From a virus (taxonomy: Duplodnaviria; Caudoviricetes), in IMG/VR virus record IMGVR_UViG_3300022177_000003, positions 1-43,406 of that record: a stretch of DNA of 43,406 nucleotides; one strand, 5' to 3'. Shown here one piece after another: positions 1-43,406 of the stretch; within the stretch, counting starts at the first letter, position 1; each line of letters opens with the position of its first letter. A program made the translations under genes and the position numbers. The notes under the pieces are model-generated. The model did no database searches. It was not told where the DNA came from and saw only the letters and a list, made by a program, of their open reading frames with translations.

Positions 1-316
<316 letters not shown>

Positions 317-317
317 G

Positions 318-857
318 TTACTTTTCCTCGGTGACGGAGACGGCAAGATAATTCAGGGTCGGATAGACCACGCTGTTAGACAAACCGAGTTCCGCGCGAA
401 GCATGGCGTGAAACTTCTCCGCCGGTATCCCACGACCAGTTGCTCGGTCTCGCTGCTCGGCCTGCAAGAGACGTATTTGCTCGGGCCCTGGGTTGGCTTC
501 CGAAACGAGTACGTCCCAGCCCGGCTTGAAGTACATGCCGAACCGCGCCACAGCCAAGGCCGAAGATCCCAAGGACGCGGGCACGTCCGCAGCGCACGTG
601 ATCCAAACCTCGGCCGCAGTGTATTTGTTTTCGCCCATCAGTACCCGCGCGGCCTTGACGACCGTGTGGGCCTTTTGCTCCGGGCTCGGGTTCAATTCAT
701 TCAAGGCTATGGTAAACGAGCCTCGATTTCCATCGAGACGCTCCGCGTGGACCACCTTGTAGGGCAGCGCGGCGGGGAATTCCTTCGCTTCGTCCCGCGA
801 ACAGCCCGCCAAAGCGAACAACGCCAGAGTCGCAACCAAGTACGCAGCGCGTTTCAT
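318..857 (-). CDS. Lipoprotein of unknown function
   Basis: MKRAAYLVATLALFALAGC signal peptide with lipobox; ATG overlaps the repressor stop (ATGA). Confidence 0.75.
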   Translation of the reverse strand: MKRAAYLVATLALFALAGCSRDEAKEFPAALPYKVVHAERLDGNRGSFTIALNELNPSPEQKAHTVVKAARVLMGENKYTAAEVWITCAADVPASLGSSALAVARFGMYFKPGWDVLVSEANPGPEQIRLLQAEQRDRATGRGIPAEKFHAMLRAELGLSNSVVYPTLNYLAVSVTEEK

Positions 858-1645
858 CCAGCTTCCCGGCACCACCAGACCACGCGGCCTATGATCCGGC
901 ATGACGCGCCCAGGTCGCCGCGCAGATCGATTTCCGCAGGCGGATAGCTGGGGTTGAAACTTTTCAGAACGATCTTTCCCGGCAGAACGTCGAGCTGCTT
1001 GACCACGATGGCGTCATCGATGCCCACGGCGTAGATGCCGCCGGGGATCACTTCGATCTGCGACTGGTCGATGAGCACGGTGTCGCCATTGCGGATTTCC
1101 GGCTCCATGCTGTCCCCGGTGATTGTCATGAGCACCATCTTGTCCGGGTACCCCTTGCTCCGCGCCCATTCCTCCCGGAATGCGTAGCGTCCGGCCACGT
1201 CGCCGTTGGTTTCCAGACTGCCCGTCCCGGCCGAGAGCCGTGCCTTGACCTTGGGAATGAGCAGGAAACTCTCAACCCCGGTCGTCTCGGCGGCGGGTGT
1301 TTCCCGCGCCTTCACATCATCCGCTGATGCCGGACGAGTGAGACGACCGGGACGTTGAGTCAAATCCACGGGTGTTGAGCGCACAACAGCGTCGAAACAC
1401 CGATCCACAGCGCCAGCCGTAAGCAACATGTCCAGACTGACCTCGTACTTCTGCGCCAAACGGTAAGCCCACTCCAAAGGAAACGAGCCGCGCTGCTTCG
1501 CGCCCGTGACGCTCGGCGTCTTGATTCCCAGCGCTTCGGCAAGCTCCGATTGCGACCGAAGCCCTGTGACGCGGCGGATGCGCTCCCACACCTCGTTGAA
1601 CGAGGGAAGCCCGGTTGCGGCTTTCTCTTCGGAAGAAGCAATCAA
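854..1645 (-). CDS. CI/LexA-type repressor (HTH plus S24 peptidase)
   Basis: N-terminal HTH (SQSELAEALGIKTPSVT), LSAGTG Ala-Gly site, GDSMEP serine, VVKQL lysine; divergent from the early operon. Confidence 0.92.
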   Translation of the reverse strand: MIASSEEKAATGLPSFNEVWERIRRVTGLRSQSELAEALGIKTPSVTGAKQRGSFPLEWAYRLAQKYEVSLDMLLTAGAVDRCFDAVVRSTPVDLTQRPGRLTRPASADDVKARETPAAETTGVESFLLIPKVKARLSAGTGSLETNGDVAGRYAFREEWARSKGYPDKMVLMTITGDSMEPEIRNGDTVLIDQSQIEVIPGGIYAVGIDDAIVVKQLDVLPGKIVLKSFNPSYPPAEIDLRGDLGASCRIIGRVVWWCREAG

Positions 1646-1649
1646 AGGT

Positions 1650-1790
1650 GCTACTCCTACTCTAATTTTATTTCGTATTAAATTAATTAGTTAGCTTAAT
1701 ATAAATAAATAATAACATGCAACTAAAAATTAGCTTGACACGAAAATAGTGTGAGCCTAATTCTAATTCCACGGGCCACAATTAAGCCCG
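1650..1790. promoter_or_regulatory. AT-rich divergent immunity/early promoter-operator region
   Basis: AT-rich gap between divergent genes; TTGACA at 1735-1740 with a weak -10 (TAATTC) 17 nt downstream on +. Confidence 0.6.
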
Positions 1791-1857
1791 CCTTACATGT
1801 GACTACCCGGAGCGGCCCGCGAGGTCAACGTCCGAGCGGGCGGACAGGTTGGACGGC

Positions 1858-2286
1858 ATGACGGATCGACAAGCGAATCTTCTCACTTACTGCGGTGCTC
1901 CGGTGAACGTGGATGCCGCCGTGAAGGCATCCATGAGCCGAGCCGCCCGGATCTGCCCTCTTTCCCGGGAACAGATTTGCGACGCCATGAACGAAATCGC
2001 CGAGAGCTCGGGCGCCCGCCTGGGCGGCGGCAACAGCCCCCGCCTGACCCTGCCGGTTCTGGAGAAATGGCTCAACCCGATGGACCGTGAACACCTCCCA
2101 TCACTCAAGGCCCTGGCCGCATTCTGCCGGGCTGTGGATTCGGCCGAACCGCTCCGGGCCATCGCCGCCCCACTCGGGCTGTCGGTCATCGACCGCCGCC
2201 AAGCCAAGCTTTTGGAGCGCGCCGAATTGGAAGCCCAGATCAAGGATCTGCAACGCAGGAAAAAAGCGATCGAGGCACAGCTATGA
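1858..2286 (+). CDS. Early phage regulatory protein, probably DNA-binding
   Basis: First ORF of the early operon; ATGA overlap with the next gene. Confidence 0.65.
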   Translation: MTDRQANLLTYCGAPVNVDAAVKASMSRAARICPLSREQICDAMNEIAESSGARLGGGNSPRLTLPVLEKWLNPMDREHLPSLKALAAFCRAVDSAEPLRAIAAPLGLSVIDRRQAKLLERAELEAQIKDLQRRKKAIEAQL

Positions 2287-2504
2287 ACCGCAGACCGCGC
2301 GAGATCCGCGCCTTTCTCGTACGCCGGGGCATCAAGATCGTGGAACTCGCCGCCGAAATCGGCATTCACTATTCCCTCGTGGTCCACACCATCCGGGGTG
2401 CCCGCAACAATCGCCGGGTGTTGTCCGCCCTGCGCGACCTGGGGTGTCCGGCCGAATACCTAGCCCTTCCCGACGACCTTCGTCGGCCCGGAAAGGCGGC
2501 CTGA
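2283..2504 (+). CDS. Ner/Cro-like HTH protein
   Basis: 73 aa with GIKIVELAAEIGIHYSLV HTH, directly before the transposase. Confidence 0.7.
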   Translation: MNRRPREIRAFLVRRGIKIVELAAEIGIHYSLVVHTIRGARNNRRVLSALRDLGCPAEYLALPDDLRRPGKAA

Positions 2505-2505
2505 C

Positions 2506-4653
2506 ATGGCCGAGGCCTACACGCTGCGCGAAATCGCCCGAGCCATGGGCGTAAGCCGTCAGGCGGCGAACAAACGCGCAGGCCGCGAGGCCTGGCCCCA
2601 CGTGAAGCGCCCGGGGCGAGGAGGCGGCAGGCTCTTTCCGGCGGCGACCCTGCCCGGCGACGTCCGCCTGGCCTTGGCGCGGGGCGAAACCGCACACGAG
2701 GCCGCCGCCCTTCGACTGCGCGAAGACATGAATTCCCGCGCAACGGAGACGGCCCGGCAATCCGGTCTCGCGGAGTTCGCCGCCCTGCCCGCTCCCCGGC
2801 GCGAACGTGCCGAGGCCCGCGCCCTGTTGGCCCGGCTCTGGCGCGAATTCACGGCCGCCTCGGGTTTGCCGCGCGGGCGGGCTGCGGAGGCGTTCGCTTC
2901 GGACTACAATTTCGGCCGCCTGGAAGTCCCTGCCTGGGTTCGCGAACACGTAACGTCAGTCTGCCCGGGCAGCCTGCGCAACTGGACCCGAGCCCTGGAA
3001 CGCGAAGGCTTGGCCCGCCTGGCCGGACGGTACGGCCTCCACCGGCGCGGCACGGGCGTTCTCGATTCCGATCCCGACCTTTCGGCCTTCTGCCTGGCCA
3101 TGCTCAAGGAATATCCGCACGCCCACGCCACGGGCCTGTTCGAAGCCTTGCGCGCCCGCTTTGGTGCGGAACGCCTGCCCAGCCTGCGGGCCGTGCAGCG
3201 CTGGCTCTCCGGCTGGCGCGGCCGCAATCCCCAACTCGCCCTGGCCCTGTCCAATCCCGACGCCTGGCGAAGTCGCTACCAGAGTGCGACGGGCACTACC
3301 TCCGCCGGGATCGTCCGACTGAACCAAGTCTGGGAACTGGATTCCACCCCGGGAGACATCCTCCTCTCCGACGGGACCCGGCATACGATCATCGGTTGCA
3401 TCGACGTCTACAGCCGCCGCCTCGTCCTGCACGTCTCCCGCACGAGTTCCTCGGCGGCCGTGGCCTCCTGCCTGCGGAGGGCGCTGTTGGCCTGGGGCGT
3501 GCCCGAGACCGCGCGCACGGACAATGGAACGGATTACGTGAGCCGTCACGTCCAGGGCCTCTTTCTTGGCCTGGGCATCCGGCAGCAAATCTGCACGCCG
3601 TTCACACCGGAGGAAAAGCCGCACATCGAACGAGCCTTCCGCACTTTTTCTCATGATCTGCTGGAATTCCTTTCCGGCTATGTCGGCCACAACGTGGCCG
3701 AACGAAAGGACATCGAAGCTCGACGTTCCTTCGCCCAGAGGATCATGAAACAAGGCCGGACGCTGGAATTGCGTCTGAGCCCCCGGGACCTTCAAAACTT
3801 CTGCGACCGCTGGTGCGCGGACGTATACGCCCGCCGCCCCCACTCCGGTCTGAACGGCCGCTCGCCCTGGCAGGCGGCCACCGAGTGGAGCGAGCCCTTG
3901 CGCCGCATCGAAGACGAGCGGGCCCTGGACGTGCTGCTCCTGCCTGCGCCCGGGGGCGACGGCCTGCGCCGCGTGGGCAAAAAAGGCCTTCGTATCGACG
4001 GCGGCCTCTACGACCATCCGGCCCTGGGCGGCCGCGAAGGTTCGGACGTGCTCGTCCGGCTCGATGAGGGCGACGTCGGCGCGGCCTACGTCTTCGACCT
4101 GGACGGCGTCTTCCTCTGCCGGGCCGTCTGCCCCGAAATCGCGGGCGTCTCCCGCCGGGAATTGGCCGTGGCCCGCAAGGCCCGCCAGCGGGCCGTTCTG
4201 GCCGAACAGAAACAGGCCCTGCGCGAGGCCGCCCGGCGCATGAAAACCGGCGACATCGCCGCCGAAATTCTTGCCGCCCGCTCGGCCGAGGCCGCCCGGC
4301 TCTCCTCTCTGCCACGTCCGGCCGAGGTTTACGAAACCCCGGCCCTGGTCCAGGCGGGACGCGCCGCCAGGGCCGAAGACACCCGTCCTCCCGCTCCGGT
4401 CGATGAAGGGGAGCAGCGGCGCTTGGAGGCCCTGGCCGAGGAGATACGCGCCCCACGCCCGGCGCCGGACATGCCGGAAACCCGCTTCGCCCGGGCCCTC
4501 CATCTGGAGAAACGCCAAGCCGCCGGAGAACACGTGCCCGAGGCCGAGGAACGTTGGCTCCGGGGATACCGGCTCACGGCGGAATACCGAGGCTTCCGCA
4601 CCGTCTACGACGATTTCGGAGATTCCATGCTGCCCTTCGCGGCGCAAGGATAG
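2506..4653 (+). CDS. MuA-like DDE transposase
   Basis: N-terminal Mu DNA-binding domain; WELDST, TDNG and KPHIERAF catalytic motifs; Mu-type C-terminal domain. Confidence 0.95.
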   Translation: MAEAYTLREIARAMGVSRQAANKRAGREAWPHVKRPGRGGGRLFPAATLPGDVRLALARGETAHEAAALRLREDMNSRATETARQSGLAEFAALPAPRRERAEARALLARLWREFTAASGLPRGRAAEAFASDYNFGRLEVPAWVREHVTSVCPGSLRNWTRALEREGLARLAGRYGLHRRGTGVLDSDPDLSAFCLAMLKEYPHAHATGLFEALRARFGAERLPSLRAVQRWLSGWRGRNPQLALALSNPDAWRSRYQSATGTTSAGIVRLNQVWELDSTPGDILLSDGTRHTIIGCIDVYSRRLVLHVSRTSSSAAVASCLRRALLAWGVPETARTDNGTDYVSRHVQGLFLGLGIRQQICTPFTPEEKPHIERAFRTFSHDLLEFLSGYVGHNVAERKDIEARRSFAQRIMKQGRTLELRLSPRDLQNFCDRWCADVYARRPHSGLNGRSPWQAATEWSEPLRRIEDERALDVLLLPAPGGDGLRRVGKKGLRIDGGLYDHPALGGREGSDVLVRLDEGDVGAAYVFDLDGVFLCRAVCPEIAGVSRRELAVARKARQRAVLAEQKQALREAARRMKTGDIAAEILAARSAEAARLSSLPRPAEVYETPALVQAGRAARAEDTRPPAPVDEGEQRRLEALAEEIRAPRPAPDMPETRFARALHLEKRQAAGEHVPEAEERWLRGYRLTAEYRGFRTVYDDFGDSMLPFAAQG

Positions 4654-4719
4654 GGCCCGGTCCGGCGCTCCCGAAGCGCGGGCCGCCAGTTGGACGATCG
4701 ACAAACCAGGAGGAAAAGC

Positions 4720-5460
4720 ATGTCAAGCGGCAATACTTCCGCGCCCGTGCCCGGAACCGTGGCCCCTCTGCGCAACGTGGCCCTGTTTTCGGGCCTGGTG
4801 GAGCGGGTCATGGGCCGTCCGGCCGGACTGCCCGGCATGGCCACGTTCCACGGCCCGTCCGGGCGCGGCAAAACCTTCGCGGCCATTTACGCCGCCAACC
4901 GGCACCGGGCGTACCACGTCCAGGTCAAGAGCGTCTGGACCCGCAAGTATCTGCTGGCCTCCATCCTCCGCGAGATGGGCATCCGACCCGCCGGAACCAT
5001 CCCGGACATGCTCGACCAGGCGGGTCGCCAGCTGACCCTCTCGGCCCGCCCCCTGATCATCGACGAGGCCGATCATCTCCTCGCCAAGAACATGATCGAA
5101 GTGGTCAGGGACATCTACGAGTCCAGCCAGGCGGCAATCATCCTCATCGGCGAGGAATATCTGCCCGAGAAGCTCTCGCGCTTCGAGCGGGTGCACGGCC
5201 GCATGCTCGACTGGCAGGCCGCCCAGCCAGCCGGAGAGGCCGACGCCCGCGTCCTGGCCGGACTCTACTGTCGGGGGGTGGAACTGGCCGACGACCTCCT
5301 GGCTCGGCTCCTGGAAGCCTCGGGCGGCTCGGCGCGGCGCATCTGCGTCAATCTGGACCGGGTGCGGGAGTTCGCCCAGGCTGGCGGCCTGGCCGCCATG
5401 GACCTGGCCGGATACCGGGGCGAGATCTACACGGGCACTCCCCCGCCGCGGAGGGTTTGA
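4720..5460 (+). CDS. MuB-like AAA+ transposition ATPase
   Basis: Walker A GPSGRGKT, Walker B LIIDEAD; AGGAGG RBS before ATG 4720. Confidence 0.92.
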   Translation: MSSGNTSAPVPGTVAPLRNVALFSGLVERVMGRPAGLPGMATFHGPSGRGKTFAAIYAANRHRAYHVQVKSVWTRKYLLASILREMGIRPAGTIPDMLDQAGRQLTLSARPLIIDEADHLLAKNMIEVVRDIYESSQAAIILIGEEYLPEKLSRFERVHGRMLDWQAAQPAGEADARVLAGLYCRGVELADDLLARLLEASGGSARRICVNLDRVREFAQAGGLAAMDLAGYRGEIYTGTPPPRRV

Positions 5461-5461
5461 A

Positions 5462-6061
5462 ATGTCCGGTCGCAAGTCCGTGGCGGTTCTCTCCGCGCAA
5501 GCGCGGGGACACGCCTACGGTCGTCAGGCGGTGTGGGAGGCCGTACGCGAACTGCGCAAATTCACTCTAGCCGAGGTCGCCGAGGCGTCGGGTGAAAACG
5601 AAGGAACCGTGCGGAGCTACGTGAAAAATCTGGTCGCCGGCGGCTATCTGAATCGTTCGGCCCCGAACGGCCCGTTCGTGGCGGTCCGCTATGAACTCGC
5701 CCGAGACGACGGCGTCGAGGCTCCCCGTCTGCGGCGTGACGGCGGGCCCGTACTCCAGGGTCTCGCCCGCGAGCAGATGTGGCGGACCATGAAGATGCTC
5801 CGCTCCTTCACGGCCCTGGACCTGGCCGTGGCCGCCTCCACCGAGTCGGTTCCCGTGGCCGAGGACGACGCCAAGAACTACGTTCGCCACCTTGCCCGCG
5901 CGGGCTATCTGGCTGAACTGCGGCCGGGTTCGCCGGGCCGTCCGGGGCTCCATCGACTGGCCGTCGACACCGGTCCCCGGCCGCCCATGGTCACCCGGGC
6001 CAAGGTGGTCTTCGACCCGAACCTGAACCGCCTCGTCTGGCACGAGGAGGTAGACGCATGA
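5462..6061 (+). CDS. Early phage protein with tandem winged-HTH-like regions
   Basis: Two similar FT(L/A)xE/DL...Y..L..AGYL segments; position after MuB. Confidence 0.7.
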   Translation: MSGRKSVAVLSAQARGHAYGRQAVWEAVRELRKFTLAEVAEASGENEGTVRSYVKNLVAGGYLNRSAPNGPFVAVRYELARDDGVEAPRLRRDGGPVLQGLAREQMWRTMKMLRSFTALDLAVAASTESVPVAEDDAKNYVRHLARAGYLAELRPGSPGRPGLHRLAVDTGPRPPMVTRAKVVFDPNLNRLVWHEEVDA

Positions 6062-6411
6062 CTGCCGTGGAGACCGCGCGCCGGGCCCGAAACGGGGATT
6101 TGCCCGACTGGGTTCGGGCTCTGGCCGAGGAGTGCGACCGCACGAGCCAGAGGGCGGCCGCCGCGCGCATCGGCTATTCGGCCGCCGCCGTGAACCAGGT
6201 CCTGGCGGGCAAGTACCGCGCACCCGAGACCCGCGTCGAGTTGGCCGTGCGTGCGGCCCTGCTTGCGGCCGAGGTGTGCTGCCCCGTGGCGGGCGTGATT
6301 CCCGCCGCTCGTTGTCTCGAAAACCAGCGCCTTCCCTGGGCCTCCACCAATCCCCAACGGGTGGCGCTTTACCGGGCCTGCCGCAACGGCTGCCCGCACA
6401 GCAGACTCTAG
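6058..6411 (+). CDS. Early HTH-containing phage protein
   Basis: SQRAAAARIGYSAAAVNQVL HTH; Cys-rich C-terminus; ATGA coupling. Confidence 0.7.
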   Translation: MTAVETARRARNGDLPDWVRALAEECDRTSQRAAAARIGYSAAAVNQVLAGKYRAPETRVELAVRAALLAAEVCCPVAGVIPAARCLENQRLPWASTNPQRVALYRACRNGCPHSRL

Positions 6412-6419
6412 GAGGAACC

Positions 6420-6602
6420 ATGCTCAAGGCGAAGATCGAGAACGTCGCGGCCCGGCTGGGCGAATTGGCCGGACGTGTGGATGAGGAAACGTGGGATGTG
6501 CTGCGCAACGCCCGCGCCGAGCTCAAGGATGCGGCCGAGCAGGCCGGAAACCTGGAAACCGTGTTCGCGCCCGCAGTCCCCGAGACCGCGACGCGCCAGT
6601 GA
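6420..6602 (+). CDS. Small hypothetical protein
   Basis: GGAGG RBS; MLKAKIENVAARLGEL..., 60 aa. Confidence 0.65.
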   Translation: MLKAKIENVAARLGELAGRVDEETWDVLRNARAELKDAAEQAGNLETVFAPAVPETATRQ

Positions 6603-6612
6603 AGGAGAAGGC

Positions 6613-7143
6613 ATGACCCAGAGAAGCAAGCCCAAGGCCGTGGTGATCGCCGAAGTCCGACAGGCCGAGGCCGCCCTGGCCGAGATCGCCGAGATCGAAC
6701 GCGTGGTGGAGAGTCACGAGGCGCATATGAACCAGGATTTGGACACGGCCCGCGCCCGGGCCAAGGCCCTCTGCGCGCCGCTGGCGGAACGCCGCCGCGA
6801 CCTGGAGCAGGCCCTGGCCGCCTTCGCCGAGTTGAACAAGGCGTCCCTGTTCTCCCGGCGCAAATCCCTGGACCTGGGATACGGCGTCATCGGCTACCGC
6901 CTGTCCACGGCGGTGCGCACGGCGGCCAGGACCACCTGGGAAATGGTCCTGGAGCAGTGCAAACGATTCGGCTTCACCGAGGCCGTACGCAACCGCGAGA
7001 CCGTGGACAAGGATGCGCTCCGGGCCTGGCCCGAGGAACGTCTGGCCACGGTGGGAGTCCGACGGGAGGTCAAGGACGAGTTCTACATCGAAATCAATCG
7101 GGAAGCCGTCAACGCTCTCGGCGGCAAGGAGGCGGCCGCCTGA
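6613..7143 (+). CDS. gam: Mu Gam-like host nuclease inhibitor (DNA end protection)
   Basis: Coiled-coil N-terminus, KSLDLGYGVIGYRLS, ETVDKDAL and DEFYIE motifs; position. Confidence 0.88.
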   Translation: MTQRSKPKAVVIAEVRQAEAALAEIAEIERVVESHEAHMNQDLDTARARAKALCAPLAERRRDLEQALAAFAELNKASLFSRRKSLDLGYGVIGYRLSTAVRTAARTTWEMVLEQCKRFGFTEAVRNRETVDKDALRAWPEERLATVGVRREVKDEFYIEINREAVNALGGKEAAA

Positions 7144-7207
7144 TGCGAAACCGGCCCCTTGCGGGCCGGTCGTCCGGGTGCGGCGGCCCGGACCTGACGA
7201 GCAGCCG
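7144..7207 (+). ncRNA. Type II hammerhead ribozyme
   Basis: GAAA 7147-7150, stem III CCGGCCC/GGGCCGG, GUC triplet 7169-7171, stem I GTCCGGG/CCCGGAC, CTGACGA 7194-7200, open stem II TGC/GCA. Confidence 0.9.
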
Positions 7208-7230
7208 AGACGCAGAACATGAACGGAGCA

Positions 7231-7255
7231 ACAAAAACCCCGGCCAAGGCCGGGG
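7231..7255 (-). terminator. Intrinsic terminator of the tRNA-like gene
   Basis: CCCCGGCC-TT-GGCCGGGG followed by TTTTTGT on the minus strand. Confidence 0.85.
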
Positions 7256-7262
7256 CATTGTT

Positions 7263-7336
7263 AGCACACGGAGGGATTCGAACCCTCACCTGCCGATTCG
7301 TTAGGTCGGCGCTCTATCCGCTTGAGCTACGTGCCG
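7263..7336 (-). tRNA. tRNA-like gene or pseudo-tRNA (anticodon position reads AAC; Arg-like D loop; no CCA)
   Basis: D arm GCTC-AAGCGGATA-GAGC, T arm GAGGG-TTCGAAT-CCCTC, canonical spacing. Top two acceptor pairs and C31-A39 are mismatched. Confidence 0.75.
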
Positions 7337-7351
7337 ATTAAACGGACTTAA

Positions 7352-7380
7352 AATATACTTTGCCAATTAGAAACTGTCAA
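7352..7380 (-). promoter_or_regulatory. Sigma70 promoter driving the tRNA-like gene
   Basis: TTGACA (7380-7375), 17 nt, TATATT (7357-7352). Confidence 0.85.
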
Positions 7381-7400
7381 ACATTTTGAGATCAAATAAC

Positions 7401-7886
7401 ATGGTTGATAGCCACGACCTCCTCCGCAAGGCTCTCCTGGCCAAGGTCCACATCGCCAAGGTCCGCCTGGGTCTGTCCGAGGACGAATACCGCAACCTCC
7501 TGGAGGATCGGTTCGACGTCGCCTCGGCCCGAGAGCTGTCCACGTCACGTCTGGAATCCCTGCTGGAACATTTCGGCAGACTCGGCTGGCGGCCCGAGCC
7601 CGGCTTGCGGCGAAGGAGCCGCACGACTCCGCACGCTCCGAAGAAACGGCCCGACGACCGTTCCGCGCTCTTGTCCAAGATCGAGGCCCTACTGGCCGAC
7701 AAGGGTGCCGGGCAGGCCCGTTACGTGCCCCGGAACTACGCCGCCGCGATCCTCAAGCGCATGTACGGCGTGGAGCGTCTGGAGTGGGCCCGTCCCGAAC
7801 ATCTGCGTGGCGTGATCGCGGCCCTGAGCCGGGACGGTCGCAGGAGGCGCGCTGCCGAATCCGAGGAGCCCAGGCGTGGAGTCTGA
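7401..7886 (+). CDS. Mu gp16/GemA-family protein
   Basis: LLAKVHIAKVRLGLSEDEYRNLL and SKIEALL...RMYGVERLEW motifs. Confidence 0.85.
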   Translation: MVDSHDLLRKALLAKVHIAKVRLGLSEDEYRNLLEDRFDVASARELSTSRLESLLEHFGRLGWRPEPGLRRRSRTTPHAPKKRPDDRSALLSKIEALLADKGAGQARYVPRNYAAAILKRMYGVERLEWARPEHLRGVIAALSRDGRRRRAAESEEPRRGV

Positions 7887-8280
7887 CGTCTTTCCCGGCA
7901 TCCTGGCCGACGTGGCCCGCGTGGCCGGCCCCCTGGCCGCAGTCCGCCTGGCACGGGCCAAGGGCGGAGGCAGGGCCTACATCCCCAGGCCTGAGAACCT
8001 CCACCCCGGCCACTGGCTTTCCGCACTTCTGGGCCAGGAACCGGCCCGGGCCGTGGCCGAGGTTCTGGGCGGCGGCGAAGTCGAGGTACCCCTCGGTCCG
8101 GCCGCGGGCAACCGTGCCCGGGTCTGGGCCTCCATCCGCCGAGGCCTGAAGCAGGGCCTCAGCGTGGAACAGGCCGCCCGTCAGGCCGGGGTCTCGGCAC
8201 GCACCGTGCGGCGGCACAAGAACGGCAGAACACCTGAGAAAAATGCATGGGGCAAACTCCCTGGCGTGGATTTTCCTTGA
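7876..8280 (+). CDS. Mor/C-like transcriptional activator
   Basis: G.LADVA..AG...A..LA...GG...YIP N-terminus plus C-terminal HTH; follows gemA. Confidence 0.75.
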   Translation: MESDVFPGILADVARVAGPLAAVRLARAKGGGRAYIPRPENLHPGHWLSALLGQEPARAVAEVLGGGEVEVPLGPAAGNRARVWASIRRGLKQGLSVEQAARQAGVSARTVRRHKNGRTPEKNAWGKLPGVDFP

Positions 8281-8334
8281 AAAAATGAGATGCTCAGGAT
8301 AACGGATCACAATCCTGCCTAGGGCGGTCCGATA

Positions 8335-9471
8335 ATGAATACAGGGTGCACAATAGTCGACTTGTTCTGCGGCTGCGGCGGATTCACCCTCGGTGCCGAA
8401 TTGGCCGGGTTTCATTCGCTGGCGGCGATCGATGTGGATCCGGTCCTTCAATCTGCATACCGCCTCAACTTTCCTCGGACAAAAGCGATCCAGGGAAGTG
8501 TAGCCGACCTGAATGCTTCCGCTTGGCGGCATTTTCTCGGCAACACATCACCGGACGGCGTGATCGGCGGCCCCCCCTGCCAGGGATTCAGCCGCATTGG
8601 AAAACGACGGAAAGACGACCCGAGAAACAGTTTGGTTCACCACTTTTTCAGGCAAGTGCTTTCACTGTGCCCGAAATTCTTCATCATGGAAAACGTGGAG
8701 GGCCTGCTCGATGCCGAAAACGTGGGCATCCTTCAAAGCGGAATTGATCTGGTCGCGAAACGCTATCGAGTATGCCCTCCCACCATCGTGAACGCCGCTG
8801 ATTTCGGAGCCGCAACGAATAGACATCGCGTGGTGGTACTCGGCTACGACCCGAAGCGCATGGAAGCCGTATCCATAAACGATTTTCTCGACTCGCCAGT
8901 CACATGCTCGTCGACCGTTCGAGACGCTATAGCGGATCTCCCCTCCCCGATTCCGGACATGAAGACCCCCGACGACTTTGGGTGGGCTTCCTATCCCGAC
9001 ACAGACGCTTCCCAACTTTCGGCCTACGCGGTACGGCTCAGAAGCCTTCCTCCGGACGGGCTCGGCTGGGCCGAGGCCGTAGCGAGATTTCAGACCGGAA
9101 TGGTTTCCGGATTGTTTTCGACCAAACACGGTAGCGACGTTTCCAAACGTTATGCCGATATTCTTCCTGGGAAAAGCGATCCCGTGAGCAGATCGCAGAA
9201 ACTGGCATGGGACGGCCTCAGCCCCACTTTGCGGGCTGGGACGGGAAGAGACAAAGGAGCTTTCCAAGCCGTTCGCCCTCTACATCCGGCGGAAGGGCGG
9301 GTCATTACCGTCCGCGAGGCAGCCAGATTGCAAGGCTTTCCCGATTGGTTCGTCTTTCATCCCACCAAGTGGCACAGTTTCCGCATGATTGGGAACAGCG
9401 TTTCACCTTTCGTTTCGTATTCGATCCTTAGGCACCTGAGCGCGAAACTCGCGCTCCCTCTTGCCGCCTGA
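8335..9471 (+). CDS. DNA (cytosine-5)-methyltransferase
   Basis: DLFCGCGG, GPPCQGFS, ENV, ITVREAARLQGFPD, IGNSVSP motifs. Confidence 0.96.
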   Translation: MNTGCTIVDLFCGCGGFTLGAELAGFHSLAAIDVDPVLQSAYRLNFPRTKAIQGSVADLNASAWRHFLGNTSPDGVIGGPPCQGFSRIGKRRKDDPRNSLVHHFFRQVLSLCPKFFIMENVEGLLDAENVGILQSGIDLVAKRYRVCPPTIVNAADFGAATNRHRVVVLGYDPKRMEAVSINDFLDSPVTCSSTVRDAIADLPSPIPDMKTPDDFGWASYPDTDASQLSAYAVRLRSLPPDGLGWAEAVARFQTGMVSGLFSTKHGSDVSKRYADILPGKSDPVSRSQKLAWDGLSPTLRAGTGRDKGAFQAVRPLHPAEGRVITVREAARLQGFPDWFVFHPTKWHSFRMIGNSVSPFVSYSILRHLSAKLALPLAA

Positions 9472-9510
9472 TTCTCTATCGGGTAAACGTTCATACCGAA
9501 CCAGGGGGGT

Positions 9511-11232
9511 ATGAGCGTGGCGAAAAAGAAAAGCAGTTCGTTCTTCGTCGATACGCGGCCGAACAAAAAGCTCGTCGTAGATGGTCTCACGCGCGACCTC
9601 AGCACCGAGGCCTGCATCTTCGATCTTATCGATAACTCAGTCGATGCAGCTCGGGAAACAATATTAAAAAGACCTGAAGGCGACGATAGAGAAAACAGGC
9701 CGGAACTTCCGTTCTCCGGTTTCGCCATCAAACTCGAATTCGATGGAAACGGTCTGCGGATCGAAGATAACTGTGGCGGAATTCCTGTGAAACAGCTCAA
9801 GCAGATGGTGTTTCGTATTGGTCAGCCTTCACGGCACGCCAACGGAATAGGAGCGTTCGGAATCGGCCTGAATCGAGCGCTCTTTAAGCTAGGAAAAATA
9901 AGCAATCTCATGACGGATACGGGGGCAGAACGAGCCCACTTGCTTCTCAATGTTGAAGAATACCTCAAAAGCGAAAAATGGTCATTGCCAGCTCTGCAGT
10001 TCCCAACGAGCGGAGAAATAGGGACTAAAATTGAAATTAGCGGACCGGCTGAGGAGATTTCCAAATCATTTTCAGATGATAAATTTATCAATAAGATTCA
10101 AGGATCGATCGGATTAATTTACGGACGTTTTATCGATGCTGGGCTTTCAATTGAAGTTAACAACCATGTCATCGAAAACAAGACAATTGGGATTCGTGAA
10201 AACAGCCTTTTTCAACCAGAATACCAATTTTTCAAGACAAATGATAATGTATCAATTTATATAGAATGTGGACAGCACATAAAACATCATTTTTCAAATG
10301 AAGAAGGATATGACAGGGAAGTAAATAGCACATTAACACAGGAATATGGATGGACTGTTTTGTGTAATGATAGAGCTATTGTGTTTTCAGATCAAACCAC
10401 TAAGACAGGCTGGGGTTTAAAATTTCACTCTGAATTTTATGGCTTTGTTGGAAAAGTAAATTTTAAATGCGAAGACCCATCATTGTTGCCATGGAATACA
10501 GCAAAAACAGATATTGATCTAAACAATAAAGCCTACCAGTTTGCGCTAGATGAAATGCGAAAATTCACTGCAAAATGGAGATCTTTTGCTAATAAGTTGA
10601 AGATAGCAAAACGGTCTGGTGAAGAATTTAAACCACTGCCAAAGCCTTTAAACAAAAAAGTTCGTCATGACACAATTAGCATAAATCAACCCGTAGACAA
10701 TACAAATAAAAAGAAAATAAATAAAAACGCCCCGAAAGAAGATCATAATGAATATACGACAGTATTGCCACAAGACATAGCTGAAAATAAATGTAAAGAT
10801 AAGCTGTTATCCCTTGTACACGAAGCAAAAGAAATTGATATCATGCAGTTTTCATACGCATCTATGGCCTTAACGCGCATATTATACGAAACATCTGTAA
10901 TCGATTATTTGACCAGGCACGGATTTTTCAAAAAACTTAAAGATTATTGCATCGCTTCCCGCGAACAAAAAAAATGTTCACCACTAAATGAAAAAGAAAA
11001 AGGTAACTTGAATCCGAAAATGGAAGAATTAAATTCTTTTATTGAAAAAAACTCAGATGTATTCGGCGTAGAATGTAATGCACACATAAAAACAAGCCAT
11101 CGCAGAGTAGCTTATCACATGCCAATGCTAAATGGAGTAATGCATAACCACGTTCAAACAATTAGCCGCTTTAAAGCGCTTGAAATCCGCGATGAACTTT
11201 TACCAGTCCTCAGACATTTTATTGAAGAATAA
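9511..11232 (+). CDS. GHKL/MORC-type ATPase with uncharacterised C-terminal helical domain
   Basis: DLIDNSVDA, IEDNCGGIP, IGAFGIGL and GTKI GHKL motifs; AT-rich. Confidence 0.85.
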   Translation: MSVAKKKSSSFFVDTRPNKKLVVDGLTRDLSTEACIFDLIDNSVDAARETILKRPEGDDRENRPELPFSGFAIKLEFDGNGLRIEDNCGGIPVKQLKQMVFRIGQPSRHANGIGAFGIGLNRALFKLGKISNLMTDTGAERAHLLLNVEEYLKSEKWSLPALQFPTSGEIGTKIEISGPAEEISKSFSDDKFINKIQGSIGLIYGRFIDAGLSIEVNNHVIENKTIGIRENSLFQPEYQFFKTNDNVSIYIECGQHIKHHFSNEEGYDREVNSTLTQEYGWTVLCNDRAIVFSDQTTKTGWGLKFHSEFYGFVGKVNFKCEDPSLLPWNTAKTDIDLNNKAYQFALDEMRKFTAKWRSFANKLKIAKRSGEEFKPLPKPLNKKVRHDTISINQPVDNTNKKKINKNAPKEDHNEYTTVLPQDIAENKCKDKLLSLVHEAKEIDIMQFSYASMALTRILYETSVIDYLTRHGFFKKLKDYCIASREQKKCSPLNEKEKGNLNPKMEELNSFIEKNSDVFGVECNAHIKTSHRRVAYHMPMLNGVMHNHVQTISRFKALEIRDELLPVLRHFIEE

Positions 11233-11243
11233 TACGGTTATTC

Positions 11244-11681
11244 ATGATGGATATCGTCTCGCCTGAGCGAAGAAGTCAAATAATGAGGGCGATATGTCGG
11301 GAGAATACCGCACCGGAAATGCTGGTAAGAAAAGCGGCTCACCGGCTCGGCCTACGTTTTCGCCTGCACGTGAAGCCGTTGCCGGGACGGCCGGATTTGG
11401 TACTGCCGAAATGGCGGACGGTGATTTTCGTCAACGGCTGTTTCTGGCATCGCCATCCAGGCTGTAAAAGAACAACAATTCCGAAATCCAACACGGAATT
11501 TTGGCAGCGCAAGTTCGCTGCAAACGTACAGAGGGATCAGATCAATTACGCTCGGCTCGAAGAATCTGGTTGGCGCGTTTTGATCGTCTGGCAATGTCAA
11601 ATCCGCTCCGTCGAAGATGCCATGAATATTTTGAAGCCCTATTTCCAATGTTCCAAGCAGAAAAGTTTGAACAACAAATAG
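11244..11681 (+). CDS. vsr: Very-short-patch repair endonuclease
   Basis: MDIVSPERRSQIM, T.PE, LPGRPD, FVNGCFWH.H, GWRVLIVW motifs. Confidence 0.93.
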   Translation: MMDIVSPERRSQIMRAICRENTAPEMLVRKAAHRLGLRFRLHVKPLPGRPDLVLPKWRTVIFVNGCFWHRHPGCKRTTIPKSNTEFWQRKFAANVQRDQINYARLEESGWRVLIVWQCQIRSVEDAMNILKPYFQCSKQKSLNNK

Positions 11682-11689
11682 GAGCTGTC

Positions 11690-12505
11690 ATGAAATTATG
11701 CTACATTGACGAAAGCGGAACGGGAGATGAACCGTACGCAGTTATGGTCGGCATAATCATCGACTCATACCGAATGCGCCCGACGAAAACTGCATGGAGC
11801 AACGTCTTAAGAACGTTGAGCACAGATGTCGGTAGAACAATCGAAGAGATTCATACTCGCGACTTCTATTCGGGGAACGGTCCATGGCGGGGAATCGACG
11901 GAAGGGAACGAGCCAGAATCATAGGAGCCATTTTTGACTGGATTGAAGAAAGAAAGCATGAGATCGTCTTTTGTTCAATTGATAAGGAGAAATTCAACGA
12001 TGAATTTCCCGGCACAGATAGATACAACGATATTAAAACAATATGGAGAATGCTCGGATTGCACCTTGTCCTATGCCTTCAAAAACACCATCAAAAGTGC
12101 TCAAAGAATAAAGGCAACACGGTATTGATCTTCGACAACGAAGAAACGGAAAGATTGCATTTCACCGATTTGATCCTAAATCCTCCTGACTGGACGGATA
12201 GTTACTATTCCCGCGGGAAGAAGCAGGAAAAATTGGATCAGATCATCGACGTCCCGCATTTCGCGGATTCCAAGCATGTTCCGCTTTTACAAGTTGCAGA
12301 TTTTGTCGCTTATTTTTTGCGAAGATATGCTGAACTTGAAAATGGTGCTGCAGAACGCTACGCAGGAGAGCGCAATACCGTTGCATCCTGGGCTCAAAAA
12401 GCAAAGAGGCAAAGAATACCTATTGCGCGCATCTATCCGAGACGAAACAGATGTGAATGCGCCGAATTATTTTTCACTTACGCTCCGGAATGCTTAAAAA
12501 CGTAA
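11690..12505 (+). CDS. DUF3800-like protein (RNase H-like fold)
   Basis: MKLCYIDESG, EIH, IFD, S...LLQVADFVAY pattern; GGAG RBS. Confidence 0.8.
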   Translation: MKLCYIDESGTGDEPYAVMVGIIIDSYRMRPTKTAWSNVLRTLSTDVGRTIEEIHTRDFYSGNGPWRGIDGRERARIIGAIFDWIEERKHEIVFCSIDKEKFNDEFPGTDRYNDIKTIWRMLGLHLVLCLQKHHQKCSKNKGNTVLIFDNEETERLHFTDLILNPPDWTDSYYSRGKKQEKLDQIIDVPHFADSKHVPLLQVADFVAYFLRRYAELENGAAERYAGERNTVASWAQKAKRQRIPIARIYPRRNRCECAELFFTYAPECLKT

Positions 12506-12517
12506 GCCCCCCCCTGC

Positions 12518-12558
12518 CATCTGTCCCCGCTAATCTGATCCGCGTTCCGCGCTATCCC
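12518..12558 (+). promoter_or_regulatory. Putative activator-dependent late promoter (Plys-like)
   Basis: CATCTGTCC-N16-CGTTCCG-N3-TATCCC; same spacing as the copy at 21222. Confidence 0.7.
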
Positions 12559-12604
12559 GAAGCCTGCTGAAGCGCCCGCACCCTGCGGTCGTAAAGGAGG
12601 CTTC

Positions 12605-12928
12605 ATGTCCCGACGTTTCCGCGACATCGTGCGCGCGCGGCCGCCGCGCATGTCCACCTTTCTCGTCCTGGCCGTGGTCCTCGCGCCTCTGGTTTGGGCT
12701 TACGGCCCGGAGGGCTCCGGCCCCCGCAACCTCGTGCTCGGAGCCTGGAAGCTCTGGATCGTATCCTGGGCCGCTTTCGTGGGCTACTGGATCGACCGAG
12801 CCCTGTTCCATTACGCCCGTCCCGAGAAGTACGAAACGGGCGGCTTGTTCCTGCTCTTCGGCGTGGCCCAGCTGCGCCGGGCCGTCATCGTCGGGGCCGT
12901 GATCCTGGCGGCGGGGTTGGCCCTGTGA
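12605..12928 (+). CDS. Putative holin
   Basis: 107 aa with about 3 TM segments, GYWIDRALF.YARP and RRAVIV motifs; precedes the endolysin. Confidence 0.8.
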   Translation: MSRRFRDIVRARPPRMSTFLVLAVVLAPLVWAYGPEGSGPRNLVLGAWKLWIVSWAAFVGYWIDRALFHYARPEKYETGGLFLLFGVAQLRRAVIVGAVILAAGLAL

Positions 12929-13578
12929 GTGCCGTCCGCGCCTCGGCGGCCCGCGTGCTTACGGCGGTGATCCTGGCGGTCGCCCTGGTCGGCGCGATCC
13001 TGCCGGAGGCGCTCAGGGCCGAGAGCGTTCCCCGCAGGGCCGAGGCCCACCGTCGCGACCTGCTACGCGCCGCGCGTTACGTTTTCGGTCCCGGCGCTCC
13101 GGTTGCCGTGCTGGCCGCCCAGGTCCACGCAGAGTCCGCCTGGAATCACCGGGCGCGCTCGACCCACGCCGACGGCCTGGCCCAGTTCACTCCGGCCACG
13201 GCCGCCTGGATCGCCGAGACGTACCCCGGCGAGTTGGCCGAGGCCGCGCCGCTCAACCCCGTATGGGCCTTGCTGGCACTCTGCCGTTACGACCGCCATC
13301 TGTACGACCGCATGCCCGGGAGATCGTCCTGGGAACGCTGGGCCTTCACCATGGCCGCTTACAACGGCGGGCCTGGTTGGATTCCCCGTGACCGAGCCTT
13401 GGCCGCACGCTGCGGCGCAGACCCGAACCGCTGGTTCGGACAGGTGGAGGGCTTCAGTTCCCGATCCGAGGCCGCGTTCCGGGAAAACCGCGCCTATCCC
13501 CGGCGAATCCTGATCGCGCTCCAGCCCCTCTACCGAAGTTGGGGCCCGGGCGTGGCCCCCGAGGAGGCCCTGCCGTGA
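12925..13578 (+). CDS. Lytic transglycosylase (SLT) endolysin
   Basis: QVHAES, GLAQF and AYNGG motifs; N-terminal hydrophobic segment. Confidence 0.9.
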   Translation: MSAVRASAARVLTAVILAVALVGAILPEALRAESVPRRAEAHRRDLLRAARYVFGPGAPVAVLAAQVHAESAWNHRARSTHADGLAQFTPATAAWIAETYPGELAEAAPLNPVWALLALCRYDRHLYDRMPGRSSWERWAFTMAAYNGGPGWIPRDRALAARCGADPNRWFGQVEGFSSRSEAAFRENRAYPRRILIALQPLYRSWGPGVAPEEALP

Positions 13579-14225
13579 TGGACCCCGTCGCGCTTCTGAA
13601 CGCCCCCTGGAAACGTGCGGCCCTGGCTCTCGGGCTGATCGCGGCGCTGCTCGTCGTCGCCGCCCTGGCCGCATGGCGCGGCTACGGCTTCGGCCGCGAA
13701 ACGGCCGAAGCCGAGGGCCGGGCCGCCCTGGCCGAATACGAGGCCCGGGTGGCCGAGGCCGGGCGTCTGGCCTCGGACCTGGCCCGCCGCATCCTGGACG
13801 CGGAGATCGCCCGCCGGGACGACCTGGAACGCGATCTGAGGGCCGCCCTGAAAACCGTTGCGGCCCAGCGCCGCGCCCTGACCAAGAAGGAGATCGCCCA
13901 TGCCTCGCTCGACGTGGCCGTTGCTGACGGCCTTGTGCTGCTCGGTCCTGATTGGCTGCGCCTCTACAACCGTGCCCTCGGTCTCGGCGACCGCGCAGGT
14001 CTGCCCGGCGCCGCCGCCCGCCCTGACGGAGATGCCGGACAGGCCGGCGCCGCTGAGTCCGGGATACTACGAACAGGCGGCGGAGTGACGCTGCGGGACG
14101 TCCTGGCTCACGCCCGCGACGTGGGCCGCTACATGGGGGAACTGCGTGCCCGCTATCGGGCCCTCGTGCGTTGGGCCGAGGGCCTGCCGCGTACGATGGA
14201 AGAGGAGCGCCGACCGTGGAACTGA
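13578..14225 (+). CDS. Rz-like inner-membrane spanin
   Basis: N-terminal TM plus coiled coil after the endolysin. Confidence 0.75.
   Translation: MDPVALLNAPWKRAALALGLIAALLVVAALAAWRGYGFGRETAEAEGRAALAEYEARVAEAGRLASDLARRILDAEIARRDDLERDLRAALKTVAAQRRALTKKEIAHASLDVAVADGLVLLGPDWLRLYNRALGLGDRAGLPGAAARPDGDAGQAGAAESGILRTGGGVTLRDVLAHARDVGRYMGELRARYRALVRWAEGLPRTMEEERRPWN
13900..14088 (+). CDS. Rz1-like outer-membrane lipoprotein spanin, embedded in Rz
   Basis: AAGGAG RBS, lipobox LIGC, Pro-rich CPAPPP; alternative frame inside Rz. Confidence 0.78.
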   Translation: MPRSTWPLLTALCCSVLIGCASTTVPSVSATAQVCPAPPPALTEMPDRPAPLSPGYYEQAAE

Positions 14226-14536
14226 CATTCACCCCTTGGCAGTTGCTCTCCCTGGCCGTCTCGCTCCTTCTGGCTTTTTTCGGTTTCGCGGCCGGAACCT
14301 GGAAGGTTGTCTCCCGCCTCCAGGCCGCCGACACCGCCGCCGCACGGGAGGCCGCCCGGTCCGCCCTGACCCGCGTCGAGGAGGTGGAGAAGGACGTGCT
14401 CAGGCTCAAGGCCGACCTGCCCCTGGACTACGTGCGCCGCGACGACTGGATTCGCAACCAAACCGTGATCGAGGCCAAGCTGGACGGCCTCGCCGGAAAG
14501 CTGGAAGCCCTCAAGGAGGCGCGGAATGGCTGTTGA
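14216..14536 (+). CDS. Mu gp25-like membrane/coiled-coil protein
   Basis: N-terminal TM; LPLDYVRRDDW; synteny. Confidence 0.65.
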   Translation: MELTFTPWQLLSLAVSLLLAFFGFAAGTWKVVSRLQAADTAAAREAARSALTRVEEVEKDVLRLKADLPLDYVRRDDWIRNQTVIEAKLDGLAGKLEALKEARNGC

Positions 14537-14837
14537 CCCCGCCAAGGCCCGCCGCGAGCATATGCGGTGGGTCCTCATCCTGACGCTGAACAACGCCCGG
14601 CCCGTGGGCTGCTTCGAGGAGGTCGCCCTGGCCACTGTGCAAGGCGTCTATCCCGACGCCACTCAGATGGAACTCCGCCGCGAACTCGATTACCTGGCCG
14701 ACCGCCGCCTGGTGGACCTGGACAAGCAGCCCGACGGGCGTTGGTTCGCGGAGCTGAACCGCCACGGCGTGGATCTGGCCGAGTACACCGTTGACTGCGA
14801 ACCGGGCATCGCCCGCCCGACCAAGTACTGGGGCTGA
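14526..14837 (+). CDS. Mu gp26-like winged-helix protein
   Basis: RRELDYLADRRLV...GVDLAE...PGIARP; synteny. Confidence 0.7.
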   Translation: MAVDPAKARREHMRWVLILTLNNARPVGCFEEVALATVQGVYPDATQMELRRELDYLADRRLVDLDKQPDGRWFAELNRHGVDLAEYTVDCEPGIARPTKYWG

Positions 14838-14839
14838 CC

Positions 14840-15385
14840 ATGCCCAGACGTCCCGCCGTCCACGCGCTGCCGCCCGAGGTCAAGGCCTGGCTGGACGAAG
14901 CCCTGGCCGGAAAAGGTTTCCAGGGATATCGTCTCCTGGAGGAAGAACTGCTCCGCCGGGGATGGGAGATTTCCAAGTCGAGCCTCCAGCGCTACGGCAA
15001 ATCCTTCGAGGAGCGTCTGAAGGCTCTCAAGCTGGCCAGCGAACAGGCCAAGGCCATCGTGGAGGCCGCCCCGGACGAGGAGGGAGCCGTGAACGAAGCC
15101 CTCACCCGTCTGGTCCAGGAAAAGCTCTTCACCGTGCTCCAGGATATCCAGGTGGACCCCGAGCATCTCAATCTCGCCGGTCTCACCCGATCCGTGGCCG
15201 AGCTCTGCCGTTCCTCCGTGGCCCAGAAGCGCTGGCGCGCCGAGGCCCTGGAGCGGGCCCGCCGCGAGGCCGAGGCCAAGCTGGAGCGCTCCGTGGCCGA
15301 GGCCGGAGAGGCCGCCCGGCGCGAACGTCTCTCGCCCGTCGAGGTTCTGGAGCGGGTCAAGGCCGTCTATCGAGGCGAAGCGTGA
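14840..15385 (+). CDS. Terminase small subunit (Mu gp27/DUF3486-like)
   Basis: MPRR..V..LP.EV and ISKSSLQRYG motifs; precedes TerL. Confidence 0.82.
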   Translation: MPRRPAVHALPPEVKAWLDEALAGKGFQGYRLLEEELLRRGWEISKSSLQRYGKSFEERLKALKLASEQAKAIVEAAPDEEGAVNEALTRLVQEKLFTVLQDIQVDPEHLNLAGLTRSVAELCRSSVAQKRWRAEALERARREAEAKLERSVAEAGEAARRERLSPVEVLERVKAVYRGEA

Positions 15386-16737
15386 GCGGCATCCTCCTGC
15401 CATATCAGCGTCGCTGGGTGGACGACAAAAGCCGATTCAAGATCGGCATGTTCGCCCGCCAGACCGGAAAGACCTTCTCCACGACCTACGAGATCGCCGA
15501 GGACGTGGTGGAGACCGACATCCTCGGGGGCCGGACGCGCTGGGTCATCCTTTCGCGCGGCGAGCGCCAGGCCCGGGAGGCCATGGACGAAGGGCTCAAG
15601 CTGCACCTCAAGGCCATGGGCGCGGCCTTCGAGTCCTTCGAGGACGACTCCTCCTGCCGCTTCGAGGACGGCGTGCGCATCAAGGCTCTGGAGGTGATTC
15701 TGCCCCACGGCTCCCGGATCACGGCCCTGCCCGCCAATCCGGACACCGCGCGCGGCTTCTCGGCCAACGTCTTTCTGGACGAATTCGCCTTCCACGCCGA
15801 CTCCCGCAAGATATGGGCCGCCCTGTTCCCGGTGATCTCCAGGCCCGGGCTCAAGCTGCGCGTCGTGTCCACGCCGAACGGCAAGGGCAACAAGTTTTAT
15901 GAACTCATGACCGGCAGGCGCGGCCATTGGAGCCGCCACGTGGTGGACATACGCCGGGCCGTGGCCGAGGGCCTGGAGCGCGACGTGGAGGAACTGCGCG
16001 AGGGCTGCGCCGACGAGGACGCCTGGCGCCAGGAATACGAGTTGCAATGGCTGGACGAGGCCGCGGCCTGGCTCTCCTTCGACCGCATCAACTCCTGCGA
16101 GCACGAACGCTCGGGATCGCCCGAGGGCTACCTGGGCGGTCCCTGTTTCGTGGGCGTGGACATCGCGGCCCGCTCCGACCTGTTCGTGATCTGGGTTCTG
16201 GAGGCCGTGGGCGACGTGCTTTGGACCCGCGAGATCACGGCCCGCCGGCGCGTCTCCTTCGCCGAGCAAGACCACCTGTTGAACGAGGTGTTCAAACGCT
16301 ACCGCGTGGCCGCCTGCCGCATGGATCAGACCGGCATGGGCGAGAAGCCCGTGGAGGACGCCCGCGCCCGCCACGGCTCGCTTCGGGTCCAGGGGGTGCT
16401 CTTCACCTCGACCTCCAAGCTCTACCTGGCCACCTTGGGCCGGGAAGCCTTCGAGGACCGCAAACTGCGCATTCCGGCCGGAGACGAGGTTCTGCGCGCC
16501 GACCTGCACAAGCTGCGCAAGGAGACGAGCCCCACGGGCGCGCCGCGCTTCGTGGCCGACTCCGACGGCGCGGGCCACGCCGACCGGGCCTGGGCCCTGT
16601 TCCTGGCCCTGGCCGCAGCCGACACCGGTCGGGAACGCTTCGGCTACATCCCCGTTCCCCGACGCGCCGGGCCGGACGGCGACGCCATGCACCGCGCGGT
16701 GCGCGTCACGGGCGGCTTCGGCCGGGGCATTCTCTAG
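15382..16737 (+). CDS. Terminase large subunit (Mu gp28-like)
   Basis: LLPYQ, ARQTGKT, LDEFAFH, STPNG, GVDIA and GHADRAWA motifs. Confidence 0.95.
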   Translation: MSGILLPYQRRWVDDKSRFKIGMFARQTGKTFSTTYEIAEDVVETDILGGRTRWVILSRGERQAREAMDEGLKLHLKAMGAAFESFEDDSSCRFEDGVRIKALEVILPHGSRITALPANPDTARGFSANVFLDEFAFHADSRKIWAALFPVISRPGLKLRVVSTPNGKGNKFYELMTGRRGHWSRHVVDIRRAVAEGLERDVEELREGCADEDAWRQEYELQWLDEAAAWLSFDRINSCEHERSGSPEGYLGGPCFVGVDIAARSDLFVIWVLEAVGDVLWTREITARRRVSFAEQDHLLNEVFKRYRVAACRMDQTGMGEKPVEDARARHGSLRVQGVLFTSTSKLYLATLGREAFEDRKLRIPAGDEVLRADLHKLRKETSPTGAPRFVADSDGAGHADRAWALFLALAAADTGRERFGYIPVPRRAGPDGDAMHRAVRVTGGFGRGIL

Positions 16738-16745
16738 GAGCACCC

Positions 16746-18296
16746 ATGAAGAACGTGACCCTGTTTGACCATCGGGGCGAGCCCATCCGCGTCAAGGATC
16801 TGCTGCGCGAACACGCCGCGCCCCAGCTCACCGGCGTGCGCCGGGCCTGGGACGCGGATTCCGTGTCCCGGGGCCTGACCCCGGACCGGCTGGCCCGCAT
16901 CCTGCGGGCGGCGGCCGAGGGCGACCTGCGGGAATACCTCATCCTGGCCGAGGAGATGGAGGAGCGCGACCCGCACTACGCCTCGGTGCTGGGCACGCGC
17001 AAGCGGGCCTGCACCGGCCTGCCGCCCACGGTGGAGGCCGCCAGCGACGAGACGCGCGACCAGGAGCTGGCCGACGCCGTGCGCGCCCTGGTGGCCGAGC
17101 CGGAGTTCACCGGCCTGCTCGCCGACCTGCTGGACGGCCTGGGCAAAGGCTTCGCGGCCTGCGAGATCGTCTGGGAACGCGGCAGCTCCCAATGGCGACC
17201 CAGGGCGTACGAGTGGCGCGACCCCAAGTTCTTCGTCTTCGACCGCGAGACCGGCCGGGAGCTGCGCCTGGCCGACATCGGCGCGCCGGACGGCCTGCCC
17301 CTGCCGCCCTACAAGTTCATCGTGCACGCGCCCAGGCTCAAGTCCGGCTTGGCCGCGCGCGGCGGCCTGGCCCGGCTGGCCGCCACGGCCTACATGTGCA
17401 AGGCCTACACCCTGGCGGACTGGCTGGCCTTCGCCGAGGTCTTCGGCATGCCCCTGCGCCTGGGCCGTTACGGGACCGGAGCCACACCGGAGGACATCGC
17501 CACCCTCGTATCGGCCGTGGCCAACCTGGGAACGGACGCGGCCGCCGTGCTGCCCGACACCATGCGCATCGACTTCCAGGAGGCGGGCAAGTCCACGGGC
17601 GGCCAGGACCTCTTCCAGCGCCTGGCCGACTGGCTGGACCGGCAGGTCTCCAAAGGTGTGCTCGGCCAGACCATGACCACGGACGACGGCAGCTCCCTGG
17701 GCCAGGCCAAGGTGCACAACGAGGTGCGTCTGGACATCCTGCGCGACGACGGGGCCCAGCTGGCCGCCACCATCAACCGCGACCTGGTGCGGGCCGTTGT
17801 CGACCTGAACTTCGGCCCCCCGCTTCACGGCCGCTATCCGCGCCTGGCCCTGCCCGTGCGTGAGCCCGAGGACATCGCGGCCCTGACCGACGCCCTGGCC
17901 AAGCTCTCGCCCCTGGGGCTCCGGGTGGAGGCGTCCGTGGCCCGCGACCGCCTGGGTTTCCCGGACCCGGCCGAGGGCGCGGAAGTCCTGGCCCCGGCCG
18001 CAGGCGAGGCCACGGTGCTCAACCGGGCCCGCCGCCCGGCGCTCAACCGGGCCGGATCGCCCGCCGGGGAAGACCTTCTGGCCGACCTCGCCGCCGAGGG
18101 GCTGGCCGAGTGGGAGCCCCAGATGGCCCCTATCCTGGACCCGCTGGAGGCCCTGGCCGCCAGGAGCGCCTCCTATGAGGAGTTTCTGGACGGGCTGCCC
18201 GGCCTGATCACAGAGATGGACCCGGAAGAGCTGGTCCGCCGCCTGGCCCGCGCGGCGTTCCTCTCCCGTGGGCTCGGCATGGCCGGAGACGATTGA
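16746..18296 (+). CDS. Portal protein (Mu gp29/DUF935-like)
   Basis: EMEERDPH, FGMPLRLGRY, LGQTMTT and VHNEVR motifs. Confidence 0.93.
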   Translation: MKNVTLFDHRGEPIRVKDLLREHAAPQLTGVRRAWDADSVSRGLTPDRLARILRAAAEGDLREYLILAEEMEERDPHYASVLGTRKRACTGLPPTVEAASDETRDQELADAVRALVAEPEFTGLLADLLDGLGKGFAACEIVWERGSSQWRPRAYEWRDPKFFVFDRETGRELRLADIGAPDGLPLPPYKFIVHAPRLKSGLAARGGLARLAATAYMCKAYTLADWLAFAEVFGMPLRLGRYGTGATPEDIATLVSAVANLGTDAAAVLPDTMRIDFQEAGKSTGGQDLFQRLADWLDRQVSKGVLGQTMTTDDGSSLGQAKVHNEVRLDILRDDGAQLAATINRDLVRAVVDLNFGPPLHGRYPRLALPVREPEDIAALTDALAKLSPLGLRVEASVARDRLGFPDPAEGAEVLAPAAGEATVLNRARRPALNRAGSPAGEDLLADLAAEGLAEWEPQMAPILDPLEALAARSASYEEFLDGLPGLITEMDPEELVRRLARAAFLSRGLGMAGDD

Positions 18297-19504
18297 TGCC
18301 GGGCCATTCCTTCCCCGGCCCGGTCCCGGCCGAGGCCCTGGCCTATCTGCGGGCGCGCCGCAAGCTGCAGCCGTCCTTCTCCTATACGGACGTCTGGCGC
18401 GAGGAGCACGCCACGGCCTTCACCGTGGCCAAGGCCGTGCAGCTCGACGTGCTGGCCGACATCCGCGCCGCCGTGGACCAGGCCCTGGCCGAGGGCCGGA
18501 CCTTCCGGGACTTCGCCGAGGATCTGCGCCCCGGGCTGGAGCGCAAGGGCTGGTGGGGCCGGAAGGAGATGACCGATCCGCTCACCGGCGAGGTGCGCCG
18601 GGCCCAGCTGGGCAGCCCCCGGAGACTGGACGTCATCTACACGACCAACCTCCGCACGGCCCGGGCCGCCGGGAGCTGGGAGCGCATCCAGCGCACCAAG
18701 GCCGCCCTGCCGTTCTTGCTGTACGAGCCCGGCCCCTCGCGTGAACACCGGCCGGAACACGCCGCTTGGTTCGGCCTGCTCCTACCTGCGGACCACGAGT
18801 TCTGGCAGACCCACTTCACGCCCAACGGCTGGGGCTGCCAGTGCAGGATTCGCCAGGTGTCGCGCTCTGAAGCCGAACGTTTGAAGAAGACCGGGCTCCA
18901 GGCCCAGATCCAGGAGATCGACCCGGAAACGGGCCTGCCCACCGGCCGCCTCGCGAACCGGCGCTATCCGGTGCGCACCGAGGCCCCGCCCGCACGTACC
19001 CGGGCCTGGAAGAACGTCCGCACGGGTCGGACGCAACGTGTGCCTGCGGGCATCGATCCCGGCTGGGACTACAATCCGGGTATGTATGGCCGCACGGCCG
19101 CCGCCCTGGAACGGATCGCGGACAAGCTGGAAGCCGCCGCCCGGGAAGATGCTGCGGCCTCGATCCGCGAGTTGGTCGGCGGCCCGCTGTTCCGGGACTG
19201 GCTGACCGCGCCCCGGGGTGCGTTCCCCGTGGGCGCGCTCCGGGATGAGGACGCGAAGCGTATCGGAGTCCGCACCCTGCATCTGTCACAGGACATTCCG
19301 GCCGGGTTCGAGGAGATCACGCCCGGAACCTGCGCTGCGGTCCAGGACGTCTTGGATCGTGGCCGGAGCATCAGGAACGACGACGGCGAACTCGAGTTCA
19401 TGCTGAGAGAGGGAGTCGTCGCGTTGCGGTTCACGGCGAGGGCCGAAGGGGGGAATCTCCGCCTGACGGCCCTGAGGAGACTGCGGAATGAAGGCAGGAA
19501 GTAG
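18296..19504 (+). CDS. MuF (gp30) head morphogenesis protein with C-terminal extension
   Basis: AFTVAK, RL..IY.TN, PNGWGCQC and DPGWDYNPG motifs, plus about 140 extra residues. Confidence 0.9.
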   Translation: MPGHSFPGPVPAEALAYLRARRKLQPSFSYTDVWREEHATAFTVAKAVQLDVLADIRAAVDQALAEGRTFRDFAEDLRPGLERKGWWGRKEMTDPLTGEVRRAQLGSPRRLDVIYTTNLRTARAAGSWERIQRTKAALPFLLYEPGPSREHRPEHAAWFGLLLPADHEFWQTHFTPNGWGCQCRIRQVSRSEAERLKKTGLQAQIQEIDPETGLPTGRLANRRYPVRTEAPPARTRAWKNVRTGRTQRVPAGIDPGWDYNPGMYGRTAAALERIADKLEAAAREDAAASIRELVGGPLFRDWLTAPRGAFPVGALRDEDAKRIGVRTLHLSQDIPAGFEEITPGTCAAVQDVLDRGRSIRNDDGELEFMLREGVVALRFTARAEGGNLRLTALRRLRNEGRK

Positions 19505-19611
19505 GGCGGACGGTGGGGCCTCCCTCCGCTCGCGCGGCAACCCCACATGACGCTCCGACGCTCATCGCGTCGTGCTACGGCAGGGAGTATGTCACCGTGT
19601 CGCGCCCGCCC
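19504..19611 (+). ncRNA. Candidate pseudoknotted structured RNA after muF
   Basis: Several complementary pairs: GGGCGG/CCGCCC, ACGGTG/CACCGT, GTGGGG/CCCCAC, CTCCCT/AGGGAG, plus two internal hairpins. Confidence 0.55.
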
Positions 19612-19898
19612 TTCCGCTTTCGTAGGGCCCGCCGCAATTCCCGTCAACAGTTCGGCGATTCTCGCCCAGAGGGCGGGGCCGTCGCACCATTCCCGCCGAT
19701 TTCCGTTAAACGCGGAATTAAACGCATCTGGGCGCGAATCAGCGGCGTTTCCATAGCCCGTCTCATCGGGGAGAGGGGATTCCGGATGGCGAATGAAAAT
19801 CGTCATCATGGATATGGACGAACCGTTGCGCCGAATTCGCCTATGAGTTACTCCTTCAACCAACATTATGGGGCCACCGGTATGACAAGGAGGAGGGC

Positions 19899-20762
19899 AT
19901 GCCCAAGGTTCGATTCCATCTATTCGAAGTGGAACAGCAAGAAGGCGACCCTGACTTGGGTGATGCCCTGAGCCAGATCAGCGCCAAGCCTCGTGATGAA
20001 CGTTCCGCGCTTTTGGGCGATCGGCAAGCTATTCTTTTGGACTCGTCGCCTGGACCACGCATTTCGGCTTATCTTTTCACCAGAGTCAGGATGGATGGTT
20101 TGCCGCCGAAAACGGGACTCGACGGACGACGAGAGGAATTAGACCTTGATGAGGACGAAGGATTGGGAGAGGATCTCGCCATCGCTTATGACAAGACGCT
20201 GAAGGTCGTAGCGATTCAAAGGAACCGTTTCTCCCTTTCTCCGAGTAATATTCTCCAATACATTTCGCACTACTTTGAAGACGTACATATAGCTATCAAC
20301 CCTATCATGTCTCAAGATGCACTGGAAAGATATGCTCGGCAATCCATTCTTCGGAAAGCACGGGTCAAACTTGCATCGACTACGAACTTATCCTTTTTAA
20401 GAGACAAGGATATAAGCGAAAATGAACGCATTATGATCCAGCAAATATTGGCATCACCGTATGTCGATTTAATTTTTAGCGTAGGGCACAAGAAAGGTGG
20501 ATTGCCTGAATGGATCAAAAAACTTGTTGGAAAATTTATAAAAGAATTCCAATCAGGAAAAGATAGTATCATCAACATTCAGATCACTGGAAAAGAAGAT
20601 GATGATTCAGAATCTGAGTACATCGATTTGCTCAAGGAGCGCTTAACATATGAAGACGATGTTGATATGACAGGAAGATCAATTGATACAAAACAATTGA
20701 TGATGAGTGCAAAAAAATCATTGTCTACAAATAAAGAATTGCTTGCGAATAGAAATGTATAG
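19899..20762 (+). CDS. RexA-like (DUF6731-like) soluble protein
   Basis: AT-rich, strong RBS; motif order resembles lambda RexA as recalled from memory. Confidence 0.6.
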   Translation: MPKVRFHLFEVEQQEGDPDLGDALSQISAKPRDERSALLGDRQAILLDSSPGPRISAYLFTRVRMDGLPPKTGLDGRREELDLDEDEGLGEDLAIAYDKTLKVVAIQRNRFSLSPSNILQYISHYFEDVHIAINPIMSQDALERYARQSILRKARVKLASTTNLSFLRDKDISENERIMIQQILASPYVDLIFSVGHKKGGLPEWIKKLVGKFIKEFQSGKDSIINIQITGKEDDDSESEYIDLLKERLTYEDDVDMTGRSIDTKQLMMSAKKSLSTNKELLANRNV

Positions 20763-21210
20763 CAAATTTAATCTATTTATTGAGCGCAATGGTCCTATTG
20801 CCGTTTCTTTGCTGTCTTTTTTGTTGCTCAATCTTTTTAGAATATACGTTCAGGAAATACATATTCCGCAAATTGCAAACGCTTTCTTCACAATTTACGC
20901 TGTACTGCTTGGCTTCATATCTGCTTCACTATCTATTTTTTTCTCTATCCAAGATAGAAAGTTTATTAAGTCGTTAAAAACATCAGGAGCCTTCAAGGCG
21001 ATAATAAAATATCACTATAAAGCTATTATTTGGTGCATCTGTGCTCTTTTGATAGCTTTTATCGTCACAATCTCGACAGGAAACAAGGCTATATTTGATT
21101 GCAAAATTATTGGTAGAATCTTAGTCAGCATCGGCATCGGAGCTATGCTTGCTTTTTATAGAGTCGCCTACATGCTTTGCAAAGTTCTCTCGCTAGACTC
21201 TTCAATTTAA
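20755..21210 (+). CDS. Four-TM membrane protein (RexB-like)
   Basis: 151 aa, four hydrophobic segments, overlaps the upstream stop. Confidence 0.65.
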   Translation: MYSKFNLFIERNGPIAVSLLSFLLLNLFRIYVQEIHIPQIANAFFTIYAVLLGFISASLSIFFSIQDRKFIKSLKTSGAFKAIIKYHYKAIIWCICALLIAFIVTISTGNKAIFDCKIIGRILVSIGIGAMLAFYRVAYMLCKVLSLDSSI

Positions 21211-21221
21211 TCCCTCCCGGT

Positions 21222-21262
21222 CATCTGTCCGCATTCTGACCACCTTCGTTCCGGGGCATTCT
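21222..21262 (+). promoter_or_regulatory. Putative late promoter (PI-like)
   Basis: CATCTGTCC-N16-CGTTCCG-N3-CATTCT; matches the copy at 12518. Confidence 0.7.
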
Positions 21263-21268
21263 GCCCCC

Positions 21269-22333
21269 ATGTCGAGACTCGCCGTATCCTTCAACACCGA
21301 GTTGCCCGCTCCCGCAGGGGCCGCCCCGGAGTGGATTCAGCTCCTGCCCGCCGGGCCCCTGATCCAGGGCCGCGACGGCAGGAGCTGGACCTTCGACCCC
21401 GCGGCCATGTCCGCCGTGCTGGAGCGTTTCGCCCGGCGCGGCGCTCCGATGGTCGTGGACTGGGAGCACGCCAGCGAGATCCGCGCGCCCAAGGGCGAGG
21501 AGTCCCCGGCCTCCGGCTGGCTCACCGCCCTGGAGGATCGCGGCGGCGAACTGTGGGGCCGCGTGGAGTGGACCCCGCGCGCCGCCGGGCAGATCGCCGA
21601 CCGCGAATACCGTTTCGTCTCTCCCGCCTTCTATCACCACAAGGACACCGGCCGGATCGAGGCGTTGAGCTCCGTCGGCCTGACCAATTCCCCCAACCTG
21701 CGGCTTGCGGCGCTCAACCGTGCCGGAAGCGACGAGGAGGACCACATGAAGACGCTGTTGCTGAAGGGACTCGGGCTGTCCGAGGACGCCACGGCCGAAC
21801 AGGCGCTGGCGTCCCTGAACAGCCTCAAGGCCAAGGCCGCCACGTCCCTGGCCGGGGCGGGGCTGACCCCCGACCTGTGCCGGGCTCTCGGGCTCGCGGA
21901 GACCGCCGACGCCGGGCAGGCCCTCGTGGCCGTGAACGGCCTCAAGGCCCACGCCCTGGACCTGACCCGCTACGTGCCCCGGGCCGACTACGACCAGGCC
22001 GTGAACCGGGCCCAGACCGCCGAGGGGTTGCTCAAGGAACGGGAAAAGGCCGGAGCCGAGGCCGAGATCACGGCCCTGGTGGACCAGGCCGTGAAGGACG
22101 GCAAGGTGGCCCCTGCCTCCAAGGGCTTCTACCTGGCCGTGTGCCGCAAGGAAGGCGGCGTGGAGGAGTTCAAGACGTTCCTGGCCTCGGCCCCGGTCAT
22201 CGCCGAGGACGCGGCCCTGAAGCGCGAGACGGACGCCGCCGGAGCCCCCCGGCTCTCGGACGCCGAACTGACCGTGTGCCGCTCCCTGGGCCTCTCGCCC
22301 GAGGACTACGCCAAAAACCTGGAGGTGAACTGA
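21269..22333 (+). CDS. Mu gpI-like prohead protease/scaffold
   Basis: WIQLLPAG, VDWEH, EYRFVSP and GLTNSPNL motifs. Confidence 0.93.
   Translation: MSRLAVSFNTELPAPAGAAPEWIQLLPAGPLIQGRDGRSWTFDPAAMSAVLERFARRGAPMVVDWEHASEIRAPKGEESPASGWLTALEDRGGELWGRVEWTPRAAGQIADREYRFVSPAFYHHKDTGRIEALSSVGLTNSPNLRLAALNRAGSDEEDHMKTLLLKGLGLSEDATAEQALASLNSLKAKAATSLAGAGLTPDLCRALGLAETADAGQALVAVNGLKAHALDLTRYVPRADYDQAVNRAQTAEGLLKEREKAGAEAEITALVDQAVKDGKVAPASKGFYLAVCRKEGGVEEFKTFLASAPVIAEDAALKRETDAAGAPRLSDAELTVCRSLGLSPEDYAKNLEVN
21746..22333 (+). CDS. Internal in-frame scaffold protein (gpZ-like)
   Basis: GAGGAGG RBS before an in-frame ATG, as for Mu I/Z. Confidence 0.7.
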   Translation: MKTLLLKGLGLSEDATAEQALASLNSLKAKAATSLAGAGLTPDLCRALGLAETADAGQALVAVNGLKAHALDLTRYVPRADYDQAVNRAQTAEGLLKEREKAGAEAEITALVDQAVKDGKVAPASKGFYLAVCRKEGGVEEFKTFLASAPVIAEDAALKRETDAAGAPRLSDAELTVCRSLGLSPEDYAKNLEVN

Positions 22334-22334
22334 C

Positions 22335-22739
22335 ATGGCCGCCCTGACCAACGACCGCGACACCCCCATGCGGGCGGGTGACCTGTTCGCCTACCCCGTG
22401 GCCGCCTCGACCAGAATCCACGCCGGAGGCCTGGTCGTGCTCGAAGCCGGGTACGCCAAGCCCGGCCGAACGGCCACCGGCCTGGCCTGCGTGGGCCGCG
22501 CCGAGGAGGCCGTGGACAACAGCGGCGGCGCGAACGGCGCGCTGGTCGTGCCGGTTCGCCGGGGCCTGTTCCTCTATGCCAACTCGGCCGCCGCCGACGC
22601 CGTCACCCTCGCGGACGTGGGGGCCGACGCCTACATCGTGGACGACGCCACCGTGGCCAAGACCAGCGCCACCAACACCCGCTCCAAGGCGGGCACGATC
22701 GAGGACGTGGACGCCCTGGGCGTCTGGGTCCGCATCTAG
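22335..22739 (+). CDS. Head decoration/cement protein
   Basis: Between protease and capsid; small beta-rich protein. Confidence 0.65.
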   Translation: MAALTNDRDTPMRAGDLFAYPVAASTRIHAGGLVVLEAGYAKPGRTATGLACVGRAEEAVDNSGGANGALVVPVRRGLFLYANSAAADAVTLADVGADAYIVDDATVAKTSATNTRSKAGTIEDVDALGVWVRI

Positions 22740-22748
22740 GAGACCGCC

Positions 22749-23642
22749 ATGCTCATCAACCGGCAGAACCTGAGCGCCCTGTTCACGGGCTACAAGACCA
22801 TCTTCAACAACGCCTTTCAGGGGGCCAAGAGCCTCTTCGAGAAGGTCGCCATGACCGTGCCGTCCAGCGCGGCCCAGGAGGTCTACGCCTGGCTCGGCAA
22901 CACCACCCGATTCCGGGAATGGCTGGGCGACCGCGTGATCCAGAACCTGAGCAACCACGACTTCACCATCAAGAACAAGGAGTTCGAGAACACGGTCTCG
23001 GTGAAGCGGCGCGACATCGAGGACGACTCCTACGGGGTTTACAATCCCCTGTTCGCCCAGCTGGGCGAGGACGCCCGGACCCACCCCGACGAGTTGGTCT
23101 TCGCCCTGATGTCCCTCGGCTTCTCGACCCCCTGTTACGACGGCCAGTACTTCTTCGACACGGACCACCCCGTGCTCGACGCCGCCGGGAACGTGACCAG
23201 CGTGTCCAACATGCAGTCCGGCTCGGGCGCGGCCTGGTTCCTCATGGACGCCTCGCGCCAGATCAAGCCGTTCATCTACCAGAAGCGCAAGGCCTACAAC
23301 TTCGTGAGCCAGGACAAGGAGACCGACGAGAACACCTTCATGCGCGGCGAATACGTCTACGGCGTGGACGCGCGCTGCAACGTGGGCCTCGGCCTCTGGC
23401 AGCTGGCCTTCGGGTCCAAGGCCGCCCTGGACGAGACCACCTACTCCGCCGCCCGCGCCGCCATGATGAGCATGAAGGGCGACCGGGGCAAGGTGCTGGG
23501 CGTCCGGCCCACCCTGCTCGTGGTGCCGCCCAGCCTGGAGGGCGCGGCCCTGAAAGTGGTCAAGGCCGAGCGCGACGCCTCCGGCGCCACCAACGTCTAC
23601 CAGAACACGGCCGAAGTCCTGACTGTGCCGTGGCTGTCCTAA
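22749..23642 (+). CDS. Major capsid protein (Mu gpT-like)
   Basis: YAWLG, REWLGDR, IEDD, CYDGQYFFDTDHP motifs. Confidence 0.95.
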   Translation: MLINRQNLSALFTGYKTIFNNAFQGAKSLFEKVAMTVPSSAAQEVYAWLGNTTRFREWLGDRVIQNLSNHDFTIKNKEFENTVSVKRRDIEDDSYGVYNPLFAQLGEDARTHPDELVFALMSLGFSTPCYDGQYFFDTDHPVLDAAGNVTSVSNMQSGSGAAWFLMDASRQIKPFIYQKRKAYNFVSQDKETDENTFMRGEYVYGVDARCNVGLGLWQLAFGSKAALDETTYSAARAAMMSMKGDRGKVLGVRPTLLVVPPSLEGAALKVVKAERDASGATNVYQNTAEVLTVPWLS

Positions 23643-23653
23643 AGGAGAGCAGC

Positions 23654-23863
23654 ATGCCCGTCACCATCACCGCCAAGAAGGACGGTTTCCGCCGCTGCGG
23701 CGTGGGCCACCCGGCCACGGCCGTGGAGCACCCGGACGGCCGCTTCAGCGCCGCCGAGCTGGCCCGGCTCAAGGCCGAGCCCATGCTCGTGGTCCACGAG
23801 ACCGCCGCCAAGACCGCCACCAAGGCCGACGACAAGACCAAGCCCCAGGAGGACAAGAAGTAG
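23654..23863 (+). CDS. Mu gp35/HI1506-like protein
   Basis: ITAKKDGFRRCG...L.AEPML.V motif. Confidence 0.75.
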   Translation: MPVTITAKKDGFRRCGVGHPATAVEHPDGRFSAAELARLKAEPMLVVHETAAKTATKADDKTKPQEDKK

Positions 23864-24283
23864 ATGTACGCCACCGCCCAGGATCTGGAGTCGCGCCTCG
23901 GCGGCGCGGACGAGCTGGCCGCCCTGGCCGATCGGGACGGCGACGGCCTGGCCGACGCCGCGCTGGTGGCCCGCGCCCTGGCCGACGCCGACGCCGAGAT
24001 CGACTCCTACCTGGCCGGGCGCTACGCCCTGCCCCTGGCCGTCGTGCCGCCGGTGCTCTCGCGCCTGGCCTGCGACGTGGCCGTGTACCGCCTGGCTTCC
24101 GAGGCGGGCAGCGGCCTGACCGAGGAGCGCCGCACGCGCTACGAGGACGCCGTGGCCTGGCTCAGGCGCGCGGCCGACGGCCAGGTCTCCCTGGGCCTGC
24201 CGGAGACGCCGCCCCAGGCGTCTCCGCTGGCCCCGGGCCTCGTGTCCGGCGGACGCCGCCGCTTCGGCGGGCGGTCGTCATGA
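23864..24283 (+). CDS. Head-tail adaptor (Mu gp36/DUF1320-like)
   Basis: MYAT..DL, EIDSYL..RY.LPL, RYEDAV.WL motifs. Confidence 0.88.
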   Translation: MYATAQDLESRLGGADELAALADRDGDGLADAALVARALADADAEIDSYLAGRYALPLAVVPPVLSRLACDVAVYRLASEAGSGLTEERRTRYEDAVAWLRRAADGQVSLGLPETPPQASPLAPGLVSGGRRRFGGRSS

Positions 24284-24735
24284 GCCTGGCCCTGCGCGTG
24301 GACCTCCGGGACGTGTCCCGGCTCTCCGACAGGCTGGCCCGCATCGGCCGGGCCTCGCCGGACCCGCTCCTGGACGCCGTGGGCGCGCTCCTGGCCTCCT
24401 CGGCCAAGCGGCGCATCCGCTCCGAGAAGCGCGGCCCGGACGGCGAACCCTGGCGATCCTGGACCCCGGCCTACGCCGCGACCCGTCACGCGGGCCAGAG
24501 CCTGCTCCTGGCCGGTGGCGGCCTGGACGACTCCATCACCCACCTGGTGGCCGGGCACGGCGTCGAGGTGGGCAGCAACCTGGTCTACGCCGCGATCCAC
24601 CAGCTGTCCGGCGCGGGCACATCCCGCCCGACCATCCCGGCCCGGCCCTATCTCGGGGTCTCGGACGAGGACGCCCAGGACATCGTGGCCCTGGCCGAGG
24701 ACTGGGCCGACGGCCTGCTGGAGGCACTGCGATGA
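24280..24735 (+). CDS. Virion morphogenesis protein (Mu gpG-like)
   Basis: PDG.PW, VGSNLVYAAIHQ and IPARPYLG motifs. Confidence 0.88.
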   Translation: MSLALRVDLRDVSRLSDRLARIGRASPDPLLDAVGALLASSAKRRIRSEKRGPDGEPWRSWTPAYAATRHAGQSLLLAGGGLDDSITHLVAGHGVEVGSNLVYAAIHQLSGAGTSRPTIPARPYLGVSDEDAQDIVALAEDWADGLLEALR

Positions 24736-25280
24736 GCCTGCTCTCCCTGCGCCAGGCCGTGGTCGCGGCCCTGGCCCCGGCGCTGACCCTGCCGGGCAAG
24801 GCCGTGGCCGTGGCCGCCCACCCCGGACGCTTCGACGCCGGGGAGTTGCGGCGCTGCGCCACCAAGGCCCCGATCGTGCTGGTGTCCGCCCTGGGAGCCT
24901 CGGACATTCAGGACGGCGGCGAGGTCCAGGGGCTGTGCCAGATGGCCGCCTTCGTGCTCTGCCGCGACCTGCCCCGGCTGCCCCGGGACGTGGCCGCCCT
25001 GTCCCTGGTGGAGCGCCTGCTGCGCGCCGTCCCCGGCAACGACTGGTCCGGCCAGGCCTCCCAGGCCCCCCGCGACCTGCGGGCCGAGAACCTTTTCTCC
25101 GGCGAACTGGACCAGGCGGGCGTGGCCCTCTGGGCCGTGTCCTGGCGGCAGCTGGCCGTGCTGGCCCCGGGGGACGCCGACGCCGGAAGCCTGGATTGGT
25201 TCCTGGAATGTCACATCACGGCGGTCTTCGGCGACGGGTCGCCCGTCCACGAAACAGCCATCCAACTCCCCAAAGGATAG
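24732..25280 (+). CDS. Tail completion/terminator protein (Mu gp37-like)
   Basis: HPGRFD..EL and GVALWAVSW motifs; synteny. Confidence 0.75.
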   Translation: MSLLSLRQAVVAALAPALTLPGKAVAVAAHPGRFDAGELRRCATKAPIVLVSALGASDIQDGGEVQGLCQMAAFVLCRDLPRLPRDVAALSLVERLLRAVPGNDWSGQASQAPRDLRAENLFSGELDQAGVALWAVSWRQLAVLAPGDADAGSLDWFLECHITAVFGDGSPVHETAIQLPKG

Positions 25281-25289
25281 GAGGTCCAG

Positions 25290-25460
25290 ATGTTCGTCAT
25301 CCCCAAGCCCGGAATCCGGGTGCGCGACCCCGAGACGCGCGCCCATCTGCCCGCCGAGGGCCGCGAGGTCCCGGACACGCCGTACTGGCTGCGCCGCGTC
25401 AAGGACGGCGACGTGACGATCGAATCCCCGGCCGCCAAGAAAGCCAAGGCCAAGGAGTAG
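25290..25460 (+). CDS. Mu gp38/DUF2635-like protein
   Basis: VRDP....LP.EG..V....YW.RR..DGDV; GGAGG RBS. Confidence 0.8.
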   Translation: MFVIPKPGIRVRDPETRAHLPAEGREVPDTPYWLRRVKDGDVTIESPAAKKAKAKE

Positions 25461-25463
25461 CCC

Positions 25464-26945
25464 ATGTCCATCAGCTTCTCGGGCATCCCCGACAACCTGC
25501 GCGTGCCGCTGTTCTACATGGAGTTCGACAACTCCCAGGCCGTGACCGGCACGCCGCCGATGGCGCACAAGATTCTCGTGCTCGGCCAGATGCTGGCCTC
25601 GGGCCAGGCCGCCCCCCTGGCCCCGGTGCGGATCACCTCGGCCGAGCAGGCCACGGCCCTGTTCGGCCGGGGCTCCATGCTGGATTCCATGTTCCGTGTC
25701 CTGACCAAGGCCAACACCATGCTCCTGGAAACCTGGGCCCTGCCCATGACCGACGCCGCCGCCGGGGTCGCCGCCGCCGGGTCCGTGACCTTCGGCGGCC
25801 TGGCCACGGCCGCCGGGGTGCTCAACCTCTACGTGGGCGGGACGCGCGTGCGCGCCGCCGTGCCCGCGGGCTGCACCGCCGCCCAGGCCGCCACGGCCCT
25901 GGCCGAGGCGGTCAACGCCGCCGTTGACCCCTTCCTGCCGGTCACGGCCGCCGTGGACGGCGTGACCCCCTCCAAGGTCCTCCTCACCTGCCGCTGGAAG
26001 GGCGGCACCGGCAACGATCTGGACCTGCGCTTCAACTACAACCTGGGCGAAACCCTGCCCGCCGGGCTCACCGCGACCGTGGGGGCCATGACCGGCGGGG
26101 CCGCCGACCCCGAGGTGGCCGCCGCCATCGCGGCCTTCGGCGACGAATGGTGGAACCACATCGTCATGCCCTACACGGACGCGGTGAACCTGAGCGCCCT
26201 GGAGGCCGAATTGGCCGACCGTTGGGGCCCGCTGCGGCAGATGGACGGGCTGGCGTGGGCCGCCTACCGGGGCACCCTGGCCGCCACCGGCGCCTTCGGC
26301 GAGACGCGCAACTCCCAGCTCGTCTCCACGATGGGCATCGGGGCCACGCCCACGTCGCCCTGGGACTGGGCCGCGAGCTACGCCGCCCGCGCGGCGGGCA
26401 GCCTGAGCATCGATCCCGCGCGGCCCCTGCAGACGCTGGACCTGCCCGGCTGCCTGCCGCCCGCCGTGGCCGACCGATGGGACATGCGCGAGCGCAACCT
26501 GCTCCTCTGGGACGGCATCGCCACCTACACGGTCAGCGCCGCCGGGGCCTGCTGCATCGAGCGCGAGATCACCATGTACCGGCTCAACGCCTACGGCCTG
26601 CCCGACCCGAGCTACCTGGACGTGCAGACCCCGGCCACCGAGGGCTACCGCCGCTACGCGGCCAAGGCCCGGATCACCCAGAAGTACGGCCGCCACAAGC
26701 TGGCTGACGACGGGACCCGCTACAGCCCGGGCCAGGCCATCGTCACGCCCTCCATCATCCGTGACGAGCTGCTGGCGCTCTATCGCGAGCAGGAGGGCCT
26801 GGTGGTGGAGAACTTCGAGGAATACGCCGCGACCCTCGTGGTGCAACGCAACGCCAACAACCGCAACCGCGTGGACGTGCTGGAGAAGCCGGACGTGGTC
26901 AATCAGCTGCGCATGCTGGCCGTGCTGAGCCAGTTCAAGCTCTAG
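25464..26945 (+). CDS. Tail sheath protein (Mu gpL-like)
   Basis: ISF..IP..LRVPLFY.EFDNS, DPARPLQTL and ERN.LL.DGI motifs. Confidence 0.95.
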   Translation: MSISFSGIPDNLRVPLFYMEFDNSQAVTGTPPMAHKILVLGQMLASGQAAPLAPVRITSAEQATALFGRGSMLDSMFRVLTKANTMLLETWALPMTDAAAGVAAAGSVTFGGLATAAGVLNLYVGGTRVRAAVPAGCTAAQAATALAEAVNAAVDPFLPVTAAVDGVTPSKVLLTCRWKGGTGNDLDLRFNYNLGETLPAGLTATVGAMTGGAADPEVAAAIAAFGDEWWNHIVMPYTDAVNLSALEAELADRWGPLRQMDGLAWAAYRGTLAATGAFGETRNSQLVSTMGIGATPTSPWDWAASYAARAAGSLSIDPARPLQTLDLPGCLPPAVADRWDMRERNLLLWDGIATYTVSAAGACCIEREITMYRLNAYGLPDPSYLDVQTPATEGYRRYAAKARITQKYGRHKLADDGTRYSPGQAIVTPSIIRDELLALYREQEGLVVENFEEYAATLVVQRNANNRNRVDVLEKPDVVNQLRMLAVLSQFKL

Positions 26946-26955
26946 GGAGGACCGG

Positions 26956-27309
26956 ATGAAGATCACCGGAAAAGCGACGATCCGCGTCAACGGCGCGGAG
27001 CTGGTCACCGCTCCCGGCGCGACCCTGAACCCCGGGGGGGCCAAGCGCAACCCCGTGGCCGGGGTCAACCACATCGACTTCAACGAGGAGAACGTCCCGC
27101 CGGAGATGAGCTGCAAGGTGCATCACCGCGCGGACGTCTCCATGACCAGGTTGCGGGACAAGCTCGTGGGCGCGACGGTGCGTTTCGAGTGCGACAACGG
27201 GACCGCGTTCCTCTTGCGCAACGCCTTCACTACGGACGTGCCCTCCCTCGATTCCAAGGAGGGCATGGTGGACCTCAAGATGAGCGCCGAAGGCTGCGAG
27301 GAGGTGTGA
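26956..27309 (+). CDS. Tail tube protein (Mu gpM-like)
   Basis: ITG.A.I.VNG...L.PGG..R; follows the sheath. Confidence 0.88.
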   Translation: MKITGKATIRVNGAELVTAPGATLNPGGAKRNPVAGVNHIDFNEENVPPEMSCKVHHRADVSMTRLRDKLVGATVRFECDNGTAFLLRNAFTTDVPSLDSKEGMVDLKMSAEGCEEV

Positions 27310-27701
27310 TGGCCACCATCGTCGTGCACCTGACGCACGGGCTCCGCGTCGGAGAGGACGTGCTGTTCGAGGCCGAGATCCGCGAGGCCACGGCCGGGGA
27401 CGTGATCGAGGCCCAGGAAGAGGCGGAGAAGCTGATGATCTCCCAGGGCCTGCCCGTGCTCGTCCCCAGCCCGACCCGAGTGGGCGTCGGCCTGTTGCGC
27501 CGCCAGCTGGCCCGCATCGGCGACGTGCAGGGCCCCCTGGCCCTGGCCGAAATCAAGCGGCTGCACCCCGACGACTTGCAGAAGCTCCAGAACGCGGCGG
27601 AGACGTTGGATTCCGCCGCCGGGGAGGCGTTGTCCGAACGGGGGCGAGACGCTGGGGTGGGCCGGGGCCCTGCCGACGATCTTCCTGATGCTGGCCGCTA
27701 G
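27309..27701 (+). CDS. Tail assembly chaperone (Mu gp41-like) with -2 frameshift site
   Basis: Between tube and tape measure; GGGGGCGA at 27640-27647. Confidence 0.85.
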   Translation: MATIVVHLTHGLRVGEDVLFEAEIREATAGDVIEAQEEAEKLMISQGLPVLVPSPTRVGVGLLRRQLARIGDVQGPLALAEIKRLHPDDLQKLQNAAETLDSAAGEALSERGRDAGVGRGPADDLPDAGR

Positions 27702-27785
27702 GACCGGCTGATCCGAGGAGTCCGTCCGGGGCCTGCCCCTGCGCCGCCTGCTGACCTACATCACGGAGCTGTACGGGAAGAAACC

Positions 27786-29675
27786 ATGACCATGCGCGCC
27801 TCCATCATTCTCGACCTCGGCGGCAACCTGTCCGCCCAGGCGCGGAAGTACGAATCCGCCCTGGGCGGCATGGCCGCCAGGGGGGCGCGGCACATGCACA
27901 TGCTGCGCTCCTCGGTGGAGGCCGCCGGGCGGGGCCTGGACTCCCTGGGCAACCGCTACACCGCGCTCCTGTCCGGGGCCGCCGGGGTGGGCGCGGCCAA
28001 GATGGTGGTGGATCTGCAGCGCCGCTTCACCCGCCTGGCCATCCAGGCGAACATGGCCGACGCCGCCGTCAAGCGGCTGAAGCGCGAGATCTACGAGGTG
28101 GCCCAGGCCCCGGACATCCGGGTCGACCCGAGCGAGATCACGGGGGCCGTGGAGGCCATCGTGGAGAAGACCGGCGACCTGAAGTTCGCCCAGGACAACC
28201 TCCGCAACCTCGCCGCGACCATCCAGGCCACCGGCGCGGCCGGGGCGGCCGTCGGCGAGATCTTCGCCGAGTTCCAGAAGCAGGGCATCGTCGACCCGCG
28301 GCAGGTCATGGAGGCGATGGACGTGCTCAACGTCCAGGGCAAGGAAGGGGCCTTCACCCTCCAGAACCTGGCCGCCCTGGGCCCGCGCGTGATCACCGCC
28401 TACACGGCCTGGGGCCGACGCGGCCCCCAGGCCATGCGCGAGATGGGGGCCGCCCTGCAGCTCATCCGCCAGGGGGCCGGGTCGTCCGAGCAGGCCGCCA
28501 CCCGCTTCGAGGCCATGCTCCGCGCCTTCCAGAACCCGGAGACGCTCAAGGCATTGCGGCGCAAGGGCATTCAGGTCTTCGACCCGGAGGCGCTCAAGAA
28601 GGGGCAGCGCATGCTGCGCCCCATCAACGAGCTTATGGCCGAGATCGTGCAGAAGACCAACGGCGACATGCTCAAGCTGCGGAAAATCTTCCCGGACTCC
28701 GAGGCGCTGCAGGCGTTCCAGTCCGCCGTGGGCGAATACGCGCGCACGGGGTCGGTCGCCAGCCTGGGCAAGTTCATGTCCCTGCAGGCCGACGGCACGA
28801 CGACCTTGCGCGACTCGGCCCGGGCCGCGCATGACGCCCAGGGCGCGCTGGACAATCTCCTCACGGCCTGGAAGGCCTTCGCGGACTCCTCCCTGACCGA
28901 GCCGATCCAGGCCGCCGCCGACGCCCTGAACGCCCTGGGTTCGGAGAACACCGGCAAGGCCATCAAGTGGCTGGCCTACGGCGGCATGGCCCTGGGCGGC
29001 CTGGTCCTGGGCCGCAAGGCCTGGAGCGCCGGACGCGGCGTCGTCGACATGTTCCGGGGCGGAGGTGGCGCGGCCGCTGCAGCCGGACGCCTGGGCGGCC
29101 TCGGCGGTCTGCCCCTGCCCCTGCCCGTCTACGTGGTCAACAGCCGCATGAGCCTGATGCCCGGCGAACTGGGCGGCGGCGCGGCCGGAGAGGCCGGTGC
29201 GGCCATGTCCGGGCGCGGAGGCAAGGTCGGCCGCTTCCTCGGCCGGGCCGGGAAGTGGCTCGGGCGGGCGGGCGGCGTCATGGCCGCCGGAGCGGCGGCC
29301 TACGACGTGTACGACGCCTGGACCGACGACTCCCGGTCCACGGGTGAGAAGATCAAGGCCACGGGCGAGGCCGGGGGCGGCCTGGCCGGCTCCCTGGCCG
29401 GGGCCAAGTTGGGGGCCCTGGCCGGTACGGCGGTCATGCCCGGGGTCGGCACCGCCGTGGGCGGCGTCCTGGGCGGCCTCGTCGGCTGGTTCGCGGGCAA
29501 GTGGGGCGGCGGCAAGATGGCCGAGGCCCTGACTCCCGAATCCCTGGCCCGGGCCGTGAACGAGAAGGAGGCCCGGCTGCGCATCGAGGTGGCCGGTCCG
29601 GCCCGCGTCACGAGCCTGGAGACCTCGGGCTTCGAGGCCGACGTGGACACCGGTCTGCAGATGGGGGCACACTGA
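27786..29675 (+). CDS. Tape measure protein
   Basis: Ala/Gly-rich helical 629 aa with C-terminal glycine-zipper region; synteny. Confidence 0.9.
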   Translation: MTMRASIILDLGGNLSAQARKYESALGGMAARGARHMHMLRSSVEAAGRGLDSLGNRYTALLSGAAGVGAAKMVVDLQRRFTRLAIQANMADAAVKRLKREIYEVAQAPDIRVDPSEITGAVEAIVEKTGDLKFAQDNLRNLAATIQATGAAGAAVGEIFAEFQKQGIVDPRQVMEAMDVLNVQGKEGAFTLQNLAALGPRVITAYTAWGRRGPQAMREMGAALQLIRQGAGSSEQAATRFEAMLRAFQNPETLKALRRKGIQVFDPEALKKGQRMLRPINELMAEIVQKTNGDMLKLRKIFPDSEALQAFQSAVGEYARTGSVASLGKFMSLQADGTTTLRDSARAAHDAQGALDNLLTAWKAFADSSLTEPIQAAADALNALGSENTGKAIKWLAYGGMALGGLVLGRKAWSAGRGVVDMFRGGGGAAAAAGRLGGLGGLPLPLPVYVVNSRMSLMPGELGGGAAGEAGAAMSGRGGKVGRFLGRAGKWLGRAGGVMAAGAAAYDVYDAWTDDSRSTGEKIKATGEAGGGLAGSLAGAKLGALAGTAVMPGVGTAVGGVLGGLVGWFAGKWGGGKMAEALTPESLARAVNEKEARLRIEVAGPARVTSLETSGFEADVDTGLQMGAH

Positions 29676-30862
29676 TGGGCTGGCGCGACAGCTACCGCCC
29701 GGGCTCCTTCCGGGGCGTCGAGTTCCGCGTGGAGGCCCACGACCACGCCTTCGGCCGCCGCTGCGAACTGCACGAGTACCCCAAGCGGGACGAGCCCTAC
29801 GCCGAGGATCTGGGCCGCAAGGCCCGCGAGTTTTCCTTGGACCTCTACGTCATCGGCCCGGATTACATGGCCGCCCGCGACCGCCTGCGCGAGGCCCTGG
29901 AGAAGGAGGGCCCCGGAACCCTGGTGCATCCCTATCTCGGGTCGCAGCAGGTCCAGGTGCGCGACGCGAGCCTGCGCGAGTCCTCCCGTGAAGGAGGCAT
30001 GGCCCGCTTCCGGGTGACGTTCGTGGAGGCCGGGCGGGCGGCCGAACCCCGCGCCGAGGAGGACACGGCCTACACCGTGTCCAGGCGCGCCGAGGAATCG
30101 CGCGGCGCGGCGCTGGACGACTTCCTCGACCGACTCGACGTGTCGGGCCCGGAGTTCGTGCGCTCGAACGTCCTGTCCTCGGTCAGCAGGCGCATCTCCG
30201 CCCTGACCTGGACCGCCTCCCGCGTCTCGGGTTCGGGCCTGGGCTCCTGGTTCTCCCGGGCGTCCCTCCTGGAGGGATCCCTGTCCGGCCTGATCACGTC
30301 GCCCCTGTTGCTGGGCCGGGGCCTGCTGTCCCTGTTCACCGGCCTGGGCGAGGACACGGACCCGGCCACCACCTACGCCGTGTCCACGCGCTCGCTGTCC
30401 GGCCTGGCGGCCGACGTCCCGGCGGTCTTCGCCACCCCGGAGCGGTCCCGGGTCGCGTCCAACGACGCGGCCGTGGCCGAGCTCATGGGCCGGGCCGCCG
30501 TGATCGAGGCCGCCGAGGCATCCTCCCGGCGCGAGTACGCCTGCGCCGACGAAGCCCTGGCCGCGCGCGGCGGCCTGTCCGAAGCCCTGGAGGATATGTC
30601 CCTGGCCGCGTCCGACCCGGTCTACGCGACCCTGACCGCCCTGCGCGCCTCGGTGGTCCGCGACCTGGGTTCGCGGGCCGCGGACCTGCCGTCCCTGGCC
30701 GTCTACACGCCCCCCGTGACGACGCCCGCCCTGGTGGTGGCCCACCGCGTCTACGGCGACGCGGCCCGCGCCGACGAGATCGTGTCCCGCAACCCCGGCG
30801 TGCGCCACCCTGGAGCCGTCCTCGGCGGCACGCCCCTGGAGGTGCTGACCGATGCCTACTAA
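29675..30862 (+). CDS. DNA circularisation protein (Mu gpN-like)
   Basis: SFRGV.F, HEYPKRD.PY.EDLGR, G.LVHP motifs. Confidence 0.92.
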   Translation: MGWRDSYRPGSFRGVEFRVEAHDHAFGRRCELHEYPKRDEPYAEDLGRKAREFSLDLYVIGPDYMAARDRLREALEKEGPGTLVHPYLGSQQVQVRDASLRESSREGGMARFRVTFVEAGRAAEPRAEEDTAYTVSRRAEESRGAALDDFLDRLDVSGPEFVRSNVLSSVSRRISALTWTASRVSGSGLGSWFSRASLLEGSLSGLITSPLLLGRGLLSLFTGLGEDTDPATTYAVSTRSLSGLAADVPAVFATPERSRVASNDAAVAELMGRAAVIEAAEASSRREYACADEALAARGGLSEALEDMSLAASDPVYATLTALRASVVRDLGSRAADLPSLAVYTPPVTTPALVVAHRVYGDAARADEIVSRNPGVRHPGAVLGGTPLEVLTDAY

Positions 30863-31892
30863 GCCCGACGTGCGCCTGGAGATCGCCGGAACGCTCTACG
30901 GCGGCTGGACCTCCATCTCGGTGCGGCGGGGCCTGGACCAGGTCGCCGGGACATTCGATCTGGCCGTCACCGAGCGCTGGCCCGGCTCGGACATTCCCCG
31001 GCCCATCCGGCCCGGGGAGGCCTGCCGCCTTCTGGTGGACGGCGCGGCCGTGGTCACCGGCCACGTGGACGACGTACAGCCGTCCTACGACGCGACCTCC
31101 CATACCGTGTCCGTGAGCGGCCGGGACAAGACCGGCGACCTGGTGGACTGTTCCGCGCCCTCGGTGCAGTGGATGGGCCGCTCCCTGCCCCAGGTGGCGG
31201 CCGACCTCTGCCGCCCCTTCGGCATCGCGGTGCGCGCGGAATGCCCGTGCGCGGCTCCGTTCCAGCGCCTCAAGAACAACGAAGGCGACTCGGTCTTCGA
31301 CACCCTGGCCGCCGCCGCCCGCGTCCGGGCCGTGCTGCTCGTCACCGACGGTTCGGGCGACCTCATCCTGACCCGCGCCGGAACCGGGCCGCGCGTGTCC
31401 ACGGTCCTGGAGCTGGGCGAGAACATCCTTTCCGCGTCCGCCGCGTTCTCCATGCGCGACCGCTACTCGGCCTACACGGTCAAGGGCCAGGGCGTGGGGT
31501 CCGACGAATGGGACGCCGAAGCCGCCGCCCACCCCTCGGGCTCGGCGTCGGACCCCCGCGTTCCCCGGCATCGGCCCCTGACCATCCTGGCCGAGGAGCA
31601 GACCGACGCGGCCTCGGCCCGCGAACGCGCCCTCTGGGAGGCGGCATCGCGTTACGGCCGGGGCCGGAGCGTCACCGTCACCGTGCTCGGCTGGTCCCAT
31701 GCCTCCGGGCTCTGGGCCCCGGGACAAAGCGTGCGCGTGCGGGACTCCTGGATCGGCCTGGACGAATCCCTGCTCGTGTCGCGCACGGCCTACACTCTGG
31801 ACGGCAAGGGCTGGCGCTGCGAGCTGACCCTGATGCCCGCCGAGGCGTGGAAGCTCCTGGCCGTGCCCGAGCCGGACGATGGGGGTTGGTGA
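30852..31892 (+). CDS. Baseplate hub (Mu gpP/gp44-like)
   Basis: GW.S.SV.R, GRDKTGDLVDCS and L.LGENI motifs. Confidence 0.9.
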   Translation: MPTKPDVRLEIAGTLYGGWTSISVRRGLDQVAGTFDLAVTERWPGSDIPRPIRPGEACRLLVDGAAVVTGHVDDVQPSYDATSHTVSVSGRDKTGDLVDCSAPSVQWMGRSLPQVAADLCRPFGIAVRAECPCAAPFQRLKNNEGDSVFDTLAAAARVRAVLLVTDGSGDLILTRAGTGPRVSTVLELGENILSASAAFSMRDRYSAYTVKGQGVGSDEWDAEAAAHPSGSASDPRVPRHRPLTILAEEQTDAASARERALWEAASRYGRGRSVTVTVLGWSHASGLWAPGQSVRVRDSWIGLDESLLVSRTAYTLDGKGWRCELTLMPAEAWKLLAVPEPDDGGW

Positions 31893-32482
31893 TGCTGCGC
31901 GCCTGGCAGAAACTCCTTGAACCGATCCGCCGCCGCTTGGCACAGATCGTGACCCGGGCCGTGCTCCTGGGGGCGGATGACCGCCCCGGCCTGCAGGAGG
32001 CGCAGATCAAGGCCCTGGCCGACGAGGTCATGGACCGCATCGAGCGGTTCCAGAACTACGGCTTTTCCTCGGTGCCCCTGCCCGGGGCCGAGGGTCTGTT
32101 CCTGGCCCCGGGCGCCTGCCGCTCCAACGGAGTGCTCGTCTGCGTTGACGACCGGCGCTGGCGCATCAAAGGCCTGCGGGGTGGCGAGGTGGCCGTCTAC
32201 ACCGACGAGGACCAGGGCGCGGACGGCTGCCGCATCGTGCTCAAGCGCGGCAACCGGATCGAGATCCGGGCCCGGGACATCGACATCCGGGCCGAGAACC
32301 GGCTGCACCTTTCGGGCCGGGAGGTCGAGATCCACGGAGACGAACGCCTGGAAACCGACGTGCAGGGCTACGGCGAGGCCGTCAATTTCGCCTCGGGCGG
32401 CTACACCATCGACACCTACCACACCGGGGCCGCGCCCCTGACCTCCACCGAGCACGGGATCAAGCCCCCGGAGGTGCCCTGA
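31892..32482 (+). CDS. Baseplate spike (Mu gp45-like)
   Basis: ERFQNYGFSSVPLPGAE and DDRRWR...GEVA.Y motifs. Confidence 0.88.
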   Translation: MLRAWQKLLEPIRRRLAQIVTRAVLLGADDRPGLQEAQIKALADEVMDRIERFQNYGFSSVPLPGAEGLFLAPGACRSNGVLVCVDDRRWRIKGLRGGEVAVYTDEDQGADGCRIVLKRGNRIEIRARDIDIRAENRLHLSGREVEIHGDERLETDVQGYGEAVNFASGGYTIDTYHTGAAPLTSTEHGIKPPEVP

Positions 32483-32922
32483 TGGACGCCGCGCTGGCCT
32501 TCCTGGACCTCTCCGGCGACCTGACCGTGTCCGGCGGCGACCTGGCCAGCGACATGGGCCTGGAAACCGCCGTGCTCCTGTCCCTGTTCCTGGACCGCGA
32601 GGCCGAGGCCGACGACCGGCTGCCCGACGGCTCCGACGATCGCCGGGGCTGGTGGGCGGACGCCTACGGGCTCGCCGGTGACCGCGTCGGTTCCCGGCTC
32701 TGGCTCCTGGACCGCGAGAAGCAGCTCCCCGAGGTCCGCGAGCGGGCCCGGGAGTACGCCGAAGAGGCCCTGGCCTGGCTCGTGGAGGACGGCGTGGCTC
32801 AATCCGTGGCCGTGAGCGCCGAATGGACCCGGCCCGGCATGCTCGGCCTGCTGGTGGATATCCGCAAGCCCGACGGCTCGCGCCTGCGCTACCGTTTCGA
32901 CAGCATCTGGAGGAACCTGTGA
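32482..32922 (+). CDS. Baseplate protein (Mu gp46-like)
   Basis: RRGWWAD, GSRLWLL.REK and AEEALAWL motifs. Confidence 0.9.
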   Translation: MDAALAFLDLSGDLTVSGGDLASDMGLETAVLLSLFLDREAEADDRLPDGSDDRRGWWADAYGLAGDRVGSRLWLLDREKQLPEVRERAREYAEEALAWLVEDGVAQSVAVSAEWTRPGMLGLLVDIRKPDGSRLRYRFDSIWRNL

Positions 32923-33974
32923 GCTTCAAGCGCCCGACCCTGTCCGAACTCATCGAACGCGACCGCGCGGACACGGCCGCGCGCCTGGCCGACACCGACC
33001 CGGCCCTGCGGCGTTCCCTGGTGGGCGTGCTCTCGACCGTGCGCGCCGGAGCCCTGCATGGCCTGTACGGCTACCTGGACTGGCTGAGCCGCCAACTCTT
33101 CCCGGACACGGCCGAGGCCGAATTCATGGAGCGCTGGGCCGGGATCTGGTCCGTGCGCCGCAAGCCCGCGCAGGCGGCCTCCGGCGTGCTCCGCCTGGAG
33201 GGCTCCAACGGGTCCGCGATCCCCGCCGGAACAGTCTTCCAACGCGCCGACGGCGTGGAGTACCTCTCCACGGCCGAGGCCATCGTGGGCGGCGGCGCGG
33301 CCCTGGTCCCCGTGGCCGCGCGCCTGACCGGCGCTGGCGGCAACGCCGACCCGGGCGTCCTGCTGTCCCTGGTTTCGCCCCTGTCCGGCGTGCAGTCCCG
33401 GGGCGCGGCCACGGGCGGGCTCACCGGCGGGGCCGACGAAGAGGCCGACGAGCCCCTGTGCGCCAGGCTCATGACCCGCATCCAGCACCCGCCCCAGGCC
33501 GGGACCGACCCGGACTACGAGGCGTGGGCCCTGGAGGTGCCCGGCGTGACCAGGGCCTGGGCGAAGGGCAAGGAGCTGGGCCCGGGCACGGTCACGGTGC
33601 GCTTCCTCATGGACGGCGCCTACCCCGACGGCATTCCCCTGGCCGGGGACGTGGACGCCGTGCAGGCGCACATCGACGCGCAGCGCCCCACCCAGGCGGA
33701 CGTCTTCGTGGTCGCGCCCCTGGCCAAGCCCATCAACCCGAGCATCCGCCTGACCCCGGACACGGCCTCCGTGCGCGCGGCGGTCCTGGCCGAGCTGGCC
33801 GACTTGCTCTTCCGCGAGGCGGTGCCCGGCGGCACGATCCTGCGCTCGCACCTCACCGAGGCCGTCAGCATCTCCGTGGGCGAGGCGGACCACGTCCTGC
33901 TGTCGCCCGCCGCCGACTTCGCCTGCGGGCCTGGTGAACTGGCCGTGCTCGGGACAATCGACTGGGGGGCCTGA
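32919..33974 (+). CDS. Baseplate J-like protein (Mu gp47)
   Basis: F.RPTL, GGAD.E and DY..WALEVPGV.RAW motifs. Confidence 0.92.
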   Translation: MSFKRPTLSELIERDRADTAARLADTDPALRRSLVGVLSTVRAGALHGLYGYLDWLSRQLFPDTAEAEFMERWAGIWSVRRKPAQAASGVLRLEGSNGSAIPAGTVFQRADGVEYLSTAEAIVGGGAALVPVAARLTGAGGNADPGVLLSLVSPLSGVQSRGAATGGLTGGADEEADEPLCARLMTRIQHPPQAGTDPDYEAWALEVPGVTRAWAKGKELGPGTVTVRFLMDGAYPDGIPLAGDVDAVQAHIDAQRPTQADVFVVAPLAKPINPSIRLTPDTASVRAAVLAELADLLFREAVPGGTILRSHLTEAVSISVGEADHVLLSPAADFACGPGELAVLGTIDWGA

Positions 33975-34579
33975 TGCTCGACGCCGAAGGGTATCTGGAC
34001 TTGCTCATGGCCCTGCAGCCGCCCGGAGCGGCCCTGCCGCGCGACCCCGGCACGGTCTGGGGCGCGCTCCTCGCGGCCGAGGCCGAGGAGCTGGCCCGCG
34101 TGGATGCCCGGGCCGCCGACCTGTTGAACGAGGCGGACCCGCGCACGGCCACGGAGCTGCTCCCGGATTGGGAGCGGATATGCGGCCTGCCCGGTCCCTG
34201 CGTGGCCGCCGCCCCGACCACGCTCGCGGCCCGGCGGCGGGCCGTTCACACCCACCTGACGGCCCGCTACGGCCAGCGTCCGGCGGACCATGAGGCCCTG
34301 GCCGAAGCCCTGGGCTACGTCGGGGCCAGGGTGGAGGAGTTCCGGCCGTTCCGCGCCGGGCTATCCCGGGCGGGCGACCCCCTGTCCAACGGGGACTGGG
34401 CCCACGCCTTCCTTCTGCGCACGGCCGACGTCGTCACCATCCGCCCGTTCACCGCCGGAGGCTCCTGCGCCGCCGAGCCCCTGGCCGAATGGGGCGACGC
34501 GCTGCTTGAATGCGAACTGCGCCGCCGCGCCCAGGCCCATCTCATCGTGCTCTTCGCCTACGGACCAAAGGAGGAATAA
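33974..34579 (+). CDS. Baseplate protein (Mu gp48/YmfQ-like)
   Basis: L.P.G.A, EADP.T..ELL.DWER..GLP motifs. Confidence 0.88.
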   Translation: MLDAEGYLDLLMALQPPGAALPRDPGTVWGALLAAEAEELARVDARAADLLNEADPRTATELLPDWERICGLPGPCVAAAPTTLAARRRAVHTHLTARYGQRPADHEALAEALGYVGARVEEFRPFRAGLSRAGDPLSNGDWAHAFLLRTADVVTIRPFTAGGSCAAEPLAEWGDALLECELRRRAQAHLIVLFAYGPKEE

Positions 34580-35539
34580 ATGAACCGGATCGACCATTCC
34601 ACGGCCACGGCCGACAAGAAGTTCACCGAGGGCAGCCCGGCCGCCGCCGTGCCCGCGACCGTGGTGACGGCCGCCTGGCTGAACGTCGTCCAGGAGGAAC
34701 TGGTGAAAGCCGTCCTTGCGGGCGGACTCTCGCTCTCGCCCACCAATGACGGCCAGCTGGGGGCCATCATCACCAGTCTGCTCGGCTCTCTGGCGCTCAA
34801 GGCCCCGCTGGCCAGCCCCGTGTTCAGCGGCAATCCCACCGCGCCGACGCCGCCCTTGTTCGACAACGACTTGTCCCTCGCAACTACGGAATTCGTGCAG
34901 CGCGCCCTGGGAAACTACCGGACGCTGTTCGGATTCACGGACTCACGCACCCTCACCGCGAACCATGCCGGGATGTTCTTGGTTTGCGGTGGCACTGCGG
35001 ACACCATCGTGGACCTCCCGTCTCTGGCCGCCTGTCCGTCCGGCGCATCGCTCCCTTATTACAACAGCGGCAACTTCAAGGTGACTCTCCGTTGCGCCGC
35101 GAACGAAAAGATCGCGTGGCACACGGCCGCGCTCGGGGCTTCCTTGGTCGAACTGCGCCCCGGTGAAACTCTGATTCTCGTGTCTCCAGGGGGCGGGGAG
35201 ACCTGGTACCCGCTCGGAGGCACGGCGTTGCTCAAGATGCCGACGGGCCCGATGCGGCACAGCCTTGCTCCCAATGGCCATCGGCAGTTGCCGACCGGCG
35301 AGATGGAAGTGTGGGGCTACGGCACCACGAGCGCCGCTGGCAAGGCCAGCGTGACCTTCGCGAGGGCGTTCACGGTCGAGGTTTACGCCCCGCTGGCCAG
35401 CCTCAACAGCCCTGGGCTGATGCGCAACAGCCTGACCGTGGCTAATGCCACCGTCACCGGCATGGACATCTATGCCTGCGATGGATCGGGCGCGGCGCTG
35501 GTGGGCGCGACGGTGTTTTACCGGGTCAAGGGCAAATAA
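34580..35539 (+). CDS. Tail fibre protein
   Basis: T.V.A.WLN.VQEE N-terminus, SP.F.G.PTAPT, G..QLP.G...WG C-terminus. Confidence 0.88.
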   Translation: MNRIDHSTATADKKFTEGSPAAAVPATVVTAAWLNVVQEELVKAVLAGGLSLSPTNDGQLGAIITSLLGSLALKAPLASPVFSGNPTAPTPPLFDNDLSLATTEFVQRALGNYRTLFGFTDSRTLTANHAGMFLVCGGTADTIVDLPSLAACPSGASLPYYNSGNFKVTLRCAANEKIAWHTAALGASLVELRPGETLILVSPGGGETWYPLGGTALLKMPTGPMRHSLAPNGHRQLPTGEMEVWGYGTTSAAGKASVTFARAFTVEVYAPLASLNSPGLMRNSLTVANATVTGMDIYACDGSGAALVGATVFYRVKGK

Positions 35540-35552
35540 GGAGGAACCGAAT

Positions 35553-35927
35553 ATGTACGCACTTTTCGTCACGGCCGACGGCCGATTCGCGTTTTCTGAC
35601 ATTGACAACGGCGGCGTGGAAATCACGGACGCCGAGCACGCCGCGCTGCTGTCGGCCCAGGGGCTGGGCAAGATCATCGTGCCCGACGCCGACGGCCGCC
35701 CCGTGGCCGTGGACCCGCCCGCGCCCACGGCGGAAGAGCAGGCGCGGATCATCCGCGCCCAGCGCGACGCCCTGCTCACGGCCTGCGATTGGACACAACT
35801 CCCTGACAGCCCGCTCCCGGCCGCGACCAAGACGGCCTGGGCCACCTACCGCCAGGATCTGCGCGACATCACCGGCCAGGCGGGATTCCCGGCGTCCGTG
35901 ACCTGGCCCGTGGCCCCGGGGGCGTAA
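35553..35927 (+). CDS. Tail fibre assembly chaperone
   Basis: RD.LL...DWTQL.D.P...W..YRQ.LRDI..Q.GFP....WP motif. Confidence 0.88.
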   Translation: MYALFVTADGRFAFSDIDNGGVEITDAEHAALLSAQGLGKIIVPDADGRPVAVDPPAPTAEEQARIIRAQRDALLTACDWTQLPDSPLPAATKTAWATYRQDLRDITGQAGFPASVTWPVAPGA

Positions 35928-36176
35928 ATGCCTGACGAAGCCGACATGAGCCAGGACGTCATCGCCCTGGCCAACGCCTCGGCCCTGGCCCGGGTGGTCA
36001 ACCGCGCCCCTGGCCTAGGCCCGGTCTACGTGGATGGCGTGGCCTGCTGCCGCGAATGCGGCGAGCCCATCCCGGCCGCGCGCCTGGCTGCTCTACCGGA
36101 CGCCGAGCGCTGCGCCGAATGTCAGAAGGATTTTGAAGAGGAAGCGGGACGGCCCGAAGGCCGCCCCTACCCATAG
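35928..36176 (+). CDS. TraR/DksA C4 zinc-finger protein
   Basis: DEAD N-terminus; C..CGE.IP.ARL...P....C..CQ. Confidence 0.85.
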   Translation: MPDEADMSQDVIALANASALARVVNRAPGLGPVYVDGVACCRECGEPIPAARLAALPDAERCAECQKDFEEEAGRPEGRPYP

Positions 36177-36319
36177 AGTGGAGCAGGCGGGGACGTTGCG
36201 AGCGCCCCCACTGGCCCGGCGAGCCAACGCCGGTCCACCGGCCGAAGCCAGCTGCCCCGGCCCACGCGCGTGGGGTCCAAGGGGAGTAGCAGGCGGGGGC
36301 CCAACCGTAAAGGCGCGTC

Positions 36320-36514
36320 ATGTTGAAGGAGCGCGAAGAAGTCAGGTGCGGAAACTGCAATCGTCTGTTGGCCAAGGGCACGGCGCTGGACCTTTCCATC
36401 AAGTGCCCGCGGTGCGGAACCCTGAATCATGTGAAGGCCGTGAGCCTCCAACCAGAGCCGCAAAGTCGGCCGGAATCGGAGGCTCGATGTGGATTTATAT
36501 GCCGAAAGAGTTGA
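36320..36514 (+). CDS. com: Com-family zinc-finger translational regulator
   Basis: RCGNCNRLLA...IKCPRCGTLN; overlaps the start of the methylase, as Mu com overlaps mom. Confidence 0.85.
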   Translation: MLKEREEVRCGNCNRLLAKGTALDLSIKCPRCGTLNHVKAVSLQPEPQSRPESEARCGFICRKS

Positions 36515-37362
36515 CGGGATCGCCCTTTGCGCCGGAATCGGCGGACTGGAACTCGGGTTGCATGTCGCGGTTCCCGAATACCGAACTGTTTGTTGGGTCG
36601 AGCGGGACGCATACGCCGCGTCCGCTCTCGTGGCCAGGATGGAAGACGAGGCCCTGGATCAAGCTCCTGTCTGGTCTGACCTTGCCTCCTTCGACGGCCG
36701 CCCGTGGCGTGGCCGAGTGGATATCCTCACTGCCGGATACCCCTGCCAGCCGTTCAGTTCCTCCGGGAAAAAGCTCGGAGCTGCCGATCCCCGACACCTC
36801 TGGCCGCACGTGGCCCGCGTCCTCGCCGAAACAGGGGCCCCACTGCTCTTCGCCGAAAACGTTCTCGGCCACTTGGACCGGGGATTCGAACAGGTCGCAG
36901 GCGAACTACAGGGAATGGGCTACGGCGTTGAAGCGGGCCTGTTCTCGGCGCTGGAGGTCGGCGCTCCGCATGTGCGGCAGAGGCTCTTCCTTCTGGCCCA
37001 CGCCTACGGTGAGCATGCCCGGCACGTGGCCGGAAATCTGGCTCGATGGGCGGACTTGGAAGTACGTGCAGGGGGCGCACCAGATGTCCGTGCACATCCT
37101 CTCGAAGTCCTGGACGATCCTCTATCTCATGGGATCGTCCACCCCGCGCCCGCTGCCGGACTCTTTCCGCCCCGTCCGGATGATCTTCAAGGTTGGGACC
37201 GGCTGCTCGCCGTTTCCCCTGGTCTGCAACCCGCTGTTCCTCGAAGCGCTGATGGGCTGGCCTGCCGGCTGGACCGATACCGCCTCGCGGGTAACGGAGT
37301 TTGCAGCCTGGCTGCGGCGTATGCGTTGGTCTCTCTCGTCTCTGTTGCGCGCGAGAGGATGA
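36487..37362 (+). CDS. Overlapping alternative-frame ORF, putative MTase beta chain carrying motif IX
   Basis: Open for 291 codons within the MTase gene; contains NPLFLEALMGWPAGWT; shares the GGAGG RBS. True start uncertain. Confidence 0.6.
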   Translation: MWIYMPKELTGSPFAPESADWNSGCMSRFPNTELFVGSSGTHTPRPLSWPGWKTRPWIKLLSGLTLPPSTAARGVAEWISSLPDTPASRSVPPGKSSELPIPDTSGRTWPASSPKQGPHCSSPKTFSATWTGDSNRSQANYREWATALKRACSRRWRSALRMCGRGSSFWPTPTVSMPGTWPEIWLDGRTWKYVQGAHQMSVHILSKSWTILYLMGSSTPRPLPDSFRPVRMIFKVGTGCSPFPLVCNPLFLEALMGWPAGWTDTASRVTEFAAWLRRMRWSLSSLLRARG

Positions 37363-37370
37363 GGGGATGA
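36489..37370 (+). CDS. DNA (cytosine-5)-methyltransferase, alpha-type chain lacking motif IX
   Basis: LCAGIGG, GYPCQPF, ENV, PH.RQRLF and GNGV motifs. Confidence 0.9.
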   Translation: MDLYAERVDGIALCAGIGGLELGLHVAVPEYRTVCWVERDAYAASALVARMEDEALDQAPVWSDLASFDGRPWRGRVDILTAGYPCQPFSSSGKKLGAADPRHLWPHVARVLAETGAPLLFAENVLGHLDRGFEQVAGELQGMGYGVEAGLFSALEVGAPHVRQRLFLLAHAYGEHARHVAGNLARWADLEVRAGGAPDVRAHPLEVLDDPLSHGIVHPAPAAGLFPPRPDDLQGWDRLLAVSPGLQPAVPRSADGLACRLDRYRLAGNGVCSLAAAYALVSLVSVARERMRG

Positions 37371-37416
37371 ACCGCGGGAAACCGCCGCTCGGCCATGCGG
37401 ATTCGACTGAAATGGA

Positions 37417-37632
37417 CTATCCGCGCCGCCATTCGTTGATCGACGGAATCAAACGCTCGCCTCCGGAATCCCATTCCGGGCACCCCGTTTTCCCGCGGCG
37501 CAAAAATTCTACCAAGCGGTCGGGCCCGGAGGAACGCAATACTTCCTTCCCGTTGATGAACAAAATGGATTCATCCTCGTCCTGGACGATGGCGCAATTG
37601 AATTCTCCATACTCATACGAATAAAAACCCAT
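37417..37632 (-). CDS. Small hypothetical protein at the right end (moron-like)
   Basis: GGAGGGG RBS, ATG 37632, 71 aa, antisense to the late genes. Confidence 0.55.
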   Translation of the reverse strand: MGFYSYEYGEFNCAIVQDEDESILFINGKEVLRSSGPDRLVEFLRRGKTGCPEWDSGGERLIPSINEWRRG

Positions 37633-37787
37633 ACCCCTCCTGTACGGCGTGGATGGAATCAAAACACCGCAGACACCGCCGAACCGAACAGACGAGACGG
37701 ATTCAATCAATTTATCGAACAGACGAGGGGAGAGAGTCAACCACAGAATGAACCAAAGGGGGGGCAGACCACTCAGCGAAGCAGACT

Positions 37788-37830
37788 AAAACTAACCGTC
37801 GCGTCTGGCAAAACTAACCGTCGCGCTACA
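37788..37830 (+). repeat. Right-end transposase-binding sites (R2, R1) and terminal CA
   Basis: AAAACTAACCGTCGCG at 37788-37803 and 37810-37825, then CTACA. Confidence 0.9.
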
Positions 37831-37877
37831 ATTTCGGCCAAGCGCCGTCGTATTTCTTCTTTTATTTCGAGCACCAT
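37831..37877 (-). pseudogene. 5' fragment of the interrupted host nucleotidyltransferase gene
   Basis: ATG 37877, MVLEIKEEIRRRLAE, in frame with 1-122 once the prophage is removed. In-frame upstream ATGs exist up to 37943. Confidence 0.8.
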
Positions 37878-37990
37878 CTCACCGCCCGCGCAACCGCCCA
37901 GCATCACCAATCGAGATAAATCATTTGGCGGCATGAATCTCATTTTTTCTAATTATTATACGATATATTGGGAAATGACCAGAACCGGAA

Positions 37991-38029
37991 ACCAAAGAAA
38001 AGAGCCCTTGCAGTGAATTGCAAGGGCTC
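37991..38029 (-). terminator. Intrinsic terminator of the tRNA-Asp locus
   Basis: GAGCCCTTGCA/TGCAAGGGCTC hairpin followed by a T-rich tail on the minus strand. Confidence 0.85.
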
Positions 38030-38038
38030 ATTTCTGGC

Positions 38039-38084
38039 TGGCGGAGCCGACGAGACTCGAACTCGCGACCTCCGACGTGACAGG
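38039..38084 (-). other. 3' half of tRNA-Asp(GTC), an att site of an integrated element
   Basis: CCTGTCACGTCGGAGGTCGCGAGTTCGAGTCTCGTCGGCTCCGCCA: anticodon loop, T arm and CCA present; D arm and 5' half absent. Confidence 0.88.
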
Positions 38085-38511
38085 GCACTGGACAGGCTTG
38101 ACCCCGCCATTAGCCCGCATTGCACGCCACACTTCCTCTGCCCTGTTGGCATAGAAGCAGACCGAGAGCCCAACAAAAGCCCAACCGCCCATCCCACCTC
38201 TTGCCCTGCCCCTGATACAGACGCGGCCGCTACGCCGAAACAAGGGAGAACGCTGTGCCGTCAGCCAGTGCTCTACCGGGAGCAGGGCACAGCGGCCGCA
38301 TCCTCTCGCGCGCGCAGCGCGCGGCCCGAGGCCTCCCCGCGCGCCCCCTCCTCCCCTTTTCCCAAAGATCAACCAGATGGTCCCAAGGCCCGGGCTGAAG
38401 GCTGCGGGTCCTTCCCACCTCCTTTGGCACAGGGGTCGGCAACACCGCGAGGGGTCGCGGATTTTTGCGGAAACTTTTCGGTGGAAAATCGGAAGACTTG
38501 GAGGGTGACGC

Positions 38512-40143
38512 ATGTCCTCTGACGACATCAAGAAAAAGGTGGAGGCCAGGGTGAAGGAGGAGGCGGAGAAGGAGCCCGAAAAGGCTCCGGAGCCGCTGTC
38601 CGACGAGTTCATCCTCCAGTGTTTCCGGGCCAACCGCGTGGGCGACGCCCTGCTCTTCAACACGCTCAACCGGGGCCGGTTCGTCTATGTCGACATCTGG
38701 GGCCGGTACCTGAAGTGGGCCGGGCACCACTGGGCCGAGGACCAGCAGCAGAAAACGGTCCTGGCCGAGGTGGAGACGGTCTGCGAGGAGTACCTGCGCC
38801 TGGTGGCCAAGCTCGCCAAGCAGGCCGAAGAGCTGACCGACGCCGAGAAGAAGGCCAACGAGGGGCTGCGCAAGTCCATCCTCGGCCGGGTGGCGCTGCT
38901 GCGCGACGCCGCTGGCCGCAAGAACCTGCTCGACTGCGCGCATACCATCCGCGACCCCCTGGCGATCACCGGCGACGAGCTGGACCAGCAGCCCTTCCTG
39001 CTGGCCACGAAGAACGGCGTGGTGGATCTGCGCACCGGCGATTCCCGGCCCGGCCGGCCTGAGGACTACATCCTCAACGCCAGCCCCGTGGAATGGCAGG
39101 GCATCGACGTGCCCTGCCCGGAGTGGGAGAACTTTTTGCTCTCCTGCCACGACGGCAACAAGGAGATGGTGGCCTTCCTGCAGCGGGTCTTCGGCTACGC
39201 CATCCTGGGGGCGCGGGACGACCACGTCTGGTTCGTGTTCTACGGGGTGCGCGGCCGCAACGGCAAGGACACCCTGTTCAAGACCCTCATGGCCGTGCTG
39301 GGCGGGGATCTGGCCAACGTCATTCAAACGGAGATGCTCCTGGACTCCAGGGCGCCGCGCAACAGCGCGTCGCCCACCCCGGACATGCTCTCCCTGCGCG
39401 GCAAGCGCATCGCCTTCGCCAACGAGTCCGAGGACGGCCAGCGCTTCGCCATGTCCAGGATCAAGGCCCTGACCGGCGGCGGCTACCTGCAGGCCCGCGG
39501 GCTCCAGGACAAGCTCTACACGACCTGGAAGCAGACGCACCTTCTCTTTTTGATGACCAACGAGATCCCGCGGGCCAAGGCCGACGACGACGCCTTCTGG
39601 TCCCGGCTCCTGGCCGTGCCCTGGAAGATCCGCTTCGTGGACGAGCCCGCGGCCCCGGACGAGCGGCAGCGCGACCCGCAGATGGAATACAAGCTGTTGG
39701 CCGAACTGCCGGGCATCCTGGCCTGGCTCGTGCGCGGCTGTCTGGCCTATCAGCGCGAGGGGCTCAACCCGCCGGAGTCGGTGCTGGCCTGCACCCGGGA
39801 GCGGCGGGAGGCCTTCGACGACGTGGGCCGGTTCCTGGCCGAGTGCTGCGAGATGGAGCGGGTTCCCGAGGGCGGGGAGTCGGAGCTGCGGACCGGGGCC
39901 TCCGACCTGCTGCGGGCCTTCAACTGGTGGCTGCACAAGAACGTGGACTCCTCCTACTCCTACAGCCCCCGGCGCTTCGGGGACGTGATGACCAGGAAGG
40001 GCGTTCCCAGGAAGAAGTCCGGTTCCATGGTCTATCTGGGCGTCCGCCTTCTGGAGTCCGTGGAGGCCGAGATGGCCGAGGACGCGGAGGAGGAGAAGGC
40101 GTCCAAACCCGAGGGCAAGAAGCGGAGGAAGCTCTTTGACTAG
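38512..40143 (+). CDS. P4/D5-family SF3 helicase (primase-associated)
   Basis: NGVVDLRTG, YGVRGRNGKDT Walker A, L.GKRI...NE, IKALTGG, DDAFWSRL motifs. Confidence 0.92.
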   Translation: MSSDDIKKKVEARVKEEAEKEPEKAPEPLSDEFILQCFRANRVGDALLFNTLNRGRFVYVDIWGRYLKWAGHHWAEDQQQKTVLAEVETVCEEYLRLVAKLAKQAEELTDAEKKANEGLRKSILGRVALLRDAAGRKNLLDCAHTIRDPLAITGDELDQQPFLLATKNGVVDLRTGDSRPGRPEDYILNASPVEWQGIDVPCPEWENFLLSCHDGNKEMVAFLQRVFGYAILGARDDHVWFVFYGVRGRNGKDTLFKTLMAVLGGDLANVIQTEMLLDSRAPRNSASPTPDMLSLRGKRIAFANESEDGQRFAMSRIKALTGGGYLQARGLQDKLYTTWKQTHLLFLMTNEIPRAKADDDAFWSRLLAVPWKIRFVDEPAAPDERQRDPQMEYKLLAELPGILAWLVRGCLAYQREGLNPPESVLACTRERREAFDDVGRFLAECCEMERVPEGGESELRTGASDLLRAFNWWLHKNVDSSYSYSPRRFGDVMTRKGVPRKKSGSMVYLGVRLLESVEAEMAEDAEEEKASKPEGKKRRKLFD

Positions 40144-40154
40144 GCGAAGGTCCA

Positions 40155-40388
40155 GGAACCTCCCATTTTTTGGGGCGCTCCGCTTGATTCAACAGGCCGG
40201 GAAAACTGCGCTTTTGTAAAAAAATGGGACCTTGGGAGCTTTCGCTGCTGTTCTTTCCGCATGCGCGCATAGGACATGTGCTCTTCGCGTCATAATGTCA
40301 CGCGATTGTCCATTATCCCAAATATTATATTTATATAATAAAAATAAATAGATAGAAAAAGAGAACATGGGACCTTTCGGGAGGTTCC
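40155..40388. other. Candidate replication origin of the element
   Basis: GGAACCTCCC/GGGAGGTTCC inverted pair, ATGGGACCTT at 40224 and 40367, AT-rich core at about 40320-40362. Confidence 0.5.
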
Positions 40389-40409
40389 AAAAAAATCGAG
40401 CGAATACAT

Positions 40410-41822
40410 ATGGTTGTTGGATTGATCGAGCGTCTCCGTTCCCGTGGCCTGCAGCCCGTGTACCAGGCGGCCACCCACGGCGGCGAATACGCCTGCCCCT
40501 GCCCCCTGTGCGGCGGCCGGGACCGGTTCCGGATCTGGCCCGGCCAGGAAGGGGGACCGGCCTGCTCCAGGGCCGGGGTGTCCGGCACCTGGTACTGCCG
40601 CCAGTGCGGCCGGGGCGGGGACACGCTCCAGTTCCTCCTGGACGTGGAGGGCCTGGACTTCGCCGAGGCCTGCAAGGCCCTGAACGTGGCGCCGCCCGCC
40701 CGGAGGCCCGGCCTGCCGCCCCTGTCCCGTCCGGCCGCGCGTCCGGCCTTCGAGCCCCGTTCCCCGGAGGCCCCTCCGGCCCTCTGGCGCGAACGCGCCG
40801 CCTCCCTGGTGGAAAAGGCCGCGGCCGCTCTCCCGGCCCATCCCGAGGCCCAGGCCTGGCTCACGTCCCGGGGCCTGCCGCCCGAGGCCGCGGCGCGCTT
40901 CTCCCTGGGCTTCCTGGAGGGCGACCCGGGCCGCATGGGCCTGATCCGGGCCCGCTCGGCCTGGGGCCTGCCGCCCCGGAAAAAGACCGCCCAGGACGGG
41001 ACCGTCACGCTCAAGCGCTCCCTGTTCCTGCCGCGCGGGATCCTCATCCCGGCCTTCGACGCCCAGGGCGCGCCCCTGCGCCTGCGGGTGCGGCGCTCCG
41101 ACGAGGACGCGGCCCAGTGGGGCGACAAGTACATGGTCGTGGAGGGCTCGGCCATGCCCGCGCTCCTGGCCGGAGACGATCCCCGGGCCGTGGTCGTGGT
41201 GGAGGCCGAACTGGACGCCCTGGCCGTGGCCTTTGCCGCCGGCGACCTGGTCACGGCCTGCGCCGTGCTGACCAATGCCGGGCGGCCGGACGCCGCGGCG
41301 CACGCGGTCCTGTCCCGGGCCCTGCGCATCCTGGTGGCCCTGGACTTCGACGAGGCCGGAGCCCGGGGCTGGTCCTGGTGGCGGGAGACGTACCCCCAGG
41401 CCCGACGCTGGCCCGTGCCCGAGGGCAAGGACCCCGGCGACGCGGTCAAGCTTGGCTGCGACCTGCGCCAGTGGGTCCGGGCGGGCCTGCCTCCGGCCCT
41501 GACCCTGGGAGCCTCCGAATCTGGGCCGAGGGTTTCGAAGGAGCCGCCCCAGGCGGTCCGGGAGCCGGGGCCCAGGGTCGAGATCGCGCCGGAAATCCTG
41601 GCTCTGCGGAGCCTGGTGGACGAACTGCGGGGCCTGCTGCGCGCCGGTTCCCTGCGCATCGACAAGCGCGGCCGCCAGACCCGACTGCGGGCCCCGGAGG
41701 AGTGGCAGCGGGCCAACGCCGGGCCGTACCGGCGCGCCTGGGAGCTGACCTACATCCGCACCGAGATCCGGGAATACATCGCGAGCCACCCGGACGCGGT
41801 GCTGCACTGGTGGAATTTCTGA
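40410..41822 (+). CDS. Zinc-finger plus TOPRIM DNA primase
   Basis: CPLCGGRDRF...WYCRQC; VVEAELDA, ALDFDEAG and GKDPGD motifs. Confidence 0.88.
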   Translation: MVVGLIERLRSRGLQPVYQAATHGGEYACPCPLCGGRDRFRIWPGQEGGPACSRAGVSGTWYCRQCGRGGDTLQFLLDVEGLDFAEACKALNVAPPARRPGLPPLSRPAARPAFEPRSPEAPPALWRERAASLVEKAAAALPAHPEAQAWLTSRGLPPEAAARFSLGFLEGDPGRMGLIRARSAWGLPPRKKTAQDGTVTLKRSLFLPRGILIPAFDAQGAPLRLRVRRSDEDAAQWGDKYMVVEGSAMPALLAGDDPRAVVVVEAELDALAVAFAAGDLVTACAVLTNAGRPDAAAHAVLSRALRILVALDFDEAGARGWSWWRETYPQARRWPVPEGKDPGDAVKLGCDLRQWVRAGLPPALTLGASESGPRVSKEPPQAVREPGPRVEIAPEILALRSLVDELRGLLRAGSLRIDKRGRQTRLRAPEEWQRANAGPYRRAWELTYIRTEIREYIASHPDAVLHWWNF

Positions 41823-41832
41823 TGCGAACCCG

Positions 41833-42099
41833 TCAGCGCAGCTGTTCCCATTCCAGGCCCAGGGCCGCCGCGATCTTCTTCAGCGTGGCCGTGCGGGGGG
41901 TCACGCCCGGGGCCTCCATCCTGGCGAAGGCGGGCTGGCTCACGCCCATGCGTCCGGCCACCTCGCGCTGGGACAGGCCCAGGTGCTCGCGCCAGGCGCG
42001 GATCATGGACAGGCCCTGGAGATGGACCAGTTCCACCACCTCGTGGGGGATGGTCACATCCTCGTCCGGCAACTCGTTCAAATCAGAGAGGTTGAACAT
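41833..42099 (-). CDS. XRE-family HTH regulator (HigA-like)
   Basis: IRAWREHLGLSQREVAGRMGVSQPAFARME; GGGAG RBS. Confidence 0.85.
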   Translation of the reverse strand: MFNLSDLNELPDEDVTIPHEVVELVHLQGLSMIRAWREHLGLSQREVAGRMGVSQPAFARMEAPGVTPRTATLKKIAAALGLEWEQLR

Positions 42100-42307
42100 G
42101 TTCGAACTCCCGTGCGTCACGACCAACAAGACAGGCATTTCCTTCGTGGACCTCGCCGAACGGCGCATCACGGTCTCGCGCGGCCCGGACGGCGGGGCGT
42201 TCCTCTCCACCTTTGCGGACGGGGTCTACCACTGCTTCACCCTGAAGCCGGAGCAGGTCAAGCACCTCATCGGCCTGCTGGCCGGGTCGGAGGAGGAGCC
42301 CTCTTGA
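42098..42307 (+). CDS. Small hypothetical protein
   Basis: GAGAGG RBS; MFELPCVTTNK..., 69 aa. Confidence 0.55.
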   Translation: MFELPCVTTNKTGISFVDLAERRITVSRGPDGGAFLSTFADGVYHCFTLKPEQVKHLIGLLAGSEEEPS

Positions 42308-42435
42308 CTTCCACCGGCCCTTGGTGTTGTCTGCGGTCAGGAGCTCGTAACTCCTTCAGCCACAGGCGGCCCCACGCCCGTCAGTCTTCGTGGGATTTCT
42401 GCTTTCCAGGCCCTGGAAAGCCCCTCGGCGCTCCA

Positions 42436-42509
42436 GCCGGGTGTTGGGGAAATACAAGACCCGCAAGGGGAACTACCCAGCCGTCCTGTGGCGGTTACGA
42501 GCACCCGGC
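42436..42509 (+). ncRNA. c4-type antisense RNA
   Basis: Closing stem GCCGGGTG/CACCCGGC, GCAA-loop hairpin, and CCTGTGG and TTACGA segments complementary to upstream and downstream targets. Confidence 0.78.
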
Positions 42510-42561
42510 CCTTGTCGATCGTACGGCGAGGGCCAATCGTAATACCCACAGGAGCCTTGCC

Positions 42562-42864
42562 ATGTCTCATTCTTCCACCATGCGGCTTGTCCGCCCGGAC
42601 CAGCCCCGCGACCAGTTGGTTGACTGCCTCAACGACATCCTGACCCCGTTCGACAGCCTGGCCCACGTGCTGGAGGAGGCGGACAAGGCCGATCTGGCCC
42701 TGATCGTCCGCTGCCTGATCCACGACGGCTACGCCCGCGCCGGGCGCATCGCCGAGGCCCTGGAGGCCTTCGCCCAAAGTCCCCTGGAAGGCGTGTACTG
42801 GGACCAGGACAGGCGCTGGGTCCAGGCCGTGGTCCTGGCCCGCAAGGAGGCTCCCCATGTCTGA
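42562..42864 (+). CDS. Hypothetical protein in the icd-like position
   Basis: AGGAG RBS overlaps the c4 target; stop overlaps the Bro-N start. Confidence 0.65.
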   Translation: MSHSSTMRLVRPDQPRDQLVDCLNDILTPFDSLAHVLEEADKADLALIVRCLIHDGYARAGRIAEALEAFAQSPLEGVYWDQDRRWVQAVVLARKEAPHV

Positions 42865-43406
42865 GCTCAAACCCTTTGTGTTCGACGAGGCCCTGGTGCG
42901 CGTGCGCACGGACGAGCAGGGCAACCCCTGGTTCGTGGCCAAGGACGTGTGCAGCGTCTTGGACCTGGGCAACGTGACCGAGGCGTTAAGGCCGCTGGAC
43001 GATGATGAAAAGATTACCCTCAGCAATTCTGAGGGTAATCCAAGGGCCGGAGTTCCCCATCAGATCAACATGGTCTCCGAGTCCGGGCTCTACGCCCTGG
43101 TCTTCCGCTCGCGCAAGCCCGAGGCCCGGCGCTTCCGCAAGTGGGTCACGTCCGAGGTCCTGCCCGCCCTGCGCCGCGCCGGACGGTTCGCGATCCCGGA
43201 GACCCGGCCCCGGAGCCTGCCGCCCTTCGAGCTGCCGGAAAAGGCCCGGCGGCTCAAGCCCGGTCTGCGCGAGCGCCTACTCTCCGACTCGCTCCAGGCC
43301 GCGCGGCTCACCGGCTCCGGCAGCCTGGAGGAGGTCCAGGCCCTGTTCGCCCGTTTCTGCCTGCTGGTGGCCGACCGCCCGGCCGGGCGCGGCCAGCCCG
43401 CCTGGC
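42857..43406 (+). CDS. Bro-N domain antirepressor (truncated by window end)
   Basis: PWFVAKDVC..L, SESGLY.L.FRSRKPEA..FRKWVTSEVLP motifs. Confidence 0.92.
   Translation, partial: MSELKPFVFDEALVRVRTDEQGNPWFVAKDVCSVLDLGNVTEALRPLDDDEKITLSNSEGNPRAGVPHQINMVSESGLYALVFRSRKPEARRFRKWVTSEVLPALRRAGRFAIPETRPRSLPPFELPEKARRLKPGLRERLLSDSLQAARLTGSGSLEEVQALFARFCLLVADRPAGRGQPAW

Follow-up and report, generated by a model that had tools for sequence, protein, structure and literature searches.

Phage-encoded tRNA-Arg mimics that apparently cannot be charged: a rare RNA family with a possible decoy function

Introduction

Two answers are usually given for why a phage carries a tRNA gene, codon supply and the replacement of tRNA that has been cut, and both need a tRNA that can be charged. 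The locus described here lies in a 43,406-nucleotide stretch of viral DNA, which we call the window, and it raises the question of what a phage could gain from a tRNA-like gene that keeps tRNA shape and arginine identity and has given up its acceptor end, a combination that points to a non-translational use. We compare the gene with six further copies found in viral contigs and conclude from their sequences that they appear to form a new and rare family of structurally selected tRNA-Arg mimics of phages, for which we infer a function below.

Results

A tRNA-like cassette in a Mu-like phage

The window holds a Mu-like transposable phage with genes for a repressor, transposase A and B, gam, gemA, mor, head and contractile tail. 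The closest relatives of its Gam protein in named genomes come from Desulfovibrionaceae (53-59% identity), so the phage host is probably a member of that family. In runs X1 and X2 it lies on contigs of equal length, 37,763 bases, which would correspond to about 98-37,860 of the window; this suggests that the Mu-like genome ends there and that its flanks vary, so the phage may be actively transposing. Beyond it, the 3' half of a tRNA-Asp(GUC) at 38038-38083 (minus strand) agrees with a Desulfovibrionaceae tRNA-Asp at 43/46 bases and is followed by a primase gene (38512-40143), probably marking the attachment site of a second, P4-like element, and a match to Rfam sRNA-Xcc1 lies at 42435-42516 (plus strand; 63.7 bits vs a gathering score of 53). 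Within the phage, a lower-GC accessory cassette after mor (8335-12505, plus strand) looks like a restriction-type defence module, with a cytosine methyltransferase, a HATPase protein with weak similarity to PD-Lambda-5_A, a Vsr endonuclease and a DUF3800 gene.

The mimic gene lies between gam and gemA, on the strand opposite to both (Table 1). A sigma-70-type promoter, TTGACA-17-TATATT, matching 11/12 consensus bases, a cloverleaf scoring 43.3 bits against Rfam RF00005 (gathering score 29) and a terminator-like hairpin with an 8-pair stem follow one another on the minus strand, where the original prediction had seen a gene with its own promoter and terminator. The promoter is the sole site in 6000-9000 (shuffle mean 0.3), and an equally good one was found just upstream of 0.1% of 1500 random minus-strand positions; transcription would start near 7343-7346, giving a leader of 7-10 nt. 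The energy of the terminator is by itself unexceptional in this GC-rich genome, where 11% of random 45-mers fold as well.

Table 1. Features of the mimic cassette and its neighbours, in window coordinates
Feature	Position	Strand	Basis or remark
Mu Gam-like gene, left neighbour	6613..7143	+	gene annotation
Type II hammerhead ribozyme of the phage early transcript	7143..7210	+	Rfam 72.1 bits; a neighbour, outside the mimic
Intrinsic terminator-like hairpin and T run	7230..7256	-	8-pair stem 7256-7237
tRNA-Arg(ACG)-derived mimic, 74 nt (derivation as read from sequence)	7263..7336	-	ARAGORN, Rfam, alignment
19-nt anticodon arm: stem GCCGA/UCGGC and 9-nt loop CCUAACGAA	7292..7310	-	starts directly after D stem
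A20, D loop	7317..7317	-	invariant in 7/7 members
8-nt repeat AAUCGGCA, leader/5' copy	7332..7339	-	can displace the anticodon stem; window member only
Sigma-70-type -10 hexamer TATATT	7352..7357	-	promoter scan
Sigma-70-type -35 hexamer TTGACA	7375..7380	-	promoter scan
gemA-like gene, right neighbour	7401..7886	+	back to back with the mimic promoter

Two features of the locus were absent from the first reading of the window. One is a competing fold: the 8-nt repeat recurs at 7339-7332 and 7298-7291, so that the 5' leader can replace the anticodon stem, and a nearest-neighbour model predicts the leader-swapped fold to be 1.6-4.3 kcal/mol stabler than the cloverleaf for four candidate start sites. 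Since the leader favours this competing fold, the cloverleaf of the window member would need leader removal or tertiary contacts. The other is a type II hammerhead ribozyme, which starts at the gam stop codon just past the mimic terminator and matches the full Rfam model at 72.1 bits vs a gathering score of 37. Its core is intact, with CUGANGA and GAAA, an open stem II and GUC as the NUH triplet (7169-7171), and cleavage is predicted after 7171. One or two copies of the hammerhead occur, there without the mimic, in 18/20 related gam loci scanned. Type II hammerheads flanking prophage genes are described in the accessible part of PMC3088659, and set against these (RF02276) the window hammerhead is an ordinary member. 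Processing of the mimic by the hammerhead in the manner of a theta ribozyme was considered and ruled out, as the ribozyme lies on the opposite strand and occurs without the mimic.

The letters of the gene are identical in contigs of the four DNA runs covering it (X1, X2, X3 and X4), which speaks against an assembly slip and is not a measure of independent spread, three of the runs being possibly the source of the window. In the metatranscriptome runs X6 and X7, where the phage is barely covered, the only match at the gene was an 18-nt T-arm match from contigs of other organisms; with so little of the phage covered, missing coverage of the gene carries no weight.

Related loci have the same slot without the cassette. 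At the default threshold ARAGORN called a tRNA in 0/102 gam-neighbour loci, 28 of which extend to gemA, and a lowered threshold yielded noise only; two empty-site alleles, L046 and L005, have the hammerhead core 11-21 nt before gemA. Because the gam-neighbour loci are without the tRNA and these two bring the hammerhead that close to gemA, the cassette is, on sequence comparison, an insertion in the hammerhead-gemA slot. A GemA query against viral contigs gave no matches. A T-arm motif scan of the gam-neighbour loci found only L095, whose tRNA-like element (1443-1513, plus strand; Rfam tRNA 47.4 bits) is a different one: it lies upstream of a gam homologue, its D and T arms are intact, a 5-bp stem carries a 4-nt loop (CAUA), and CCA is missing.

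Cloverleaf and loop register of the window member

ARAGORN, the scoring check called for at the outset, reports tRNA-Val(aac) at 7263-7336 as its sole tRNA call in the window, and Rfam has no match for the mimic other than the general tRNA model. The cloverleaf of the original prediction stands, at a length of 74 nt through the discriminator and not the 73 nt first given. The D stem (4/4 pairs), the T stem (5/5) and A15:U48 are intact. In the anticodon arm five Watson-Crick pairs close the 9-nt loop CCUAACGAA at 7305-7297, and the two loop readings noted earlier, AAC or a 9-nt loop containing ACG, concern a single helix, the 7-nt AAC reading needing a C31-A39 mismatch. The acceptor has pairs 1-2 mismatched, a G-U at pair 3 and Watson-Crick pairs at 4-7, followed by U at position 73 and AAC where CCA would be expected, so the open acceptor top and missing CCA were correctly seen. 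The folding z-score of the window core is only -0.46.

A family of at least seven members

Homologues were sought by pattern scans of 2.9 million viral contigs in which some tRNA positions were fixed and others left free; the patterns fixed parts of the D or T arm, which partly builds invariance into those parts. With the loop core and parts of both arms fixed, five matches were obtained, all five with C31 and A39 at the free positions, and dropping the D arm from the pattern returned these five and one chance match, L121, which has the loop and no D arm (15.8 bits) and was dropped. Freeing positions 34-37 gave six matches, of which five read AACG, and the sixth, L126, was dropped as a CAU tRNA in an array. 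This CAU-anticodon tRNA (L126, 282-354, plus strand), part of a phage tRNA array, also has a C31-A39 mismatch and no CCA. Freeing 31, 32, 38, 39 and the T arm gave 17 matches, six of them tRNA-shaped and all six with YYUAACGAA: the five earlier members and a new one, L142, with the loop UUUAACGAA. The other 11 of the 17 have no T arm and assorted letters, and they were dropped.

The family has seven members including the window, with the loop consensus YYUAACGAA; this number is a lower bound, the motif having been sought in viral contigs and in 401 genomes from the order to which the host probably belongs. Exact 26-nt and 19-nt stretches of the gene had no other copy in the viral contigs and, in metagenome contigs, matched only the window's own record. 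The motif occurs in 0/401 genomes of the probable host order (the order of G001), which are too few to be informative on such a rare element. BLAST of the members against annotated phages and plasmids brought up ordinary tRNAs among the matches listed, and eight unannotated matches all (8/8) proved to be ordinary genes for Arg or Val tRNAs that lack the loop and were set aside. Annotation tools call tRNA-Val(AAC) for six of the seven copies, so that some odd bacterial A34 tRNA calls would be accounted for by a separate RNA family. In L107 a second, weak tRNA-Gly(UCC)-like sequence ending in CCA (1483-1561, plus strand) follows the family member at a distance of about 230 bases; ARAGORN called it at a lowered threshold only.

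Conservation argues for selection on shape

The covariation across homologues that had been proposed as a check is present. In the seven-sequence alignment 91.2% of 147 cells are paired and 14 of 21 pairs are changed on both sides; 0/500 shuffles reached this value, and slid controls gave 27-46%. The structure was drawn from these same seven sequences and the D stem is partly fixed by the patterns, and the informative parts are those that were never fixed, namely the acceptor, the anticodon stem, position 20 and the 15:48 pair. In the 9-nt register the anticodon stem is paired in 32/35 cells, with two-sided changes at 5/5 pairs, and 15:48 is matched in 7/7 members (A-U in four, G-C in three). 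The T stem is paired in 35/35 cells. The canonical features kept are the D, anticodon and T arms, U8, A14, G18, G19 and the T loop.

What is not canonical is the register of the anticodon stem. A canonical tRNA has a 7-nt loop closed by 31:39 on a 5-bp stem after an unpaired position 26; here the stem starts at 26, leaving no unpaired 26, and 31/39 is C-A in six members and U-A in one. The loop geometry varies among members, in that L142 can close U31-A39 and L124 fits an 8-nt loop better (4/5 pairs vs 2/5). The cloverleaf is the exact minimum-energy fold in three of the seven cores. Genes for tRNA-Arg(ACG) and (UCG) of a Desulfovibrionaceae genome (L109, 1499-1575 and 1641-1717; L114, 1492-1568) have a 27:43 mismatch, and such a host mismatch may ease the one-base stem shift of the mimic.

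These data bear on the possibility that tRNA-Arg(ACG) genes were captured and decayed independently, with a duplication of an anticodon A recurring by chance. The loop CUAACGAA is indeed the Arg loop CUACGAA with one A added, the family is rare and patchy (six other records in 2.9 million, 0/102 gam-neighbour loci, 0/401 genomes), L142 and L124 have extra mismatches, and the window acceptor resembles a perfect stem that has slipped by 2 nt. A plain A insertion into tRNA-Arg(ACG) would, however, give a register that is paired at the level of chance (16/35 cells, 45.7%, with 378/500 shuffles as high), whereas the shifted register shows two-sided changes at every one of its five pairs; because the anticodon stem covaries in that shifted register, a plain one-base insertion does not explain the loop. 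Breaks also fall mainly in acceptor pairs 1-2, with the T stem, 15:48 and A20 left untouched. The six homologues are not ordinary tRNAs beside which the window's changes would be private mutations: they share the loop, lack CCA and mostly have a broken acceptor top. Simple decay, which had been left as an option at first, is largely refuted, and we regard it as very improbable. The pattern points to a family derived from tRNA-Arg(ACG) and under selection for shape and loop, apparently not for charging.

Arginine identity without an amino-acid end

As a host reference we used 27 distinct tRNAs of one Desulfovibrionaceae genome, taken from the best 30 of 50 loci. A20 is the arginine identity base for ArgRS, and tRNA-Arg identity as a whole rests on A20, C35, G or U at 36 and a purine at 73, against A35, C36 and A73 for tRNA-Val. 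Position 20, which none of the scan patterns fixed, is A in 7/7 members, in 6/6 host Arg tRNAs and in 0/21 other host tRNAs, and positions 16, 17 and 20a vary. When the host genome is searched with the family model, Arg(ACG), Arg(ACG) and Arg(UCG) come first among 50 matches, the top two at 66.7 and 65.1 bits, with the Val tRNAs far below; once the anticodon arm is masked, only four of the seven members have an Arg tRNA as their top host match. The earlier description of the D loop as Arg-like is thus strengthened, arginine being better supported than valine by the invariant A20 and the three best host matches. ACG falls at 34-36 only if the loop is numbered from its 3' side, and it is preceded there by A, not U.

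The acceptor end tells a different story. CCA is encoded in 0/7 members, the discriminator is a pyrimidine in six and a purine in one, with A73 in none, and acceptor pairs 1-2 are unpaired in 7/14 cells vs 3/35 for pairs 3-7, so that the 7-bp stem is broken in six members. All 27 host tRNAs (from the best 30 of 50 loci) end in CCA and have 1:72 and 31:39 paired. The exception within the family is L122, with a full 7-bp acceptor stem and G73, which could be charged after CCA addition. Its acceptor stem, loop closure and discriminator set the mimic apart from canonical tRNA-Arg and tRNA-Val, though it is built like a tRNA-Arg. The idea that aminoacylation features are degraded in an RNA whose expression signals look intact, first put forward for the window, is upheld by the missing CCA throughout and the broken acceptor top in six of seven.

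L122 is nonetheless one reason to consider an odd decoder that works, in which the RNA would be trimmed, given CCA by the host and charged, and would read GUU through AAC or the four-base CGUU with a +1 frameshift. Many phage tRNAs have no encoded CCA, and enlarged-loop tRNA-Arg mutants act as frameshift suppressors in the laboratory, though our literature search did not find the latter; ARAGORN and Rfam accept the mimic as a tRNA, U33 and purine 37 are canonical in the 7-nt reading, L122 retains its acceptor and G73, and the 8-nt loop of L124 is read aacg. Yet the acceptor top is broken in six members and A73, which valine charging needs, is found in none. A Val anticodon on an Arg body would lead to miscoding, 16 of the 328 Val codons counted in 17 genes of the window are GUU, and the Desulfovibrionaceae genome already has tRNA-Val(GAC). 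We think such a decoder quite improbable.

ArgRS itself is the main rival partner, because A20 and the C and G of the loop are ArgRS identity elements, and by these bases it would be as natural a partner as a nuclease or toxin. An uncharged competitive ligand of ArgRS, or of another housekeeping tRNA-Arg enzyme, would lower the supply of Arg-tRNA and thereby slow growth, elicit a stringent response or hinder superinfecting phages. It would account for invariant features that coincide with the identity set (A20 and, with ACG numbered from the 3' side, C35 and G36), for an A20 kept in all members despite variable neighbouring D-loop positions and for an acceptor end dead in six of seven. Such a ligand made from a near-consensus promoter (11/12 in two members) would, however, be a constant cost to the lysogen, and an unmodified tRNA-Arg without CCA would suffice for it, which leaves the fixed, re-registered loop unexplained. 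We consider this reading unlikely. TadA needs a UACG motif, and the extra A destroys that motif, which counts against TadA as the partner.

Carriers share the RNA and little else

One of the six further copies is in a related Mu-like phage and five are in unrelated phages. The related phage (L119) has the same hammerhead-mimic-gemA order, with a different upstream gene, DUF3164. The five non-Mu carriers have G+C contents of 30-67% and place the mimic differently. In L120 it is antisense between genes of the replication region, in L122 it has late genes on one side and a serine integrase on the other, in L123 it precedes holin and endolysin, in L124 it precedes an invertase and terminase, and in L142/L154 it is antisense and upstream of a small terminase. 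In L123 the gene before the mimic is presumably a Q-like antiterminator, and it had no family match. The mimic is antisense to flanking phage genes in four of seven carriers. Promoter matches just upstream are strong in two of the seven (11/12 in two members), plausible in three and at background level in two; a hairpin follows the mimic 3' end in 6/7, and a terminator scan called it in 3/6 members scanned.

Apart from the two Mu-like phages, no protein common to unrelated carriers was found in records that are 13-100% complete, and the RNA is the sole DNA common to most carrier pairs. This argues against the RNA antitoxin entertained in the original prediction, with the limit that several of the records are incomplete. 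More broadly, a cis or local partner might make the RNA an antitoxin, a regulator acting antisense on the early transcript and gemA, an att remnant or a processing tag. Two arrangements fit a local role, the antisense position opposite the gam-hammerhead-gemA transcript in two Mu-like phages and the adjoining serine recombinase genes in L122 and L124. Against it, the gene context differs from lineage to lineage, and Mu-like phages integrate by transposition without an att site, which speaks against an att remnant there. The complement of the mimic loop occurs nowhere else in the window, leaving no base-pairing target there, and PADLOC gave no match for 14 of 17 proteins tested, the three matches belonging to the methyltransferase cassette 1-4 kb away. 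We rank this as the least probable of the readings considered.

Discussion

What has been kept is the elbow, with the arginine marker and an unvarying loop, and what has been released is the amino-acid end, so the RNA would be a ligand of a protein that recognises tRNA-Arg, not a decoder. Our preferred reading, to which we give a probability of about 0.4, is that it is an uncharged decoy, predicted to be made by the lysogen, that competes for a nuclease or toxin of the host or of a competitor recognising tRNA-Arg. Its own promoter would drive transcription of the mimic antisense to the early operon, whatever the state of the phage repressor, and the RNA would fold as an L-shaped tRNA and stay non-aminoacylated. 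The partner would be able to bind the re-registered loop without cutting, and a loop prone to miscoding would be barred from the ribosome by the dead acceptor end. In a temperate phage, a gene that escapes the repressor should be of use to the lysogen or to the induced phage; with a tRNA-Arg-directed nuclease or toxin as partner, protection would fall to the lysogen or, after induction, to the phage.

Several points weigh against the decoy: L122 looks chargeable, the loop is not uniform, the leader favours a competing fold, promoters are at background level in two of seven members, and the family consists of seven sequences only. What probability is not taken up by the readings discussed here is left to other partners.

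The literature offers precedents that favour the decoy. PMC12409363 describes tRNA as a recurrent target of defence nucleases, a preference of colicin D for tRNA-Arg(CGN) and the reading of D loop and anticodon stem by AriB, and it suggests that viral tRNAs may inhibit AriB competitively. The accessible portions of two preprints on tRNA-cutting defences, PMC13692257 and 10.64898/2026.07.14.737667, mention no tRNA decoy, and we found no description of an uncharged tRNA decoy in phages in the literature searched. Nor did that literature, which was searched without supplements and most subscription papers, contain a description of this loop or family.

If the decoy reading is true, phages would counter tRNA-directed immunity with an RNA decoy, a mode different from the mere replacement of cut tRNA by phage tRNAs. 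The family would represent a dedicated non-coding anti-toxin gene made from tRNA-Arg and carried by temperate phages of very different bacteria, an uncharged and uncuttable look-alike that jams tRNA-targeting defence nucleases or bacteriocins, a proposal we advance as tentatively as the decoy itself. At 74 nt the mimic is a test object with clear mutable determinants in A20, the loop and the stem register.

Compared with bacterial tRNA-Arg(ACG) (RF00005), the mimic has the same cloverleaf, D stem, A20, D-loop GG, AGGY variable loop and T loop, and it has the letters ACGAA at the 3' side of its loop. Its own are an anticodon arm of 19 and not 18 nt with the stem shifted by one base, the lack of an unpaired 26, the loop YYUAACGAA and the lack of CCA, together with, at the level of the family, an acceptor top that is open and a pyrimidine discriminator, each in six of seven members.

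Phage tRNAs with altered anticodon loops have been proposed to resist host nucleases and restore translation, according to the accessible part of PMC10264068. The mimic resembles such nuclease-resistant phage tRNAs, as presented there and, for T5 vs PARIS, in the accessible part of PMC12409363, in being phage-encoded, in having changes in and around the anticodon loop and in a plausible link to tRNA-cutting defence. As those same parts present them, the nuclease-resistant tRNAs are chargeable, belong to lytic phages, replace cut host tRNA and are usually clustered, whereas the mimic is a single gene, found mostly in temperate-looking phages and apparently unable to carry an amino acid, and for this reason it could not rescue translation by replacement. 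In its tRNA-Arg(ACG) body and its 8- or 9-membered anticodon loop the mimic is also like the enlarged-loop tRNA-Arg frameshift suppressors. Those suppressors are selected mutants with a normal acceptor stem and CCA, in contrast to the mimics, which make up a natural, dispersed family with an acceptor end that appears to be dead.
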